DNA from: a virus
Lineage: Duplodnaviria; Caudoviricetes
IMG/VR virus record: IMGVR_UViG_3300011008_000027
Coordinates: 35,757-99,756 of that record
DNA: 64,000 nt
Direction: 5' to 3' (one strand)
Shown: positions 1 through 64,000 of the stretch, in pieces
Layout of the letters: each line of letters begins with the position of its first letter
Numbering within the stretch: position 1 is the stretch's first letter
Program-made: the position numbers and the translations under genes
The notes under the pieces: model-generated
Database searches by the model: none
What the model was told of the DNA's origin: nothing
Seen by the model: only the letters and a program-made list of their open reading frames with translations

Positions 1-17
1 TTCTTCCTTCTACCCAT
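1..17 (-). CDS. 5' end of a gene running off the window (MGRRK...)
   Basis: ATG at 17 preceded by AGAAAGGAAG RBS; early-type promoter motif at 72-90. Confidence 0.5.
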
Positions 18-71
18 AGTAAATCAACTTCCTTTCTCTAATGTATATTATGTAACTAACAGGTATCACTA

Positions 72-90
72 ATATGATATATTTTTGAAA
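72..90 (-). promoter_or_regulatory. putative early (virion-RNAP) promoter TTTCAAAAATATATCATAT
   Basis: Matches the motif repeated upstream of many accessory genes. Confidence 0.6.
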
Positions 91-129
91 GAAAAATAAG
101 AATAGCCTGCAACAGCTGTTCTTATTTGA

Positions 130-609
130 TTAATCAGATTTTGTTGATTTAAACATTATTTTTACGGATTTATCAATAGATACATTAATATCTTCATCGG
201 GATTATTAGCAATTAACTTACATAAATCTCTATTGAAGAATATACTAGCACCATATAAATAGTTATAGGTATCTGGTTCATTAATGTATATAAATTCTAT
301 TTCAGAGAATTGCTTATCAATTCCCCATAAAATAAATTGAATAATATCTCCGTATTTATATATATTATTAGATAATTTCACTTGTAATCTGAAAATGACA
401 TTATCTGTATTTGAGATATATTCTTTTAGGTCTCTCGAACTAATAATTTCATCATTTGTCATATTATTAATTTTACAATTAACCGGGTCTTCATAATAAC
501 TTCTTGGTATTATACACCGAGTTAATATTTTAGTCGACTTAAGACCTTTCCAAAATGATTTACTATTTAACTGATACTCTGAAGGATATATAGTTAAACA
601 ATTAAACAT
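130..609 (-). CDS. hypothetical protein
   Basis: ORF; start moved to ATG 609 behind GGAGGT; AACA-N6-TA at 645-656. Confidence 0.75.
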   Translation of the reverse strand: MFNCLTIYPSEYQLNSKSFWKGLKSTKILTRCIIPRSYYEDPVNCKINNMTNDEIISSRDLKEYISNTDNVIFRLQVKLSNNIYKYGDIIQFILWGIDKQFSEIEFIYINEPDTYNYLYGASIFFNRDLCKLIANNPDEDINVSIDKSVKIMFKSTKSD

Positions 610-673
610 ATTACCTTTTACCTCCTTCAAAGGTATTATAATAATATTTAATTGTTTAATATTAAATTTAATA

Positions 674-1111
674 TTACTTATTCTTGAGCTCTGCCTTTAT
701 CATTTCAATCATTTCTTTTTCTGATAAATCGGATGTGATTATAGTTTCTAATAATTTAGAATTTTTAGGAATCTGCTCTAATATATCTTTACATATCTCA
801 GCCGTTTTATCTAACTGAGAAAAAGAAGACATCATCTGTTTATGTATAATAGATACCTTATTAACTAAAGTATCATAGTTCTTCTTAGTAGCTTGATCAC
901 TTTCATCTACTTTATCTCTATAGTGTAATGCAGCTATTGCAGTTTTTAATAATAACATCGAACATGATTCATATATTGTATCAATGTTATTATTAAAATT
1001 ATCTATGAAAGTTTTAGTTGAACCGACTCCTTCGAGCTGTTTAAATAGTGTATTATTTATATTCTTATATACCGCTTTAAGGTCTTTATTATCATCAAAT
1101 TTCATTTCCAT
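674..1111 (-). CDS. hypothetical helical protein
   Basis: 145 aa ORF with AAGGAG RBS. Confidence 0.8.
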   Translation of the reverse strand: MEMKFDDNKDLKAVYKNINNTLFKQLEGVGSTKTFIDNFNNNIDTIYESCSMLLLKTAIAALHYRDKVDESDQATKKNYDTLVNKVSIIHKQMMSSFSQLDKTAEICKDILEQIPKNSKLLETIITSDLSEKEMIEMIKAELKNK

Positions 1112-1241
1112 ATATTAACCTTCTCCTTTCAGTATACTACAAAAAATGATTATGATAGAGATACTTATTTACATCATTAAATTTAAATTAGTTTTCTATA
1201 ATTTCATCTCTATCATAATCATATTTACTATTTGTTATATA

Positions 1242-3115
1242 TTAAATATTATTAAACTGCCAGAATCCTGTTAATTCATCTTTAGCCGGCATCATGTCTT
1301 TATTTACATTACCATTAATTCTGTCGATGTACATATTAAATCTCGGATTCATTGTAGTCATAAACTTCTTACCAAAATCCATACCGATGATTCTATACAC
1401 ATTCAGCTGCTATCATGTTAATTATCATACGATAATCGCTTCTTAGTTTTTACTAAGTTACAGACTATATCTTCAGTATTTCTACTGCCTACCGTTTCGA
1501 TTTAACTGGGATTATAATTCTTATTACGAATTACCAGACTATACACTTCGTATAGCTCTACTCTACTCCCTTCGTGTAATCATTTCAGATTACCTTATTT
1601 CTATTATAATATCGCTATCATAATAAGTTGGTTTCGATAGTCGTTGAACTCATATCTCATCATTTCAATGTGAGATACTTCGTTGCGTCGATTAACTCTA
1701 TTCTCAACTTTATTACTATATCTAAGGCTATTAACCTTTGCCATCACAATATTACTAATATAACTTAGTAGTTGAGACTTAACAAGCACTCCCCGCAATT
1801 AGGTAGGTTGGGAGACAAGCTTTTTATCTCCATCATAATCACCGGCTAATAACTTAAGTATCGAATTAGGAATAGTTAATGTCTTATCATTAATATTCTT
1901 TTTAACATTTATAACACGCATTCCTAAGAATGAACCAACATTAATAGATGGATTACGATTAATAATTACATTGACATATGCTTTATTTGTATCTATAATA
2001 TATTTCATAAGATTATAGAAAACATCATCATATGATACTAATGCCATTTTCCATTTATTCTGAGCATCTAATGGTGGGCAATCATGGAGTTTACTATAAA
2101 GATTTATTAGTTCATATCTAAATAATTCCATGAATGCTATATAACACAACTCAACTTGATCTGACCTTAAAAAACCCGAACCGGGAATAATAACATTACG
2201 CGCTGAAAAATTGTATCTTCCGGAAATCGTTTTACCTTGAATTACTCCTTTTTTGCCATCAAGTAAACTGAATATCTCTTGGAATAATTCATATATCTCA
2301 CTCTGTATTATACGTATATAACGATTAACTGTATTAAGAGTATTCCAATCCATATTTTCAGGAGCCCCGAGATTGTTAATAGAATTAACCGATCTTATAA
2401 TAGATTGATAAATAGTATTTATCTTCATCTTATATAACTTCTTTGTCTTTTCACCCGGAAGTTCCATTCTAAGTATGGATGATATTACAGGTATTGATGA
2501 AGTAAATACTTTATATTTATCCATTTTAAGTTCTTTAAAGAGCTTAGCCTTTTTAACTTTTCTCTTTGCATAAAAGTCAAGCACTTCATCATAATGCTCA
2601 TAGAACCATATCATACCCTTTTTAATAAAAGGGTGTTTCTTCAATTCTTTCTCTTCCTTTTCTGAATATACAATTTCATTTTCAGAATCGAAATCAACAG
2701 CAAGAATCTTATTTAATACACTTTCACCGTTAGAAGAACCCAATGCATCTGTAAGCTTAGCTGTATATATAGGTGATATAACTTTAAAATGATTCAAAAC
2801 TATCCAACCTGTTTTGCTAAGATCGATATCAACAAATTCGACTGGGGTTCCACATTCTTCACATATGTGACCCGCAAATGCAAGTCCAATATATTTCTTA
2901 CATTGACAAGACCATCTTTCCGAATGTTGTTCATCGTCCGCAAAATCTGAACCGAAAAATGGACTTTGTAAACCGTGCATATTCTTCTGACCTTTTTTAT
3001 CATATGCATCAACCTCATTGATTAAAATGCCTTTACCTGATAATAGGTCAATGGATCTCTCAATGTCTAAATCTAATTTATCGACGTGCATCTCCACGAT
3101 ATTAGTTTCAAACAT
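1242..3115 (-). CDS. rpoC: RNA polymerase beta' N-terminal/catalytic subunit (probably non-virion RNAP), spliced: exon1 3115-1826, exon2 1409-1242, ~485 aa
   Basis: Zn motif CQC..CEEC, GKKG..GRYNFSARNVI, NRNPS; splicing restores AGDYDGD|QLN (NADFDGDQM equivalent); exon2 open for 55 aa. Confidence 0.92.
1410..1825 (-). mobile_element. group I intron (IA2-like, no ORF), 416 nt
   Basis: P1 GGAGAU/GUCUCC with U.G; P AAUUGCGGGGA, Q AAUCGACGCAAC, R UUCAACGACUA, S GAAGAUAUAGUCUG; terminal G at 1410; in-frame ligation. Confidence 0.93.
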
Positions 3116-3188
3116 CCAATCACTCCCTTTAAATAATTTAAATACACTAATGATGTGTTGCCACCAAAATAAGATATAAATCAAATTT

Positions 3189-3228
3189 AAGATAATTAGT
3201 ATACATTATATAGTATACTAATTATCTT
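3189..3228. terminator. intergenic hairpin, probable terminator
   Basis: AAGATAATTAGTATAC...GTATACTAATTATCTT just downstream of the stop at 3234. Confidence 0.65.
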
Positions 3229-3233
3229 TTTTA

Positions 3234-4852
3234 TTACATTAACAAATCATCAGGGTCTACTTCATCAAGTTTAACTTTAGCTACATGAAAACGCTTCATG
3301 TTCATGTTCATGAGTCCATTCGGTATTGTAACTGTAGTCGAACCTGCATTATATAAATTGAAGTAATTAAATATTTCCCCCGCACATTTATTACATATTT
3401 TCTTTCCCGTACAGAATAGAGGAGATCTCTTATGTACGACTTTACCTACATAACTATCTATATTATCATCATTGAGTAAGACATTTTTATCTCCCTCTAT
3501 TATATAAGAATATAAAAAATCTTTTTTATTAAATGATGTAACTTTCTGTTCTAATGTAGTTTTAGTCTTACAATCAGAACCTTTTTCATCTATTACTATT
3601 GATTGAAAAGCCGCATAGAACTTTTTGGTGAAATAACCACCCTATTTATGTTAATTATCATACGATAATCGCTTCTTTATTCACATAAAGTTACAGACTA
3701 TATCTTCAATACTTTCGTATTGCCTACCGTTTCGATTTAACTGGGTTTACATTACCTTATTACGGCTTAACACCAGACCATAAACATTTATATGGTTCTA
3801 CTCTACTCCCTTATTATTTATGGTTTCGATAGTCGTTGAACTCATACCTTATCACAATATAAGATACTTCGCTGCGTCGATTAACTCTATTCTCAACTTT
3901 ATTACTATATCTAAGGCTATTAACCTTCGCCACTATTATATTGCTATAATAGTTTAGTAGTTGAGACTTAACAAGCACTCCCCGCAATTAGATAGGTTTT
4001 ATAAGGACAATGATATTTATCCTTAGTTCCGACAGCTTTAGGGAATCCTGCATTAACTACTATATTACCAGCTATCGGAAGATCTTTCTTAGCTATTCCT
4101 TCTATATAGTTTGACTCCATCATATCATATTTTCCCGTTGCAGGATTCTGCATTGCTCCAACCATAACATTACAGTTTTTAAAGTCATTCTCAAATGAAC
4201 CTCTACCACCAGAATAATATAAGTACATTCCCGGATCATCTTTTATTAAATCGGCATTAAGTGCAACTAAGTCATCTTCAAGTTGAACTATCTTATCAAG
4301 AGGAACTTCATCACCATATTCTTTACGTAATGCAGCTACTCGCTTCTTTTTCTCTTCCATTACTTTAGGATGAGCAGTAGCTACTGCTTTTGTAAATGCA
4401 GGTGAAAATGTTATAGCAAGTTTTAATCCCCAAAATTCTACTTCTTTCACTACTCTTTGTACTACTTCCATAGTTATCTTTTTATTTACTACAGCAGGAA
4501 ATAACAAACCTAAAAAATCTGAATATGTCTTTTTATTTATTACATCCGGATTATAAAATCCATCCGGTACTATATGTGATATTTCATTCTTTTCTACTAT
4601 AATCTTATTAAATAGAAATATCCCCGGGGTGGTAATTATATCTTTAGTATTAATATATTCCCTTGCCTTAAGAGTTATCTTTCTATTCTTAGGAAGTATA
4701 GGTTCAGTCTGTTCTCCGGTTTTTACATTCATAGTAGTGCCAAAAAGTTTATTTATATCTTTAACAGTAACAGTTTTAGGATCGATATCAAATAGCATCT
4801 TTTTAAAATTATCTTCTAATTCAGTAGTTCTTTCTTTGGCTAATAATGGCAT
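3234..4852 (-). CDS. rpoC: RNA polymerase beta' middle subunit (bridge helix, Zn site, trigger loop; probably virion RNAP), spliced: exon1 4852-4019, exon2 3641-3234, ~413 aa
   Basis: SGGRGS, SNYIEG; splicing gives KAVGTKD|GGYFTKKF (cf. ALKTANSGYLTRRL), then RSPLFC..CNKC and MKRFH (cf. MRTFH). Confidence 0.92.
3642..4018 (-). mobile_element. group I intron (IA2-like, no ORF), 377 nt, paralog of 1410-1825
   Basis: P1 UAAGGAU/GUCCUUA with U.G; same P/Q/R/S elements; terminal G at 3642; P10 AUCAUU/GGUGGU; in-frame ligation. Confidence 0.93.
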
Positions 4853-4855
4853 TCA

Positions 4856-5707
4856 TTACACCTCCTGACTACATTTTAATCCCTTAAGATAACATAATAT
4901 ATCCTGATCAAATAAAGTAATATCTTCACAGTATGCATCAACTAATGTAATTATACATTTAAAGAGTACATATACAGTTAGTATTACATTAGATGCTATA
5001 GTGCAATAATCCTTATTAAGAAATTCTCCATTAGATCTATGCTTTAGATAATCAATCTTTTCAATTGTATTATCTATAAGATAATCTAACCATATAGCCT
5101 TTATCTTAATTATTTCATTTTGTATCAATTCGATTTCCTTTGCATTATCATTAGATATAGTATTTATTTGATTGAGACTATCTCTAATCATTGTATTCCT
5201 AATTCTATCGACTGTATTATCAGTATTATTATTTTTTTGGAGGAAATTAAATCTACATTCATTATTCCATTTATTAATAAATTGACTCAGTATATTAGTT
5301 ATATACAAATTCAATTCAACTGATAACTGATTATTAGCATCTATAAAAGATTTATCTTTCATAAGCCTCGGTATGTCACTATATACTTTATAAAAAGAAT
5401 CTTTAAGTATATTAGTAATAGTAGGTATTATCCTTGTATTATAATACTTTATATCCTCTTCTTTTATTAATGGAGATATTCTATTAGATTCTAATAGATT
5501 ACTAACCAAATTTTTTTGATTAGCGAGAGATGAGTTTGTAAGAATGTATACAGAAGATAATCTTGCAGCTACACGTTCAAATTCACTCTGAATCATTGTC
5601 TTTGTTTTATATAACTCTTTCTTTATATCTTCTGATAGATCTTCTGTTGTAATGAAAAATTTATCTGGATATGTACTCAATATATCCAATAATTCATTTA
5701 TATTCAT
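4856..5707 (-). CDS. hypothetical protein between RNAP genes
   Basis: 283 aa ORF, GGAGGTGG RBS, tightly packed. Confidence 0.8.
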   Translation of the reverse strand: MNINELLDILSTYPDKFFITTEDLSEDIKKELYKTKTMIQSEFERVAARLSSVYILTNSSLANQKNLVSNLLESNRISPLIKEEDIKYYNTRIIPTITNILKDSFYKVYSDIPRLMKDKSFIDANNQLSVELNLYITNILSQFINKWNNECRFNFLQKNNNTDNTVDRIRNTMIRDSLNQINTISNDNAKEIELIQNEIIKIKAIWLDYLIDNTIEKIDYLKHRSNGEFLNKDYCTIASNVILTVYVLFKCIITLVDAYCEDITLFDQDILCYLKGLKCSQEV

Positions 5708-5724
5708 ATTCAGTCCACCTCCTT

Positions 5725-7518
5725 TTAATAAACCGACATGCTATAATAGCATACTAATAATTCATTTTTAATAAATCTAACCATATTACCATTTATTCTA
5801 AAATAATTAGCAATACCATTAGACAATCTTTCAGCTTCTATATTAGCTTCATCAGAGAATACCATTTTCAATGCAACTGTATCTCCATCATAGTCAGCAC
5901 CCATTGTATCGAGATATAAGTTAGACATGTTAACTGTATCATTGAATATTGTATTCATATTATCAGGAGAAGTTTTAAGATCTATCATGGGATAGTTCTT
6001 AAATATCATCTTATCATATTCTACTCTCATAGTTTTAAGTGTAGATAATACAAATATTTTACTTGGAAACATAGAAAGATAATCAGTAATAGGATATCTA
6101 CATATGTATACATATTTATCTTTCAATGCAATCGCTGAAGCAAGATATAACAAGTCAGTCCATGTAAAGTATCTATCACCTATAGCAGATTTATTCATCT
6201 TATCATCTTTAAGAAAATCTGCAGCATGAACTCGTAGCATTCCACCACTCTTCAATGGTAACTCAACCGGTTCAAATCTTGAGCTGAATGTCTTGGTATA
6301 TAAAGATATTTTCTTGGTAATAAATTCCTGATTAAAATATTCTCGTGGATTATCAAGTTCAACAAATTTTCGAGTACCATCAGGCATCAATGTCGGGTAT
6401 TTATTTCCATATTTATATTCAAAATTTTCAGCTACAAAATCACTTATCCATTTAAGTACAAATGGAAATCCTAATGAGCAGCATTGTGCTATAGGTATTC
6501 CTGTATGTTGCATATCAATGTTTATTTCAGATGGATTTTTTAATCCTGACATAAGAGGAACTGAGATAACTGATCTTGATCCATAATCCGGGTTCTTACC
6601 AAGTATTGCTTTATGAAAGAAACCATTTTTCATACTAATTAATGACTGACCATATTTTCTTATTTGAACTAATGTAGATTGTATTCTATATTGTGTAACA
6701 TTTCCTACCGAACCTATTAATTCATCACCATTAGAATTAGCATAACTAATAAGTTTATCATAGAAATCATTTATCTCATTAATCTGAGTTCTGGAAGATG
6801 AATGCTCTATATCTCTGTATATTACAGGTATTACTATATATTTAGTAATGAATATAGATCCGTCTTTTATAATTGATTCAATAAAATCAAGTCTTTCATC
6901 TCTTATACGAGAAGTATTTCTTTCAAACTGCAATTTATGGAAATTCTCTATTAGCCAGATTAAACCTGTATCTGCACTATCAAAAAAGTCATCAGGATCT
7001 GATTCTTTAGCAACTAGTTTTCCATCTTTAATCTCCCACGATCCTTCTCCTTTAGCACATTTATCTATTTTAGCATCTAATTTAACAAGTATTTCATATG
7101 CATAAGGGTGAAAAAATTTCCCTCCGAGATCGATATAAGCACAATTGTTAGTTCTTTCCTCTTTAGTAGATCCAAATATTTCTATAGAAAATACACCATT
7201 AGGTGATGGAGTTCCTTCTCTATCAAATGGGATAGACGATGATACTCTTGGTAAACCCGCATCTTCTATCATTTTATCCGTAACAAGATCTACTTTCATA
7301 TGATCATGTCGTACAGTTTTAAGTTTATCAAAAAGACCAACATCAGAGTTATTTTCAGCTTCATAAACTGCCATTTGATCTATTTCTCTTATAAAATCTA
7401 TAGCTTCGGATTTAAGATGCGGGGCATCGTTATATAAGCTTTCTAATAGAGCTTCAAAGATTCTATTATTATTTTCGATTTCATTAAAACTTCTATCTAG
7501 TTTATAATCCAATTGCAT
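5725..7518 (-). CDS. rpoC: RNA polymerase beta' N-terminal/catalytic subunit (probably virion RNAP) with ~55-70 aa acidic N-terminal extension
   Basis: GVFSIEIFG, ILGKNPDYGSRSVI, CRYPI, MGADYDGDT catalytic motif. Confidence 0.92.
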   Translation of the reverse strand: MQLDYKLDRSFNEIENNNRIFEALLESLYNDAPHLKSEAIDFIREIDQMAVYEAENNSDVGLFDKLKTVRHDHMKVDLVTDKMIEDAGLPRVSSSIPFDREGTPSPNGVFSIEIFGSTKEERTNNCAYIDLGGKFFHPYAYEILVKLDAKIDKCAKGEGSWEIKDGKLVAKESDPDDFFDSADTGLIWLIENFHKLQFERNTSRIRDERLDFIESIIKDGSIFITKYIVIPVIYRDIEHSSSRTQINEINDFYDKLISYANSNGDELIGSVGNVTQYRIQSTLVQIRKYGQSLISMKNGFFHKAILGKNPDYGSRSVISVPLMSGLKNPSEINIDMQHTGIPIAQCCSLGFPFVLKWISDFVAENFEYKYGNKYPTLMPDGTRKFVELDNPREYFNQEFITKKISLYTKTFSSRFEPVELPLKSGGMLRVHAADFLKDDKMNKSAIGDRYFTWTDLLYLASAIALKDKYVYICRYPITDYLSMFPSKIFVLSTLKTMRVEYDKMIFKNYPMIDLKTSPDNMNTIFNDTVNMSNLYLDTMGADYDGDTVALKMVFSDEANIEAERLSNGIANYFRINGNMVRFIKNELLVCYYSMSVY

Positions 7519-7559
7519 TAAATCTACTCTCCTTTCTACATATTATGAATCATTAAAAA

Positions 7560-7596
7560 AATGTCGTATAGAGTTATAAAATCTCTATACGACATT
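7560..7596. terminator. intergenic hairpin
   Basis: AATGTCGTATAGAG...CTCTATACGACATT. Confidence 0.6.
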
Positions 7597-7606
7597 ATAT
7601 ATTGCA

Positions 7607-7870
7607 TTAAAACTTATAATCATACCTTTTAGGATTGCCTTTTTTATTGACAGTCCCATTTATCGCGAAAGTTATTACATTAGTCTCAAAATCTATTACA
7701 CAGTCTATATTTTTAATAGTTTTAAAAGAACTATTAAGTTCACTACATAATGAATTGAAGTTATTGTAATTCTCACCCATCAATGAATTAAATTTCGTTT
7801 CATCAACTGAGTTTTTGTCTTCCGCCGATTTGGTTGACATATTAAATACATCAATCTTATTGACTTCCAT
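7607..7870 (-). CDS. hypothetical protein
   Basis: 87 aa ORF with GAGGTG RBS. Confidence 0.75.
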   Translation of the reverse strand: MEVNKIDVFNMSTKSAEDKNSVDETKFNSLMGENYNNFNSLCSELNSSFKTIKNIDCVIDFETNVITFAINGTVNKKGNPKRYDYKF

Positions 7871-7892
7871 TACATCACCTCAATTAATCATA

Positions 7893-8096
7893 TTAAAATA
7901 ATCTTGGATATTTTCCATTAGGATATTTTCTCTTCTTAAGCTCTATATAAGACTCTTGAAGATATGATAACTCTTTATAAGTATGAGTATAGATATCTTC
8001 AAGAGTTATTAAACCATCCAAACTATCCAAAAGTTCAACCACATAGTCGTAGTATTCTTTTACTGTTCGATCTGATATGTTGAACCCGGAAGTGTT
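7893..8096 (-). CDS. -1 frameshift extension (67 aa) of the 8060..9664 gene; resembles tail-chaperone 'GT' C-termini
   Basis: Slippery T TTT TTA at 8102-8096; -1 frame open NTSGFNISDRTVKEYYDYVVELLDSLDGLITLEDIYTHTYKELSYLQESY... to TAA 7895-7893; fills an otherwise empty gap with no clear RBS. Confidence 0.72.
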   Translation of the reverse strand, partial: NTSGFNISDRTVKEYYDYVVELLDSLDGLITLEDIYTHTYKELSYLQESYIELKKRKYPNGKYPRLF

Positions 8097-9664
8097 AAAA
8101 AAAGCATATCGTTGGTACCAAGAGGAATAGTTCTTTCATAACCACATGCACTACATCTTGTAGTAATTCTAAATCTAGCTCTAAAACTATAATCTCTTAC
8201 TTGCTGAGTAATAAGATCAATTTCATACTGAGGCAACCTCTGGAATATATCAAAAAGTTCACTTATAGGCTTATAATCTGCATATTTTGTTAGTGCAAGA
8301 TCTGGATTCGCCTCAAGTTCCTTCTCTATTTCTTCATCATAACCAAATGCAATATATTCATCACCATTCTTTATACCTATACAGCTAATGAAGAGAAGGT
8401 ATGATGCTACATCATTCATTACATTATCAGTTTCATCAATCTGACTATAAATTGTAAGTGCTTTTCCAAGACTCGGTGTTTCGATATCATATATATTACC
8501 GGTTTCATTACTCATAAAACGAGTAATCTTACATGAGTCTTCTGCAAGATTAGTCAGATACGATACATTATTCCTATTAGTAAGGATATCATCTATTCTC
8601 TTTTTATACTTATCATCAAATGAATTAGGATCAAGAAGAGCTTTTATATTATAATGATCCTTATAAGTCGTTTGACACTGAGTTCTTACACAAGTAAATT
8701 CAGATGTGATATCTTCTCTTGAAGATGCTACAAATATACCATAGAGTCCCATGTCAATATCAAGGAATCTATACTTATTTACAAATTCTGCATATGATAA
8801 TGATGCATTACCTCTATCATCAAATTTAGAAATAGAAGCAGAACCCATAAAACATCCATAAAGTATAGAAGCTTGCTTTCTAATTATATTATAGAAAGAA
8901 TCTGTTATTTTACCATTTTCATCTCTTTCGAGAGCAAGACCCCTAAGAACTGATGTCTGAGCACCTTTGAATTCTGCAAAATCACCAAGTGCAGGAAGAG
9001 GAACTGAATATCTTGCGATTGACTTTTCAACTCTTCTAAGTATATTAACTTTATCAAGTCTTTTATATTTAGAGAACTTAATTGTTTTAAGAGAATCATC
9101 TTTAACAGCTACAAGTTTAACTGCATCCGCTTTTACAAGTTTCTCTTTAACTGCATCAGTAAATTCAATCTTTTCAACATCTTTATCTTGTGCCTTAATA
9201 GTAACTATGTATGGCTCTTCCGATTTAGGTTCAGAAGCAGGTTGTGTATCAGGTTCTTTATTGGCAGCTTGATTCTCTGGTGAAAATCTTTTATTAGCAG
9301 CTTCTTCAGCTTCTGCAACAGTCATTCCATACTCCCTCAAAAGAGTTCTTACATATTCCTTTCTCTCTTCGATTTTACTATCAGCTGCTACAGAAGTAGA
9401 TGAATTATTATTGTTAATAACAAACTTTGGTCCTCCGGATTTTGTATTTCTTACATTAGTACTTTCTTGTATAGGACTTACATCATCACTCATAACAAAA
9501 ACTTCTTCTTCATCATCATCTTCAGTAATAACTGTCATTGAATTCATTTCAGGAGTTACAGCATTTTCAATATCGTGTTTTACTGTTTGCTCAAGAAGAT
9601 CATTACCGGATTTATCGAACTCAGCTTTTGTATTTTTAGCTAATTCCATTAACTTATCATCCAT
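8060..9664 (-). CDS. baseplate-hub/tail assembly chaperone-like protein (T4 gp26/gp51-like, two Cys pairs)
   Basis: FTCVRTQC and RCSACG motifs; next to a gp25-like gene; ends with a slippery site. Confidence 0.6.
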   Translation of the reverse strand: MDDKLMELAKNTKAEFDKSGNDLLEQTVKHDIENAVTPEMNSMTVITEDDDEEEVFVMSDDVSPIQESTNVRNTKSGGPKFVINNNNSSTSVAADSKIEERKEYVRTLLREYGMTVAEAEEAANKRFSPENQAANKEPDTQPASEPKSEEPYIVTIKAQDKDVEKIEFTDAVKEKLVKADAVKLVAVKDDSLKTIKFSKYKRLDKVNILRRVEKSIARYSVPLPALGDFAEFKGAQTSVLRGLALERDENGKITDSFYNIIRKQASILYGCFMGSASISKFDDRGNASLSYAEFVNKYRFLDIDMGLYGIFVASSREDITSEFTCVRTQCQTTYKDHYNIKALLDPNSFDDKYKKRIDDILTNRNNVSYLTNLAEDSCKITRFMSNETGNIYDIETPSLGKALTIYSQIDETDNVMNDVASYLLFISCIGIKNGDEYIAFGYDEEIEKELEANPDLALTKYADYKPISELFDIFQRLPQYEIDLITQQVRDYSFRARFRITTRCSACGYERTIPLGTNDMLFLTLPGSTYQIEQ

Positions 9665-9712
9665 AATATGCGTTTCATTCCCTTCTTATTTTTATTTAAC
9701 GATTATATTATG

Positions 9713-10123
9713 TTACATACTTACAGCAAAATCGATTATATTATCTTTTTGCCTAGATGCAACTGCAACTGTCTCTAATCCCCCGGTATTGAAAGTGAAT
9801 ACGAATATGATATATGCATTTTTATCATCACTCTTATCTACTAATTCAATATCTTCTAAAGGTATATCGGGTAAATAAATAGATACTTGACGTCGAATTT
9901 CGTCAACTAATCCATTTTTTATATCATCTATAAATGCATATTCGTATCTACCAATTCCAACACCCATTTCTGGAATCGATGGATATGTCCCGGGATTCAT
10001 AAGCATTAATGCACATATTTGATTTGCCCATGCTTCCTTACCCGAGTATTCGGTAGGTTTATTGAATAGATTGATATTTAAGCTTAATTCTTTCTTTTCT
10101 GCTTCATATCTTTTTCTAGCCAT
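9713..10123 (-). CDS. baseplate wedge protein, GPW/gp25-like
   Basis: Q..L.LMNPG.YP..PEMGVGI pattern, 136 aa. Confidence 0.75.
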   Translation of the reverse strand: MARKRYEAEKKELSLNINLFNKPTEYSGKEAWANQICALMLMNPGTYPSIPEMGVGIGRYEYAFIDDIKNGLVDEIRRQVSIYLPDIPLEDIELVDKSDDKNAYIIFVFTFNTGGLETVAVASRQKDNIIDFAVSM

Positions 10124-10173
10124 TTAATATCACCTTCCTATTTTTATAACTAAGTATCTCGGATTAAAAATTT

Positions 10174-10227
10174 AATACTGTTAGATGAAAAATTCCTTTT
10201 TAATACGGGAATTCATCTAACAGTATT
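10174..10227. terminator. long intergenic hairpin
   Basis: AATACTGTTAGATGAA...TTCATCTAACAGTATT. Confidence 0.6.
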
Positions 10228-10242
10228 TAGTTCATTAACAGA

Positions 10243-11394
10243 TTAATCATCCAGATCTATTTTAAAGAAACTTTCAAGATCCTCTATATCATCAGAATCA
10301 TCAAGAAGACCTTCTTCAGCAAGTTCTCTATTAAATTCATTCATCTCATCTTCAAATGCTTCGAATGTACTCTGATCGGATTCATCTTCATAAATATCAT
10401 CGAGGTCTAAATCGAAATCAGATGGCTCATCAAATTGAAATGCTTCATCAATATCATTTTCAAAAGCACTCTCCATCGATGCATCTATCGCAAACTCTTC
10501 TATATTATAAAGTCCATCGATAACATCATCCGGATTATAATTGGGATCATAACTTTCGAGACCTTCAAGTGCATGTTCAAGGCTCGTCTCAGAACTTCTT
10601 TCTATAGCTCTTCTTCGAGCTGCTTCTCTATCTTCATCAGATACATCCATAAGGAACTCATATGCTTCTTTTGTAGAAGCAGGTATTCCATCAGCATCTA
10701 GTGTTCCATACAATATCGTTTCAGGATCAAGATAAGAGCTATCGAGAGTATTTGTAAGGTCATCAAGTTCTCCTACTGTCAAACCTTCAGTAACCTTTTT
10801 AGCTGCCAACTCTTTTCTAAGTCGACTAATTATATTACCTATTCCTCTATTATAATCAGCAAGGAATTTAATATCAGTATCACTTATGTTCATTTTATCC
10901 TGAACTATCTGACCAAACTGAATTATATCAGCCTGAGATTTAAGAGTCTTAACATAGGGTCCTATCTGCCTTTTCGCATCTCCTGCATCTATCTGACCTT
11001 TCTGGAGCTTTTCAGTTATCCTCTTCATGGCTTTAAGATGATTAGTAAATGTAGAAGATTCCTCTTTAAATACATCTGCAAGTGCTTCTACATCTGCAAG
11101 AGTTTTACATCTCTTTCTTATAAGTCTTTCTCTACTTGCAAGACATTTTTCAAGAGGCTGTCTTTTTCCAAACGGTCCGAAAGCTTCCTGAATTATTTGT
11201 TTTTCTTCATCATCTTCCGGAATTATAGAGAAATCGAATATAGCAGACTGCTCAAGAACTTCGATATCATTGAGACTTTCATCAAGATCTTCGTTTGTAT
11301 AATCAAGAGCTGATTCAATAGCCGTATAACTTTCATCTTCTATAGATTCGAGGAAATCGCTTATCTCGTTATCCAATTCTAACATATCATTCAT
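10243..11394 (-). CDS. putative inner-head protein: basic core flanked by acidic regions with many x-x-E|S/A/G sites
   Basis: AIES, IQEA, VTEG, ALEG, SMES motifs; charge segregation. Confidence 0.6.
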   Translation of the reverse strand: MNDMLELDNEISDFLESIEDESYTAIESALDYTNEDLDESLNDIEVLEQSAIFDFSIIPEDDEEKQIIQEAFGPFGKRQPLEKCLASRERLIRKRCKTLADVEALADVFKEESSTFTNHLKAMKRITEKLQKGQIDAGDAKRQIGPYVKTLKSQADIIQFGQIVQDKMNISDTDIKFLADYNRGIGNIISRLRKELAAKKVTEGLTVGELDDLTNTLDSSYLDPETILYGTLDADGIPASTKEAYEFLMDVSDEDREAARRRAIERSSETSLEHALEGLESYDPNYNPDDVIDGLYNIEEFAIDASMESAFENDIDEAFQFDEPSDFDLDLDDIYEDESDQSTFEAFEDEMNEFNRELAEEGLLDDSDDIEDLESFFKIDLDD

Positions 11395-11519
11395 AACGTC
11401 TACTCCTCCTTTATATTATTTTAAAACGAACTATTATTAATTTGTGTCTCATCCAAAAATTTATTAAATATTGCGTTAAAGTTTCAGTATTTTAATTATC
11501 TGTTTAGTTTAAGCTCTAA

Positions 11520-11531
11520 AACAACTTGGTA
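11520..11531 (+). promoter_or_regulatory. putative late promoter AACA-N6-TA
   Basis: AACAACTTGGTA upstream of 11578. Confidence 0.6.
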
Positions 11532-11577
11532 AAATTGCAATCGTTTTAGTAATTAAATTGAAAGGAGTGCATAAATT

Positions 11578-12312
11578 ATGTATTTTAATCTCGATTCATT
11601 TATTGAGTATTGCGGAACTCCCGTTTCTGAGAGTATTAGTAAATACTCATATATAGATAGAAAATGGGTTACTGTATATGAAGCAGATGATGCTAATGCT
11701 AATGCAGGTACCAATAATAATGCTAACAATACCGACAATCTCGAAGGTGGTAATAATAACGCTAATAATAATAATGATGCATCAAATGACGATAAACAAA
11801 AAAGATGCGAAGAAAAAATAAAGAATATTGAAGAGGGTACTAAAACTTGGTGGCAAGCTATAAAAGAGTTTTTTGCCAATTTATTCAAGAGTGATGCCGA
11901 GCGTAGAAGAGATAGGCGTGTTGCCTTTGTGAATAAAGCAGTAGGTGAAGTTAAAAATGGTTTGAATGAACTGTACGAAATGGGTAAAAACGAAAATGGA
12001 GAATTTGATGAAGATGGCATTGATCGAATAGGATATAAACTAAGAAACTATTTTTGGTCTATTAGAAACGCACTTTCGGGGATGATAAACGACTGGCATC
12101 TTAACCCAGACGGAACCCCTAAAAATAAAGGCGCAAATACTAATAATAACAATAATAATACCGGCACCAATAATAATAACAACAACACGAATCAAAATAA
12201 TAATAATAATCAAAACTCTAATACCTCTAATAATCAAGAAAAGAAAGAAGGCAACAGTGGAGATATACTTAAAGATAGTAATACAGCAGTTAATGCAGTT
12301 AAAAATGCTTAA
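11578..12312 (+). CDS. Asn-rich protein, distant member of the LDSF-leader / FFxNLFK family
   Basis: MYFNLDSFIE, VYE|A, WWQAIKEFFANLFKS, poly-N tracts. Confidence 0.8.
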   Translation: MYFNLDSFIEYCGTPVSESISKYSYIDRKWVTVYEADDANANAGTNNNANNTDNLEGGNNNANNNNDASNDDKQKRCEEKIKNIEEGTKTWWQAIKEFFANLFKSDAERRRDRRVAFVNKAVGEVKNGLNELYEMGKNENGEFDEDGIDRIGYKLRNYFWSIRNALSGMINDWHLNPDGTPKNKGANTNNNNNNTGTNNNNNNTNQNNNNNQNSNTSNNQEKKEGNSGDILKDSNTAVNAVKNA

Positions 12313-12387
12313 AAATAATCCTATATATCCGCATCGAAAACAAATTAGTTAATGCCTATATCGGATTTAGCGGAGGTGAAATATACT

Positions 12388-13173
12388 ATGGAAGAAAAAA
12401 TAGTTAAAAGAGCAACGGGTTGTTTTAAAGATGGCTTTGATGAAAGAGATTACATATACATGCCTGTTTGTGCTTCTCATTCTAATCTTCCTGATTCTTT
12501 TATCTTAGAGAGATTTCCAGTTAAAGACCAAGGGGATATAAATTCTTGTGTTGCACATTCATGTGCTCTTATAAAAGAGATACAAGAGTTTTATGACACT
12601 GGTAAGAAATTAGAATTTTCTGTAGGATGGATTTATGGATATAGAACTAGTGGGCAATACATGGGTGAAGGTATGTACCCTAAAGATGCTTTAAAAACTT
12701 TAATCGACTATGGAGATGTAGTTAAATCTGTATTTCCGGAAAACTTAGAATATGATGATATTCAGGGGTTAATCGATAAAAGAAAAGCGACATGCATTCA
12801 GAAAGCAAAGCCATTTGTAATTAAAGCCTATGCTCGAGTTACATCAGCAATGAATGTTAAAACAGCTATATACAATAATCATTCACCAGTAATGATTGTA
12901 GTTGATATATATGAAAATTTTTATAATATCCCTAAAACCGGTATCGTTCCTAATAGGCAGGGTTCTTGTGATGGCGGTCATGCCATGGTCATCATTGGAT
13001 GGACAAAGATAAATAATCAAGAGTACTATGTGGTACAAAACTCTTGGGGAACGAATTGGGGTGATAAAGGTTTATGTTATATTAAACCGGGAAACTCTAT
13101 TATTTCTGATCTTTTCACTTCGGTGGATAAAACAAATACTATTCAAGATATGAAGAGAATAAATTATAAGTAA
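12388..13173 (+). CDS. papain-like cysteine peptidase (family C1)
   Basis: DQGDINSCVAH (Q/C), GGHAM (H), QNSWG (N); start at ATG 12388 behind GGAGGTG. Confidence 0.92.
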   Translation: MEEKIVKRATGCFKDGFDERDYIYMPVCASHSNLPDSFILERFPVKDQGDINSCVAHSCALIKEIQEFYDTGKKLEFSVGWIYGYRTSGQYMGEGMYPKDALKTLIDYGDVVKSVFPENLEYDDIQGLIDKRKATCIQKAKPFVIKAYARVTSAMNVKTAIYNNHSPVMIVVDIYENFYNIPKTGIVPNRQGSCDGGHAMVIIGWTKINNQEYYVVQNSWGTNWGDKGLCYIKPGNSIISDLFTSVDKTNTIQDMKRINYK

Positions 13174-13200
13174 TTTAATGTGAAAGGGGTGAATTAATAC

Positions 13201-14868
13201 ATGTCAACGATAACATATAAAACTACACTTAAAACCACTAATCAGTCAGGCGATATTATGATATTGCATCCTAAGACAGTAGCAAGTCAAGTCATTACTA
13301 ATACATCTACAAATGAAACACTTACAACTAAGTTATCGGCTATTGAAGGATCTGTAACAACTGCAGTTTCAACTGCAAATACTTATACGGATACTCAAAT
13401 AAGTAATCTTCTTGGTGCAGATGTTCCGGCAGCTCTTGATACACTTAAAGAACTTGCGAATGCATTGAATAATGATGCTAATTTTTATACAACTATTACA
13501 GGACTGATTAATGGTAAAGCAGATAGTAATCATAACCATGATAGTGTCTATATTAAAAAGATAGGAGATACTTCTCTTACAGCAAACTTTGGCACTACAG
13601 GTTCTATATCTGCAGGAACGTTGACTGTAACATCCAGTGGTACTATCAATGGTAAGAATATTGCTACAGTAAGTGGGACCCCGACTAGTGGCAATATAGT
13701 CATTGCAGACGGTACTAATGGTATTATAAAAACAAGTGATTATACTATTGCTAAATCTGTACCATCAAATGCTAACTTTAATGATACTACTTATAGTGCA
13801 GGAACCGGTTTATCTTTATCGGGTACTACTATAAATCATAGTAATAGTATATCAGCAGGTACAGCTTCTGAAGGAGGAAGTGCAAGAACTCTTAATTACA
13901 GCGGTTCATTTAATATTCCTTCAATTACGTATGATGCTCAAGGACATATTACATCTACCGGATCTACGACAATTACATTGCCTGCAGTAAGTCATTATAC
14001 ATCATATCTTTATGCAGGAGCATCGACTGCTACAGCTAATCCCACAACTGCAGTTAATGATCCTTATTTAGTACTTAGAGAAAATGGAACTAATAAGACC
14101 ATTCAACTTAAAGGTGGTAGCAATGTTGCAATAAGTACAGTAAATGGTATTGTAACAATATCTTCTACTAATACTACTTATAGTGCAGGAACCGGTTTAT
14201 CTTTATCAGGTACTACTATAAATCATAGTAATAGTGTAACATCAGGTACAGCTTCTGAAGGAGGAAGTGCAAGAACACTTGCATTTGGAGGCACATTTAA
14301 TGTACCATCTGTAACATATGATGCTCAAGGTCATGTAACAGGTAAGGGAAGTGTAACACTTACAATGCCTGCTAATCCTGATACGCATTATACATCAGCG
14401 TTATTTGCTGCCGCTTCAACAACTGCTACATCACAGGCTACTACTGCTACTACAAATGCTGCAACTTATATTATTCTTAGAGAAAATAATACTAATAGGA
14501 ATAATATTAAAGTTACAGGTAGTGGTGGTACTACAGTCAGTGCTAATAGTGGTACTCTTACTATTTCATCTACAGCTTATTCAGCAGGTACGGGTATTAG
14601 TATAAGTAGTGGTTCTATAAGTAACACGGGTGTTAGATCTATTGCTACAGGAGGTACTAATGGTACTATTTCTGTAAATACAAATGGTACTTCAGCTAAT
14701 GTTGCAGTTAACGGTTTAGCTGCAGCTGCATATAAAGCAGTAGATACTTCAATTACGTCCTCTAATAAGACATCAACAAATCTTCCGACAACAGCTGCAG
14801 TAGCTAATTATGTTGATAGCCAAATTGGAGATATTGAAACTATCCTTGCTACATTAGTCACTGTATAA
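13201..14868 (+). CDS. tail fibre / fibre-like protein with internal repeats
   Basis: PAALDTLKELANAL motif, HNH metal-knot, T/S/G-rich TTYSAGTGL repeats, YDAQGH. Confidence 0.82.
   Translation: MSTITYKTTLKTTNQSGDIMILHPKTVASQVITNTSTNETLTTKLSAIEGSVTTAVSTANTYTDTQISNLLGADVPAALDTLKELANALNNDANFYTTITGLINGKADSNHNHDSVYIKKIGDTSLTANFGTTGSISAGTLTVTSSGTINGKNIATVSGTPTSGNIVIADGTNGIIKTSDYTIAKSVPSNANFNDTTYSAGTGLSLSGTTINHSNSISAGTASEGGSARTLNYSGSFNIPSITYDAQGHITSTGSTTITLPAVSHYTSYLYAGASTATANPTTAVNDPYLVLRENGTNKTIQLKGGSNVAISTVNGIVTISSTNTTYSAGTGLSLSGTTINHSNSVTSGTASEGGSARTLAFGGTFNVPSVTYDAQGHVTGKGSVTLTMPANPDTHYTSALFAAASTTATSQATTATTNAATYIILRENNTNRNNIKVTGSGGTTVSANSGTLTISSTAYSAGTGISISSGSISNTGVRSIATGGTNGTISVNTNGTSANVAVNGLAAAAYKAVDTSITSSNKTSTNLPTTAAVANYVDSQIGDIETILATLVTV
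13784..14570 (+). repeat. tandem ~387 bp (129 aa) duplication inside the fibre gene
   Basis: Near-identical ATACTACTTATAGTGCAGGAACCGGTTTATCTTTATC... at 13784 and 14171. Confidence 0.85.
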
Positions 14869-14937
14869 ATTGCTAACATTTTTATAAATTATGATTTTTA
14901 ATCATACGAACTTCTGTAAAGAAAGGAGGGCTTTAGC

Positions 14938-15492
14938 ATGCCCGATATAATTAAGCTTACACGTATGCGTAATAAAATCGGTAATGACGTAGTTGTAACT
15001 TTTCCTAAGACTACTGCAGCTCAGGTCATAGTCGGCGAGTCGAATCTTGAAGCTAAGCTTCAGACTATGGATAATGCTACAACTGCTGTTATTACTACTG
15101 CTAATGCATATACTGATACTAAGATATCAGATGTAGTTGGTGGTGCACCGAATACACTTTCTACACTTAAGGCAATTTCTGATGCTATCGCAAGTAATGC
15201 TTCATATTACCAGACGGTAAATGATTTGCTTGATACTAAGAGTGATACAACTCATGATCATGATGATGCATACCTTAAGTTGGTAGGTGGTACAGTTACA
15301 GGTGAGATATCAAGCCCGACGACTACTACATATGCAAGTCTTGAAACCGCTAATACTATAAATAAGGGACAGTTTGAAGCAAAGCTTGATGACTATGCTC
15401 TTACAACTGCTACGAGACAGACATATGCATCGGTAACACAGCCCGCAGGTCTTGCTGAAGGAGATCTTTGGCTTGAACTTGAAGAGGCGTGA
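14938..15492 (+). CDS. short fibre-like paralog 1
   Basis: FPKT..QV, GAPNTLSTL, HDH, EGDLWLE. Confidence 0.8.
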   Translation: MPDIIKLTRMRNKIGNDVVVTFPKTTAAQVIVGESNLEAKLQTMDNATTAVITTANAYTDTKISDVVGGAPNTLSTLKAISDAIASNASYYQTVNDLLDTKSDTTHDHDDAYLKLVGGTVTGEISSPTTTTYASLETANTINKGQFEAKLDDYALTTATRQTYASVTQPAGLAEGDLWLELEEA

Positions 15493-15539
15493 TAAAATTA
15501 TGATTGAATTCTTAATTAATAAGAAAGGTGGTTTTACTT

Positions 15540-16094
15540 ATGCCAGATATAATTAAACTTGCTACAATCCGTCAGAAGGTTGGCGATGATATAGTTAAAA
15601 TCTATCCGCAGACGACAGATGCACAGGTTATAGTTGGTGAGTCTAATCTTGCTGCTAAGCTTGCAACGATGGACACAGCTACAGAGACAGCTATAAACAC
15701 AGCAAATACTTATACAGATACAGCAATTACTAACCTTGTAAATGGTGCACCTGATGCATTGAATACCCTTGCTGAGCTTGCTGCAGCTATTAATGATGAT
15801 GCTAGCTTTGCATCTACAATTACTACTGCACTGGCTGGTAAGAGTGATACAACTCATGATCATGATGATGTATACCTTAAGTTGGTAGGTGGTACAGTTA
15901 CAGGTGAGATCTCTACACCGACTGCTACCGCATATGCAGATCTTGCAAATGCTAACCTTGTTAATAAGGGACAGGCTGAAACGAGATTGTCGGATTTTGC
16001 TTTGACAACCTCTCTTCGTCAGAGCTATGTTTCGACTACTCAGCCCACTACATTCAATGAGGGTGACTTGTGGTTTGAAGTAACAAGCGGCTGA
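15540..16094 (+). CDS. short fibre-like paralog 2 (recent duplicate of 14938)
   Basis: MPDIIKL start shared; GAPDALNTLAELA; near-identical DNA block at ~15238 and ~15840. Confidence 0.8.
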   Translation: MPDIIKLATIRQKVGDDIVKIYPQTTDAQVIVGESNLAAKLATMDTATETAINTANTYTDTAITNLVNGAPDALNTLAELAAAINDDASFASTITTALAGKSDTTHDHDDVYLKLVGGTVTGEISTPTATAYADLANANLVNKGQAETRLSDFALTTSLRQSYVSTTQPTTFNEGDLWFEVTSG

Positions 16095-16114
16095 TATTAA
16101 ATAAATAACAGTGT

Positions 16115-16155
16115 AATATGTTGTAGGAGCCTTAAAGTAGCTCCTACAACATATT
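16115..16155. terminator. rho-independent terminator
   Basis: AATATGTTGTAGGAGC...GCTCCTACAACATATT followed by T run. Confidence 0.75.
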
Positions 16156-16202
16156 TTTAAAGTGTTGTATTTATATTATTTAAGAAAAGTGAGGTGATAC
16201 TT

Positions 16203-16724
16203 ATGGCTAATGATATTTCATATAAGGGACGTCTCAAGAAAAAAGTAAATGATATAATTTACACGTTCCATCCAGAAACAGAAGCAGAGCAGGTTCTTTT
16301 GTCAGATGGTACTACTTTAGCTGAGAGACTCGAATCTATGTCGAGTGATACTTCTATTTTGAACGCTGCTAAAGCTTATACAGATTCTAAACTTGAAGAT
16401 CTTATAGGCGATGCTCCTGATATACTGGATACTCTTGAAGAACTTTCAAAGGCTTTGGGAGATGATAAGGATTTTTCAACTACTGTTACTAATGCATTGG
16501 CTCGTAAAGCTGATGATGATAAAGTAGTTAAGCTTACCGGATCCACGATGACAGGAGATCTTAAAATAGATCGTAATAATTATACAAATATTGATGATAC
16601 AACTTTGGTTACTAAAGCTGAAGTTGCATCTGCAATTGTTGCGGGTTCTGGAAGATTCCTTATCGGAACTACTGAACCTTCGGATCTTAGAGAAACGGAC
16701 GTTTGGTTTGAAATACAGTCATAA
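16203..16724 (+). CDS. short fibre-like paralog 3
   Basis: HPET.AEQV, DAPDILDTLEEL, DVWFEI. Confidence 0.8.
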   Translation: MANDISYKGRLKKKVNDIIYTFHPETEAEQVLLSDGTTLAERLESMSSDTSILNAAKAYTDSKLEDLIGDAPDILDTLEELSKALGDDKDFSTTVTNALARKADDDKVVKLTGSTMTGDLKIDRNNYTNIDDTTLVTKAEVASAIVAGSGRFLIGTTEPSDLRETDVWFEIQS

Positions 16725-16774
16725 TTAATATGACTATCGCATAAAAAAATAAATACTTCCTAAAAGATATAAAC

Positions 16775-16810
16775 AGGAAGCCCATGATCAATTAAGACCA
16801 CGGGCTTCCT
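16775..16810. terminator. bidirectional terminator between convergent genes
   Basis: AGGAAGCCC...GGGCTTCCT. Confidence 0.65.
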
Positions 16811-16814
16811 ATTT

Positions 16815-17360
16815 TTACTCTGTTTCATTAAACTTCTTTATCAATAAAGAACGACGATTGTTAATGGAGTCAATAAATGATTTTGGTGGTATACTATCAT
16901 CTTCATTACATATATTCGCACACTTGTTAGCAATCGGAATTATTACATCGGGATTCCATATTATTATTGACTCGCATTCCCAACCATAAAATACTTCATT
17001 TAAACCAAAATTAATCAATTCAAGACCGTCATAATCTTTCATCATCCGCTTATAGTCAATTTTATACAACGGGATTATTGATACTTGTACAATCGAAGCA
17101 TAATCCTTTATATCGGAATAATGTTCAACTCTCAGGATATTGGCATTTTCCGCAAGTTCAAACTCAAATGATTTATTAAAAGACTCGATTTTAAAACCTT
17201 CGCCCTCGCACCATTCTCTCCATCCAAACTCTGAATCCACTGCAGATGCCCATAACCCATATGGGGGTTTATTGCATACAAACCCGAGTCCATTACGATA
17301 CATTGTCACTTTAGTCGGATCGTATGTATCCGACCCATAATGGATATACCTTTTAGACAT
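16815..17360 (-). CDS. hypothetical protein, possible ADP-ribosyltransferase-like fold
   Basis: HYGS...GLWAS...YDG...E.IIIWNP; GAGGAGG RBS; early promoter at 17422-17440. Confidence 0.6.
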   Translation of the reverse strand: MSKRYIHYGSDTYDPTKVTMYRNGLGFVCNKPPYGLWASAVDSEFGWREWCEGEGFKIESFNKSFEFELAENANILRVEHYSDIKDYASIVQVSIIPLYKIDYKRMMKDYDGLELINFGLNEVFYGWECESIIIWNPDVIIPIANKCANICNEDDSIPPKSFIDSINNRRSLLIKKFNETE

Positions 17361-17566
17361 AAAAATCATCCTCCTCAATTTTAATCAATCTTATATCAAC
17401 CATGAGATATAAGATACACATATATGATATATTTTTAAAAATAACTTATGCAAATAAAAAATAATTTTCAGTGAACTAAAATATAAATAAGGTAGGGTAT
17501 TGGAATAATATAATAATATACTACCCCAATACCAACCTTCGATGAAGGTTATGTATACCAAATAAG

Positions 17567-17770
17567 CTATGCAGTTAGTGCATCAAATAAATTCTCAACA
17601 GTAACCGGTTTGCGATAGAAATTTATCATTAATATGATATTTCTTCGCTCCCAATTATTGAGCTGATTATTGACGATATCTGCAAAAATATTTGGATCGG
17701 ATTTAAAGATATTAGCTAATTGAATAGCTAATATCTTTTTATCTCTACCATACTTACTTGTATTAAACAT
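17567..17770 (-). CDS. small hypothetical protein
   Basis: AAGGAGGTGG RBS; TATATTAT upstream. Confidence 0.6.
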   Translation of the reverse strand: MFNTSKYGRDKKILAIQLANIFKSDPNIFADIVNNQLNNWERRNIILMINFYRKPVTVENLFDALTA

Positions 17771-17838
17771 AACCCATTCCACCTCCTTTCATCCATATAA
17801 ATAATATATTTTTTAAATGGATGAAAGTAAAGTCAAAA

Positions 17839-17850
17839 AACATGACTATA
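17839..17850 (+). promoter_or_regulatory. putative late promoter AACA-N6-TA
   Basis: AACATGACTATA upstream of 17888. Confidence 0.6.
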
Positions 17851-17887
17851 AATTACAATTAGCGAATATGAAAGGAGATGAGAAAGT

Positions 17888-19207
17888 ATGGCTCATTTTC
17901 TTAGTACGGAAAATTCAAATTACATCAATAAAAATATTGAAATATATACAAAAAATAAAGTTGGTCAATACTCTAAATATCTGAACTCTAATCCGATATT
18001 TGTAACTTATTATTCATTAAGTGATGCTAATATAAGAGCAGATAGTGGCTTAGGTGGAGTTGAAGAAGAAATAGGTCCTCAATCTCCATTACGATGGAAT
18101 AAAATATTAGAATTTCCATTATATAATATACCAGATTTGAAACCTCAATTACAAGATGAAGATAATGGTACAGATATAGAGTTAGACTTAAATGATATAG
18201 CTCTATTACCAAATACATTAAAACCCAAGCCAGAAGATTACTTTATAATAGATATACCGAATGTAAAACCTTTACTTTTTAGAGTAAATAGCTTCGGATA
18301 TAACAGTATTCAATCTAATGACTATTATACATTAGAAGCTGATCTATGGCATATCGGTGCTAATGCATACGATATGATTCAACCTCAAGTTATAGATGAG
18401 TATTCTTGTATATTCGAAAACATTGGTACTGATGATAAATGTTTTATTAAGAATACTGATTTGGATAAAGTATATGCTCTTGAGAGATGTATAATGGAGA
18501 TAAGAGATTGGTATACATCTATATACTATAATAAATACTTAAATTTATTCTGGCAACGATCGGGCTATATAAATAATCATTTCGAAGATGTTTGGAATTA
18601 TGACATATATCTTACACGGTTTATAAATGAATCTAAAATCTTTCAGGATGATTTTAATATAAATTCTATAGTATTAACATATGATGATAATATCCCATCG
18701 AATTTTGAATTCATGTGGAGAAAGACGTTATTCTATGCTATATTAAAAAGAGATACTTCTTTCTTAATGACCAATCTTTATAATGTAGGCAATAATATTA
18801 CCAAAAGATATAGTGTACTCAATCTCCATGGATATGATTGTAAATCTGTAAATCTTATTGACTTTAATGGTAAACTTCCTATAGGATTGAATTATAAATT
18901 GACTCTTCCTATAGAACATTATTTTTCTAATCAGCTAATTACAACATTAGTAACTGAAGATAGTAAACCAGATAGTTTGAATTATATAGAAACTATAATT
19001 TTCAATTATCTTAAAAACTTAAATAATAATATCGATATAAAGCAAATCGAAAAAGAGTTTATGAAGAATGATATAGAAAATTTTAAATTAATACCTATAT
19101 TAATTTACATATTATTTCAAATTCATTCAGATTATTTTAAGCAGGAAGATACAAAATTCTTAGATCGTAACATTAATAACTATAATCAAAAGTTTGAATT
19201 GCGATAA
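17888..19207 (+). CDS. putative virion structural protein (possibly neck/head-closure)
   Basis: 439 aa, late-type promoter, morphogenesis neighbourhood; function not recognised with certainty. Confidence 0.55.
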   Translation: MAHFLSTENSNYINKNIEIYTKNKVGQYSKYLNSNPIFVTYYSLSDANIRADSGLGGVEEEIGPQSPLRWNKILEFPLYNIPDLKPQLQDEDNGTDIELDLNDIALLPNTLKPKPEDYFIIDIPNVKPLLFRVNSFGYNSIQSNDYYTLEADLWHIGANAYDMIQPQVIDEYSCIFENIGTDDKCFIKNTDLDKVYALERCIMEIRDWYTSIYYNKYLNLFWQRSGYINNHFEDVWNYDIYLTRFINESKIFQDDFNINSIVLTYDDNIPSNFEFMWRKTLFYAILKRDTSFLMTNLYNVGNNITKRYSVLNLHGYDCKSVNLIDFNGKLPIGLNYKLTLPIEHYFSNQLITTLVTEDSKPDSLNYIETIIFNYLKNLNNNIDIKQIEKEFMKNDIENFKLIPILIYILFQIHSDYFKQEDTKFLDRNINNYNQKFELR

Positions 19208-19226
19208 AAGGAGGTTGATATACTCT

Positions 19227-19445
19227 ATGCAGAAAATAAATATTGACTCTAACGGTTACTTTAATACAGATATTAAAGCACATACAATTGAATTTACTGA
19301 TTATGAAGCTAAGAAACTTCAACGTGAAAAGTTTAATATAGATTATAAAACTAAAGATTTACAATTTGATAATTTTAATTTGAATATAGATAGATTTGAT
19401 GAAACATATAGATTTACAACGAAAGGAGATAAAAACAATGAGTAA
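19227..19445 (+). CDS. small hypothetical protein
   Basis: AAGGAGGT RBS; overlaps the next start. Confidence 0.65.
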   Translation: MQKINIDSNGYFNTDIKAHTIEFTDYEAKKLQREKFNIDYKTKDLQFDNFNLNIDRFDETYRFTTKGDKNNE

Positions 19446-20190
19446 AAAGAATCATTTACGTGGACTTGATAAGCAAATAAGAGAAAAAAGTCCTGTTATA
19501 GATAAAATATTAAGTAACTTTGATAATGATGACGACAGTGAATTCAGTGCAATTGAAAGTGCTGTTTATGGAGAAGACTCGGGTTTCGATATCAATGATG
19601 TCGAAGATATGTCATTTATACTTGAGGAATATTCTGATATAGATGACGATGACGACGATGATGATTATGACGACTACAGTGACGATGAAGAAGAAGATAA
19701 TATTGTCGAAGATATGAAGTCTGATAATTTTGATGATGAAGACGAGTTGGATTATGATGATGGAACTCATCGTTCGTCTAAAAAGAAGAAAAAGAAATGC
19801 AAAGATGATGATGAATGCGATGAAGATGACGACGATGATGATTTGTTTATGGATGAAGATGATATAGACCTCGGTTATGAGTCGGTACTTACACCGAGTA
19901 AAAAAATAAAATCACATAAACAGAAAAGTAAAAATAAAGGGAAGAAAGTCAACATTGACGATGAATTAGATACTGATCTCGATGAAGATTCCGATGATCC
20001 TGATTTGGATTATATGGATGGAGCAGAGGATTACAATTTTGAATCAACTCTTGCAGACATCGACTTTGGTGAAGTTATGAAAGCAGTAGATTTATATAAC
20101 GATGATAACATAATTGTAAAAGAATCGTTATCAGTCGTTGAAGGTATAAATGACGACTTTTATAGCTTAATCGATGATGATGATTTATAA
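19438..20190 (+). CDS. very acidic low-complexity protein with Lys patches
   Basis: Poly-D tracts, KKKKKKCK, AIES/GYES/NFES/VKES motifs. Confidence 0.8.
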   Translation: MSKKNHLRGLDKQIREKSPVIDKILSNFDNDDDSEFSAIESAVYGEDSGFDINDVEDMSFILEEYSDIDDDDDDDDYDDYSDDEEEDNIVEDMKSDNFDDEDELDYDDGTHRSSKKKKKKCKDDDECDEDDDDDDLFMDEDDIDLGYESVLTPSKKIKSHKQKSKNKGKKVNIDDELDTDLDEDSDDPDLDYMDGAEDYNFESTLADIDFGEVMKAVDLYNDDNIIVKESLSVVEGINDDFYSLIDDDDL

Positions 20191-20395
20191 TTTCCTTATA
20201 TGGATTTTGGTAACCCCCGCGAAATAATATTTTGCGTAGTATTATTTATGCGCGGTTTACACATATATGTTATATTTAATTTAATAACCTCAAGCAAATC
20301 AAATGGAATAACATTATGGGCTATTACAGTCCATAATGTTATTTCGTATTTTTTTCTTTGTGTGAATAACTACATAATGAAAAGGAGGGATCATT

Positions 20396-22714
20396 ATGGC
20401 TTTAATTGACAATTTTGTGACAAGTAATGAACCAAAAATATATAGAGATAATGATTATGATTTCTTAATGAGTAATCTTAAAGATATTCAAAATGAAGAT
20501 CATTCAAATAGAGTAATGGAAGAGCAGTTCAAGACCATAACTGAAAATATTAGTGTAAATTATGCCAGACCAAAGACTCTTAAACGAAAACCAATTTATG
20601 ATTGGGATACAAAAAATAAATCATTTTTAGATTTATATAATGATTTATATAACCTTGGTGTTAAGAATAATAAATTCTTCTTGAGATTATATGATAGAGA
20701 TTTAAAAGGAATAAATCCGTTTCAACCAAATTTACCCATTGAATTACAACTTAAAATAGCCATCGAGTGTAAAATAAACCCATATTATTTTCTAAGAGAA
20801 GTTAGTAGAATACCTGTTGATGGTCTTCCGATAGAAATAGGTGGAGGTAGTCAATACATAATGGATAGAAATAATATAGCTGCTTGGTATCTACTATTAA
20901 ATGGTATAGATATATATAGAAGTAAACCAAGACAGTGTGGAAAAACACAAGACTCATTAGCATTTCTAAATTATGCCTATCATTTTGGTACTCAATCATC
21001 AAACATTCTCAATTTTAATAAAAAAGCACCTGATGCTCAAATGAATTTGGGAAGATTGAAAGTACAAAGAGATATGCTCCCACTATATCTGCAAATGAGA
21101 TTAGGTTTTTCTGATGATGGTAAGATAGTAAAAGAAGTAGATAACGTAAAGACTATGTGGAATCCTATTACAAAGAATAAAATATATTGTATGGCTAGTG
21201 CAACAGGTAAAGATGCAGCTAATCAACTTGGTCGTGGTTTTACATCGGCTTTACAATTCTTTGATGAATTCGACTTTACACCTTGGAATACAACCATTCT
21301 TACATCAGCAGGTCCTGCATATGTTACTGCACATATGAATGCTATTAAAGCAGGGGCATTATCTGCTCGAATATTCTCATCAACACCGGGAGATTTGGAT
21401 TCACGAGATGGTGCTACTGCAACAGCGATGGTTAAGAAAATGCTTGTATGGAAAGATGAATATCTTGATATGGATATTAATAAATTCAAATCCATATTAG
21501 ATAATAAATTACTCTATAATGGTATAGTATTTATAGAACATTACTGGAAGCAACTTAAGAAAACAATGGATTGGTACGAATTACAATGTAGAGCTCTTAA
21601 CTACGATCAAACAGCAATAGCAAGAGAAATTGATCTTAAAAGAATACGTGGTAATTCAAATTCGCCATTCTCTCAGAAAGATTTATATTTCTTAGAGCAT
21701 AACGTCAAAGAACCTATAAGGGAAGTTGATTATACTAGCACTCTTACTCCGTTCTATTTCTATGAAGAATTAGATAAAAGATATAACTATATATTAGCAG
21801 TCGACCCAGCAGAAGGTCTTAGTCAAGATAATAATGCTATTACAATAATAAACCCATATACTCTTAAAGTAGCAGTAGAGTTTAAATCAAGTTATATTAA
21901 TCAAACTGAATTGTCTAAGATAATAGTTAAGTTTATGGATAACTTTTGTCCGAAGTCATTAATAATAGTAGAAAATAATAGAGGTAGAGAATTAATTCAT
22001 AGATTATTGGATACCAAATATAAAAACAGAGTTTGGTATGATAAAGATAAACTTGATGGAAAATTCAGCGAGAAAGTAAATGAATATGGTGCTACTGTAT
22101 ATAAAAGCGTTTTAGATCAATCATATGGTTTTAATACTAATACTTCTAGTAGGAATATTCTTATGACTATACTCGAAAGGGAAGTTCACGAGAATAAACG
22201 GAATATCATTTCTAAATTCGTTATAGATGATATCCTCGGTCTTGAAAGAACTCCCTCAGGAAAAATAAAAGCATCTGAAAGTGCACAAGCCCATGATGAT
22301 AATGTAATGTCTTGGTTAATCGGTCTTTGTGTATATTACCATGCATCTAACTTAGAAGAATATGGAATTATAAGGGGTCAGAAAGAACCTGCTAAATTTG
22401 ATCCTAATGATCCTAAATATATAAAGCAAAAAGTTATGGAGCTTATTGAAAGACTTCCTGAGGAAATAAGAAGTCAATTTAACCAATATGAAGATAAAAA
22501 TGAAGTTTCTGATTCTTGGAAATATGCTAAGCAAATAGAAGAAGAACAGAAACGATTTAAATATGAAAATCCACAATATATGAATCAAGATGAATATAAT
22601 GAATATGCTAATAATGAAGAAGCGATATTTGATAATATGCAAAGATATCTCCTCGAGAATGATTACTACTTTAATAATCATAATAATGATATCGATATTG
22701 ATGATTTAATATAA
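20396..22714 (+). CDS. terL: terminase large subunit
   Basis: Walker A KPRQCGKT, Walker B FFDEFDF, nuclease AVDPAEG and HDDNVMS. Confidence 0.93.
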   Translation: MALIDNFVTSNEPKIYRDNDYDFLMSNLKDIQNEDHSNRVMEEQFKTITENISVNYARPKTLKRKPIYDWDTKNKSFLDLYNDLYNLGVKNNKFFLRLYDRDLKGINPFQPNLPIELQLKIAIECKINPYYFLREVSRIPVDGLPIEIGGGSQYIMDRNNIAAWYLLLNGIDIYRSKPRQCGKTQDSLAFLNYAYHFGTQSSNILNFNKKAPDAQMNLGRLKVQRDMLPLYLQMRLGFSDDGKIVKEVDNVKTMWNPITKNKIYCMASATGKDAANQLGRGFTSALQFFDEFDFTPWNTTILTSAGPAYVTAHMNAIKAGALSARIFSSTPGDLDSRDGATATAMVKKMLVWKDEYLDMDINKFKSILDNKLLYNGIVFIEHYWKQLKKTMDWYELQCRALNYDQTAIAREIDLKRIRGNSNSPFSQKDLYFLEHNVKEPIREVDYTSTLTPFYFYEELDKRYNYILAVDPAEGLSQDNNAITIINPYTLKVAVEFKSSYINQTELSKIIVKFMDNFCPKSLIIVENNRGRELIHRLLDTKYKNRVWYDKDKLDGKFSEKVNEYGATVYKSVLDQSYGFNTNTSSRNILMTILEREVHENKRNIISKFVIDDILGLERTPSGKIKASESAQAHDDNVMSWLIGLCVYYHASNLEEYGIIRGQKEPAKFDPNDPKYIKQKVMELIERLPEEIRSQFNQYEDKNEVSDSWKYAKQIEEEQKRFKYENPQYMNQDEYNEYANNEEAIFDNMQRYLLENDYYFNNHNNDIDIDDLI

Positions 22715-22790
22715 TTATATATTTACTATAAAACAAAGCGTTAAAATTTTAAACCTCTAACGAGAAATATGTAGAAAGGGGAAATGGTTA

Positions 22791-23564
22791 ATGGAAGAAT
22801 TTTATTTAGAAATATCCGATATATTGGATAATTTCAATCTTAATCAAATAAGCGATATATTAACTAATAATATATTAAGTCCAGAAGCTGAATTTGATAA
22901 TGATATTCCTATAAATTATTTTTCCATATTATATGCTAAATATAAAAATATGCTTGAAGAATATGACGATCCAGATATAAAAAGAGCTATAGAAGATAGA
23001 TTTTCTGAGATATGCTTGATGTTTATTGATATAATGAAAACTAAATTCGAATTTGAATTAAGTGAAGATTACATGTCAACTAATTCAAATAATTTAGTAC
23101 CAATAACAGTCGCACTATATTCGTTCTTTGTTATAGACTATAAAGCAATAGTTACTAAGATTCTTATTAACTATATCAAGAAATATTACAATGATATCTA
23201 TAAAATCTTCGGCGCTCTTAAAAATAGAAAAGATGTAAGTACTTCGGCTAATAAAAACACGGAAACAAAATCGGATCTTTCTATTATAATGGCTAATATT
23301 CATATGATAGCCGAATGGGTAATGGATAATCTCGAATCTCTCGATGATATTCTCGAGTATATGGATCATGACTATATATATTATTCTTTCATTAAAAAAC
23401 TTAATGATGAAAATCATATTACCGGACGAATTGCATATAATTATAATCGGATATTTAAGAAGAGCATTACTCTTAAAGCAGAAATTGCATTTGATGTATT
23501 ATCTGCTTTAGGTATAAATATTTCTAAAGTAGTAAATTTAAGCAAACCAAATGAGGAGGAATAA
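22791..23564 (+). CDS. hypothetical protein
   Basis: 257 aa ORF; AACA-N6-TA at 22732-22743. Confidence 0.8.
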   Translation: MEEFYLEISDILDNFNLNQISDILTNNILSPEAEFDNDIPINYFSILYAKYKNMLEEYDDPDIKRAIEDRFSEICLMFIDIMKTKFEFELSEDYMSTNSNNLVPITVALYSFFVIDYKAIVTKILINYIKKYYNDIYKIFGALKNRKDVSTSANKNTETKSDLSIIMANIHMIAEWVMDNLESLDDILEYMDHDYIYYSFIKKLNDENHITGRIAYNYNRIFKKSITLKAEIAFDVLSALGINISKVVNLSKPNEEE

Positions 23565-23565
23565 A

Positions 23566-24690
23566 ATGATGCTTAATCAAGACAATCAAACCTACAATCC
23601 CATCGATCTTAGTAAGTTTCCGGATAAGCTTCGTAATAATGCTGAAATACTTCAGAGAATGATGGAGATACAAAAGGCAAAAGAGACTCTTAATACGGCA
23701 GCGCATGAGCAAGAGATAAATAATATAACTAAAACAGACTTTAGAGAGGATTATGTTTTAACTGACGAAGAAAAGAAAGAGTATGAGAAGCGTATCAAAT
23801 TCGACGAATTTGAAAATATGCATCTGATTGAGATTCTTACAATCAGAAAAGCTATCCATAAGAATTTATCCAATCTTATGGAAGGTAAAAGTAATGCTCT
23901 ATCATATTTAGTATTAGAACATACATTTAGTGAGCTACTTAATAAATTTGATGATCCGGGGTTACAAGATAATGCACTTGATGCTAAGACATTCAATAGC
24001 TACAAAGAAAGTATCGAAGAAGAACTTACTGTGTTTAGGAAGAGCTTTGCAAAGGATTTTGCATCATTCAAGTATGGATTAAAATTGTGTGACGATCAAC
24101 TAGCTAAGTTCGATAATCCAGATTCTCTCAAGTTTATTACAAGCGAGATTCTTTTTTCGTTTACTAAAAATAAGGAAATGGTAGAGAAATCGTTTAATGA
24201 TAAGACTATTACTGAGAAGGAATATAAGCATATTATATCTGCAAATGATATATGTTTAGATGCCATAGCTAATCGCCTTGATCTTAGTTATATAAAGAAA
24301 AAGTTCAATTGTGAGAATAAGGCATTCAGAAATCATTTAAAGAGAGTCGTAAAGTTGTCAAGCGATAAACTTTTTGAAAGAACGGATAGAATCCTTGGGG
24401 AAAATATGAGAACTGAAAATCTTAATAACTCCATAACATTTCTTAAAGAGAGATATAAAGATAAGAAATATGGAGATCGATTCTCGGAAGTTATTTTCGA
24501 TTTCTCTGCTCATATGATAAAGTCGGGATTAAATAGTGGACATTATATATATTGGAAACTATTTATAGGTAATATCTCGGCAATTGTTACAGGAAATTTT
24601 GATATGGAAGAAATGAATAAAGATACTTATCTTGAGTCGATAGACACTTTGTATCCAGAATTCGAGAAAATTTATCTTGAATTTCAATAA
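23566..24690 (+). CDS. hypothetical protein
   Basis: ORF with GAGGAGG RBS. Confidence 0.8.
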   Translation: MMLNQDNQTYNPIDLSKFPDKLRNNAEILQRMMEIQKAKETLNTAAHEQEINNITKTDFREDYVLTDEEKKEYEKRIKFDEFENMHLIEILTIRKAIHKNLSNLMEGKSNALSYLVLEHTFSELLNKFDDPGLQDNALDAKTFNSYKESIEEELTVFRKSFAKDFASFKYGLKLCDDQLAKFDNPDSLKFITSEILFSFTKNKEMVEKSFNDKTITEKEYKHIISANDICLDAIANRLDLSYIKKKFNCENKAFRNHLKRVVKLSSDKLFERTDRILGENMRTENLNNSITFLKERYKDKKYGDRFSEVIFDFSAHMIKSGLNSGHYIYWKLFIGNISAIVTGNFDMEEMNKDTYLESIDTLYPEFEKIYLEFQ

Positions 24691-24763
24691 TATATCATAT
24701 TAGTGTATATACATAAACAAATGTGTGTACACTAATATTTATAACGAAAGGAGATTGATTAAG

Positions 24764-25171
24764 ATGATTCAAGCTTTTGTGATTGGATCTAGGGAATCTG
24801 ATTTCACTAGAGGAAAGGTAACGGTAACGGGGCAACAGTTATATCCTGTCGGATATGCGATCCCTGCGATCGTTAAAAATTCGGGCTGTGTCGGTTTATG
24901 TGATATAACATCTATCACAATAACTGAAGATAGTACTACTATAAACTTCAAGCTCATTAAGATTTCATCTGATGAGAGGAAGGCTTATTACAGGTTATAC
25001 CAGACCAACAGCGGAGCAAGCAATACCTACGATTCCGATTATCTGTCAAATACTGATCAGATAATACCGGGTATGATGGGGCTTAGTAATTCGAAAGCTC
25101 CTGACAAGCCTGCAAAGAAGTCAAAGAAAGCGTCGTCATTCTGTGAGGCTCTCGGTTTAGATGACTTTTAA
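24764..25171 (+). CDS. hypothetical protein
   Basis: AAGGAG RBS; TATATCAT motif at ~24691. Confidence 0.75.
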   Translation: MIQAFVIGSRESDFTRGKVTVTGQQLYPVGYAIPAIVKNSGCVGLCDITSITITEDSTTINFKLIKISSDERKAYYRLYQTNSGASNTYDSDYLSNTDQIIPGMMGLSNSKAPDKPAKKSKKASSFCEALGLDDF

Positions 25172-25215
25172 GATCCACGTTCTTCCTTCCTTCTTATAAC
25201 CCATTATGGGTATTT

Positions 25216-25247
25216 AGATACGAATAGGTTAATTCCTATTCGTATCT
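25216..25247. terminator. terminator between convergent genes
   Basis: AGATACGAATAGG...CCTATTCGTATCT plus T tract. Confidence 0.75.
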
Positions 25248-25261
25248 TTTTCTTTTTTTTT

Positions 25262-26020
25262 TTACATTCTTAATATATCTTCAAATGGTGATTCAGATTG
25301 TCCTGTATTACTTCTTGACATATTAATTGATGATGTTAACATAGTTCCCATATCCTCAAATGTAAGAGCAGACATAACGTTTGTATATGATGTAACCTGT
25401 CTTGCATTAATTGGAAGATAACCCTGTTGATCATAATTAACATTTTTACCGGCTATCATTCTATACGGGTTCTTTGGATTATTCTTATCCCTACATAATG
25501 TAGCTACCATAGCTTCTATAGTAACTACAGGAACTCCAAGTCCAACATCATTTATATTAAAATTCTTTAACCATAAACTAGATAAATCTTTATATGGTAT
25601 TGAATCAGGTAATTTAGCTGACATCATCATATTAAGATATTTCTCTGAATTTAATGAATCTTTTTTCACTTTAGATTGCATTACAATATCTCCTCTATAA
25701 TACTTCAATACATAGTATTGAGTTTCAGGAAGAGAATCAGTAAGTGTAAGTTTCATCTGAGTAAACTCTGATGGTTTGGTTTCTATTAAGTTCGGATAAC
25801 AGAAAGTTCTCAATTTTATTTTTTCTCTATCTGCATCGGGGTCATTAAATACTCTAACATTAAAAACCCCGATAAGATGAAAACTATCTCCAACCATAGC
25901 TGCTATTACTGATGCTTTATCTGCTCTATCAGCGGGTTCGAATAAATCTTTTTCTATATAAGCTTCCATATATGGTGCATCTAAATAGATATAATCTTCA
26001 TCCTTTATAAATACTCCCAT
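25262..26020 (-). CDS. rpoC: RNA polymerase beta' C-terminal subunit (probably virion RNAP)
   Basis: TIEAMVATL (cf. HIEVIVRQM) and TNVMSALTFED (cf. SFISAASFQE). Confidence 0.78.
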   Translation of the reverse strand: MGVFIKDEDYIYLDAPYMEAYIEKDLFEPADRADKASVIAAMVGDSFHLIGVFNVRVFNDPDADREKIKLRTFCYPNLIETKPSEFTQMKLTLTDSLPETQYYVLKYYRGDIVMQSKVKKDSLNSEKYLNMMMSAKLPDSIPYKDLSSLWLKNFNINDVGLGVPVVTIEAMVATLCRDKNNPKNPYRMIAGKNVNYDQQGYLPINARQVTSYTNVMSALTFEDMGTMLTSSINMSRSNTGQSESPFEDILRM

Positions 26021-26174
26021 ATTTATCCTCCTTTCACAAATAGACTACGTTATATATGAGTTTTAAAAACTATTTTCTCAGTATACTGAAATTTATAACT
26101 ATTATTTAAAGAAAATAAAAGACCTTTTATGACCCATATTATTCGCTCAAATGAACGATTGAGGGTCTAGGGCT

Positions 26175-26186
26175 AACAAATATTTA
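26175..26186 (+). promoter_or_regulatory. putative late promoter AACA-N6-TA of the sheath-tube operon
   Basis: AACAAATATTTA. Confidence 0.65.
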
Positions 26187-26218
26187 AAAAATCATTTTAA
26201 AAGAAAGGAGGCAATAAT

Positions 26219-28336
26219 ATGCCTAGAAACGGACAAATCATTCCTTCGTGGAATTTCCCTCATACGGAAACATTTATAAACGATTATTCGGAAATAAGCA
26301 ATGCAGTTACAGCATATAGTTCGTCTTCTGGTATTACATATATGCTCCATGTCTTTACATCTCCGAAAGGAAGAGATGGCGAGTTGATGACTATTAATAA
26401 TGGTCTCACTGGCTTTATAAATGAATTCGGTCTCGGTTCAGGTGTAAAATATGGTCAGCCGTATATGAATGCATATGCATCCGCTTCTACAGGTGCAGCA
26501 GTTCTTCAGTGCCTTCGTGTTACTGATGACGCTGCAACGTACTCGAACATTACTGTTTATGCAGCTTATAAGACAACCATTACATCTGATCAGATTACTA
26601 AAAGTGAATATGATGGGTTGGTAGCTAATGGTGCAGTTAGTGGTCTTATCAGTAATGGAGCAGATGTAGAGGAAGTCGAGGATCTCGATGAAGAGACAAC
26701 TCTTTATTATAAAGCATCCAAGTCCTTTAAGGTAAAATTTATTGCAGGTTCCAATCCTAATGTGAATGATACTACAAATATAAGTAATATCGGACCTCTT
26801 GATGTAGCAACAGCAACAGCTGATAGAGATACGGCTGCTATAGAAAGTGATATAGCAACAATCAGAGGTTCGAATTATGATGCAGTTGTTCCTCTCTTTA
26901 CTGTTGTAAGTAGAGGTAAAGGAACTTATGGTAAAGAGTATGCTATTAAGTTCTCTAATATACCTACACTTAATAAACAGAACGCATTCCAGAATTATAA
27001 TTTCCAAGTACTTGATTCTGCAAACTCAGCAAATAATGAATATTATTCGGTAGTAGTCGATGATGAAGCCGCTATTTCGGGTGCTAGTTTGTATATTGAT
27101 GACTTGGTTAATGATCCTGTAAGCGGTTCTAATAAAGTGAGAATTTATACATATATCGACTCTTTCGCTTCGATATATGATGAATATAAAACAATAGCTA
27201 GTACAGATCTTGAATTCGGTGCTTTTGATTTCTTGCTTGGTGTTAATAAGACAACAAAACAGGGAATTGACGGTTATAACATCGTAGTTCAGAATCCTAC
27301 TGGAGAAACACTTCCTGATGGATTCGAAGTAGTATCATTTAATGCTACATATGGTATTACTCTCAAAGAAGGTTCTGACGGATTTTTCGATGAGAAAAAT
27401 ATCACAGATGCAGATCTTACAGCTTACAACACCGCTAATAGTACAACTTTTACAAAAGCTCAGCTTAAAGAGAAACGTATAAATGATGCTTATGTTAAAG
27501 CATTTAGTGGTGTAACTGATCCTCATATTAAATCGAAGACAAGATTCCCTGTAACAATGATACTCGATGCTAATTATGAACCAAATATAAAGGCATTGAT
27601 ATCTTCTCTTGCTACAGCTCGTACAGACTGCGTAGCAATGTTCGACTGTGGAACTGAATTCTATACAAAAGAATCCATAATTCCTTATGTAAGAACGAAT
27701 CTTTCCAGTGCCTTGGAAAGAGTTCATACAGTCGTACCTCTCTATGGAAAGGTAAGAGAACCATATGCTTCTAAGCTTATGACAGTTACATGGACATATC
27801 TTGCAGCAAGTGCTATACCATATCATTTTGCTAGAAACAATGGTAAACATGTACCGTTTGCCGGAGCAAATTATGGTATACTCGATGGCTTTGTAAATGG
27901 TACCGCATTCCCTGTTTTCGAGCAGGATCTCGATGCAGATATTATGGAACAGCTTATTGATGAAAATATCAACTATGCTAAGTATTTGCTTGGCGGCTCA
28001 CTTTGCATAGCAACTCAGAATACACGTCAGACTAAGCTTACGGATCTTTCTGAGCTTAATGCAGTTTTGATCTTACTCGATGTTAAACGTGATGTTGAGA
28101 ACTTAGTAAGTAATTATGAGTATCTCTTCAATGATGCTGAAATGATCTCGGTGTTCAATAGAGACGTTAAGACAATTCTTGGTAACTATCAGGGTACTCA
28201 GGTGAGATCGATCGAAGCTAACTTCGAGTCGAACGAGTGGGAATCCGAAAGAAATATTTTGCATCTCTATGTAACTCTTGTAAACAGAGATCTTGTTAAG
28301 ACGGTACTTATAGAGATAGATGTAAATCAGAATTAA
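26219..28336 (+). CDS. contractile tail sheath protein
   Basis: FINEFG..YGQPY..A..CLRV, SRGKG.YG, ILDANY, RTDCVAMFD, FAGANYG, LSELN C-terminal sheath domain. Confidence 0.88.
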   Translation: MPRNGQIIPSWNFPHTETFINDYSEISNAVTAYSSSSGITYMLHVFTSPKGRDGELMTINNGLTGFINEFGLGSGVKYGQPYMNAYASASTGAAVLQCLRVTDDAATYSNITVYAAYKTTITSDQITKSEYDGLVANGAVSGLISNGADVEEVEDLDEETTLYYKASKSFKVKFIAGSNPNVNDTTNISNIGPLDVATATADRDTAAIESDIATIRGSNYDAVVPLFTVVSRGKGTYGKEYAIKFSNIPTLNKQNAFQNYNFQVLDSANSANNEYYSVVVDDEAAISGASLYIDDLVNDPVSGSNKVRIYTYIDSFASIYDEYKTIASTDLEFGAFDFLLGVNKTTKQGIDGYNIVVQNPTGETLPDGFEVVSFNATYGITLKEGSDGFFDEKNITDADLTAYNTANSTTFTKAQLKEKRINDAYVKAFSGVTDPHIKSKTRFPVTMILDANYEPNIKALISSLATARTDCVAMFDCGTEFYTKESIIPYVRTNLSSALERVHTVVPLYGKVREPYASKLMTVTWTYLAASAIPYHFARNNGKHVPFAGANYGILDGFVNGTAFPVFEQDLDADIMEQLIDENINYAKYLLGGSLCIATQNTRQTKLTDLSELNAVLILLDVKRDVENLVSNYEYLFNDAEMISVFNRDVKTILGNYQGTQVRSIEANFESNEWESERNILHLYVTLVNRDLVKTVLIEIDVNQN

Positions 28337-28350
28337 GGAGGTGAATGAAT

Positions 28351-29397
28351 ATGGCAGACTATAAGACAATACAAGGACACTCAGTCGGAATCAATGCTAC
28401 ATCTGGTACTAGCGGTGTCGGAAGTTACTTTTCAAAAGCCGATGGTATAATTAAAAATACTAATGATTATAAAAACTTTGGTTACTTTATACATGGTATT
28501 GATGTAACTGATCAGAATATTAATCAATTTAACCCGTATCTTAAAGGTAGATCTAGAATATTCATGCACAAAGTACCTCCGTTTATGGAAAAAGTTTTCC
28601 CTGATCTTACATCGAGGTTTAAATCATATCTTGAAACTGGATATACATCAATCGGGGGTATTTCCGATCTTGAAGTAGAGTTTGCTTCATTCGAAGGTGG
28701 ATTCAATGGACAGCAGTTTGAAATTGTTCAGAGTTCTAAGAATGGAACCGATAGCTTGTCCATATCATTGTATGAGCAGACAGGTTCTCCTGTAAGAGAA
28801 TTTATCGAAACATGGATTACCGGTGTTAGAGATCCTAGATCTGGTATAGCACACTATCATGGTGCAATAAGAGATAAACAGATCGCATATGCACAGGGAA
28901 ATCATACGGCAGAATTCATCTATTATGTACTCGATCCTACAGCTACAAAGATTGAATATGCTTGTATGTTTGCAAATTGCTTCCCGAAGGGAGTTAAGAA
29001 AGATCACTACAACTATGAAAAAGGTGACAATGGAGAAGTAAGTATTGATATGGAATTCTCGGCTCAGCATTATGAATCGTTGTATATTAATGACTTGGCT
29101 AAATGGTATATGGATGCAGATAATCTTTCGTTCTCGTATCTTACATTTAACCCGAATGCTGGTCTTGATTCATCAACTGGTATGCCTAGTGGTATAATTT
29201 CCAAGGTTGATACAAGTAGTGTTAAAGGTACTGCACCTACTTATACACTCGGACTTCAGAGATATGCTAAGGCTCTTGGTACATCTGGTCTCGAAACAGA
29301 TATCGACAGAGATGGTAAAACAGCAACAATCTCACTTTCAACGTCGGGTCCATCATACTCACCGCCATCAGAATCATCGACAACGTCATCGTCGTAA
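28351..29397 (+). CDS. tail tube protein
   Basis: Directly after the sheath; YEQTGSPV..W, FANCFPK, YNY..G...SIDMEF pattern. Confidence 0.78.
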   Translation: MADYKTIQGHSVGINATSGTSGVGSYFSKADGIIKNTNDYKNFGYFIHGIDVTDQNINQFNPYLKGRSRIFMHKVPPFMEKVFPDLTSRFKSYLETGYTSIGGISDLEVEFASFEGGFNGQQFEIVQSSKNGTDSLSISLYEQTGSPVREFIETWITGVRDPRSGIAHYHGAIRDKQIAYAQGNHTAEFIYYVLDPTATKIEYACMFANCFPKGVKKDHYNYEKGDNGEVSIDMEFSAQHYESLYINDLAKWYMDADNLSFSYLTFNPNAGLDSSTGMPSGIISKVDTSSVKGTAPTYTLGLQRYAKALGTSGLETDIDRDGKTATISLSTSGPSYSPPSESSTTSSS

Positions 29398-29430
29398 TAG
29401 TTTAAAAAGAAAATTACTATTAAATAAATC

Positions 29431-29466
29431 AAAATACCTATACGGAATATTCCGTATAGGTATTTT
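29431..29466. terminator. perfect 36 bp palindrome, bidirectional terminator
   Basis: AAAATACCTATACGGAAT|ATTCCGTATAGGTATTTT between convergent genes. Confidence 0.75.
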
Positions 29467-29488
29467 ATATTAATATGATAATGGGTGA

Positions 29489-31906
29489 TTAATATCCGCC
29501 GTTATCATCTCCACCTCCACCATTATCATTCATTTGTTTCTTCTTGGTTTTTACATTAACTCTAATATTCTCCATAGCCGTTTCATATTCAGACCAATCT
29601 AAAGGTACTGCATTTTGTACTACATACTTTACAAATTCGTCTTTTTCCTCAGCATTATTCTGACTATTTTCTCCATACATTATACTAGCTAATGTATTTC
29701 CAAGTTGCTGCATATTAGATATATATTCATTAAAATTAGTATTAGAAAGAATCTTTGGTTTTGGTAGTACTATCTTAAATTCATCTTTTAGCATCTTCTT
29801 TAATTCTTGATCCATTGATGATGCCATAAGCATTCTATAATATAGATCGGTAGTAGGTTTCTCTAAATCGTTTTGCAATGATGCTATTGTACCTGCAAAT
29901 TTAATATTCGCAGTTGTGATCTGTTTCGCAAAATCAATTTGGTTAACATATTCCATGATAACTGATGGAACTCTTGTAGCCATAATAGCCATTTGCTCTA
30001 AGAATTTCTCATATTCTGTATTTAACTCAATATTTTGTCCTTCGAGTTTTTCAAATTCTACAAGTTTCTTTCCATCTCTTGATTGAGGAATATGTATATT
30101 TGAATTTCTTCCGACCTTACTAAATAGAATGTTAGTGGATAAAATATCTGTGAAATTAGCATTCGATTCTTGTATATTACGGATTATCCTTTGGGTATGA
30201 TTAGCAGTCATCGGATCTATAGAATTCTTATATGAATGAATTATTGTTTTATCTCCTGCTTTATTAATATAATTAAGATGCTTAGATACCAATATAGATA
30301 ATAGCATTTTAGCTGGAAATAATGCATCAGCCAATAATGATGTACCATTTCCATCAGCATCTTCATTTATTTTAAATTCTATTATGTCTTCAGCAGGTAT
30401 AAATTGAATCTTATAATTCTTATCAGTAATACCATTATAAATAATACAATCTGCTATAGCAGATTTGAAGTCTTCATTTTTTGTAACGAATTCAAGAGAG
30501 AATTCTTTTATAATATGATTAGATATTGCATCTACCATATTTCTTACTGCTCTTTCTTTCTTATTCGTGTTAAGTTCCAATGTATTTAATACACCCGGGA
30601 TTACGGTTCTATTCATTCTATCATTTAATTTTTTCTTATCAGCATGGATAAAATAGTATCCTATTGTATTATCGAATATCTTTATAGGTATAATCTTTTT
30701 AAAGTCTAATATTTTAAAGTATACATCGTCAATTTTATCAAAATTTTCCACTTTACCCGAAGTATTACTACTCGATGGTGACTTAACTACATCAGGAACT
30801 CCACCTGTATCTATAATATTCGATCCTACATTCATATCTTGTTCATATAGATAAGATTGAAAACTTTCATATCCGGCTAAGTTTTCTAATACAGGATATG
30901 GTATACTATAATTAACTTTAGTAAAATCTGCTACATCTGATGAAAGATTCTTTTTACCTTTAACATCAACATCAAGATTTGTTAATACTGTTTTCAATAT
31001 ATCTTCTTTCTCATCAGCTGATATACAACTCTCAAATACAAATCCTGTAGAATCATCTATAAATGATTCTCTTGCAAATCCCGGAGATGATATTGTATTA
31101 TTCGTAGAAGGAATATCTGAATTAACAGGAGTGCCTAACATTGCTCCTGCCGTACCACTTCGCATATTTCCAAATAAACCGATTTGTTTTGTATTTTCTG
31201 CTTTTATTTTCGAGAATTCACTAAAGAGTTTACTATATGGAATTGCATATACATATGTAGTACCTGATACTAAAGTATTTTTAAATATCTGACTTTTAAG
31301 CTTCTTCTGAAGATTATACTTACTTTCGATTTTTTCGATTTCTGCTGTAACTATACGTTTTTGATCGTCACTTAAACTTGCAGGAAGTTCTATATTACGC
31401 AATATTGATGAAGACATATCATCTGCTGATGCTATATAGTCATTAGTTGTATTTATTGCTTCTCCCAATGCCGGAATAAATTTAGATATGAATTTTAAAT
31501 CCTGTATCTCGATATATTTATTCTTATAGTAATCCTGAAATACTGTAAAAAGATCTCCCGCGACAGACGAAAAAAATGCATATGGATCTTTATTGCCAAA
31601 AGGCATTTTATAATTATTACTGCTTCTATTAGTTGTATTATTAAGATGCCTTGTGAAGTCGATTATTGAACCGTGAGAATAACCTTTATTTACATCTAAT
31701 TCTCTATTGATTATTTCTTGAAATTTATTATTTTTATTATCAAGATCTGTTATTTCGGTATAATTAGAATCAAGTAAAGAAAGTAATTTATCAGATAAAT
31801 CATCTAAAGAAGGAATAATTTTTGGAATCTTATTACGTGCTTTAGAAACACTATCTACAGTATTTGTAGTTTGTGTTGACTCTGTCTTTTTCATCGTTTT
31901 AGCCAT
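29489..31906 (-). CDS. portal protein (T4 gp20-like)
   Basis: GTSLLADALFPAKML, IHIP....EFEKLEG, MATRVPS motifs; 805 aa; late promoter 31937-31948. Confidence 0.72.
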   Translation of the reverse strand: MAKTMKKTESTQTTNTVDSVSKARNKIPKIIPSLDDLSDKLLSLLDSNYTEITDLDNKNNKFQEIINRELDVNKGYSHGSIIDFTRHLNNTTNRSSNNYKMPFGNKDPYAFFSSVAGDLFTVFQDYYKNKYIEIQDLKFISKFIPALGEAINTTNDYIASADDMSSSILRNIELPASLSDDQKRIVTAEIEKIESKYNLQKKLKSQIFKNTLVSGTTYVYAIPYSKLFSEFSKIKAENTKQIGLFGNMRSGTAGAMLGTPVNSDIPSTNNTISSPGFARESFIDDSTGFVFESCISADEKEDILKTVLTNLDVDVKGKKNLSSDVADFTKVNYSIPYPVLENLAGYESFQSYLYEQDMNVGSNIIDTGGVPDVVKSPSSSNTSGKVENFDKIDDVYFKILDFKKIIPIKIFDNTIGYYFIHADKKKLNDRMNRTVIPGVLNTLELNTNKKERAVRNMVDAISNHIIKEFSLEFVTKNEDFKSAIADCIIYNGITDKNYKIQFIPAEDIIEFKINEDADGNGTSLLADALFPAKMLLSILVSKHLNYINKAGDKTIIHSYKNSIDPMTANHTQRIIRNIQESNANFTDILSTNILFSKVGRNSNIHIPQSRDGKKLVEFEKLEGQNIELNTEYEKFLEQMAIMATRVPSVIMEYVNQIDFAKQITTANIKFAGTIASLQNDLEKPTTDLYYRMLMASSMDQELKKMLKDEFKIVLPKPKILSNTNFNEYISNMQQLGNTLASIMYGENSQNNAEEKDEFVKYVVQNAVPLDWSEYETAMENIRVNVKTKKKQMNDNGGGGDDNGGY

Positions 31907-32013
31907 TTATTGTATTCACCCCTTTATATAAAAATTTATCTAAATGTTTTATGATATACATTATAATCACCAAAAAAATGATAGGACGATGTAAATCATC
32001 CTATCATTTAAAA

Positions 32014-32715
32014 TTATATTTTCTGGATTGCAAATACAGTAAATAGTATTGCACCTATATCATTATTACTTATAGGTATTCCTTCTGTTACACATATCAA
32101 ATCTTTTTTCTTTTCATTATAATTACATATATCTTTTACACTACCAATTCGTATCTCAGCATCTTTTTTAATAGACTTAGTAAATAACTCTTTATCTATT
32201 AAAACCGGGGTATCATTTATATTTACAGATATTTGCATATCATTTGTAATCATATCAACATCAATCGAATCTAACTTAATAAATGAATTATATTCATCAT
32301 ATATTCTATCAATATAAGTTTGATTCTTTAACACTGCATATCTTTCTCGTAAGCCGTTAATAAAGCTCGAATTAGCAAACCTAATGTCTATTACATCATC
32401 TTTTTCTTTTTTATCTTCTAATACGATATATCCTTTCTCTTTAGGTAACATACAACTCTTAGTAACCTTAACATTCTTTAAAGCATCATAAAGACCTTCT
32501 ACTGATATTGCTAAATCTCCGAATGAATTAAGTACTCTTTCTTTATATACAAAGAATCTATCCAAATGTACTATATTATTCTTTTCAAGTTCACCTCTAT
32601 TGATAATATATCCATACGTATCGGATATATTATATAAAGCTATAAGGTTTCTAAATCTCTTATTGAAATCTCTCAATTCGATTAATTTCTTTAAGGTGGG
32701 TTTATCATCAATCAT
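32014..32715 (-). CDS. hypothetical protein downstream of DNA polymerase
   Basis: 233 aa ORF coupled to the polymerase gene. Confidence 0.8.
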   Translation of the reverse strand: MIDDKPTLKKLIELRDFNKRFRNLIALYNISDTYGYIINRGELEKNNIVHLDRFFVYKERVLNSFGDLAISVEGLYDALKNVKVTKSCMLPKEKGYIVLEDKKEKDDVIDIRFANSSFINGLRERYAVLKNQTYIDRIYDEYNSFIKLDSIDVDMITNDMQISVNINDTPVLIDKELFTKSIKKDAEIRIGSVKDICNYNEKKKDLICVTEGIPISNNDIGAILFTVFAIQKI

Positions 32716-32716
32716 A

Positions 32717-34519
32717 TTATTCTAACTCCTTTTCACATTCCGATATTACATCATCAATAGTTGGAAGATTTAGGAAAGTCGATCCGATTTCCTCTATTGC
32801 TCTTTCTGCTATCAATTCTGTAAAATAGTTTTCAGGCGTCAATTTATAATCAGCAACTTCTTGATCTTGTAATATAAGATTATTCATAGGTATTTGTATT
32901 CTATCGTCTTTATGAAAGAATAGTTTACCGACAAGTGTTTCATTAGAAAGATTCATTATACGCATCGAATTTGGATACTCGGATATTATATCAAAATCAA
33001 TAACATGCTCATGAATAAATTGAGATTCTCGTCCGTTAATATAGAACCCAGTTGAATTCATTCGAGTTGGATTCGATACAAATGCACCGTCGAATTGTTT
33101 CTCTTTCTTTTTAGATTCACTATCATCTTCGTCATCGTCATCATAACTATCATTCATAGATGTAGGATCAAAAACCTCTTCATATTCTTCTTTCTTATCG
33201 TATAATATAAACCCTAAATTATCTATATTATCTTTCTTAAACTTGTTACGATTTACACCCATAACATAATTTTGCTCATTAATAAAATTTCTAACGCTAT
33301 TCGTAAGCATAGCTGTGGATGTAAATATCTCATGCGACATCAATCCATCTATTGCAGTTCGTGCATAAAGATCCGATATATCATTAGTGACTTCATGAAT
33401 TCCGCAAAGAAGTAATGTATCTTTTATATTATATTTTACAAACATCTCATAATTCTCATATGGAAGAGTTCGAATAGTCGCTACTTCACTATAATCATAT
33501 TTATCATCTTTTAATTCTTTCTTAGCTATTGCAGAAAGTTTAAGAGATGGTATTTTTGGTCCTGCACTTCTAATACCTGCATACAATACAAGCATATCTA
33601 TAAATACAGGTTTAATAGCTATCTTTATTTTTTCTTTTCTCTTATGAGCTGTGATAGAATCAAGATAATCGAATGAGCAGACCTGTTGACTGAAATTATC
33701 TTTATCCCAGAATACTTCTTTAGGATCATAACCTAAATATTCTACTCGTAATATCATACTTCTTAAGTCGTATGGAAGGTTCCATGCCATAATATAATCA
33801 TTATCATAATATTTGAATATATGAAGAGCTGCTAATATCAATTCAATCTCTCTATCGAAGAAATGCAGTTGATACGTATATTCAGGAAATGTATCTTTAA
33901 ACTCATCTTTCATCTTTTCAATGAATGCATCTTTTTTGTTCTCTAATGATTCTATTTGCGGGTTCTTTGAATTTCTTAAAAATAGACCGTGAACCGATTT
34001 AGAATCATAATCTACATATGATAATGCATTTATCGGAGGTTCGCCTATTGGAGCTATTTCACCCTCAGGAAAATCAATAATATCCGACTCGATATCGAAG
34101 AATCCTACTGATATAGGTTTAGTATCATTATCTCCATAGTATTTTGCAAAATACGCCGCATAAATATTCTCTATAGGAATATCAACTCCGAATACATATG
34201 GTGAATACTTAACTTCATCAGACCTACATTTTAATACCTTAGATAATTCATAGAATCTATCCTTATAAGATACAATATATTCATCGGTTAAAGATCGATC
34301 AATCCAATCTCTATAATGTGTATAGGTTCTAAATTCAGGTTTCGTAATATAGCACTTGATTTGTGGATGTTTAATCTCTTCAACAAACTTTTTATTGAGA
34401 TTACAATCTTTATATACGACATATAATACATCATCTTTCTGCATTCGTTCTCCTTCATAATATATGAAGTTCAATGCCATAAGATTCGCATTAACTCTTG
34501 GCTCACCTAAGAATTTCAT
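32717..34519 (-). CDS. family B DNA polymerase, N-terminal half (3'-5' exonuclease plus motif A) of a split enzyme
   Basis: FFDIESD (ExoI), AWNLPYDL (ExoII), YNIKD (ExoIII), GAFV, DFDIISEYP; motifs B and C absent. Confidence 0.88.
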   Translation of the reverse strand: MKFLGEPRVNANLMALNFIYYEGERMQKDDVLYVVYKDCNLNKKFVEEIKHPQIKCYITKPEFRTYTHYRDWIDRSLTDEYIVSYKDRFYELSKVLKCRSDEVKYSPYVFGVDIPIENIYAAYFAKYYGDNDTKPISVGFFDIESDIIDFPEGEIAPIGEPPINALSYVDYDSKSVHGLFLRNSKNPQIESLENKKDAFIEKMKDEFKDTFPEYTYQLHFFDREIELILAALHIFKYYDNDYIMAWNLPYDLRSMILRVEYLGYDPKEVFWDKDNFSQQVCSFDYLDSITAHKRKEKIKIAIKPVFIDMLVLYAGIRSAGPKIPSLKLSAIAKKELKDDKYDYSEVATIRTLPYENYEMFVKYNIKDTLLLCGIHEVTNDISDLYARTAIDGLMSHEIFTSTAMLTNSVRNFINEQNYVMGVNRNKFKKDNIDNLGFILYDKKEEYEEVFDPTSMNDSYDDDDEDDSESKKKEKQFDGAFVSNPTRMNSTGFYINGRESQFIHEHVIDFDIISEYPNSMRIMNLSNETLVGKLFFHKDDRIQIPMNNLILQDQEVADYKLTPENYFTELIAERAIEEIGSTFLNLPTIDDVISECEKELE

Positions 34520-34647
34520 AAATATCATCACTCCTTTATCTTTTTAGATTTACTTAATTATACATTTAAAGAGTAAAAAATTAGTTAAGGTAAATGATCA
34601 CATTCACCTTAGCTAATTACATTTAAATGATATTTATTTAAAATTAA

Positions 34648-35226
34648 TTATCTGAATCTATTCATAAGATCAATTACAGATCTTTCGCAATAACTGAGAA
34701 TTTCACAAACGGCATGATAAGTATTAAAATCCAGTGTTTGGTCACTTTCATTTTGGGTACTCATATCTTCAGTATGATCATCCTTTTTACCAGCATTCTT
34801 TTTATTGATAATACCATATTCAAAATACGTACTGTGTATAAACCTTAATTTAGTTAAGCATTCTGCTAAAGTCAATCCAGCGATAGTATACATCGGAAGA
34901 CCTCTCTGGTTTGTATGGTATTCGTTAATATCCGTAAATAACCACGATATTTCTTCAAACTTCTTTTCGGCAACTTCGAAGTACTCAGGAAATATTTCTC
35001 GCATTTCATCCAGACAGGCAGGATTATGATATGAAACAAACGCCATTCGAAGAGCATCTATCACTTCTTTAAGTAAGAATAGAGACCATCTATCAATACA
35101 ATATGCTCTTAGACCATATGTCTCATCTTTAAGTGCTTTGGAAAGAGAACCGAACCTCTTATTCACACCATCAACAACGTCTTCTCCATACCTTTCTATA
35201 AAATCTTCTCTACTAAACCTTTTCAT
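34648..35226 (-). CDS. hypothetical protein, paralog of 36193..36708
   Basis: Extensive identity (MKRF.R..FIERYGED..GVN, DETYGLRAY.ID, EMRE.FPEYFE.AEKKFEEIS). Confidence 0.85.
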   Translation of the reverse strand: MKRFSREDFIERYGEDVVDGVNKRFGSLSKALKDETYGLRAYCIDRWSLFLLKEVIDALRMAFVSYHNPACLDEMREIFPEYFEVAEKKFEEISWLFTDINEYHTNQRGLPMYTIAGLTLAECLTKLRFIHSTYFEYGIINKKNAGKKDDHTEDMSTQNESDQTLDFNTYHAVCEILSYCERSVIDLMNRFR

Positions 35227-35265
35227 ATCTAAATACCCCTAGTTATATTTATAAGTTAATAAAAA

Positions 35266-36126
35266 TTACATATAGTCATTCTCATCTTGAAGTATGACAT
35301 ATGGTTTACATAATGTATCATCATTCTCTATCTTATAATTTTCTTTGGATATATATCCTTGACCGTAAAAAAATAAATTTTCAAAAATTGACATAAATAT
35401 ACGTAGAAAATCACTACTTTTATGAGCAGATATAGCATAAGGACCATCAGATTTTTGTCGAACGAAATATATATCATCATTATTATATACACGACTTTCG
35501 ATATCCTTGAGATTATAAAATTTATTAGCATATTTCTTAATATTTGCTCTTCTTTGATCGATATCAGCCTTTTCTATTAGTTGACGAAAGTATTTATACG
35601 TTTTTCTAGCTACAGGATCCGTCGAATCTTTATCATTCTCATAAATAAACACATGTGCCCAATAAAAATCAATCATTAGATCACACAACTCAGCAAAAGA
35701 TATTGTATTACAACACCAAAAATAATCACTGATTTCAGGTTCATTATATTTCGGATCTAATGAAAATTCCTTATATAACTTAAAAAAATTAATAGCTTTA
35801 AAGAAATATATATTTTGCAAGAATGAAAATCGAAACGTTATTTCGAAATTCATTATTTTATTCTTACAGGCATCATAATCAGGACCGCATGTATACCGAC
35901 CTTCACTTCCTAAGACTCTACAAATTTCAGACTTTATAATATCTACGAAATGTCTAAAATTAGCCATTGCATTATTATCAATACCATTAAATCGAAATCC
36001 AAATGTTGGGTCATCTAATATACGGCAATCGTTATAATTAAAAAGTGCGTTAATTCCATCATCATAAAAGTTATACCTTTCTTTCAAAGTCTTTCGTGTA
36101 ATAAATTCGACGTGTAGATTGTTCAT
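35266..36126 (-). CDS. hypothetical protein
   Basis: ORF with AAGGAG RBS. Confidence 0.75.
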   Translation of the reverse strand: MNNLHVEFITRKTLKERYNFYDDGINALFNYNDCRILDDPTFGFRFNGIDNNAMANFRHFVDIIKSEICRVLGSEGRYTCGPDYDACKNKIMNFEITFRFSFLQNIYFFKAINFFKLYKEFSLDPKYNEPEISDYFWCCNTISFAELCDLMIDFYWAHVFIYENDKDSTDPVARKTYKYFRQLIEKADIDQRRANIKKYANKFYNLKDIESRVYNNDDIYFVRQKSDGPYAISAHKSSDFLRIFMSIFENLFFYGQGYISKENYKIENDDTLCKPYVILQDENDYM

Positions 36127-36192
36127 ATTCAACCACTCCTTTATTTTAGATTTATTTAATTATACATTTAAATGATATCTATTTAAAATTTC

Positions 36193-36708
36193 TTATTCGA
36201 ATCGACCGATAAGATCCACAGTCGCCCTTTCACAGTATCCGAGAAAATGCTCAATTCCAATAACTGTATTATCGGTATTAATTATATCGCTTCGATTTAC
36301 GATATATGTATCATCAATAAATCTTAATTTACTTAAGCAATCCTTTAACGACAACCCAGCGATAGTATATATCTCCAACCCTTTTCTCTGGCTTGTGTGG
36401 TACTCAGTAATATCCGTAAGCAGCAATGATATCTCTTCAAACTTCTTTTCAGCAATCTCGAAGTATTCCGGAAAGACCTCTCGCATCTCATTTAAACGAT
36501 CCGGAACTCCATATGAAATAAACACTACACGAAGACTACTAACCAATGCCCATAATAAAAATAAAGCCTGTTTATCAATCGTATATGCTCTAAGACCATA
36601 TGTTTCATCCTCAAGTATCTTAGAAAGAGAACGACATTTAGGATTTACACCATTAACAGCATCCTCCCCATATCGTTCGATAAAAAAATCCCTTGTAAAT
36701 CTTTTCAT
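36193..36708 (-). CDS. hypothetical protein, paralog of 34648..35226
   Basis: See paralog. Confidence 0.85.
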   Translation of the reverse strand: MKRFTRDFFIERYGEDAVNGVNPKCRSLSKILEDETYGLRAYTIDKQALFLLWALVSSLRVVFISYGVPDRLNEMREVFPEYFEIAEKKFEEISLLLTDITEYHTSQRKGLEIYTIAGLSLKDCLSKLRFIDDTYIVNRSDIINTDNTVIGIEHFLGYCERATVDLIGRFE

Positions 36709-36834
36709 AATCAATTCCTCCTATCAAGTCTAAATATTATTTATTTATAATATTATACACGTAATAATATAAATATATTGAGTTTAACATTGAATTAACT
36801 AAATCATCGACAGTAGAAAGGAGTTGTATAATAA

Positions 36835-37869
36835 ATGTCCGAATTAGGTAAGCAATTAGATTTATTATCTAATTTAAGGAATAGTGATGAGTTTGTAATA
36901 CCAGATAATAACTCTAAAGGTATACGACCCGTATCTAAACCTAATATACACACAACTAGTAAAAAGAATAAAAAGAAAAAGACTATTGACGATGTTCTTG
37001 ATGAAACTGACACATTTATCGATTCTCTTAAAGATAAAGACTTTGATTACGATTTCGAAGATTATATAGATGACGCATTAACTTTTGAGGAAGATGAAGA
37101 ATTAAAAACTAATCTTATTGGTATGGGTAGAAAATATGCTCGTACTCATATGGATGATAAAGAAGAATCAGAAATAAATAAAGCATTTGCACCTCAAGAG
37201 AAAGAATTGAATACTCTTATTACTGAACTTAATAAAGATGCCGCAGCTATAGAGAATGATATTAATAAAATGAGGATGTCTCATCAAGGGGTTAATAGAA
37301 AAAATCTAGCTGATATGATTACGGCAAAAAATCAAATTCATAATACGAGATTATCGGCAATAAAGGAAAAGAGTAATATAAAGAAGATTAAGTTTGATAT
37401 CATTACAAAAAAGAATGCAAATAAGAAAGATGATGATGGAGAAGGTATGTCTATACAAAATGCACATCTTCTTCAATCTCTTCTTAATAACGCAGGTTTA
37501 GTAGAATCCGTAGGCGGTAGAGAGAATATGTCAGGTGCTCCAGTATATGATGATGGAGATCCTAATGACGTATTAAACTCTATGGAAAACAATGATGAGT
37601 TCATTAGAAAAAAATATTTCAATAAAGATGTAGATGAGGAAACTGAATCTGACAAATATATCAAATACGAAAATGAAGATGTTCATTATGTACTATTAAT
37701 CGATGAAGAAAAAAATCCAAGTAAAATTATTGCTGAAACAAAGAACGGAGATATACTATCAGATTATCCAGTACCTAGTAATGTAAATGAATTGAACTTT
37801 ATAATAGAACCTGATTCTCAACAGGCTACGGATCAACTCAATAGACAGTATCAAGTACGGTATATTTAA
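36835..37869 (+). CDS. hypothetical coiled-coil protein
   Basis: 344 aa; AAGGAG RBS; AACA-N6-TA at 36786-36797. Confidence 0.82.
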   Translation: MSELGKQLDLLSNLRNSDEFVIPDNNSKGIRPVSKPNIHTTSKKNKKKKTIDDVLDETDTFIDSLKDKDFDYDFEDYIDDALTFEEDEELKTNLIGMGRKYARTHMDDKEESEINKAFAPQEKELNTLITELNKDAAAIENDINKMRMSHQGVNRKNLADMITAKNQIHNTRLSAIKEKSNIKKIKFDIITKKNANKKDDDGEGMSIQNAHLLQSLLNNAGLVESVGGRENMSGAPVYDDGDPNDVLNSMENNDEFIRKKYFNKDVDEETESDKYIKYENEDVHYVLLIDEEKNPSKIIAETKNGDILSDYPVPSNVNELNFIIEPDSQQATDQLNRQYQVRYI

Positions 37870-37930
37870 GAAAAAAATAAAGAGCTACCTATGTAGATAT
37901 AGCGTAGCTCTTTTTTCTATCTTACACAGC

Positions 37931-38590
37931 TCATACGAAGTTCAACTCATCGAGATCGTCGATAATCTCATCGATGTTGATGTCGTCGTTGCTAGACTTA
38001 GAATTGCCTTGCGTTTTCTTAGATAAACGCAAGATCCGATTTTGAATGTCTGATACGTCTTCGGTATCCGCAAAAGCATCTGCGGAACCTGCAACCTTAT
38101 TTGCAGTTTTCGAAACCTGCCATTTGCAGGTTTCTTTATAACGATTAACATTCACGATAAACGACTTCCTCATGAAGAATCCGCCCTTATCGCGCGCTGC
38201 TATTGCAGCGTAAATAGCATACACATCGTTATCGGTATCATACCCGATAGCATCGTGTAACGCTATCTTTTGATCAAGGTATGCAAGTACATCGCGTCTA
38301 TATGACGCAAATAACTTGGTGTTCTTGCCTTTGAATACTCCGAACGGTCCATCCGCTGAGGACCAGAACGAAGTTCCCGTGATGATTGCATCTACCACGG
38401 TTTTCTTCCCGCTTTCATCTTCAACAATCAACCCATGAAAGATGTCGGCAGGGACTGAATTGCCCATGTGGGTATTGACGTACTTCGATTTAGTTTTGAA
38501 TATCGGAGCATTTGATGCTGCTCCATATCCAAGTATCACTGCTTCAATATCCTTTGTAGAACCCTTTTCAGTAAAAAACAAATGTAACAT
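37931..38590 (-). CDS. hypothetical early protein (higher GC)
   Basis: AAGGAGGCGG RBS; early promoter at 38649-38680. Confidence 0.82.
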   Translation of the reverse strand: MLHLFFTEKGSTKDIEAVILGYGAASNAPIFKTKSKYVNTHMGNSVPADIFHGLIVEDESGKKTVVDAIITGTSFWSSADGPFGVFKGKNTKLFASYRRDVLAYLDQKIALHDAIGYDTDNDVYAIYAAIAARDKGGFFMRKSFIVNVNRYKETCKWQVSKTANKVAGSADAFADTEDVSDIQNRILRLSKKTQGNSKSSNDDINIDEIIDDLDELNFV

Positions 38591-38648
38591 ATTACCGCCT
38601 CCTTTAAATTAATTTATGAGATCCGTGATCTCCCGCTATGTTACACTG

Positions 38649-38680
38649 ATATAATATATTTTTGAAATATTAGAAAATGC
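38649..38680 (-). promoter_or_regulatory. putative bipartite early promoter GCATTTT-N7-TTCAAAAATATATTATAT
   Basis: Same spacing as the copies at ~42015, ~50815 and ~51433. Confidence 0.7.
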
Positions 38681-38714
38681 AGTCAGTAAAGCCATTTCAT
38701 AGGCTTTACTGACT
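38681..38714. terminator. terminator
   Basis: AGTCAGTAAAGCC...GGCTTTACTGACT. Confidence 0.7.
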
Positions 38715-38756
38715 TTATTATTAGATATAGGTTAAATACGCATATGGTGCACCCAA

Positions 38757-38933
38757 TTATGATTTTGTATAATCCACATAAGGCGAAACTAGCTCTGAAT
38801 ATTCCCTATATCTTTCTTCTCCGGTCTTTTGATATAATCTGTGCATAAGATATCCCATAAATTCTAAAGCATCTGCAGATTCTTCCACTGTCAATCCTGT
38901 TGTAGCATGCTTTTCATTAATTGTATCACACAT
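38757..38933 (-). CDS. small protein (58 aa, MCDTINEKHATTGL...), below the ORF-track cutoff
   Basis: AAGGAGG RBS directly after the sbcC stop; open to TAA. Confidence 0.7.
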   Translation of the reverse strand: MCDTINEKHATTGLTVEESADALEFMGYLMHRLYQKTGEERYREYSELVSPYVDYTKS

Positions 38934-38952
38934 TGATTTATCCTCCTTAAAT

Positions 38953-41616
38953 TTAATTGACTTTGATAACCTTTACTAATTCTGGGTTATCGACAACTTC
39001 TTCCGTAGTCATAATAATGTTTACGGGATATCCACTAAACGTATCATTATGACTTATTATAAACACCTGTTCTGCTCGTATTAGATTTATATGCTTAAAT
39101 AGTATAGATAAGAACTTATTTCTATCCGATTTATATAACGGACCATCTACCTCATCTAAAAGAGGAATATTCCACTTCTTCATAAATCTCTGCATCAATG
39201 CAAATGATAAAGCAATACTAATGATACTCTGTTCACCTTGTGATGCTTTGGTTATATCATCAACTCGGGTTCCATTAGTATAATATGGTATAGAGAAATC
39301 ATTCTCTTGTATTTCAAAATCTATGATTTCAATACTTCCATTAAATACTTCATATAGCATATCATTAATAGTATCTTTAGTTGTAGATATAAATCTCTTT
39401 ACAAAGATTAGTGGTAAACCATTCTTAGATGACGAAGCTTCTATCATGTATTTAAGATACATTTCTTTTTGAGCTGTTTCTTTATATTCTTTAGTAGTAT
39501 AATCAATATCTTTTAATGTTGATTCTAATTCTCTAATAGATTTAGTTAAAGATATTATATCTAATTCTATAGAATTTAGATCCGATTTTAAAGCTTCTTT
39601 CGTCTTTTCTAATCTATAATATTTAGAAAGATTTTGATTCATTTCAATAAGTTGTGATTCCAATTTTCCAAAACTTTCTTTTTTATTTTTTAGGTTTATT
39701 TTGAGTTCTTCAAGGCTCGAAATCCGATAATATAAGGAGTCTAGATTCTTTAACTCATTTTCTGCCTTATTTAATAAATCTTCCTTGGTGTTTATACTGA
39801 GCTTTATTTCTTTCACAGAGCCCGATATTTGTCGACGTTGAGAGCTTAAATACTCAAAATCATACTTAGAAAATTCATTAAGTTCTGCTCGCATACTTTG
39901 TATTTTTTCTGTAAGAGAATAATATTTTTCTCTCTTTTCACAAAGTTCTAATTTCTCCATTAACTTCTTATGAGAATAGAATTGATTCTCCGGATGTCTT
40001 AATACGTCTAATAGATCATTAACTCTCAATACATCTAATGAATTAAGACGGGATTTAATATCTTTCCAAGATATTTTGAGTTTAACTAATCTATTATATA
40101 TCATGGGATAATCTGAGAACTTATATATTTCTACATCCGTAGATTGAATCTTATTCTCTATCTCAGATAATTCCTTAAGATATTCTTTCTCTGTCTTATC
40201 AGGTTGATTAACAGGATGAGTTTTATAATATGGACAATAATTAGTTTGAGCATCTCTATCTACTGTAGGACACATTGGCGGAGTGTAAACTTTTCCCTCC
40301 GGCACATAGTTAACTAAGAATTTGATATTATTAATAGACCTCTGAAGTTTATATTTATATGCATTTAGTGCTTCTATTTTATTAGCTGCATATTTTAATA
40401 TAGTAGAATCTGATTTATATAATGAATATATTGTATCTTTATTATATCCTAATAAGTCATTTAATTGAGAACCAAACATTTCTAAATCGATAAGAAGATT
40501 TTTAATGAATAGAGAATTTTGTTTACATTCAAATCCTTCTATTCTCTTTTTAAACTCTTCTATAGATTTTATAGCATCATTATATTTATCTTGTAACAGA
40601 GTCATTTGCTCATTATTCTGTATCATTGCTATTTTATCATTTACTTTTCTCAACTCTGAAGATTCCTGTTGATACTGATTATCAAGATGAATTATTTCTT
40701 CTTTAAGAGAGAATATATTAGATTGAAGAGAGCCAATCTTTCTATTTATCTCATCTATATTATATTCAGATGATAACGTTTCTATATTAGATTCATCATT
40801 TTTTATCTCTTCCTCTAATTGATTTACAATATCTCCTAATTCACGTATATGTTGCTTATGTGAATTCAAATCTCGCTTATTTAGTGCTACATACTGCTCT
40901 GCTATGCAAGTATGTATCTTTTCTTTTATTTCATCCCTAGCTGATTCACATGATAAGCATTTAGCAGTTTTTGCTCTTAATTCACTTTCCATATCATCTG
41001 ATTTATGATGTGAAAGAGTTGATAAGCGGTTTCCGAGTACATCCATATGGGCACTTATTTTTCTATGATCTTCTCTAAGAGTTTTATTAAGTAATGCATA
41101 GAACTCAACTTCTGTTAATAAGTTAGCTATATATTTCTTTCTTTCTGTAGAAGTCATATTAATTAGGTTCTGTACGTTAGAACCTAATCTCATTAAAACC
41201 AAATATGTTTGATCAATTTCAAACTCTAATTCTATCATAGTCTTAAACGATGATTGATTACCATTCGGATTTAACTCTTCTCCATTCTTGGTAATATAAC
41301 TCTTAGTAGAATGCTTATCTTTATTAGCAATATATTTATGGGTGATAACATATTTCGTTTCATTATCCTCTATATACAATTGCTTTAATCCGTCTTTTCC
41401 TTCTATTATCTGATCATCCCCATTTCTAATATCAATTGTACCATAATTTGCAAATGGCTGAAGATGACCTAATATGGTAGTTTTGCCTGATCCCATCTTA
41501 CCAATTATAACCGTGATGAGATTATCAAGATTCGATAAATCAATATCTATCTCATACTTATTCATCGACGCTTTTATTGCTTCAAAGTTCTTCAATATTA
41601 ATCGTGTTATCTTCAT
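38953..41616 (-). CDS. sbcC: SbcC/Rad50-like SMC ATPase
   Basis: GKMGSGKT, long coiled coil with central Cys pair, ASQGEQ signature, LLDEVDG, IISH. Confidence 0.93.
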   Translation of the reverse strand: MKITRLILKNFEAIKASMNKYEIDIDLSNLDNLITVIIGKMGSGKTTILGHLQPFANYGTIDIRNGDDQIIEGKDGLKQLYIEDNETKYVITHKYIANKDKHSTKSYITKNGEELNPNGNQSSFKTMIELEFEIDQTYLVLMRLGSNVQNLINMTSTERKKYIANLLTEVEFYALLNKTLREDHRKISAHMDVLGNRLSTLSHHKSDDMESELRAKTAKCLSCESARDEIKEKIHTCIAEQYVALNKRDLNSHKQHIRELGDIVNQLEEEIKNDESNIETLSSEYNIDEINRKIGSLQSNIFSLKEEIIHLDNQYQQESSELRKVNDKIAMIQNNEQMTLLQDKYNDAIKSIEEFKKRIEGFECKQNSLFIKNLLIDLEMFGSQLNDLLGYNKDTIYSLYKSDSTILKYAANKIEALNAYKYKLQRSINNIKFLVNYVPEGKVYTPPMCPTVDRDAQTNYCPYYKTHPVNQPDKTEKEYLKELSEIENKIQSTDVEIYKFSDYPMIYNRLVKLKISWKDIKSRLNSLDVLRVNDLLDVLRHPENQFYSHKKLMEKLELCEKREKYYSLTEKIQSMRAELNEFSKYDFEYLSSQRRQISGSVKEIKLSINTKEDLLNKAENELKNLDSLYYRISSLEELKINLKNKKESFGKLESQLIEMNQNLSKYYRLEKTKEALKSDLNSIELDIISLTKSIRELESTLKDIDYTTKEYKETAQKEMYLKYMIEASSSKNGLPLIFVKRFISTTKDTINDMLYEVFNGSIEIIDFEIQENDFSIPYYTNGTRVDDITKASQGEQSIISIALSFALMQRFMKKWNIPLLDEVDGPLYKSDRNKFLSILFKHINLIRAEQVFIISHNDTFSGYPVNIIMTTEEVVDNPELVKVIKVN

Positions 41617-41728
41617 TTAAGTCCTCCTTATTATTAATGCTTTTCATATCCAATAATATATAGATATAAAAAAAATAAGAAAAAATAATTAGGTTAAGCC
41701 CGACTAATTAAAGTCAGGCTTAATGTTA

Positions 41729-41959
41729 TTAATAACGATTCTTCAATTTAATAAAGAACCATCTAATTTCGTTCAATGCCTCGGCAATGAACATTTGAAT
41801 TTTTTCGACCACGGTGGGTTCTTCAAAATCCCACACGCTAAGTTCACCGTTTGCACGTTTCTCAAGATCTCGTACGATGTTAGGGGGAAGTTCTTCAGTT
41901 CTCTCCCAAACACCAAACTCATCTTCAAAAGTTTCAGTTGTATTCACTTCTGTATTCAT
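41729..41959 (-). CDS. small hypothetical early protein
   Basis: GGAGGT RBS; early promoter at 42015-42046. Confidence 0.75.
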   Translation of the reverse strand: MNTEVNTTETFEDEFGVWERTEELPPNIVRDLEKRANGELSVWDFEEPTVVEKIQMFIAEALNEIRWFFIKLKNRY

Positions 41960-42014
41960 AACGGTACCTCCAGATTTAAAGCCTCCCGGCTATAATTTTA
42001 TTTATTATTCCCTT

Positions 42015-42046
42015 ATATGATATATTTTTGAGATATTTGAAAATAC
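42015..42046 (-). promoter_or_regulatory. putative bipartite early promoter
   Basis: GTATTTT-CAAATAT-CTCAAAAATATATCATAT. Confidence 0.7.
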
Positions 42047-42216
42047 GGAAAAATACAAAATTTAATTACCTTAATTTCTTAAACTAATTACGGAGGTATG
42101 AATATTGTTTATTTTCATAGTTACTCATTCTTACATCTTTAAAAATTATATAAAAAGTTAAAAGATACATAGCTTTATAATTAGCTATGTATCTTTATAT
42201 TTTAATTATCGACTTA

Positions 42217-42477
42217 TTATCGTGGACCAATATTACCTCTTCTGCCTCTTACAGATTTCTCATTAGCGACCATAAGGCTAGGATTATATTTTTTATCTAT
42301 TTTATCAGATACCCCTTTAAATATATCTGTAAGGGCATCATCATAACCCTGTTCAAGTGCAAGTTCATATTCCTCATCCGGAATACTTTCTGCAAGAGAT
42401 TCATAAGCCATATCATCATGCATATCGAGGTTTCTTAAGCAAGCATCAAATCCGTCCAAAAATGCATTTCTACTCAT
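42217..42477 (-). CDS. small acidic-leader family protein
   Basis: NAFLDGF, AYES, ALEQGYDDAL; late promoter 42514-42525. Confidence 0.75.
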   Translation of the reverse strand: MSRNAFLDGFDACLRNLDMHDDMAYESLAESIPDEEYELALEQGYDDALTDIFKGVSDKIDKKYNPSLMVANEKSVRGRRGNIGPR

Positions 42478-42586
42478 AGTTATTTATCTCCTTTCATTTA
42501 TAAAAGTAAATATTAATCAAATGTTTTAGACTCTAATTAAAAACTTATATATAATTTCTATTCGACTAAAAAGAGGAGGTATGTTT

Positions 42587-42871
42587 ATGTACAGCTACTA
42601 CAAAACTCTTGAATCGGAAATGGCTGATAGGCAACATCATGATGAACGAATTAAATCATTAAATGATAAAGCAGAAGAAATCCGAAATAAATCGAAAGAA
42701 TTAGTTAATTCGTCTAAATCTATGAATGGTAAAAATATCCATGCTAATGCAGCTAATAGTGCAATACAAGATATAAATAGATCTAAAAATGTTGCATACA
42801 AAAGATTAGAGAATAGAGGTAATCGCGCAACTGATAGTTATATAATCACATACGAGAAGGTATATATTTAA
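42587..42871 (+). CDS. small protein with MYSYYxTLE leader
   Basis: GAGGAGGT RBS; leader shared with the next gene. Confidence 0.75.
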   Translation: MYSYYKTLESEMADRQHHDERIKSLNDKAEEIRNKSKELVNSSKSMNGKNIHANAANSAIQDINRSKNVAYKRLENRGNRATDSYIITYEKVYI

Positions 42872-42889
42872 TAGGGAGGTGTATAATAC

Positions 42890-43297
42890 ATGTATAGTTA
42901 TTACAATACTTTAGAAGCTGCAATGGAAGGATGGGATGGTGCTCTTAAAGGTGCTGCGGTAGGAGCACTTGCCGGTCCTGTTGGAATGGTAGCTGGTGGA
43001 TTAATTGGTAATAAAATCCAAGATGATAAATACGGACCAAAAACTACTAAAGAACATGATGAGATAATACAAGAATGTAGAAAATATGATATTATTAAAC
43101 CTTTAGCAATGGAGCATTATGCTAAACTTAGAAAACAACTTCAAACTTTTAATGCTTTAACTCCAGCTAAAAAAATAATAGTTGCTAGAAGGATTAAAAA
43201 GCAATTACAGAGGTTTGGTAATCCCCAGCTCATTAGGGATGCTGTTAAAATAGCAGGAGAATCCGGAAGTTCATTTAAAGATTATATGAATGCTTAA
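42890..43297 (+). CDS. glycine-zipper protein with MYSYYxTLE leader
   Basis: GALKGAAVGALAGPVGMVAGGLIG after AME|G. Confidence 0.8.
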   Translation: MYSYYNTLEAAMEGWDGALKGAAVGALAGPVGMVAGGLIGNKIQDDKYGPKTTKEHDEIIQECRKYDIIKPLAMEHYAKLRKQLQTFNALTPAKKIIVARRIKKQLQRFGNPQLIRDAVKIAGESGSSFKDYMNA

Positions 43298-43389
43298 TAG
43301 AATCAAAACCTATATTGGATCATAATAAATCCAATATAGGTTCTTTAACTTGATAAGGAAAGAGAAATAAAATATATTAACAGATTACT

Positions 43390-43926
43390 TTAATATTTTG
43401 TTTTCTTAATTGCAGAATCATGCTCTTTAATTTTATTTGGGATATTTGCTTTAAGAGCTTCACATTTCTCCCAAACTCGAGCTATCTTGTTATCGAATTT
43501 TCTCTTTATCGCAATCTTTTCTGCTTTAGTCTGAGCTTCCTGCAATGCTTCCTTACATTTAGCTTTAAGCTCCTTTGTAAGAGATCTGGCTATTGAAGTA
43601 TATTTATTGAGATAATACTTTGTATTCTTTTTATCGATCTTTCTTTCTTTTCTCCAGTTGAAATAATCCTTCAAACTCTCTTCAGCATAGTCATCGAGTT
43701 CATAGTCATAATCATCATCAACGTTATCATAATCATAATAACCCTCACCTGCATACTGATTACTATAAGGATCAAATGAATCAAGATCATACAAACCATC
43801 ATCATATCCTTCATATACATCGTCGACATCATCATAGAGATCGAGATCAGATGAATCTAATCCAAGGTCTTCATAAGCTGCCATCATACCATCATTGAAG
43901 GCATCTTCGTATCCATATATATTCAT
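43390..43926 (-). CDS. acidic-leader family protein with basic C-terminal domain
   Basis: YEDAFNDG, GLYDLDSF, YAEE|S, then a Lys/Arg-rich domain. Confidence 0.82.
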   Translation of the reverse strand: MNIYGYEDAFNDGMMAAYEDLGLDSSDLDLYDDVDDVYEGYDDGLYDLDSFDPYSNQYAGEGYYDYDNVDDDYDYELDDYAEESLKDYFNWRKERKIDKKNTKYYLNKYTSIARSLTKELKAKCKEALQEAQTKAEKIAIKRKFDNKIARVWEKCEALKANIPNKIKEHDSAIKKTKY

Positions 43927-43975
43927 ATATAATTACCTCCTTTATTTTTAATAAGCATTAATAAGTTGTAATTTA

Positions 43976-44692
43976 CTAAAAACGCATTATAGCGTCAACA
44001 TCAAGATTGGCATCCTCATCCCACTGTTTAAGTAAATCTCTCTTTTCTTGTCCTGCATTAGACCATTGATCTACTTTAAGACTGATTTGACCTACACCTG
44101 TATTTATATCTTCAATTCTCTTTAATGAGTTATAGAAGTATTCTTCCATATCTAATAATGCAAGTTGTCTGAAAGCCGATGATGCTCCATCAGGTATAGT
44201 TGCAAGAGAACTATCATGAATTATACTCAGTTCAACCACATAACTTCCAATCCAACCATTGTATATTTCTAATATATCAGGTTTTCTAAAATTGAAAGTT
44301 AAAGCAGGATACATTGAATTTTGTAATGTTGCATATAACTTATAATCTGCTAATGTACTAAGAAGCACATCAGGAGCCACACTAAAATCAAAAAATTCGC
44401 CATATGTATCACATCCTATAGGATCAACTCTATTAACTTGTAATATAGATGATCCCATATAAAATGTTTTAGGAATTCTATATACAGTTCTTCTATTCCA
44501 CATACCTGCATCAATTTTCTCATTAACACCTATATATGATTCTACACGATATGGGCATCTAATTGAAAATTCTTTTAGTGCAGAATTCTGGAGTCTATCT
44601 AACATATCTTGATCGGTAATAGTTCTCGGAAGGTCCCTAAGTCCCATATCTTGTTTTATAAGATTTAAAAGCTCAGAAGTTGTATAAACCAT
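43976..44692 (-). CDS. neck / head-tail adaptor protein (T4 gp13-like)
   Basis: Size and pattern (LI...G, ALKEF, LALLD..E, TGVG.I.L....AGQEK.DL). Confidence 0.55.
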   Translation of the reverse strand: MVYTTSELLNLIKQDMGLRDLPRTITDQDMLDRLQNSALKEFSIRCPYRVESYIGVNEKIDAGMWNRRTVYRIPKTFYMGSSILQVNRVDPIGCDTYGEFFDFSVAPDVLLSTLADYKLYATLQNSMYPALTFNFRKPDILEIYNGWIGSYVVELSIIHDSSLATIPDGASSAFRQLALLDMEEYFYNSLKRIEDINTGVGQISLKVDQWSNAGQEKRDLLKQWDEDANLDVDAIMRF

Positions 44693-44834
44693 AATTATCG
44701 ACCTCCTTATTACATTAAGGTTTCAAAGTTATATTAATAAAAAAAATAGCTAACATAATTTTAAAAGGTTTCTTTTGTATATTGTTTGTTTTGATTTGAT
44801 CATAGTTTATTGATTGACTCCTTTGAAAAAGTGT

Positions 44835-44874
44835 TATAATACCTCTATATGGATATCCATATAGAGGTATTATA
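44835..44874. repeat. perfect 40 bp palindrome
   Basis: TATAATACCTCTATATGGAT|ATCCATATAGAGGTATTATA. Confidence 0.9.
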
Positions 44875-44951
44875 TATAATGCAAGGAGTTGTTAAAAACT
44901 GAACAAATTTTACATAACTGTTTACGTCTTTAAATATATGTTACAGTACTT

Positions 44952-45656
44952 TTAAATTACATATTCATCTTCTGATGAAACTACAATAGGTTCTGATAAG
45001 CGGTTTCCCACATTATCATCTTCAGACTTCTCTTCTATTATTAATGTATATTTCATGTTGAGGACATCGCATCCTCTTTCAAATAATAATATAGACAACC
45101 TTGAGTCTGATTTAATAACCTGCTTGAAGTTTAAAAACGCATTCTTATCACTAAACCGATTTTTATATAAGTCGATATCTAAGTTCTTCTCATTAAGAAC
45201 TTTCTTGATAGCTCTCTTTAATATATCATCGGTTTTCTTTATTTCCGGTTTGAATATATTGCCGCCTTCGGTTACCGTAACGAATATCTTATCGTTATTT
45301 TTAAGTACCTCAATGATATTCTCTTTCGAAGTATCAATTATATTCTTAGACACTGAGTATTTCTCTTTTTCATCATCTGTAATGGGTTCTCTTATCTCAG
45401 GGAACCCATTACTATTTTCATAAATACCCGGTTCTAAATAGCTGTTGTCATCCTTCGGAAGTGGACCACGTAATACATAGAATGTATCATTAGAGATATA
45501 CGCAATATCTTTCAACTCGGAGTACTTAATCGTCGTAATATTATCAGGAAATAATGTTACACCATATAATGCCTCTCCTAATGGAATATACGACGACTTG
45601 TAATAAACATTAATAGGATCAGTTGATTTCTTCTCTTCGTTCTTCTTTCTTCCCAT
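44952..45656 (-). CDS. hypothetical protein
   Basis: ORF; start MGRKK behind AAGGAG. Confidence 0.8.
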   Translation of the reverse strand: MGRKKNEEKKSTDPINVYYKSSYIPLGEALYGVTLFPDNITTIKYSELKDIAYISNDTFYVLRGPLPKDDNSYLEPGIYENSNGFPEIREPITDDEKEKYSVSKNIIDTSKENIIEVLKNNDKIFVTVTEGGNIFKPEIKKTDDILKRAIKKVLNEKNLDIDLYKNRFSDKNAFLNFKQVIKSDSRLSILLFERGCDVLNMKYTLIIEEKSEDDNVGNRLSEPIVVSSEDEYVI

Positions 45657-45690
45657 ACTTCTTTTCTCCTTCATTATTATTTTTAATTGA

Positions 45691-46473
45691 TTACACTTCT
45701 TTCATTTCTCCAACGACATCATTTTCTATTGCAAATTTAAACTCATCTCCTTTATTTAAAGAACTTAATAGTTCTTCCGGAGTATGAGTTGATACCTCTT
45801 TCCCGGGTGTAGCATTTACAAGACTCTTGAATAACTTACTGTTATCAATATTCATTCCGTACCCTTGGGTATTTAGTATCCAACCGCCATGATCTCTCAT
45901 TTCATTCATTAGATTATAGAGAATACTTATCTCATTTTGGAAACTAAAATTCTTTATAATTCCAAATAGATCTTGAAATTGAGTTATAGTCAATCGAGCT
46001 ACACTAGATGATGAATTTATATACATAAGTATACCTTCACAATCTCTATCATCTTTATCTACAACTACCGATGGAATTATCTTTAACCGTTGTATAGTAG
46101 TTGCACCATCTTTAAGGTTAACTTCCAAATAGTTGTATTCATTATTATAACACAATTGACCGTCTTCGTTCTCATAAAACAAATTCTTTAGTTTTTCATC
46201 AAAGAACCATGAAAATGCCGTATTTAATGCTTTAAGAACTCTGTAATGATTCCGTTGATTGACCTTGAATATATTTTTCTCGGCTCGGTTATCAATGCTT
46301 ACGGTTCTAAATAATATCAATGGATTAAATTCGGCTAAGTAACCTTTACGTTCTGAATTTTCATCATTTGGATGAACGGTTACTTCAGGTCTGTACATAA
46401 AAGACTCCACTATCAATCCTCTTGCTCTAAACATCGTTCTTTTAGCAGAGTCTTGTTTGGCAGCATATGCCAT
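45691..46473 (-). CDS. hypothetical protein
   Basis: 260 aa ORF with AAGGAGG RBS. Confidence 0.82.
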   Translation of the reverse strand: MAYAAKQDSAKRTMFRARGLIVESFMYRPEVTVHPNDENSERKGYLAEFNPLILFRTVSIDNRAEKNIFKVNQRNHYRVLKALNTAFSWFFDEKLKNLFYENEDGQLCYNNEYNYLEVNLKDGATTIQRLKIIPSVVVDKDDRDCEGILMYINSSSSVARLTITQFQDLFGIIKNFSFQNEISILYNLMNEMRDHGGWILNTQGYGMNIDNSKLFKSLVNATPGKEVSTHTPEELLSSLNKGDEFKFAIENDVVGEMKEV

Positions 46474-46491
46474 ACTTATAAACCTCCTTTA

Positions 46492-47988
46492 CTAATATCG
46501 CAAAGAGAATATTTGTTTGATTTTTTGATTATATAAGTATTGCAATCGTTTACGTAATTTTCTTATACAATAAGGAAAACTATCATCTACGAATATATAG
46601 TAATACGTATCAAATCGATCATCTCTTCTTCCTCTTCCTGCAGATTGATTATCTTCAACTTCATTGACTTGGTCTAATGATAATATATGACCAATTTTAT
46701 CTCCTTGTAAATCTAATCCTGTACTAAAGGATTGATACGTGGATATTATTATCTGAGCTGATGATAATACAACTTTCTTTTCATCTTCAGGAACTTTGGA
46801 ATGAAATCTTCCGATTATATATGAATCACTATATATAGATTTAAATTCCTCGTATAATAATTCAACGTGTTCTACTAACGATACCAATACTAATATACGG
46901 CTATTAAATTTATTAGATTCTTGTATTATACTAATATAATGCTTAGCCGCATTTAATAATATCTTTTGCGATATTTCATATCTCATAAATTCAAATTTAG
47001 AAAAACCGTGATTATTACCAAATATTTTCTTTCGGTCTTCTTCAGTCGGATTTGTAGAGTAATGTATTACTATTGCATTAGTATATTTAAGATCATCAAC
47101 GACATCTCGATCTAATTTAAATACATCAGCATTCTTAAATACTCTTTTATACAGACGATTTTTATGCTCATCTGCTTGTTTGAAATCAGCCGAAAGGTAA
47201 ATAGTTTTATAAACATTTGTTACTGCATCAATTTTTATAATATTCCCAAGATGTCTATGGGCTTCATCATAAATCTTAACACCAATTCCTAAGTTTGTGA
47301 ATATATCATTAATCTTATTCCACCCGTGCTTTTCTCCAAATCTATGCAATAAGGTCGGAGTTGCAAGGAATATATGACAATCTTGTTGTACAAAGTTATT
47401 ATCCAGAATGGCGTCTAATTGTGCCCCGGAATCAATGAGACAAACTTTACTCATATCAGTATTTGTATGTTCTTTCATCATTCTTATCCATTGTTTTAAT
47501 ATGGTATTTCTAAAGCACATTATAAATACCTTTTTTGATAATACAGATATCATTAGTTGAATAGCTATTACCGTTTTACCCATTGCAGTAGGAAGGTTTA
47601 AGAAGATCTTATTTCTTCTTGAATTTATAGCTTTACTCATAACATCATATTGTACATCAGTAAGATCAATATCATCATTAAGTTCATACGTAGGTATTTG
47701 TTTTCCCATGTCAGGTGTTTTAATATCTATAATATAATCGGGGAATTGCTCCTGCAATAACTTTGTTTGAAAGCATTCATGTGTTAAAAACATATCAATC
47801 TCTTTCATATAGAACCCAGTAGTTTCTACATTATGATAGAATCTTCCATTAAATTCCTTAATAGAACACATAGATTCTATTAACTTAGATTGATTTTTAA
47901 CATATGGATGAATCATTATTCCGGTAGAGTTTATAGTTATAGTTTTTGGACAGTCGAAGTCTTTTAGAGTCTTTCTTTTCTTCGGCAT
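46492..47988 (-). CDS. SF2 DEAH helicase (UvsW/XPB-like)
   Basis: LPTAMGKT, YDEAH, LSAD, STGLD, QSAGRGRR. Confidence 0.9.
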   Translation of the reverse strand: MPKKRKTLKDFDCPKTITINSTGIMIHPYVKNQSKLIESMCSIKEFNGRFYHNVETTGFYMKEIDMFLTHECFQTKLLQEQFPDYIIDIKTPDMGKQIPTYELNDDIDLTDVQYDVMSKAINSRRNKIFLNLPTAMGKTVIAIQLMISVLSKKVFIMCFRNTILKQWIRMMKEHTNTDMSKVCLIDSGAQLDAILDNNFVQQDCHIFLATPTLLHRFGEKHGWNKINDIFTNLGIGVKIYDEAHRHLGNIIKIDAVTNVYKTIYLSADFKQADEHKNRLYKRVFKNADVFKLDRDVVDDLKYTNAIVIHYSTNPTEEDRKKIFGNNHGFSKFEFMRYEISQKILLNAAKHYISIIQESNKFNSRILVLVSLVEHVELLYEEFKSIYSDSYIIGRFHSKVPEDEKKVVLSSAQIIISTYQSFSTGLDLQGDKIGHILSLDQVNEVEDNQSAGRGRRDDRFDTYYYIFVDDSFPYCIRKLRKRLQYLYNQKIKQIFSLRY

Positions 47989-48132
47989 ATTAATCTCTAC
48001 CTCCTTTCGATTTAAGTGTAAGTTGCTACAAAAATAAGATATAATTATTTTTTAATAGAAAAAATAATCGAGTAGCTTAAATTGCTACTCGATTATTCTT
48101 ACAAGAAAGGCGTGATGCAATGGGTGTAGTTT

Positions 48133-49134
48133 TTATACACTTAAATATTTATCAATAATGTATTGAGTAACTTTAATACCATCTTCTGCAGTTTTAGTAA
48201 AGAATGCAATAATATAGTCAGATTGACCCGACTTTACTGATTTAACAACTGGTGTTGGTATAAATATATCAACCCCACCAACTTTTCCACTATTTTCTTC
48301 CAAACTAGTATATTCATAGTAAACATCTAGTGGAAACCTACCATTTGCAAAATACGTACTTAAAGTTACCCGGTAATTATATCCGACTGAACTTCCGATA
48401 TGTCTACTATTGATACCATCTTCAATGAAGAACTTTTTAGAACGAATGATATCGCTATACTTTTCACGAACATTATAATCGAGATATACCAGATATGGTA
48501 ATACGATATATGGCTTATCTTTGTATTCATCTGCACACTTCTTAAATTCTTCAATATGATATTCCGTCATACGAGATTCAATTCTGATTGTACGATATTC
48601 AGATTGTATCGACCGTTTCAAAATCGCCTTCATTGTAACCTCTAATTCAATAAAGTCATCAACATGATCATTTTCAATGGTTGGATATGCTTTCGGTTTT
48701 AAAAATGACCAATCATAACCATCAAAATAATCATAAGCATCGTCGATGAAATTAAAATCACAATCCGGAGTTTCGCTATCAGCAAAAATCTCAGATGATA
48801 GACTATCATATGTCGCATCGATAAATTTCTCAGAATAATACTTATGATTCCGTAAAACATAACGAAGGCATTCTTTCCCATATTGTCTCCATACATCCGA
48901 CAACGATAATGAATATAATACAATTACTCCGTCTCTTTTATCAGCTTTGAATTCATTAACATGAAACTTATTCTTAGTTCCAGTTAACATACCGATATTT
49001 TCTTCTCTGCAGCTCAACTCAATAATTGCCATCTTGATAGCATCAGCTTGAGCAAAATTACCAGATTTCCAAAATAACATTCTTACCCATGTATGTGGTT
49101 GGTCAGTCTCAATAATATGATCTTCTACTATCAT
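48133..49134 (-). CDS. hypothetical early protein
   Basis: 333 aa; AAGGAGG RBS; TATATCAT upstream. Confidence 0.82.
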   Translation of the reverse strand: MIVEDHIIETDQPHTWVRMLFWKSGNFAQADAIKMAIIELSCREENIGMLTGTKNKFHVNEFKADKRDGVIVLYSLSLSDVWRQYGKECLRYVLRNHKYYSEKFIDATYDSLSSEIFADSETPDCDFNFIDDAYDYFDGYDWSFLKPKAYPTIENDHVDDFIELEVTMKAILKRSIQSEYRTIRIESRMTEYHIEEFKKCADEYKDKPYIVLPYLVYLDYNVREKYSDIIRSKKFFIEDGINSRHIGSSVGYNYRVTLSTYFANGRFPLDVYYEYTSLEENSGKVGGVDIFIPTPVVKSVKSGQSDYIIAFFTKTAEDGIKVTQYIIDKYLSV

Positions 49135-49274
49135 AATTATATCCTCCTTAATTATAAATAAAAATGACGAGTTACATGTTAAATGATATATACTTTAAAT
49201 TCAGAATAATAGAAAAAAAATAAACAGGCAGCAATTTACACCGCCTGTTTGATTTCACGAAAATTCGTATCTTA

Positions 49275-50216
49275 TCAATATGCCGCGTATTCCGCTATGG
49301 TTATCGCGTCTTCCAATGTGGGGCATCCACACAAGAACCGTGCAGGATGTATGAACGATATCTTACCACCACTCGTTTCATAGGCAATACTCATATCCTG
49401 TACCCATGATTCAGGTAATGGTTTACGCATACCAGTTGAATTCGGTGCATCAGGTACGGCTTGAACATTATAAGCGCCAGAAATACTCGGATAAATAACA
49501 TACAAGATGCCATTTGCCGATTCCTCTTGCAAGAGGTATTCTTGCCACGGCATATAACGATCTAATATGACCACCCGCTCATCTTTTCTATTTTGTATTG
49601 CGGCTATAACAGCTTCTTTAGCTGCAATTTTAGAAATAGCATTACCGACGACTCTCTCGAGTACGCCGTCTGCTATATCGACCGCGTCTATAAATTTCCG
49701 ACTAAAGTCATCTCCTTCATCCCAATTTGGATTGAAGAGATGAATCATCGACGAAATAGACATGGACGTATGTTCATGTTCGATGCCGTTATCTGCAGCA
49801 TCGATGTGTTCTACGAACTGAGTATCGACATACTTCCATACATCATCAATGTTATCATCGTTAACATTGCTCAGATCGTTACGGGCGCTATAGTATTTAA
49901 TATAGCTTCTGCCATATATTTCCCACAACAACCCAAACGCAGCATAAGGAATTCCGTTCTCTCGAATCCTCTTATCTTTTTGATGATGGTCGAATTTACC
50001 ATAACCAACATCAAAAATTATATCAGCGGACTCTTTAAGTGCATCGGTGATGTTGCGAGTACGATGAATAAATATATTTTTACCCAACCACTCGCCAAGT
50101 TTCGCAAGTAAAGCTGCCGAAAAGACATCATCCGCATGAAACACGCCATCATGGGTCACTATAAATAATGTATTGCTCTGTGCGATAGCGGCATCTTTAT
50201 CATCTATAATTATCAT
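49275..50216 (-). CDS. MYG1 (UPF0160, DHH-superfamily) nuclease/hydrolase
   Basis: THDGVFHADD, RTR, DVG..FDHHQ, YAAFGLLW, IDAADNG, FIHPARF. Confidence 0.92.
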   Translation of the reverse strand: MIIIDDKDAAIAQSNTLFIVTHDGVFHADDVFSAALLAKLGEWLGKNIFIHRTRNITDALKESADIIFDVGYGKFDHHQKDKRIRENGIPYAAFGLLWEIYGRSYIKYYSARNDLSNVNDDNIDDVWKYVDTQFVEHIDAADNGIEHEHTSMSISSMIHLFNPNWDEGDDFSRKFIDAVDIADGVLERVVGNAISKIAAKEAVIAAIQNRKDERVVILDRYMPWQEYLLQEESANGILYVIYPSISGAYNVQAVPDAPNSTGMRKPLPESWVQDMSIAYETSGGKISFIHPARFLCGCPTLEDAITIAEYAAY

Positions 50217-50404
50217 AGTAATCGTCTCCCTTCTGTAATATATATTTATGATTGATTTGGTTATAATATAACATCACCCTCAACCATATCATTACTATGT
50301 AATTACGCATAAATGATATATTTTTATTTTTGCGATTAATAAAAAAATAATTTATTTCTTGAGAAAAAAGAGGCACATCAGTGCCTCAGCATGTAGAAAT
50401 GGAA

Positions 50405-50770
50405 TCAATCATTAACTTTCCTGATCATTCCTGTTTCTACGCAATATAAAAATGTATCCCCTGTTTTAATATCCTCGATACGATAAAAAGTTCTTTTCGA
50501 ACTTTCATCGTTTGGATCAATAACAGTCTTTCCTTGGACTACAAAGTCCGAAGACAATACATCAATATTGAGGTTCGGCTTTTTTGTGGACTCGTGAGTC
50601 CGAGTCAGAAATCCGATGCCGACGAACGAAATAACCAATACTGCAGCGAATATCGTAATTTTCGATATTGCTCGTACTTTCCGTTTTCTTGCCTCTCTTG
50701 CATCCCGTCTACGAAATGCCTCTTTAGCAAACTCAGGCATTTCATAATGCCAATTATTATTCTGATTCAT
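50405..50770 (-). CDS. small membrane-anchored protein
   Basis: Basic patch then ITIFAAVLVISFVGIGFL TM helix. Confidence 0.8.
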   Translation of the reverse strand: MNQNNNWHYEMPEFAKEAFRRRDAREARKRKVRAISKITIFAAVLVISFVGIGFLTRTHESTKKPNLNIDVLSSDFVVQGKTVIDPNDESSKRTFYRIEDIKTGDTFLYCVETGMIRKVND

Positions 50771-50814
50771 GAATATCACTCCTTTCATTTTGTTTTTCTT
50801 TCCACGAATCCCCT

Positions 50815-50846
50815 ATATAATATATATTTGAAATTTATTAAAATGC
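50815..50846 (-). promoter_or_regulatory. putative bipartite early promoter
   Basis: GCATTTT-AATAAAT-TTCAAATATATATTATAT. Confidence 0.7.
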
Positions 50847-50869
50847 AGAAAAAAAGAAGCGGTGACGGA

Positions 50870-51385
50870 TCACCACTCCTCTCTTTTCATTCTTTCGACT
50901 TCGGTTTTTACAACCTCTATCGATTCTGGAGTACATCCAAATGAGTAGGTTTCCTCCATTTGGATGTACTCTTCGATGCCCATATTAAGCACATAGCATG
51001 CATAAGCATCTGCCTGTGCTTCAATTGTATAATCGATGCGATGTTCGCCCGATTTATTATTTTCAATATGGTCATAAAGGACATGCCCAATTTCGTGATA
51101 GAATACGAATTCTATCACTTTCATCATGTCCGGGTTGTCTTTTATAAGCGATTTATAATCGCCTTCTCCGGCAAATAATATCCAGTTTTCACCATCGACT
51201 TTTGTTGCGCAGGCAACTTCGAAGGTGTTAATTGCATATGCGAAATTTATAAATCTTCCACATATACAAAATCTCTCGTAATCTTTTCCCTCAACCAACT
51301 CAGCGGTACCCATTTCTAAGAAATTAATTGGGTTCTTAAACCCGTTGAGTTCCTTATTGATCAACTTATTAAGTATAGATAACAT
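50870..51385 (-). CDS. HExxH zinc metallopeptidase (ImmA/IrrE- or M48-like)
   Basis: FYHEIGH...EAQADAYA. Confidence 0.82.
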   Translation of the reverse strand: MLSILNKLINKELNGFKNPINFLEMGTAELVEGKDYERFCICGRFINFAYAINTFEVACATKVDGENWILFAGEGDYKSLIKDNPDMMKVIEFVFYHEIGHVLYDHIENNKSGEHRIDYTIEAQADAYACYVLNMGIEEYIQMEETYSFGCTPESIEVVKTEVERMKREEW

Positions 51386-51432
51386 AATAATTCCTCCCTT
51401 TTTAAAATATATTACGTTTTATTATGTCACCT

Positions 51433-51464
51433 ATATAATATATTTACGAAATAATTAAAAATAC
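51433..51464 (-). promoter_or_regulatory. putative bipartite early promoter
   Basis: GTATTTT-TAATTAT-TTCGTAAATATATTATAT. Confidence 0.7.
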
Positions 51465-51548
51465 GGATAATAGAGAAAAAATAAACGGGTTGCCCCGTTT
51501 ATTTCATATAGTCTATGGAAATATAAAGATAATAATAGAATAGTATTA

Positions 51549-52076
51549 TTATTTAATAATATTATTAAGTAATGAGTAAAATCTTCGTACTACCGCTTTG
51601 TTGTGCATATATAGCCATACGAAAGATATTCGTAATGCTTTTGAGACAACATACTCTAACATACATGAACAATCTCTTGTAGTAATACCATCAAATGTAG
51701 TACCGATTCTATCCCCCATAACCTCACACGCAAAAGCCTCAGCCTCTACTTCCATCGGATTAATTGCCCATAATAGTACCGACGCATTATATTTATTAGC
51801 AGTGGTGGTTAGAGTGTTCGTGTCTATAAAATGACCTGAGAAAATATGCCCCAATTCATGTGCAAGTACATGCTTATAATTCACATTACTTGGATGAACG
51901 TTAATAATATATATATCCCTAAGACTATTTAACCAAGCAGCAGAAGCGAGAAGCCCATTTTTCATAACGTGTATAGTTTTTCCGTCATATTTAAGGCTGG
52001 TTATGATGTGTCCGCTCCTTTCTATATCATTATACATTCTTGACAGCTCCTCAATTTCAGTTCGCAATTTATCCAT
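51549..52076 (-). CDS. ImmA/IrrE-family HExxH metallopeptidase
   Basis: VLAHELGHI..GH...EVEAEAFA. Confidence 0.82.
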   Translation of the reverse strand: MDKLRTEIEELSRMYNDIERSGHIITSLKYDGKTIHVMKNGLLASAAWLNSLRDIYIINVHPSNVNYKHVLAHELGHIFSGHFIDTNTLTTTANKYNASVLLWAINPMEVEAEAFACEVMGDRIGTTFDGITTRDCSCMLEYVVSKALRISFVWLYMHNKAVVRRFYSLLNNIIK

Positions 52077-52192
52077 ATTAATTCCTCCACGTAAATTATT
52101 ATATTTCATAAATAATATATTTATGAATTATTTTCAAATAAGTGATAATAGAGAAAAACCCCATATAGCATTATGCTATATGGGATATATAA

Positions 52193-54226
52193 TTAATCTT
52201 CTTCTATTAACGACTTAGTATATTCAGGATCTTCATCTCTATTTCTTACTCCATAGATATTCTCTAATAACATAGGATCCAAAGGAGAAATTTGTGATTT
52301 CTCATAAAGATCAGGTGATATTAAAGTCTTTCTTAAATATGAATTAGTAAGACAAATAGTAGGTGAAGGATTCCTAAATAATGCATCATTCAATCTCAAT
52401 ATCTGATAATCATCAGGATCACCTGTAGGACTAAAATCGGGTCTCTCAAGAACATTTGATTTCTTTCTTACAAGTTGTCTTAATATTATCTCATGATGTA
52501 CTGCATTATACATAATTCCTGCAGCTATCTTAAGTTCCAAGAACTTCTGAGCGATAGAAGATAATGTTTTACAACCTAGATGATCATTCTTATTAATAAG
52601 ATCCTCTATATCATTAAGAGGTTTAGAAAGTTCAACATTCTTTATCTCTGTATAGAAGAGTATTGTAGAATCATCGAATATATCAAGAGATATTGGTTTA
52701 TCCGGAGATTTTCTATATAAATTTATAAGTTCAGGAGATAAGTAGAAGTTTACTCCATTCTCCTCATATATAGAAAATATTATTTTACCTTTAGTATCTA
52801 ATATATTGATTTTAGATGTAAAATAGAATGTTTCATCTCCTGCATCTTCGACTGTTATATTATCGAATTGAATATATGCATCTTCTTCAAAGTCTTGTCT
52901 GATTGTAATTTCAGATGAAGACATCTCGAATATATTATAAAAGTCATCACATAACTGAATGAGCTGGGATGTAGTTATCTGAGAATGCTTAGATGATAGG
53001 ATTCTCTGACCATATGGTTCAGATTCTTTAGTTGAACTATAACCACCTATAGAGAATAAATCTGCATTTATATCCGATAAAGCACCATAACACGTTTTAC
53101 AAACTCCATCTTTACATGTACAAGTCATCGGAGATTTAAAACTAACAGTTTTACCTATAAGATGTTTATCCTTAGTCCAATTAAGTAATCTATAACCGCC
53201 TTCATCTACATAATATCTCTTATCAAGTAATTTAAGATATTTTTCATCCGCTATATAATAATCTATATATTCCATGGAATTACAACACTCTGTAGTTTTA
53301 CTAAGAACTGTAGGGTTAGTATTGTTATTGATTTTCTTTGAGAAGCTCCCCGGATCGCCCATTTTTGTCTTAGAAAGAACCAATGCTTTTCTTGCAGATT
53401 TAGCTTCAAGGTATTGATATGATGGTCTACTTATACCATCAACCAAAATATTACAATCAATCAGAAATGGAATCGTATTTCCATTCGGATCAGCCTTAAG
53501 ACCGATTTTTACCATTATCTCTTTAAATTGGTCTTGGGATAGGTTTTTACCGGATAAAAATAATGGTCTTAAATCATTATCACTCAATGTAAATAAATCA
53601 ACTAACCGCTCAGTTCTTTCATGAAGAATCTTTTCGATTTCGACCGGTTGTAAGCTTGAATCGATAGTACCATACATTATTTCTCCGATTTCTGGATATT
53701 GCTTTTCCATAGTGTAAATATTATATACACTCATTCCCATACCCATTATTATAGAGAAACTTGTAGATATAGCTCTCATATGATAAGCCATATCATCTAC
53801 CATTCTATTCTTTTCCCGAAGTGGAAGATCGCATATTGGAAGAAGCTTTGAATCTATATAATCCACAATGTCATTTAATGATGCCATATGGAAATTAAAG
53901 ATATGATCTTCCGAAATAGTGTCAGCGTTATCCATTTCAACAAACGCCCTCCAAAGAATCATATTAGATAAGAAATGATTCATTTGAAGTTCATACATCT
54001 TTTTACTTTTCTTACAAAGTTTGAATTTGATCATCTTATGTCTGATAAGCTCATACTCGAATCCATACTTTAGTATATCCAATATATCCTGATATACTAC
54101 CCGATACGTATCTCTTGTAGATAATACATCTTCCAATACAAGATACGACTTCGAATATTCCTCAATCAGATCTTTAAATGGTCTTTGAGGTTTACCGATA
54201 TAATCGATTTTCATATCGGCACTCAC
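52193..54226 (-). CDS. rpoC: RNA polymerase beta' C-terminal subunit (probably non-virion RNAP)
   Basis: ARKALVLSKTKMGDPGSFSKK (bridge helix), KSPMTC..VCKTCYG, GQRILSSKH (trigger loop), HHEIILRQ. Confidence 0.9.
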   Translation of the reverse strand: MSADMKIDYIGKPQRPFKDLIEEYSKSYLVLEDVLSTRDTYRVVYQDILDILKYGFEYELIRHKMIKFKLCKKSKKMYELQMNHFLSNMILWRAFVEMDNADTISEDHIFNFHMASLNDIVDYIDSKLLPICDLPLREKNRMVDDMAYHMRAISTSFSIIMGMGMSVYNIYTMEKQYPEIGEIMYGTIDSSLQPVEIEKILHERTERLVDLFTLSDNDLRPLFLSGKNLSQDQFKEIMVKIGLKADPNGNTIPFLIDCNILVDGISRPSYQYLEAKSARKALVLSKTKMGDPGSFSKKINNNTNPTVLSKTTECCNSMEYIDYYIADEKYLKLLDKRYYVDEGGYRLLNWTKDKHLIGKTVSFKSPMTCTCKDGVCKTCYGALSDINADLFSIGGYSSTKESEPYGQRILSSKHSQITTSQLIQLCDDFYNIFEMSSSEITIRQDFEEDAYIQFDNITVEDAGDETFYFTSKINILDTKGKIIFSIYEENGVNFYLSPELINLYRKSPDKPISLDIFDDSTILFYTEIKNVELSKPLNDIEDLINKNDHLGCKTLSSIAQKFLELKIAAGIMYNAVHHEIILRQLVRKKSNVLERPDFSPTGDPDDYQILRLNDALFRNPSPTICLTNSYLRKTLISPDLYEKSQISPLDPMLLENIYGVRNRDEDPEYTKSLIEED

Positions 54227-54282
54227 TCCTTTCTTAGGGTTTAATTGATTTGACGTCCTTTAAAATGATATGTATTCAAAAT

Positions 54283-54537
54283 CTACATTTCATTTTCTGT
54301 ATCAACTTCTATTTCGGGGTTTCCTATCATATCTAATAGATATAAATTCTTTTTTATTAAACCTAATAATTTAGATTTTTGTGATTCCAATTTAAAATCC
54401 GGGGCTTTGGAATTTTTAGCATCTTCAGCCTGCTGTTTCTCAATATCTTCAATATATTTCCGATGAGTTATTATTTCATTTTTATACATATTGATGTAAT
54501 ACTCTTTATCATGTATATTATTTCTCAATTGTATCAC
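54283..54537 (-). CDS. small hypothetical protein
   Basis: 84 aa; overlaps the kinase stop. Confidence 0.65.
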   Translation of the reverse strand: MIQLRNNIHDKEYYINMYKNEIITHRKYIEDIEKQQAEDAKNSKAPDFKLESQKSKLLGLIKKNLYLLDMIGNPEIEVDTENEM

Positions 54538-55381
54538 CGTCTTTCATTATGAATGGATAAGTGAAGTTAGTAACATTCATCAATTCAACTACCTCTACCA
54601 TTATATCATCAATAGTTTTAAATTTACTTGGATCATCATCATATTCAAGATCGATCCTAAATGTATTTCTAATTTGCTTATCAGTATCAATTGATTTAAG
54701 AAAATCTTTATTGGTAGATATTTCATATACTTTATTAAAAAGCTTATTATCGCTTTCAATTTTATCAAGTTTTTTATTGTTTAAATTAAGCATTTCAATA
54801 TTTTTATCAATCGATGTATGACAAAGCATAATATTTATATAATTATACTCATTCACGACTGTTGGTTTGGATGTATTAAAGAATAATCGAGCTCTATCAT
54901 TATCTGCAATATTAATTCGATTTTGATTTTGTATCGGATCATGACATATTAATGAATTCCCAAATTCCATATTTTTAAAGAATTTTACTCGATGCATATC
55001 TTCGGTACTAAATTCATATACTTCATCTTCATTACAATGCAACATTGCCAATGTATATAATACTCCAGATACCCAACTCCGATCAAATATAAATACATTA
55101 ACTGTATTATTGATATAATCATTATAAATATCTTTAAATGCAAATCGACGATCGATACAAAATGTCATATAATATGTTATGAAATCAATATCTTGTATAC
55201 CATTTTGTATTATATATTCTGCCGGACCTGCATATTTTAATCCGTAAGAAGGAAACTTATATATTTTAGGTTTAAAATTCCCTATAATTAGATTTTCGTA
55301 TAACTTTTGAACGATTGTAGTTTTACCACATCCGTCATTACCATCAATATTAATTATAAATGGTTTATTCCTGTTTATCAT
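54518..55381 (-). CDS. tmk: thymidylate/dNMP kinase
   Basis: IDGNDGCGKTT P-loop, FPSY, DRR, FDRSW. Confidence 0.85.
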   Translation of the reverse strand: MINRNKPFIINIDGNDGCGKTTIVQKLYENLIIGNFKPKIYKFPSYGLKYAGPAEYIIQNGIQDIDFITYYMTFCIDRRFAFKDIYNDYINNTVNVFIFDRSWVSGVLYTLAMLHCNEDEVYEFSTEDMHRVKFFKNMEFGNSLICHDPIQNQNRINIADNDRARLFFNTSKPTVVNEYNYINIMLCHTSIDKNIEMLNLNNKKLDKIESDNKLFNKVYEISTNKDFLKSIDTDKQIRNTFRIDLEYDDDPSKFKTIDDIMVEVVELMNVTNFTYPFIMKDGDTIEK

Positions 55382-55445
55382 AGTATTATCCTCCTTTTAA
55401 TTTATATTAAACTTATGATAAAGGTTAATTATGAGATAAAAAAAT

Positions 55446-55483
55446 AAATAGGTATTGTACTAATATTAGTACAATACCTATTT
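55446..55483. repeat. perfect 38 bp palindrome (probable terminator)
   Basis: AAATAGGTATTGTACTAAT|ATTAGTACAATACCTATTT. Confidence 0.85.
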
Positions 55484-55561
55484 GTGTACACTGTGATGTA
55501 AGAAGGATGCTCCAAACGTAACAAAAATATTTTCTCTTTACGAATATGTTGTATTGTATTA

Positions 55562-55966
55562 TTATTTTAAGAGCTGATTTAAAAATGTTTGTTTTAAACT
55601 CTTTATATTCTCTGTAAATTTATCAAATCTAGCAGCTACACCTACTGTTATTTTATTTTCTTTACTCCATTCTTTTTTAAGATCATCAAAGCTCTTCATA
55701 GTATCATAGTCCCATATTTTCGCATATACAGATAATGTAGCATTCATTTGTTTTATGTAGCTATCAATTACCTCAGTAGTTTTGCAAACAAACTTCATTT
55801 CTTCTGAGTTATATGGTTTAATCGATTTATCATTCTGATAAGTATACATAGCAGAATATAAAACTCGTTTATTTAATCCTTCTATATTTAAGCACAATTC
55901 AGATATTGATAAATAATTTATTTCATAAACTTCTTTATCATAATTATCAAAAGAAAGTTTTATCAT
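55562..55966 (-). CDS. hypothetical protein
   Basis: 134 aa; GAGGTG RBS. Confidence 0.75.
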   Translation of the reverse strand: MIKLSFDNYDKEVYEINYLSISELCLNIEGLNKRVLYSAMYTYQNDKSIKPYNSEEMKFVCKTTEVIDSYIKQMNATLSVYAKIWDYDTMKSFDDLKKEWSKENKITVGVAARFDKFTENIKSLKQTFLNQLLK

Positions 55967-56092
55967 ATTTAATCACCTCGCATATTTATAGTATTATATA
56001 AAAGGTTATCTATGACGTATTTTTTCTATTATACCAAAGCATTTTAACAAATGATATAATAGCTAAACTTAAACGAAAGGAGAGATAAGACT

Positions 56093-56932
56093 ATGAATAT
56101 AAAAGATACGAAACTTTCCGAATACATAAGTTCATTAATAGATATTCGCGATAAACTCGAAGCTAATCTTGTTAGTAACGGGTTCGAATCGACTAATTCA
56201 AATAGAGACTTAGCAACACTTACTGATTTGGCAAAAAGTTATCTCACATATTCTGCCAATATAAGAGATAGCATAAATTCATTATTAGTAAGTAAATCTA
56301 TTATTACATCCACCGTGGAATTTAATGAGTTCGAAGAAATTATAAGAACGTATATAGAAGAATCTATTAGAGTAATGAATAATGCTACTAATAATGTAAC
56401 TAAACTTGTAAATTCGACAAATCCGACTTCTACTGAAGCAATTGTAACTAATGATGAATTAAATACATTATCAGTTACTAATACAAATGCAATAAATTCA
56501 TTGATTACTCTTAAAGGTAAACTTCAAACTGCATATGGCGGATCAAGTAATAAAACATTTGAAACACTGGTAAATACAGCTGTTGACTATATAACTAATA
56601 TAAGTAATTTAACAACTACTTTTAATCAGAATCTTATCGACAGAAAAATTGTAGCATCCAATAATACACTTTCTCTTAGTGGATTAATGGATGCAGTTAT
56701 AGATAAACATGATTATGTAGAAACTACGTTAGCATCTCTTGTAGATGAAGTAGAAGGCGATTCTCTTGTTGGAAGTATAGTTCAGTTAACTGATGACTTT
56801 CAAAATGATTTAATAGATCGCGGAGTAATTCCTTCTGGGTCATCATTAACTCTAGAAGGGTTGATGGGAGCAGTAATTAGTGATTATGATAGTATAGAAT
56901 CGGAGCTCTCGAGAATTGTAAATATGAATTAA
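56093..56932 (+). CDS. helical repeat protein, possibly virion-associated
   Basis: Internal repeats LIDRKIV..LSLSGLMDAVI / LIDRGVI..LTLEGLMGAVI. Confidence 0.78.
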   Translation: MNIKDTKLSEYISSLIDIRDKLEANLVSNGFESTNSNRDLATLTDLAKSYLTYSANIRDSINSLLVSKSIITSTVEFNEFEEIIRTYIEESIRVMNNATNNVTKLVNSTNPTSTEAIVTNDELNTLSVTNTNAINSLITLKGKLQTAYGGSSNKTFETLVNTAVDYITNISNLTTTFNQNLIDRKIVASNNTLSLSGLMDAVIDKHDYVETTLASLVDEVEGDSLVGSIVQLTDDFQNDLIDRGVIPSGSSLTLEGLMGAVISDYDSIESELSRIVNMN

Positions 56933-57031
56933 TAAAATTGGTATATCAATACAAGTATCATATGTATTGATATACCAATATCTTTAATCAGATAAATATA
57001 TTAATCTTCCATTTCTTCATAGTCAATATCA

Positions 57032-57679
57032 TTAGAAAATGGGCTTTGGTTGTTTTTGAGGAGTTGGTTTATCCTTTCTAAATGGTCCTGTTACAACGTC
57101 TTTAAATTTTGCTCCACCTTTTTTAAATGTATCTTCAGCTTTATCAAAAACAGCATTAGCCTTTCCACCAATGTCAGTCATTTTATCGACTATTTTATGA
57201 GCTAAATTATCTATGTCATATCTCAATTTACTAGTTTCTTCAAAATCAAATTGTTCGTTACCATTTTCATCAGTTGTTACATTTCTTTTGTAATACGTTT
57301 TTTTGCCTTCACTGTCAGTCTGTGATACATACTTAATATCATTTTGATAATCATTGATTTTTTTACCTATAGATTTACCAAAATTTGTTTTGCTTATAAG
57401 TCTTCCTGCAGCAGCACCGGCAGCCGCCCCTCCTATAATTATTCCGGCAGCTTTAAGTATTTGACGTCCTCTATTAGTACATTCTTCCAAATCTTTGCAA
57501 TCACCATTAATGTCCTTAACTCGAGGATCATTCTTATATTTCGGATCTTTACCGAAGAGTTTTCTAAAGAAATTGGGCACCGTTTCTGTTATTAGTTTTA
57601 TTGCATCATTTTCGTTTTTTTTTGCAAGAGCTTCTAATGCATAGTTGTAACCGCCATTGAATGCTTCACTATATGTCAT
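57032..57679 (-). CDS. TYxEAFNDGY-leader family protein (short leader)
   Basis: MTYSEAFNGGYNYALE|A, TETVPNFFRKLFG, Gly-rich hydrophobic segment. Confidence 0.88.
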   Translation of the reverse strand: MTYSEAFNGGYNYALEALAKKNENDAIKLITETVPNFFRKLFGKDPKYKNDPRVKDINGDCKDLEECTNRGRQILKAAGIIIGGAAAGAAAGRLISKTNFGKSIGKKINDYQNDIKYVSQTDSEGKKTYYKRNVTTDENGNEQFDFEETSKLRYDIDNLAHKIVDKMTDIGGKANAVFDKAEDTFKKGGAKFKDVVTGPFRKDKPTPQKQPKPIF

Positions 57680-57930
57680 TATAATCACCTCATTTCCCTG
57701 CAAAATGTTAAATTAATGTTTTGTATCCTTATGACTTGATAGAATAAGATGTGATAGACGCGTGACATAATAATGAAGATGATATCATTAGAAAAATACG
57801 ATTTATAGAAAATCATAACAATAATCGGTTACCATGATTATGGTAACAGATTATCGTCTAACCCTATAACAAGTCTTATTTATAAGACTTGTTATAGGAC
57901 AAAACTAAATTAGTAATCGAGGTGATTATA

Positions 57931-58638
57931 ATGACATATAGTGAAGCATTCAATGATGGATATAGATATGCATATGAATCCATTGACGGGAAAAGTAAAC
58001 ATTCCAATATATTTCAGCGGGCAATTGCCATGCTAAAAAGTACACTTATGAAAGTTGCTAATTTTTTTAAAGAAAAAATGCCAAAATTCTTTAAAAAGGT
58101 AGAATCGATGGAAATAACCAGTAGTGAGGATAAACAAAAAATTGGATTATTTAAGAAGTTATGTGGGAAACTTAAGATTGAAGAAAAGACTGCAAAGAGA
58201 ATTCTTGTTAAAACTGGTGTAGTTGCGGGAACATTAGCTGCTCGAAAGTACTTTAGAAATAATGTTGTGGGCACAGTTAAAGATCCAGAAACTGGAGAAA
58301 CGAAGTATTATAAAGAGGCTTCGTTTATTGCACGTGATAATGCAAATAAATTAAATCTTGATATAATTCAAGTTAAAGAATGTAAGAAATCTACATATAC
58401 TATGTTAAATATTCTTCATAAGCTCTTTTTTATTGGTGAAATGTTCACTCCTATGGGATTAGTACCGGATTTAGGAGAAAGTCGTAGAACGTATAACATC
58501 GATGATGAGAGTGGTATGAAAAAAGCAAATACGAGACTGGCTAAATTAATAAAACGGGGTTATAGTAAAGGAATGTATAATGAAAAGGATATATATTCTG
58601 ATGATGATATGGGTGTATACAACTTATTTATGAAATAA
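57931..58638 (+). CDS. TYxEAFNDGY-leader family protein (short leader)
   Basis: MTYSEAFNDGYRYAYE|S, MPKFFKK, TGVVAGTLAA. Confidence 0.88.
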   Translation: MTYSEAFNDGYRYAYESIDGKSKHSNIFQRAIAMLKSTLMKVANFFKEKMPKFFKKVESMEITSSEDKQKIGLFKKLCGKLKIEEKTAKRILVKTGVVAGTLAARKYFRNNVVGTVKDPETGETKYYKEASFIARDNANKLNLDIIQVKECKKSTYTMLNILHKLFFIGEMFTPMGLVPDLGESRRTYNIDDESGMKKANTRLAKLIKRGYSKGMYNEKDIYSDDDMGVYNLFMK

Positions 58639-58774
58639 ATACGCTCGAGGCAAAGATAATGATTTAAATACTTGGTATATTAATTATCCATTGATATCAA
58701 AAGCACTTTCAACAGTTTAATTAAATTCATATACTTAAAATAGTATATGAATTTAATTATTTATATTATGATGA

Positions 58775-60034
58775 TCATAAAATTTTATCCATGTATTGCT
58801 GTAATTCCTTTAAAGCCTCTTGATCGTTTGATGTATTTATAATTTTTCTTATAAGAAGTTTAGTTCTTTTCTCAGACCACCCTTCTTCTTTAGCTTTAAT
58901 TCTGACTCTTCCTATAAAATCTTTTTTCATTTGTTGAGCATTTAATTCTGTTTGTCCACCTTCGTCATTTTTAGGTTTCGTCTCCGATGTTGTAGTACTA
59001 TTGTTATCTTCATTTTTTGTTTGTTGATTCGGCTCTGGATTACTATTGGTAGTATTCTGATCATCTGTATTTGATGCATCAGATGTATCCGAAGTATTTG
59101 AGTTATCTGCAGGAAGAGCAGGTTTCGATTGGTTGGATTTGTTATCATTATCGGTTTTTTTCTTACCAATATTTTTAACAGTGTCCTTTACTTTATCCTT
59201 TACTTTGCCTCCGAAACCCTTTACAGCATCTGCTGCGTTTTCTACTTTCCCAGTAACAATTTTGTCTATATCACGTATTCCCGAAAGTACTTTGTGCGTA
59301 CATTTCTTTAAATAAAATGCCGTACTACTAATTTCTGTAGTGCTTACGTTACCTTCACTATCTGTAACGTTTTTAACATATTTTGTTTTATTATCGTTGG
59401 AATTTGATCCCTCTACTTTGCTATACGAGGTGTTGTCAATGTAATTATTAGCTTTATTAGCTATATTTTTACCAGCTTTTGTCTTATTAAGAAACATTTT
59501 TGTTCCTGCATAACCACCAGCAAGTGCAGCCGCTCCTCCTAAAACTATTCCGACACCTTTAAGTATTTGACGTCCTCGATTGGTATGCTTTTCCAAATCT
59601 TTGCAATCACCATTAAGGTTTTTAACTCGAGGGTCATTCTTATATCTAGGATCTTTACCAAAAAGTCTTCTAAAGAAGTTCGGTATTGTTTCTGTGAGTA
59701 GTTTTATAGCTTTTTCTACAAGGGATTTTAATATACCCAGTAAACCGGACTTTTTAGGTTCGGGTTCTGGTTCCTTCTTCTTAAACAAATTTAATGCTTC
59801 TAATGCATCATAATACCCGTTATAATATGCTTCATCAATATCATAATTCTCATATGCAGAATCGTCATCTATGAAACTATCAAGATCATATAATCCTTCT
59901 TCTGCATAAGTATCATATTCATTTTCCCCAAATGAGTCAAGATCATACATATATTCTCTATCATCAATAACGTATCCAAGCTCTTCAAGAGCCTGTTCAT
60001 AACCATCATTGAATGCATCGTTATAAGTAATCAT
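58775..60034 (-). CDS. TYxEAFNDGY-leader family protein (long leader)
   Basis: Two YDLDSF units, DALE|A, PNFFRRLFG, GVGIVLGGAAALAGG. Confidence 0.9.
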   Translation of the reverse strand: MITYNDAFNDGYEQALEELGYVIDDREYMYDLDSFGENEYDTYAEEGLYDLDSFIDDDSAYENYDIDEAYYNGYYDALEALNLFKKKEPEPEPKKSGLLGILKSLVEKAIKLLTETIPNFFRRLFGKDPRYKNDPRVKNLNGDCKDLEKHTNRGRQILKGVGIVLGGAAALAGGYAGTKMFLNKTKAGKNIANKANNYIDNTSYSKVEGSNSNDNKTKYVKNVTDSEGNVSTTEISSTAFYLKKCTHKVLSGIRDIDKIVTGKVENAADAVKGFGGKVKDKVKDTVKNIGKKKTDNDNKSNQSKPALPADNSNTSDTSDASNTDDQNTTNSNPEPNQQTKNEDNNSTTTSETKPKNDEGGQTELNAQQMKKDFIGRVRIKAKEEGWSEKRTKLLIRKIINTSNDQEALKELQQYMDKIL

Positions 60035-60218
60035 AATATAATACCTCCTTTTATATTCAAAATATTGTGCTTTATAATAAAGTTGAAATTAATAATATAG
60101 TAAATGCCGAAAAATAATACTACAAAAAAGACTATTTAATCTTTTTTGTATCTCTACTTTTAATCAACTAACGGTTAACACTTTTTTAATACTTAATATG
60201 AAAGGAGTGCATAAAACC

Positions 60219-60941
60219 ATGGATTTATCTACCAAGCGTAAAAAAACAATGGAAATGTTATGCTCTGCATTAGATAAAATAGATCCTACGGGAGACAACT
60301 CCAAGAAATATAAAAATAAATTTAATAAGATGTCTGATAAAGAATTTGATTCATATATGAAGAAATTCTTATCAGATCCAAATAAATATTTTTATCTGGA
60401 AGTAATTGATTATGAAAGACCGTTAAAGATGGTAAATATTGAAGCATGTGCTAAACATCTTAATATCCCACTTTATGAGAAGGTATGCGTACCATATACT
60501 AATATGGATTTAGAAAATGCCGTAGTTTTACCTGAACCAGTTGCAGTTGGATATATACATCTAAAAACAATGGTTCAAATGTTGTTAAAGAAGAATTCAA
60601 CTGCGTTTGATATAAGTCAGAGAAATGCAAAAACGAATCAAGTTACAGGAGATTCAAAAACATCGAGAACTACCGATGTTGAATCATATTCCATGATCTC
60701 CATTCAGGCTAAAAATGCACTTAAAGAACTTCTTGGTGCTAGAGCTGATGATCAGAGAGCTAAGAATGAAATGTATAATGAAATAGCGAGTAATGGATAT
60801 GTATCTTTGGAAAATCTTGAAAGTCGACCTGAAGATAAAGTTGCATTATCAACTCTTGATGCTTATTTTGCATTAATGGGCTTTAAAACTAATCTTATTA
60901 CTGGATCGGATCAATTACGGAAACCAATTGAAAATACATAA
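60219..60941 (+). CDS. rpoB: RNA polymerase beta C-terminal subunit (probably virion RNAP)
   Basis: VAVGYIHLK, R...NQVTG, DVESYSM..A.NALKELLG.RADD (cf. GEMEVWAL..A..LQEMLT.KSDD); late promoter 60177-60188. Confidence 0.87.
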   Translation: MDLSTKRKKTMEMLCSALDKIDPTGDNSKKYKNKFNKMSDKEFDSYMKKFLSDPNKYFYLEVIDYERPLKMVNIEACAKHLNIPLYEKVCVPYTNMDLENAVVLPEPVAVGYIHLKTMVQMLLKKNSTAFDISQRNAKTNQVTGDSKTSRTTDVESYSMISIQAKNALKELLGARADDQRAKNEMYNEIASNGYVSLENLESRPEDKVALSTLDAYFALMGFKTNLITGSDQLRKPIENT

Positions 60942-60955
60942 AGGAGGTACCATAT

Positions 60956-61852
60956 ATGATTACTTATAATGAAGCATTCAATGATGGTTATGAACAGGCT
61001 CTTGAAGAAATGGGCTATGTTATTGATGATAGAGAATATGTTAGTGACGGTCTTTATGATCTTGATTCATTTATAGATGATGAATATGATACTTATGCTG
61101 AAGAAGGATTATATGATCTTGATAGTTTCATAGATGACGATTCTGCATATGAGAATTATGATATTGATGAAGCATATTATAACGGGTATTATGATGATTT
61201 CGTATATGAGAATTATGATCCCGATGAGGTATATTATGATGATTATGACTACGATAATGCAATGGAAGCATTAAAATTATTTAAGAAGAAAGATACGGCA
61301 GAGGTTTCCACTACTGAAAATGAGGGTATTGGAAGAAAAATATTAAATGGATTAAAGAATTTAGTCCAAAAGGTAGCAAAATTTCTTACTGAGACAATGC
61401 CAAACTTCTTCAAAAATCTATTCAAATCTAATCCAGATCTTAAAAATGATGAAAAAATTAAAGATTTGAATAACCAATGTAATGATCTTAATAAGAGAAA
61501 TATTAAGGCGACGACTATTCTTAAAGCATTTGGAGTTGCCCTTGGTGCAGTAGGAGTAGTATATGCCGGTGGACATGCTGTTAAATTTACTACGAAAAAC
61601 ATTGAAAAGCTAAAAGATACTACAAATGGATTATTAGATGCATTTGGTAGCGTTAAAGAAAATGTTGATAACGTTAAGCAAAATATTGCCGCAGCGCCGG
61701 GAAAGGCTAAAGACGCTTTTGTTAGCGGTGCAAGAAAGGTCAAAGAAGGAGTCAAGAAAAAAGGACCTGAACTTATTAATTCAACAAAATCAAAGGCATC
61801 CAGCTTTTTTAATGCTGCAAGTGATAGATTCAAGAATTTTGTAAAGAGGTGA
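60956..61852 (+). CDS. TYxEAFNDGY-leader family protein (longest leader)
   Basis: Two YDLDSF units, AME|A, PNFFKNLFK, AFGVALGAVGVVYAGG. Confidence 0.9.
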   Translation: MITYNEAFNDGYEQALEEMGYVIDDREYVSDGLYDLDSFIDDEYDTYAEEGLYDLDSFIDDDSAYENYDIDEAYYNGYYDDFVYENYDPDEVYYDDYDYDNAMEALKLFKKKDTAEVSTTENEGIGRKILNGLKNLVQKVAKFLTETMPNFFKNLFKSNPDLKNDEKIKDLNNQCNDLNKRNIKATTILKAFGVALGAVGVVYAGGHAVKFTTKNIEKLKDTTNGLLDAFGSVKENVDNVKQNIAAAPGKAKDAFVSGARKVKEGVKKKGPELINSTKSKASSFFNAASDRFKNFVKR

Positions 61853-61895
61853 AAGAGTAGATATTAACTATGATGACATTATTGATATAGATTAA

Positions 61896-62000
61896 ATGAA
61901 AAAATTTATGTTAAATCTTCTCTAGAAACTTTTTCTTATTGGTGATGCATTTACTCCTATGGGATTAGTAAAAGAATTTAAATCGTTATATGGACAATAA
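61896..62000 (+). pseudogene. decayed fragment homologous to the C-terminal part of 57931..58638
   Basis: MLNLL*KLFLIGDAFTPMGLV vs MLNILHKLFFIGEMFTPMGLV. Confidence 0.65.
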
Positions 62001-62065
62001 TCCATATAACGATTTAAACATTTAGTATGTGTGAATTAGTTTTAATATATTAAACAATGGTATCA

Positions 62066-62740
62066 TCAGTATCTACCTACTGTATCGGTATCTTCAACAC
62101 TCGCTGGTTCTACATGAACTACGAGGCTAGATTCTGGAATAATTTCTCTAGCGTTTTTCAGTGCTCGTTTCTCTTGCATTTTAGTTTTCATAGATTCCAT
62201 TTTAGCTTTTATAGCGCCTAATAGTTTACCACCTTTGGCGATTGCTGCACCACCAACATGTTTACCTACTTCTACTGTTTTAGCACCAAAATCACGAGCC
62301 TTACCTGCAGCAATTCCAAAGAATTTTGCTGCCTCTTTTGCTTCGGAATTAAGATCTGATGCTTCTTTATTAAGTTCTTTAACTGTTGAAGAATTTTTTG
62401 CTGCCGGATTCTTTTTAAATAAATTACTAAAGAAATTCGGGAGTGTAACTGTAAGAAATTTTCTAACAGCTTCAATTAATTTCGATGCTGCAGATTTCAA
62501 ACGTTTCCAAACACTCATATTTTGAGATTCGGTTGTATTTGCCGGTTCCTCGTTCTTCTTAAACAGATTTAATGCTTCTAATGCATCTACATATCCTTGT
62601 TCATATGCATCATCGTATGACTCATACGTAGGTACAAAACTATCAAGATCATAAAGACCTTCTTCAGCATAAGTATCATAACCCATCTTTTCGAGGGCTT
62701 GTTCATAACCATCATTGAATGCTTCATTGTAAGTAATCAT
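62066..62740 (-). CDS. TYxEAFNDGY-leader family protein
   Basis: MITYNEAFNDGYEQALE, GLYDLDSF, DALE|A, PNFFSNLFK. Confidence 0.9.
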   Translation of the reverse strand: MITYNEAFNDGYEQALEKMGYDTYAEEGLYDLDSFVPTYESYDDAYEQGYVDALEALNLFKKNEEPANTTESQNMSVWKRLKSAASKLIEAVRKFLTVTLPNFFSNLFKKNPAAKNSSTVKELNKEASDLNSEAKEAAKFFGIAAGKARDFGAKTVEVGKHVGGAAIAKGGKLLGAIKAKMESMKTKMQEKRALKNAREIIPESSLVVHVEPASVEDTDTVGRY

Positions 62741-62787
62741 AATGTAATACCTCCTGTCTAATAATAAATGAGTATATGCTTATCCAT

Positions 62788-63458
62788 TTATTTTGTCATT
62801 GCTTTTGCTTTTGTGATTAAATCACCTAATTTGTCATCTACATTTACTACTAACGTCATGAGTCTTTTTAATGACTTGTTTTGTGCTTCTATATATGCAT
62901 CTTTTTCTTTTATCGTTTCTTCAAATTTGTCGATTTTTTGGTTTGCTTCATTGAGTTTTTGATGTTGAGTTGCTGCTTTTTGTGTTAACTCATAGTTATG
63001 CTGAAAAACACGTTGATACTTTTTATTTTTAAGTGCGTTATTTTGTATTTCTTCATCAAGATTTTGTTTTAACGATATGTTTCCGCTTTCAAGGCAGAAT
63101 TTTGCTTTATTAAAGAATCATTAGATTTGCGTGTTTTGTGTATAGTATAAATACCATATCCTGCTGCACTAACACCTATTAATCCAGCAAGAGTTTTAGC
63201 TAATTTTGCAACTCTATTACTCTTTTTATTGATAGATTGAACTTCAGGCATATTTTTAGCTTCAGGATGTTTATTAAATAGATTCCTAAAGAAATTGGGA
63301 ATCTTAACACTAAGAAGAATTTTAACTTTATCGAGAAATCTTTTGCACATATTTTTAAATTTTGACCACAAACCTATTTTTTTAGATTCATTTTCACTTT
63401 CATTAACGGATTCTAATACGAATCTATATCCTTCATCAAATGCCTCAGTATATGTCAC
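62788..63458 (-). pseudogene. TYxEAF-leader family gene with a 1-nt frameshift at ~63080-63082 (repaired length ~223 aa, coiled-coil C-terminus)
   Basis: Adding one A to GCG GAA AC gives ...ALKAENISLKQNLDEE..., open to TAA 62790-62788. Confidence 0.75.
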
Positions 63459-63624
63459 TTATTATCACCTCAACTCATGATTACAACTGCGACAAGATAA
63501 TAAATATTATCTTGTCGCAGTCAAAATTATCATATCTATTATTTAATGATAATTTCTAATCATTACAAAAAGATAAATTATCTTCTTGTAGTGGAACTTT
63601 GCATATATAAAGGAGGTACCATAT

Positions 63625-64000
63625 ATGATTACTTACAATGAAGCATTCAATGATGGTTATGAACAAGCCCTCGAAGAGATGGGCTATGTTATTGATGATA
63701 GAGAGTATGCTGAAGAAGGTCTTTATGACCTTGATAGTTTCATAGATGATAATTCTGCATATGAGAATTATGATATTGATGAAGCATATTATAATGGATA
63801 TTATGATGCATTAGAAGCATTAAATCTGTTTAAGAAGAAGGAACCAGAACCTGAGCCGAAGAAATCTATAGGATCAAAAATACTGCAGGCACTGAAGTCA
63901 GTTGTAGAAAAAGCAATAAAACTAATAACAGAAACGGTGCCCAATTTCTTTAGAAAACTCTTCGGTAAAGATCCGAAATATAAGAATGATCCTCGAGTTA
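63625..64000 (+). CDS. TYxEAFNDGY-leader family protein, runs off the window (absent from the ORF track)
   Basis: AAGGAGGT RBS; MITYNEAFNDGYEQALEEMG...DALE|ALNLFKKKEPEPEPKKS...TETVPNFFRKLFGKDP. Confidence 0.9.
   Translation, partial: MITYNEAFNDGYEQALEEMGYVIDDREYAEEGLYDLDSFIDDNSAYENYDIDEAYYNGYYDALEALNLFKKKEPEPEPKKSIGSKILQALKSVVEKAIKLITETVPNFFRKLFGKDPKYKNDPRV

Follow-up and report, generated by a model that had tools for sequence, protein, structure and literature searches.

We have found that two RNA polymerase (RNAP) beta' genes of an uncultured AR9-like jumbo phage, and a third gene for a kinase-like protein, are each interrupted by a copy of one intron. These introns (A, B and C) are probably group I ribozymes derived from a single ancestral intron, which would have multiplied within the phage lineage by guide-limited insertion without a resident endonuclease. 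The stretch of DNA analysed, hereafter the window, is 64,000 nucleotides long and lies on a contig of 99.7 kb that represents about 40% of the genome. Intron A (416 nt) lies at 1410..1825 and intron B (377 nt) at 3642..4018 of the window, both on the minus strand, exactly where the original prediction had located them. That prediction regarded the two as twins. On the one hand, A and B are indeed siblings; on the other hand, a third sibling, intron C, sits outside the window in the kinase-like gene at genome positions 10150-10520, so that we are dealing with triplets.

The two interrupted beta' genes belong to different polymerases. Exon 1 of gene A (1826..3115, minus strand) encodes 430 aa of the nvRNAP beta' N-terminal subunit and ends with AGDYDGD, and exon 2 (1242..1409, minus strand) translates to 55 aa plus stop, beginning with QLNVYRIIG. 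The best annotated relative of gene A is AR9 g270, the nvRNAP beta' N-terminus, and its exon 1 matches phrog_2987 (5.4e-56, profile positions 11-422 of 478). Exon 1 of gene B (4019..4852, minus strand) encodes 278 aa of the vRNAP beta' C-terminal subunit and ends with AVGTKD, and exon 2 (3234..3641, minus strand) encodes 135 aa plus stop, beginning with GGYFTKKFYAAFQ, the second half of the bridge helix. The best annotated relatives of gene B are AR9 g264 (vRNAP beta' C-terminus) and Madawaska gp161. Its exon 1 matches profile positions 57-298 of phrog_2962 and its exon 2 positions 300-431 (1.4e-34) in direct continuation, the profile running from 298 to 300 across intron B. The features of beta' are present: the N-terminal piece has the catalytic (N/G)ADxDGD motif, and the C-terminal piece has the bridge helix. 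Given the nearest relatives g270 and g264, the claim that both the nvRNAP and the vRNAP are affected stands. The sites are also non-homologous, as had been proposed: intron A follows DYDGD, and intron B interrupts a stretch whose counterpart in bacterial beta' is the TAD-SGYLTRKL region of the bridge helix, the alignments to Thermus and cyanobacterial beta' having weak E-values (0.001-0.01). A second beta' N-terminal-type gene of the window, of the virion-RNAP type (5725..7518, minus strand; phrog_2986, 1.6e-80), carries an ADYDGD motif, is uninterrupted, and has colinear tblastn matches in 278 jumbo-phage records.

The exon ends at the junctions are GGAGAT/CAGCTG for intron A, AAGGAT/GGTGGT for B and TTGGAT/TATGGC for C. 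All three introns follow GAU, and those of genes A and B lie in phase 0 after a GAT codon, in agreement with the original prediction. The predicted spliced products read DYDGD/QLNVY, TKD/GGYF and, in the kinase-like protein, VILD/YGY. When the spliced proteins were aligned with the uninterrupted proteins P0017, P0004 and P0137, the residues at the joins were identical with zero gap, and the junctions were likewise gap-free against the AR9, phiR1-37 and Madawaska proteins. These nearest homologues of host genes A, B and C are 81%, 71% and 79% identical, respectively, and identity to uninterrupted homologues is 71-81% for exon 1 and 73-83% over the spliced proteins. In the case of gene A, exon 1 is 81% identical to the 486-aa P0017, and the spliced protein reaches 82.9% without a gap at the junction, which is also gap-free against phiR1-37 g274. 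P0017 and P0004 are apparently encoded on one 10,692-bp contig. Nearly all of the 120 listed homologues of the kinase-like gene are full length, and among the matches listed no outside intron was found at the site of intron C. The related loci were recovered with a homologue profile; single exon proteins as queries recovered none, and megablast of 8 kb against GenBank phages gave zero matches.

The introns themselves are 85-92% identical over their full length. The near-identical cores described for A and B were found again (87% mean column identity, 85.5% by ungapped pairwise count), with all four core strings quoted for them occurring in both introns, and C is 92% identical to B. Intron A starts with AAAAAG after GGAGAU and intron B with AAAUAU after UAAGGAU, and they close with the terminal G of GAUAG and AAAUAG; all three copies finish with AUAG, which places a terminal G at the 3' splice site. 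Each has an in-frame stop 7-18 codons into the intron. The only ORFs overlapping the conserved core are of 57-64 aa and give zero Pfam matches, consistent with the ORF-less character ascribed to the introns.

Judged from their sequences, the inserts appear to be genuine group I introns of the IA type without protein-coding capacity, and they may well be self-splicing. This assignment draws on sequence, the alignment of A with B, covariation and the clade formed with C, and for intron B also on a minimum free energy (MFE) fold. The R element with the 5' strand of P7, GUUCAACGACUAUCGAAA, lies at 1632..1649 in intron A, and the same element lies at 3824-3841 in intron B. The S element, which comprises J8/7 plus the 3' strand of P7, AAGAUAUAGUCUG, lies at 1461..1473 in A and again at 3694-3706 in B (all minus strand; located by an exact-match genome scan). 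Among 18 family members, the R element and P7 (GACUA/UAGUC) are invariant; P7 crosses P3, which makes the group I pseudoknot. For the covariation test, a structure-blind MAFFT alignment of these 18 members, including the AR9 and Internexus introns, was set against a hand-built model of P3-P8. The model gave 87.6% paired cells versus 36-45% with the partners slid, double changes were seen in 38 of the 58 pairs, and none of 500 shuffles reached the observed values. P3 was 96% paired, with all six pairs covarying. The unconstrained MFE fold of intron B (z = -2.59) gave P3, P4, P5, P5a-c, P6, P8 and P9; we used only its conserved helices, its 195-240 region giving spurious broken pairs.

The differences between the copies follow this structure. 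They are compensatory in P5b, P6, P8 and P9, and the share of variable columns falls from 65% for the guide region to 17% among paired positions and 8% in the unpaired core. The P7.1 region of intron A forms two hairpins, with P7.2 in addition, and in B and C P7.2 alone is left after a deletion of 42-51 nt; the extra P7.1/P7.2 elements between the 5' strand of P7 and the 3' strand of P3, which are a feature of subgroup IA, are thus found here. The differences also fall into blocks, C resembling A in P5b, P8 and P9 and resembling B in P6, P7.1 and P7.2. With three sequences, gene conversion among the copies is inseparable from simple divergence.

A search with Infernal group I models had been suggested together with the original prediction, and it came back empty: cmscan with Rfam returned nothing relevant for the whole window at the gathering score or for the 3.1-kb region at E<=10, which leaves A, B and C outside RF00028. 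In a control, RF00028 also missed two annotated introns of AR9, in g270 and g145, as well as that of Internexus gyrB. Because the annotated AR9 introns are missed too, we read the missing match as a sensitivity limit of the model. A relative in Vibrio phage Yong XC31, 74% identical over P3-P7, does give a full-length RF00028 match (69.9 bits), and the group I fold is supported by homology to this Rfam-positive relative as well as by covariation. Rfam-based screens will accordingly overlook this intron subfamily. Also, all three interrupted genes of this phage come out truncated from gene callers.

As the original prediction held, each intron possesses its own P1 and P10, and each pairs best with its own exons. 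The internal guide of intron A, GUCUCC (3' strand of P1; 1811..1816, minus strand), pairs with the exon end GGAGAU, that of intron B, GUCCUUA (4002..4008, minus strand), pairs with UAAGGAU, and the P1 of intron C is AUUGGAU/GUCCAGU; all three are closed by a U.G wobble at the 5' splice site. The cognate P1 of A is worth -8.0 kcal/mol versus -2.9 and -3.8 with the other two exons, and that of B -7.3 kcal/mol versus -3.8 and -3.9. For C the cognate value is -6.8 kcal/mol, and all non-cognate combinations across the copies range from -2.9 to -5.0. The P10 pairings AGCU/AGCU (A), AUCAUU/GGUGGU (B) and GCCAU/AUGGC (C) are likewise best in their cognate form. The target sites of B and C have 14 of 24 flanking bases in common (P ~0.002), and that of A has only GAU in common with the other two. 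GAU alone at the intron A site is very little for guide-directed insertion.

Considering their ancestry, A, B and C form one clade (support 98/96). Outside introns were sampled from contigs matching two exact core patterns, and among the matches listed the copies are mutually closest, the best outside introns being 79-81% identical over ~160-185 nt. Among these matches, the copies thus group as a single lineage and do not find their closest relatives in different ones. An exact 23-nt core pattern had zero matches in IMG/VR. Other phage contigs carry 2-4 sibling copies each, at 77-92% identity, and many of these contigs are from rumen and gut jumbo phages. Spread inside this phage lineage with retargeted guides, as had been proposed, is well supported by the clade, the cognate P1 and P10 pairings and the intron-free nearest homologues, and since the closest host-gene homologues are uninterrupted, the gain at the three sites appears to be recent.

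We consider that the last 6-7 exon bases, ending with GAU, would pair with the guide to form P1 with its U.G wobble at the splice site, and that P10 would arise between the bases just 5' of the guide and those opening the 3' exon. Two transesterifications catalysed by the P3-P9 core would follow, finishing at the terminal G, and splicing would yield an intact nvRNAP beta' N-terminal subunit, vRNAP beta' C-terminal subunit and kinase-like protein. As splicing would restore the beta' subunits of both RNAPs, both phage polymerases would therefore need RNA splicing. The early in-frame stop may hold ribosomes away from the intron core. During the spread, one intron would have multiplied within the lineage into three copies, inserting at unrelated sites with only the splice-proximal (G)GAU in common, which is what its inherited guide core, GUC(C), would require for pairing; after insertion, the distal P1 and P10 bases would have come to match each new site. 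The route that we prefer would be reverse splicing at the RNA level, or insertion at the DNA level filtered by splicing ability, with no resident endonuclease. More broadly, the spread may have been RNA-level, DNA-level or IS-mediated, and an endonuclease may or may not have been present at the time. A stricter form, to which we give only tentative credence, would be that an endonuclease-free intron recently copied itself into three unrelated genes, that a guide match of 3-4 bases (GAU/GUC or GGAU/GUCC) alone chose the sites, and that P1 and P10 were retuned later.

The reverse-splicing model of ectopic group I spread has circumstantial evidence from rDNA introns (PMC3984707, PMC1299323), and according to PMC3984707 the pathway has direct experimental support nowhere. 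In the rDNA cases, as here, the heterologous sites share few guide-complementary bases and there is no co-converted exon sequence. In contrast to those cases, the introns here reside in protein-coding genes of a phage and have come to differ in their guides, and a reverse transcriptase was not found in the contig.

The lack of a cis endonuclease was also borne out, as the introns carry no HNH, GIY-YIG or LAGLIDADG ORF. In the 99.7-kb contig, searches for HNH, GIY-YIG, LAGLIDADG, RVT, Y1_Tnp and TnpB gave zero matches, and this includes the free-standing HNH and GIY-YIG genes for which a search had been advised. The contig represents about 40% of the genome; therefore, a free-standing endonuclease, reverse transcriptase or transposase could be encoded in the remainder. 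The introns could be stripped-down IStrons moved at the DNA level by an IS200/IS605- or IS607-type TnpA acting in trans, possibly kept by TnpB, with the conserved (G)GAT serving as the transposon's 5' target motif and not reflecting a need of splicing, which we regard as unlikely. IStrons such as CdISt1, BcISt1 and the elements of C. botulinum phage c-st combine a group I intron with IS200/IS605 or IS607 (PMC4227781; bioRxiv 10.1101/2023.11.20.567912). Group A IStrons insert after TTGAT, ATTAT or TTTAT with 5'-only specificity and spread as ORF-less copies (PMC4227781). The introns here resemble IStrons in their IA-type ribozyme (IA2-type in IStrons), their multiple copies at heterologous sites, the short 5'-only target and the ORF-less state. 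Moreover, one member of the same subfamily, at locus L169, is a complete IStron with a ribozyme core, a 440-aa TnpB (PF07282 1.3e-11; PF01385 28.7 bits, under the 30.5-bit cut-off) and a ~190-nt 3' tail. Its insertion site follows AAGGAU and its guide is GUCCUU, which gives the P1 of intron B again, in a different gene; we rejected it as an orthologue of intron B, its host being a different RNAP-neighbour gene. The L169-type tail is kept by four ORF-less derivatives, each of which follows the hexamer AUGAAU in a gene unrelated to the others; one contig holds two of the four. A placement of these AUGAAU-site introns at a paralogous MN/ADFDGD site was rejected, the four exon contexts being unrelated.

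Nevertheless, introns A, B and C themselves show no IS200/IS605 or IS607 module, no IS remnant and no IStron end structures. In all three, a four-base loop (AUUAUC-GUAU-GAUAAU) caps the helix within which L169 has its tnpB and tail, and the hairpin of the L169 3' tail is absent. TnpB adjoins the intron in only 1 of the ~170 listed family loci (one further TnpB is cut off at a contig end), the contig has no Y1_Tnp or TnpB match, and the three targets share only GAT, which is shorter than known IS200/IS605 targets.

Multiplication of one intron within the lineage also has to be weighed against separate acquisition of each copy by endonuclease homing from other phages, the endonucleases having been deleted later and the likeness of the cores being older. 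We find this quite improbable. Endonuclease-bearing introns do occur near both beta' sites: in AR9 g270, an intron with an HNH gene follows DYDG, one codon upstream; L141 and L144 have, in their gene B orthologue, a same-family HNH intron located 11 nt upstream; and L122 has an intron at NAD/FDGD that is likely of the GIY-YIG kind, the GIY-YIG motif having been recognised by eye. The L141/L144 intron is the closest relative among IMG/VR viral contigs within the matches listed, some metagenome copies scoring slightly higher. However, none of these introns occupies the phosphodiester bond used by A or B, no outside intron was found at the kinase site, where nearly all of the listed homologues are full length, and the copies are 85-92% identical over full length versus at most 81% over partial length outside, among the matches listed, besides forming the 98/96 clade.

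AR9 belongs to the same phage group, with 25-36% protein identity across three beta'-type genes and the same class of host gene. Its introns are of the same ribozyme family as those here: the R and S elements are identical, and the GGGAGUAGAGUA motif and extensions at P7.1/P7.2 are shared as well. On the other hand, AR9 g270 is split after DYDG and gene A after DYDGD, the gene B orthologue g264 is uninterrupted whereas gene B is not, and the g270 intron has its HNH gene whereas the introns here have none and exist as three copies 85-92% alike. The PhiPA3 intron similarly is a group I intron at a conserved site of a jumbo-phage multisubunit RNAP gene, and its homing endonuclease nicks the PhiKZ vRNAP gene (Birkholz et al. 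2024, summarised in PMC12908238). The biology of that intron rests on its endonuclease, in contrast to the introns here, which carry none and for which none is detectable in the 99.7-kb contig.

It is very improbable that the introns have long resided at the three sites, with gene conversion homogenising their cores while selection kept the site-specific guides. The block-wise A-like and B-like differences in C and the sibling copies of other phage contigs would fit such a history, but helix-wise compensatory change on a simple three-branch tree would give the same blocks, and intron loss would be needed at all three sites in the closest relatives (71-81% protein identity, uninterrupted). That the inserts are decayed relics or spacers rather than active ribozymes, with the halves translated separately or the genes broken, is scarcely credible: the absent Rfam match and the loss of P7.1 hairpins in B and C would suit it, but annotated AR9 introns have exactly the same catalytic junctions and P7, the changes between the copies are compensatory, exon 2 begins with Gln in gene A and Gly in gene B and therefore neither opens with a start codon, and the splits fall inside the catalytic Asp triad motif and the bridge helix, which to our knowledge function as separate chains in no RNAP.

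In summary, these elements are not new in kind, because group I introns in jumbo-phage RNAP genes were already documented, as the original prediction had noted with AR9 and as PhiPA3 also illustrates, and the literature describes the multisubunit RNAP genes of jumbo phages as often disrupted by introns. Their value lies in the configuration, that is, three siblings 85-92% alike with no mobility gene found, at unrelated sites, with fitted guides and intron-free alleles in relatives. It has long been asked how ORF-less group I introns come to occupy new sites, and the evidence on this is circumstantial and comes from rDNA only (PMC3984707). This phage offers a clean natural case and, together with the multi-copy contigs, a tractable set of recent spread events. 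Considering that many contigs hold sibling copies and that empty sites survive, the subfamily would serve as a data set on transposition. If guide-limited copying is true, it would be the first from phages and from protein-coding genes in which ectopic group I transposition could be tested both statistically and at the bench.

In the 99,756-bp contig, an IMG/VR virus record that CheckV rates as about 40% complete and of which the window comprises bases 35757-99756, two genes on the minus strand are split by closely similar inserts. Gene A, the nvRNAP beta' N-terminal subunit, has exon 1 at 1826-3115 (ending ...AGDYDGD), the 416-nt intron A at 1410-1825 and exon 2 at 1242-1409 (beginning QLNVYRIIG). 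Gene B, the vRNAP beta' C-terminal subunit, has exon 1 at 4019-4852 (ending ...AVGTKD), the 377-nt intron B at 3642-4018 and exon 2 at 3234-3641 (beginning GGYFTKKF). A 283-aa gene with weak PHROG and Pfam matches only (4856-5707, minus strand) lies between the vRNAP beta' C-terminal gene and a beta' N-terminal-type gene (5725-7518), the third of the beta'-type genes here, which carries no insert. Introns A and B are 86-87% identical and contain all of the core strings quoted in the original prediction, which described them as twins. The pair is real, but the count is three: a whole-contig search found intron C outside the window, on the minus strand at genome positions 10150-10520 (L002:1498-1868), 92% identical to intron B. 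Its host gene encodes a kinase-like protein of 253 aa that has a zinc ribbon at the C-terminus and is cut between ...NTLVILD and YGYLYPRF, within a DFG-like motif (between VILD and YGY). Exon 1 of gene C matches phrog_4301, of unknown function, and its homologues (120 among the matches listed) are nearly all full length at ~250-290 aa.

The proposed Infernal check returned no match to the introns, either on the window at the gathering threshold or on the 3.1-kb region at E<=10. When the same Rfam search was applied to loci of relatives, only the element of Vibrio phage Yong XC31 was detected (RF00028, 69.9 bits, full model), and the AR9 g270 and g145 introns, the Internexus gyrB intron and intron C were all missed. 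The first three, all of them annotated or otherwise evident as phage group I introns, escape RF00028 even at E<=1. Therefore, the negative result is a sensitivity limit of the RF00028 model, and Rfam-based screens undercount this intron subfamily. The group I class holds on other evidence, including homology to the Yong XC31 element, which shares 74% identity with intron B across P3-P7. Scanning IMG/VR with the 19-nt R element, the region of the P7 5' strand, gave more than 106 loci. For covariation, 18 compact family members were aligned with MAFFT without structural information and scored against a hand-drawn model of P3, P4, P5, P5a-c, P6, P7 and P8, in which P3 crosses P7. In this alignment 87.6% of cells were paired; sliding the 3' partners by 1-3 columns lowered the figure to 36-45%, and none of 500 shuffles reached the observed values. 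Changes on both sides occurred in 38 of the 58 pairs; covariation extends to all six pairs of P3, and P7 shows no variation. The unconstrained minimum-free-energy fold of intron B recovered the same helices (z = -2.59). Additional helices, lying between the 5' strand of P7 and the 3' strand of P3, put the family in subgroup IA.

The splice junctions are backed by several protein alignments. On the phrog_2962 profile, exon 1 of gene B ends at position 298 and exon 2 restarts at 300, and the predicted spliced proteins join without gaps against phiR1-37 g274, AR9 g264 and Madawaska gp161. The closest homologues of A, B and C are uninterrupted proteins of 486, 410 and 254 aa (P0017, P0004 and P0137), with 81, 71 and 79% identity to the respective first exons; against these, the spliced products show no gap at the joins, and the flanking residues are identical or nearly so. 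We consider these alignments more telling than those to phiR1-37, AR9 and Madawaska. Intron B cuts a segment that corresponds in alignment to TAD-SGYLTRKL of Thermus and cyanobacterial beta', a stretch which we take from established RNAP structure to be the bridge helix, in agreement with the predicted site. As also predicted, both RNAPs are hosts: by sequence comparison gene A is closest to AR9 g270 and gene B to AR9 g264, annotated as non-virion and virion RNAP, so that both phage polymerases are predicted to depend on splicing.

Each of the three introns lies in phase 0 directly after a GAU Asp codon and has its own guides, as had been proposed for A and B. The P1 pairings are GGAGAU/GUCUCC (A), UAAGGAU/GUCCUUA (B) and AUUGGAU/GUCCAGU (C), and the P10 pairings are AGCU/AGCU, AUCAUU/GGUGGU and GCCAU/AUGGC, respectively. 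In a 3x3 matrix of duplex energies, the cognate pairing was best in every case. The splice-proximal GAU/GUC is common to all three and GGAU/GUCC to B and C. Of 24 flanking positions, 14 agree between the target sites of B and C (P ~0.002 without correction for the three pairs); beyond GAT, the A site matches both at chance level. By itself, a P1 core conserved across sites is uninformative between RNA-level targeting and DNA-level insertion followed by selection for splicing ability.

Among the introns compared, the copies are closest to one another (A-B 85.5%, A-C 89.5%, B-C 92.5%) rather than to different lineages, which favours the intragenomic origin first put forward. A maximum-likelihood tree of 24 cores unites them with 98/96 support, the nearest outsiders being the introns of L141 and L144, and the best of 74 further family loci from the metagenome scan are ~80% identical over ~180 nt. 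A deletion of 42-51 nt shared by introns B and C removes the P7.1 hairpins; intron A and outside relatives keep them. Differences in P5b, P6, P8 and P9 are largely compensatory, with one inserted C-G pair in P8 of intron B, and the share of variable columns is 65% in the guide region, 17% among paired positions and 8% in the unpaired core. This is the pattern expected if the ribozymes stayed functional after duplication. Since the closest relatives of all three host genes are uninterrupted, the simplest history would be three gains within this phage lineage from one source.

The introns are ORF-less as described, their only ORFs (57-64 aa) overlapping the conserved core and having no Pfam match. 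HNH, GIY-YIG, LAGLIDADG, RVT, Y1 transposase and TnpB gave no match in the contig (~40% of the genome, ~60% being unseen). The main rival is that IS-mediated transposition moved the three copies. A phage contig carries at 7012-8840 (+ strand) a complete IStron, L169, which combines a same-subfamily ribozyme with a TnpB of 440 aa (PF07282 at 1.3e-11; PF01385 below its cut-off) and a ~190-nt 3' tail. It sits after AAGGAU and its guide is GUCCUU, giving the P1 of intron B, in a different gene. That gene is homologous to the ORF lying upstream of L141's gene B homologue, and its exon 2 resumes with KNARDNDTESF. Moreover, four ORF-less copies that keep an IStron-type tail (L187:~2750, +; L212, L198 and a second L169 copy, all -) follow the same hexamer AUGAAU with the identical guide GUUCAU(G) in four unrelated genes, two of them on one 74.5-kb contig. 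Such an arrangement is the signature of short-target-directed spread, and published IStrons likewise have ORF-less derivatives at the same short target in unrelated genes (PMC4227781). However, in A, B and C a four-base loop closes the helix that encloses tnpB and tail in L169, and no IS remnant or transposase was found. Therefore, we regard IS transposition as an unlikely route, ranked below the best explanation; nor do we claim reverse splicing as shown.

Introns in RNAP genes are already known from AR9, Staphylococcus jumbo phages and PhiPA3; AR9/PBS1, phiR1-37 and the Staphylococcus phages are distant kin of this phage (25-36% protein identity). Introns cluster at the catalytic motif of nvRNAP beta', a hot spot where four codons hold at least three separate insertion bonds: between NAD and FDGD (L130, L122, L119), with L118 nearby after NADF; between DYDG and D in AR9 g270 (L006), where the intron carries an HNH gene; and between DYDGD and Q in intron A. 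At least two unrelated ribozyme types occur there, the L118 and L119 introns being of a different type, and the L122 intron encodes a likely GIY-YIG protein by motif only. In a gene B orthologue, same-family introns (L141:6712-8000 and the same region of L144) lie 11 nt upstream of the intron B site and encode an HNH_3 endonuclease with a borderline NUMOD4 match, unusually placed between the 5' splice site and the guide, in the P1 loop. Further homologues carry an interruption at another position or none.

In summary, the analysis confirms the original observation, raises the number of copies to three and supports the interpretation wherever it could be tested. Among the metagenome loci (L145-L218), the 5' exon ends at automatically detected P1 helices are most often GAU (19 of 69), and GGAU reappears in genes that are unrelated. 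Many of these contigs carry 2-4 sibling copies, pairwise 77-92% identical (for example Ga0326513_10000070, Ga0326513_10000661, Ga0310695_10000098 and OBLI01000003.1), so within-genome multiplication of this subfamily is common in uncultured jumbo phages. What the present introns add is a clean and recent example of ectopic spread in which the guides were retargeted.

Follow-up and report, generated by a model that had tools for sequence, protein, structure and literature searches.

The window analysed here is a stretch of 64,000 nucleotides, and its last part (positions 57,032-64,000) holds exactly seven genes whose products start with M(I)TY.[ED]AF..GY..[AV].E, the number given in the first-pass annotation and recovered again by a six-frame motif scan and the ORF list. 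Shine-Dalgarno sites lie upstream of all seven, and the family copies are DNA repeats with 72-92% identity. The architecture described for these proteins was found as well: [G/M]LYDLDSF units occur twice each in members C and D and once each in E and G, the acidic part closes with ALE|A in A, C, E and G, AME|A in D, AYE|S in B and VLE|S in F, and next comes a basic region with [TK].[IMV]P[NK]FF..[LV], which belongs to the core discussed below.

Member A (57032..57679, minus strand, 215 aa) combines a 16-aa leader with the PNFF helix, a Gly/Ala hydrophobic stretch and a basic tail, and its strain variants (P0008/P0009) are present in other metagenomes. Member B (57931..58638, plus strand, 235 aa) carries the core variant MPKFFKKV. 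In member C (58775..60034, minus strand, 419 aa), a 79-aa acidic leader precedes the core, the Gly/Ala stretch and a long Asn/Ser/Thr-rich tail. Inside the cluster there is also a homolog of SPN3US gp218, the virion RNA polymerase (vRNAP) beta-C subunit (60198..60941, plus strand; phrog_3233, E=5e-43; tblastn match to SPN3US_0218), and member D (60956..61852, plus strand, 298 aa) starts 14 nt past its stop codon, with a 104-aa acidic leader containing four A-x-E sites, the core and a Gly/Ala stretch. A non-coding remnant (61907..61970, plus strand) shares 81% identity with the 3' part of gene B (repeat D9). Member E (62066..62740, minus strand, 224 aa) has a 55-aa leader and the core with no clear hydrophobic stretch, while member F (63069..63458, minus strand, 129 aa, GTG start; P0004) is minimal, containing only leader, core and a short hydrophobic stretch. 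Member G (63625..64000, plus strand) is truncated at the contig end, and its final 88 nt repeat 57517-57604 exactly in inverted orientation.

The leader is common to at least about 10-12 genes, located in the cluster, in the rest of the window and in the upstream part of the 99.8-kb contig. Related leaders had been proposed at 43390, 42217 and 11578, and these fared differently. Member H (43390..43926, minus strand, 178 aa) has the class-I units AFNDGM (in YEDAFNDGM) and GLYDLDSF in 83 acidic residues ending AEE|S, which makes it a convincing case; its body is basic, unrelated and without the PNFF core. The 86-aa acidic protein at 42217..42477 (minus strand) consists of leader-like units alone (AFLDGF, AYES, ALEQGY), and in the divergent member at 11578..12312 (plus strand) a leader of a different class, class II (M..[NT][LF][DE]SFI.[YF], here MYFNLDSFIEY), is joined to the core-like helix EFFANLFK (E=3e-6 within the contig). 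Further upstream, U1 (G000:6873-7172) carries the family leader on a body without core, and P0041 (G000:16824-17138) contains three leader units and nothing else.

Composition and border of the leader

The leaders are 16-104 residues long, modular, strongly acidic and Tyr-rich, with a pI of about 4.1-5.4 versus 8.8-11 for the bodies (charge +2 to +22); the exception to this charge split is one distant homolog, P0023, whose body has a pI of 6.8. The leader family is not a product of chance, because its copies are DNA repeats and synonymous changes are in excess in the leader codons: over codons 1-21 of C, D, E and G, 29 synonymous differences stand against 9 non-synonymous ones (summed over non-independent pairs). 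Modularity is also seen in H and U1, where the same leader stands on bodies that do not have the core.

The A-x-E motif occurs 24 times in 619 leader residues versus 4.9 +/- 2.0 times after shuffling that preserves composition (none of 2000 shuffles reaches 24), which is about five times more common than composition predicts, an excess due in part to the ALE recurring in the leader unit and drawn from paralogs, which are non-independent samples. In the bodies there are 11 such motifs in 2809 residues. Since A-x-E clusters in the leaders and is almost missing from the bodies, stable mature bodies are predicted. The Glu at the border between leader and body is invariant in 15 of 15 members (alignment A3, including six metagenomic homologs, with 15-27% identity). 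ALE, AME, AYE or AEE marks this border in members A to E and in G, H and U1; F, U2 and U3 have V/I/T-x-E there. The residue preceding x-E varies (A, V, I, T, M), a broader set than in the published A-x-E or S/A/G-x-E motifs.

As in proteins with the T4 capsid targeting sequence (CTS), a short common N-terminal leader ending in x-E is found on divergent basic proteins. We read from NC_000866 that T4 IPII and IPIII do begin with MKTYQEFIAE|A; the CTS is present on IPI, IPII, IPIII and Alt (Mullaney and Black 1996; review PMC9026906), and the internal proteins are basic behind the cleaved leader (PMC9026906). Both systems have short leaders ending at Glu, which in T4 is cut by the head protease and for which cleavage is predicted here, and T4 internal-protein loci are hypervariable among relatives, as are the family loci. 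The T4 sequence also resembles M(I)TY.EAF....ALE|A and the MTITEFI of U2, a likeness too short for a homology test. However, gp21 cleaves the 10-residue T4 leader at L/I-x-E, whereas the family leaders are longer, modular and acidic.

A second comparison is offered by the ejection proteins of SPN3US, a phage of the same supergroup, which have N-terminal propeptides of 20-127 residues with several A-x-E sites. The removal of these propeptides (PMC5694885, PMC10052503) is carried out by gp245, which cuts only after A-x-E and at several sites in each propeptide (PMC10052503; PMC5694885). For example, gp47 is cut at AVE-79 and ALE-111, its mature part opens with a transmembrane helix, and its ejection has been inferred (PMC5694885), while gp53 and gp54 are identical in their N-terminal 15 residues (PMC5694885) and, like the family, are paralogs that kept the N-terminus and diverged in the remainder. 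The number of such paralogs is strongly variable among phages. No sequence similarity was detected between the SPN3US ejection proteins and the family, whose members have no match to PF12699; unlike them, the family has a leader of short repeated units, spread over at least 10 genes and unrelated bodies too, and a tape-measure-like core. Overall, the sequence data suggest that the leader may be a cleavable tag that loads basic proteins into the phage head.

The basic bodies and the tape measure repeat

The C-termini had been described as unrelated, forming an effector library, and this description does not hold: the cluster members form one paralog family with a homologous core, and A and C share 47% identity overall. 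The Gly/Ala hydrophobic stretch, described as usual, was found in only about half of the members: it is clear in A, C and D only (Kyte-Doolittle 19-residue mean 1.5-1.7), F and U2 show a weak form of it, and E, U3 and the majority of the metagenomic homologs lack it. Membrane activity is plausible for about half of the members only, and anti-defence or compartment roles of the bodies would be speculation. Structure predictions gave low-confidence helices (mean pLDDT 53 and 62).

With F.TET.PNFF..LF, the core represents a single unit of a repeat whose other occurrences are all in tape measure proteins. Among 1.84 billion proteins, the sole non-family profile matches were tape measure proteins (PF10145, PF20155), which hold 4-9 tandem copies of FFTET.P.FF..LW; the family core matches one of these units in P0011, P0015, P0021 and others. 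Member D matches P0021 by BLASTP (E=2e-5) and, with residues 117-297, the tape measure family phrog_167 (E=3.6e-7). Besides, many tape measure proteins contain a Gly/Ala hydrophobic stretch like that after the family core. These proteins are longer than 1100 aa and have no acidic leader, whereas the family members have 129-419 aa and a single repeat unit, and the PF10145 and PF20155 domains are absent from them in Pfam searches; by domain content and length, the members do not count as tape measure proteins.

Other Pfam searches gave a YtxH-like match (PF12732) in member A only, below the cut-off (19.2 bits, E=0.0017; cut-off 37.5), and no match to the phiKZ inner-body protein family phiKZ_IP (PF12699) among the family members. 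A separate protein of the contig (G000:33194-34564) has a sub-threshold match to PF12699 (16.4 bits, cut-off 27).

Source phage, neighbouring virion genes and promoters

PHROG and tblastn matches place the source phage in the phiKZ/AR9/SPN3US supergroup, as an uncultured AR9/phiKZ-like giant with a GC content of 30%. It has two split multisubunit RNAPs, and its RNAP genes, terminase, sheath and virion proteins match those of AR9, BpSp, phiR1-37 and phiKZ-like phages, the terminase and virion proteins being akin to those of phiKZ, AR9 and SPN3US. No homolog of the leader family was detectable in BpSp, Goe21, AH12 and phiR1-37, and therefore no experimental virion proteome is transferable. The head maturation protease family phrog_3014 (gp175/gp245-type) is present in all four nearest complete relatives; on the contig, which covers about 40% of the genome, it has no match, and the gp21-type Peptidase_S77 (PF03420) gives just a spurious 11.6-bit match in a small membrane protein.

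Family genes lie next to virion genes. SPN3US gp218, the counterpart of the gene directly before D, is packaged in the head and ejected (PMC5694885), and 49 nt separate H from the virion structural protein gene upstream of it (43976-44692, phrog_18911). Motifs like the AR9 late promoter consensus AACA-N6-TA/G (PMC5312081) were found upstream of several of these genes. An AACA-N6-TA motif in its extended form CAAAACA lies 41 nt upstream of A (57709..57720, minus strand), CAAAACA-N6-TA belongs to member E (62869-62880), and AACA-N6-TA stands upstream of the vRNAP beta-C homolog (60177-60188). AAAACA-N6-TA is also present 50 nt upstream of the gene at 42217-42477 and 60 nt upstream of that at 11578. 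The minimal AACA-N6-TA motif is a weak signal at this GC content; three virion structural genes, A and the genes at 11578 and 42217 have the form AAAACA-N6-T[ATG] at 43-62 nt upstream, and 11 of its 36 genome copies fall in such upstream windows versus 1.0 expected. None of the 17 copies of an extended AR9-early-like motif lies past window position 52122, so the cluster is without it. Upstream of B, C, F and G the late motif is unrecognisable, and C has a partial early-like core.

Proposed head loading and its alternatives

Tens of megadaltons of protein enter the host with the DNA of giant phages. How proteins are selected for packaging is poorly understood, and we know of no common targeting sequence for phiKZ-like phages, in contrast to T4. 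In our judgement the chances are about even that in a jumbo phage of the phiKZ/AR9 type the family supplies late-made, protease-matured internal head ("ejection") proteins; from the sequence we infer that they are packaged, cleaved and ejected and that they act on membranes. Each protein would be made late, as a precursor whose leader is assembled from one to several units (AF..GY..ALE, LYDLDSF, or the class-II start M..TFESFI.F). The leader would dock the precursor in the growing prohead core, as with the T4 CTS and the propeptides of gp47, gp53 and gp54, and would probably also offset the strongly basic body inside the producing cell. A prohead protease of the gp175/gp245 type would then cleave after A/V/I-x-E, repeatedly in long leaders, and free the mature basic protein within the capsid. 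This mature part would open with the amphipathic aromatic helix of the core, followed in about half of the members by the Gly/Ala segment. It may exit together with the DNA to act on or within the host membrane, where the variable C-terminal tails would give differing activities. This type of mechanism is known from T4 and SPN3US and would be seen here in an unusually modular form. A more specific version, in which the repeats are a copy-number-tunable docking code that binds leader-only core proteins and is joined to a tape-measure-derived, membrane-inserting module in proteins that would be packaged in the head and activated by the protease, is offered tentatively and we regard it as unlikely.

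It is likewise unlikely, in our view, that the family acts outside the virion, with the acidic part a permanent domain (DNA mimic, interaction or cytoplasmic domain) of proteins that are neither packaged nor cleaved and serve in superinfection exclusion, lysis timing, membrane remodelling or anti-defence in the infected cell. The absence of the family from characterised relatives and of the late motif from several members would fit, and the sub-cut-off YtxH-like hint may point to general membrane-anchored helical proteins. But this leaves without account the Glu border, the A-x-E enrichment and the same leader on unrelated bodies, as well as the association with virion genes and with late-type promoters.

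Less probable still is a role as prohead core or scaffold, in which the leader units would self-associate, most of each protein would be degraded at maturation and nothing functional would be injected. T4 builds its internal prohead core from gp22, gp67 and gp68. Such a role is consistent with the leader-unit-only proteins (42217-42477 and P0041) and the many potential cut sites in long leaders, and giant phages have no identified scaffold protein, the propeptides having been proposed for this role (PMC5694885). However, the concentration of A-x-E in the leaders with almost none in the bodies argues against it, and bodies this varied, basic and partly hydrophobic do not look like scaffolds.

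Because the core is a tape measure repeat unit, a further alternative is opened: the core would load the proteins into the tail tube beside the tape measure, to be expelled before the DNA, with the leader as a loading or chaperone signal that has no tie to the head protease. All outside relatives of the core are tail proteins and none is a head protein, the matches of D to P0021 and phrog_167 agree with this, and modular effectors derived from the tape measure are on record, such as the Sle1-type effectors of actinobacterial contractile injection systems (PMC13277306), which join a tape-measure-derived module to exchangeable C-terminal parts for contractile delivery; there, taxon and machine differ, and the link is conceptual and does not come from sequence. 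We consider this the least probable of the alternatives, as the likeness is limited to a short aromatic motif of some 30-58 residues and may have arisen by convergence, the tape measure domains themselves are missing, and the conserved x-E border and the enrichment of A-x-E in the leaders are left unexplained.

Even if the family is not packaged, it would still be a rare, fast-evolving set of paralogs in an uncultured phage. The likeness of the core to the tape measure repeat suggests that tail-delivered and head-delivered proteins share a single module for membrane entry; should the docking code joined to a tape-measure-derived module be real, it would form an evolutionary bridge between the two classes of phage proteins and provide a natural portable tag for bringing foreign proteins into jumbo-phage capsids. 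Conserved, modular and common to a dozen genes, some with unrelated bodies, the leader would be the clearest candidate yet for a packaging code in the phiKZ-like group, and a testable cargo tag for jumbo-phage heads.

Leader-bearing genes in the cluster and across the contig

A motif scan and the translations gave exactly seven genes starting with M(I)TY[NST][ED]AF..GY between 57032 and 64000, the number counted in the first-pass annotation: A (57032-57679, -), B (57931-58638, +), C (58775-60034, -), D (60956-61852, +), E (62066-62740, -), F (63069-63458, -) and G (63625-64000, +). Their orientations alternate, and strong ribosome binding sites precede all seven. That annotation also described the layout correctly in outline: C, D, E and G add one or two [G/M]LYDLDSF units together with more Tyr/Asp/Glu-rich sequence, the leaders of A-G end in [AV]-x-E followed by [AS] (ALE|A, AME|A, AYE|S or VLE|S), and the basic segment behind the leader carries F.TET.PNFF..LF.

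At the DNA level, the gene copies are direct and inverted repeats with 72-92% identity. Codons 1-21 of C, D, E and G show 29 synonymous versus 9 non-synonymous differences summed over the pairs (which are not independent), and by this excess of synonymous changes the leader peptide itself, beyond the DNA alone, appears to be under conservation. Between D and E, a non-coding remnant of 64 nt (61907-61970) shares 81% identity with the 3' part of gene B, which we read as a sign of gene turnover within the cluster. Besides, P0008 and P0009, two database proteins from other metagenomes, are variants of gene A from a near-identical strain, where the gene is split into two ORFs and, like C and G, has 16 additional residues ahead of the core; the cluster is therefore variable between strains. 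Long AT-rich hairpins, perfect or near-perfect, lie between genes of the cluster at 57863-57898, 63477-63530, 58718-58759 and 61977-62018; two of them stand between convergent genes and look like bidirectional terminators, while the other two stand between divergent genes. The final 88 nt of the contig (63913-64000) are the exact reverse complement of 57517-57604 inside gene A, so gene G is interrupted at a repeat, and the contig probably stops there since the assembler could not get past it.

By sequence, the family is larger than these seven genes. Leaders of the same type (class I) start H (43390-43926), as had been noted, and U1 (G000:6873-7172; G000 positions count along the whole contig), and both have a body, the part after the leader, that lacks the core of about 60 residues round PNFF. 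The related leader reported at 11578 held in part: the core is present, but the leader belongs to a second class, M..[TN][FLI][ED][ST]FI.[FY], which also precedes the core in U2 (G000:24068-25192) and U3 (G000:25207-25797) and is similar to the internal LYDLDSFI unit of class-I leaders. The leader reported at 42217 does contain leader-like units (AFLDGF, ALEQGYDDAL), but the small, very acidic product of 42217-42477 (-) consists of nothing else. A comparable small and very acidic protein (G000:C1:16824-17138, +) has three AF/SF/AY..GY..AL units, AFEGY, SFEEGYQAALE and AYNEGYQMAL. Such leader-only proteins could act as docking partners or form part of the prohead core.

A possible outlier of 456 aa is encoded just upstream of the window (G000:C1:33194-34564, -), with an acidic Asn/Asp-rich N-terminus, a core-like FF-rich helix (KAFFNKILSFFKKAP) and a C-terminal HEVGH metallopeptidase-like motif; its match to PF12699, a phiKZ inner-body protein, is weak and sub-threshold (E=1.4e-4). 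Strongly acidic N-termini with [A/S]-x-E|[A/S] were found in the products of 10243-11394 (-), 22791-23564 (+) and 8060-9325 (-), namely AIES at residues 25-28, SPEA at 30-33 and AEEA at 6-9, respectively, and these could be more propeptide-bearing virion proteins. The adjacent genes 42587-42871 (+) and 42890-43297 (+) share another start, MYSYY[KN]TLE[SA], distinct from the family leader. In the product of 42890-43297 this start is followed by AME|G and a glycine-zipper-like hydrophobic stretch, and that of 42587-42871 weakly matches the family profile 3' of the core in a search within the contig (E=5e-4).

The shared core and its relatives

The cargo parts had been called unrelated. In a ten-member alignment, however, conservation covers both the leader and the core, and the differences are confined to the tails past it, so the "cargoes" are paralogs. 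The Gly/Ala hydrophobic stretch, described as usual, is strong enough for a membrane helix in A, C and D and borderline in F and U2, but there is none in the other members or in most metagenomic homologs. The leaders have a pI of about 4.1-5.4 versus 8.8-11 in the bodies (net charge +2 to +22), with the exception of the distant metagenomic homolog P0023, whose body has a pI of 6.8. For A, modelled from a 16-row alignment, and E, modelled from its sequence alone, AlphaFold2 predicted mostly helices at low confidence (mean pLDDT 53 and 62), and an ESM Atlas search gave no reliable signal above noise.

To the extent that relatives were found, they are of two kinds. Searches of Pfam and PHROGs with all members gave no family assignment, apart from hints of YtxH and SseC below threshold and a tape measure PHROG, and among 5.8 billion proteins searched by word index, only paralogs from the phage itself came up. 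A profile search run exhaustively over 1.84 billion cluster representatives yielded 33 matches. About 12 of the 33 are small proteins from metagenomes that share the layout of the family: in P0014 a class-I leader and a single YDLDSF unit precede the core, P0010, P0020, P0025 and P0016/P0034 have a class-II leader and the core, the gene A variants P0008 and P0009 belong here too, and P0013 and P0023 are further homologs. The remaining matches are proteins of 1100-2700 residues with the Pfam tape measure domains PF10145 and PF20155, in which FFTET[VI]P.FF..LW recurs every 38 residues or so in 4-9 tandem copies. The matches included no further class of protein. D matches one of these proteins by BLASTP (E=2e-5) and tape measure PHROG 167 (E=3.6e-7), and hhalign gave E=1e-4 with a probability of only 56%. 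Judged from these profile, BLASTP and PHROG matches, the family core thus corresponds to one unit of the repeat in the tape measure proteins; so short a match may also reflect convergence.

A second protein search with the 15-member family alignment returned only already-known proteins. No relatives came up when 50,697 phage records were searched with tblastn and blastn, in two JGI metagenome scans or in one GTDB genome scan; IMG/VR, scanned with protein, alignment and degenerate leader pattern queries, gave no real ones. In BpSp, Goe21, AH12 and phiR1-37 the family could not be recognised; its profile gave only weak matches in four related complete phages (E 0.008-0.05), those in BpSp and Goe21 being unrelated proteins.

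Leader border, head protease and expression signals

The Glu at the border between leader and body is invariant in the 15-member alignment, within [A/V/I/T/M/S]-x-E. A.E occurs 24 times in the 619 leader residues versus 4.9 +/- 2.0 in composition-keeping shuffles (24 reached in 0 of 2000), an excess to which the recurrent ALE in the leader unit contributes and which comes from paralogs that are not independent samples; the 2809 body residues contain 11. In phage SPN3US, the prohead protease gp245 cleaves after A-x-E only and trims propeptides of 20-127 residues from the N-termini of its substrates, frequently at multiple sites (PMC5694885, PMC10052503). [quoted passage not shown] That T4 leader, MKTYQEFIAE|A, which the first-pass annotation had given, does start IPII and IPIII in the T4 record; its residues 4 and 7 are important for targeting, and 8 and 10 for processing (PMC9026906). 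It does resemble M(I)TY.EAF and MTITEFI in the family, but over a very short stretch.

The contig has 99,756 bases, of which the window covers 35757-99756, and is about 40% complete by CheckV, with GC at about 30%. It encodes proteins matched by PHROG and tblastn to several split beta/beta' RNA polymerase subunits, a split DNA polymerase, an SbcC-like nuclease, terminase, tail sheath, tube-like and several "virion structural" proteins. The closest matches are in the Bacillus phages BpSp and AR9/PBS1/Goe21, Yersinia phiR1-37 and Staphylococcus jumbo phages, with more distant ones in phiKZ/SPN3US/Erwinia RAY-like phages. By these matches, the source is therefore an uncultured jumbo myophage, one of those that have two multisubunit RNA polymerases. 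The protease family phrog_3014 is found in all four nearest complete relatives. On the partial contig, PF03420 (T4 gp21-type), SPN3US gp245 and phrog_3014 were not found, and a weak PF03420 match was rejected as a small membrane protein. Directly 3' of the 11578 member lies a gene for a papain-like (C1) cysteine peptidase (12352-13173, +; phrog_16701, E=5e-22), which is unusual in a jumbo phage.

Inside the cluster, 60198-60941 encodes a homolog (PHROG and tblastn) of SPN3US gp218, the beta-C subunit of the virion RNA polymerase, which is packaged in the head and ejected (PMC5694885). D starts 14 nt past the stop codon of this gene, and H lies 49 nt 3' of a virion structural protein gene. The AR9 promoters are AACA-N6-TA/G (late) and AAATATATATTAT-N6-G (early) (PMC5312081). 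A late-like AAAACA-N6-T[ATG] is located 43-62 nt 5' of A, 11578 and 42217, and likewise of the papain-like peptidase gene and three genes for virion structural proteins (phrog_20751, 3013, 3004); 11 of the 36 copies on the contig fall in such upstream windows versus 1.0 expected. Besides, E has a PWM match 144 nt upstream (AACA at -140), U2 has the late motif with N7 spacing, the polymerase gene has a minimal motif 21 nt 5' of its first ATG (42 nt before an alternative start), and the copy at the peptidase gene reads AAAACA-N6-TT and lies 51 nt 5' of the alternative start 12388. No late motif is recognisable at B, C, F and G, with a partial early-like core at C. Another conserved AT-rich motif, TTTcAAAAATATATTAT, closely similar to the AR9 early (virion RNAP) promoter, stands 39-114 nt 5' of many small and DNA-metabolism genes, for instance at 17809, 38659, 50825, 51443 and 52120 (- strand), and is absent within the cluster. 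Since the late motif occurs at some members only, the sequence favours late expression for those and gives no timing signal for the rest.

Candidate role of the family

We give about even chances to the reading that the family consists of internal head protein precursors, in which the acidic modular leader would dock the precursors into the prohead, an A-x-E-specific head protease would then take it off, and the remaining basic proteins with their tape-measure-like amphipathic or hydrophobic module would leave with the DNA. Rather unlikely is that they are non-virion proteins. Degradable core or scaffold components are less probable still, and cargo of the tail lumen ranks a shade lower again. 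Double-glycine bacteriocin leaders (no GG site, no transporter, proteins too long), Sec/Tat signals (ruled out by the acidic leader), type VII secretion signals (wrong protein end) and holins (too many paralogs, many missing a transmembrane segment) were all rejected.

The mechanism proposed for internal head protein precursors is the one described for T4 and proposed for SPN3US. New here are the strongly conserved leader built of repeats, its presence on at least 12 genes, unrelated bodies included, the leader-only proteins, and a core that matches the repeat of tape measure proteins.
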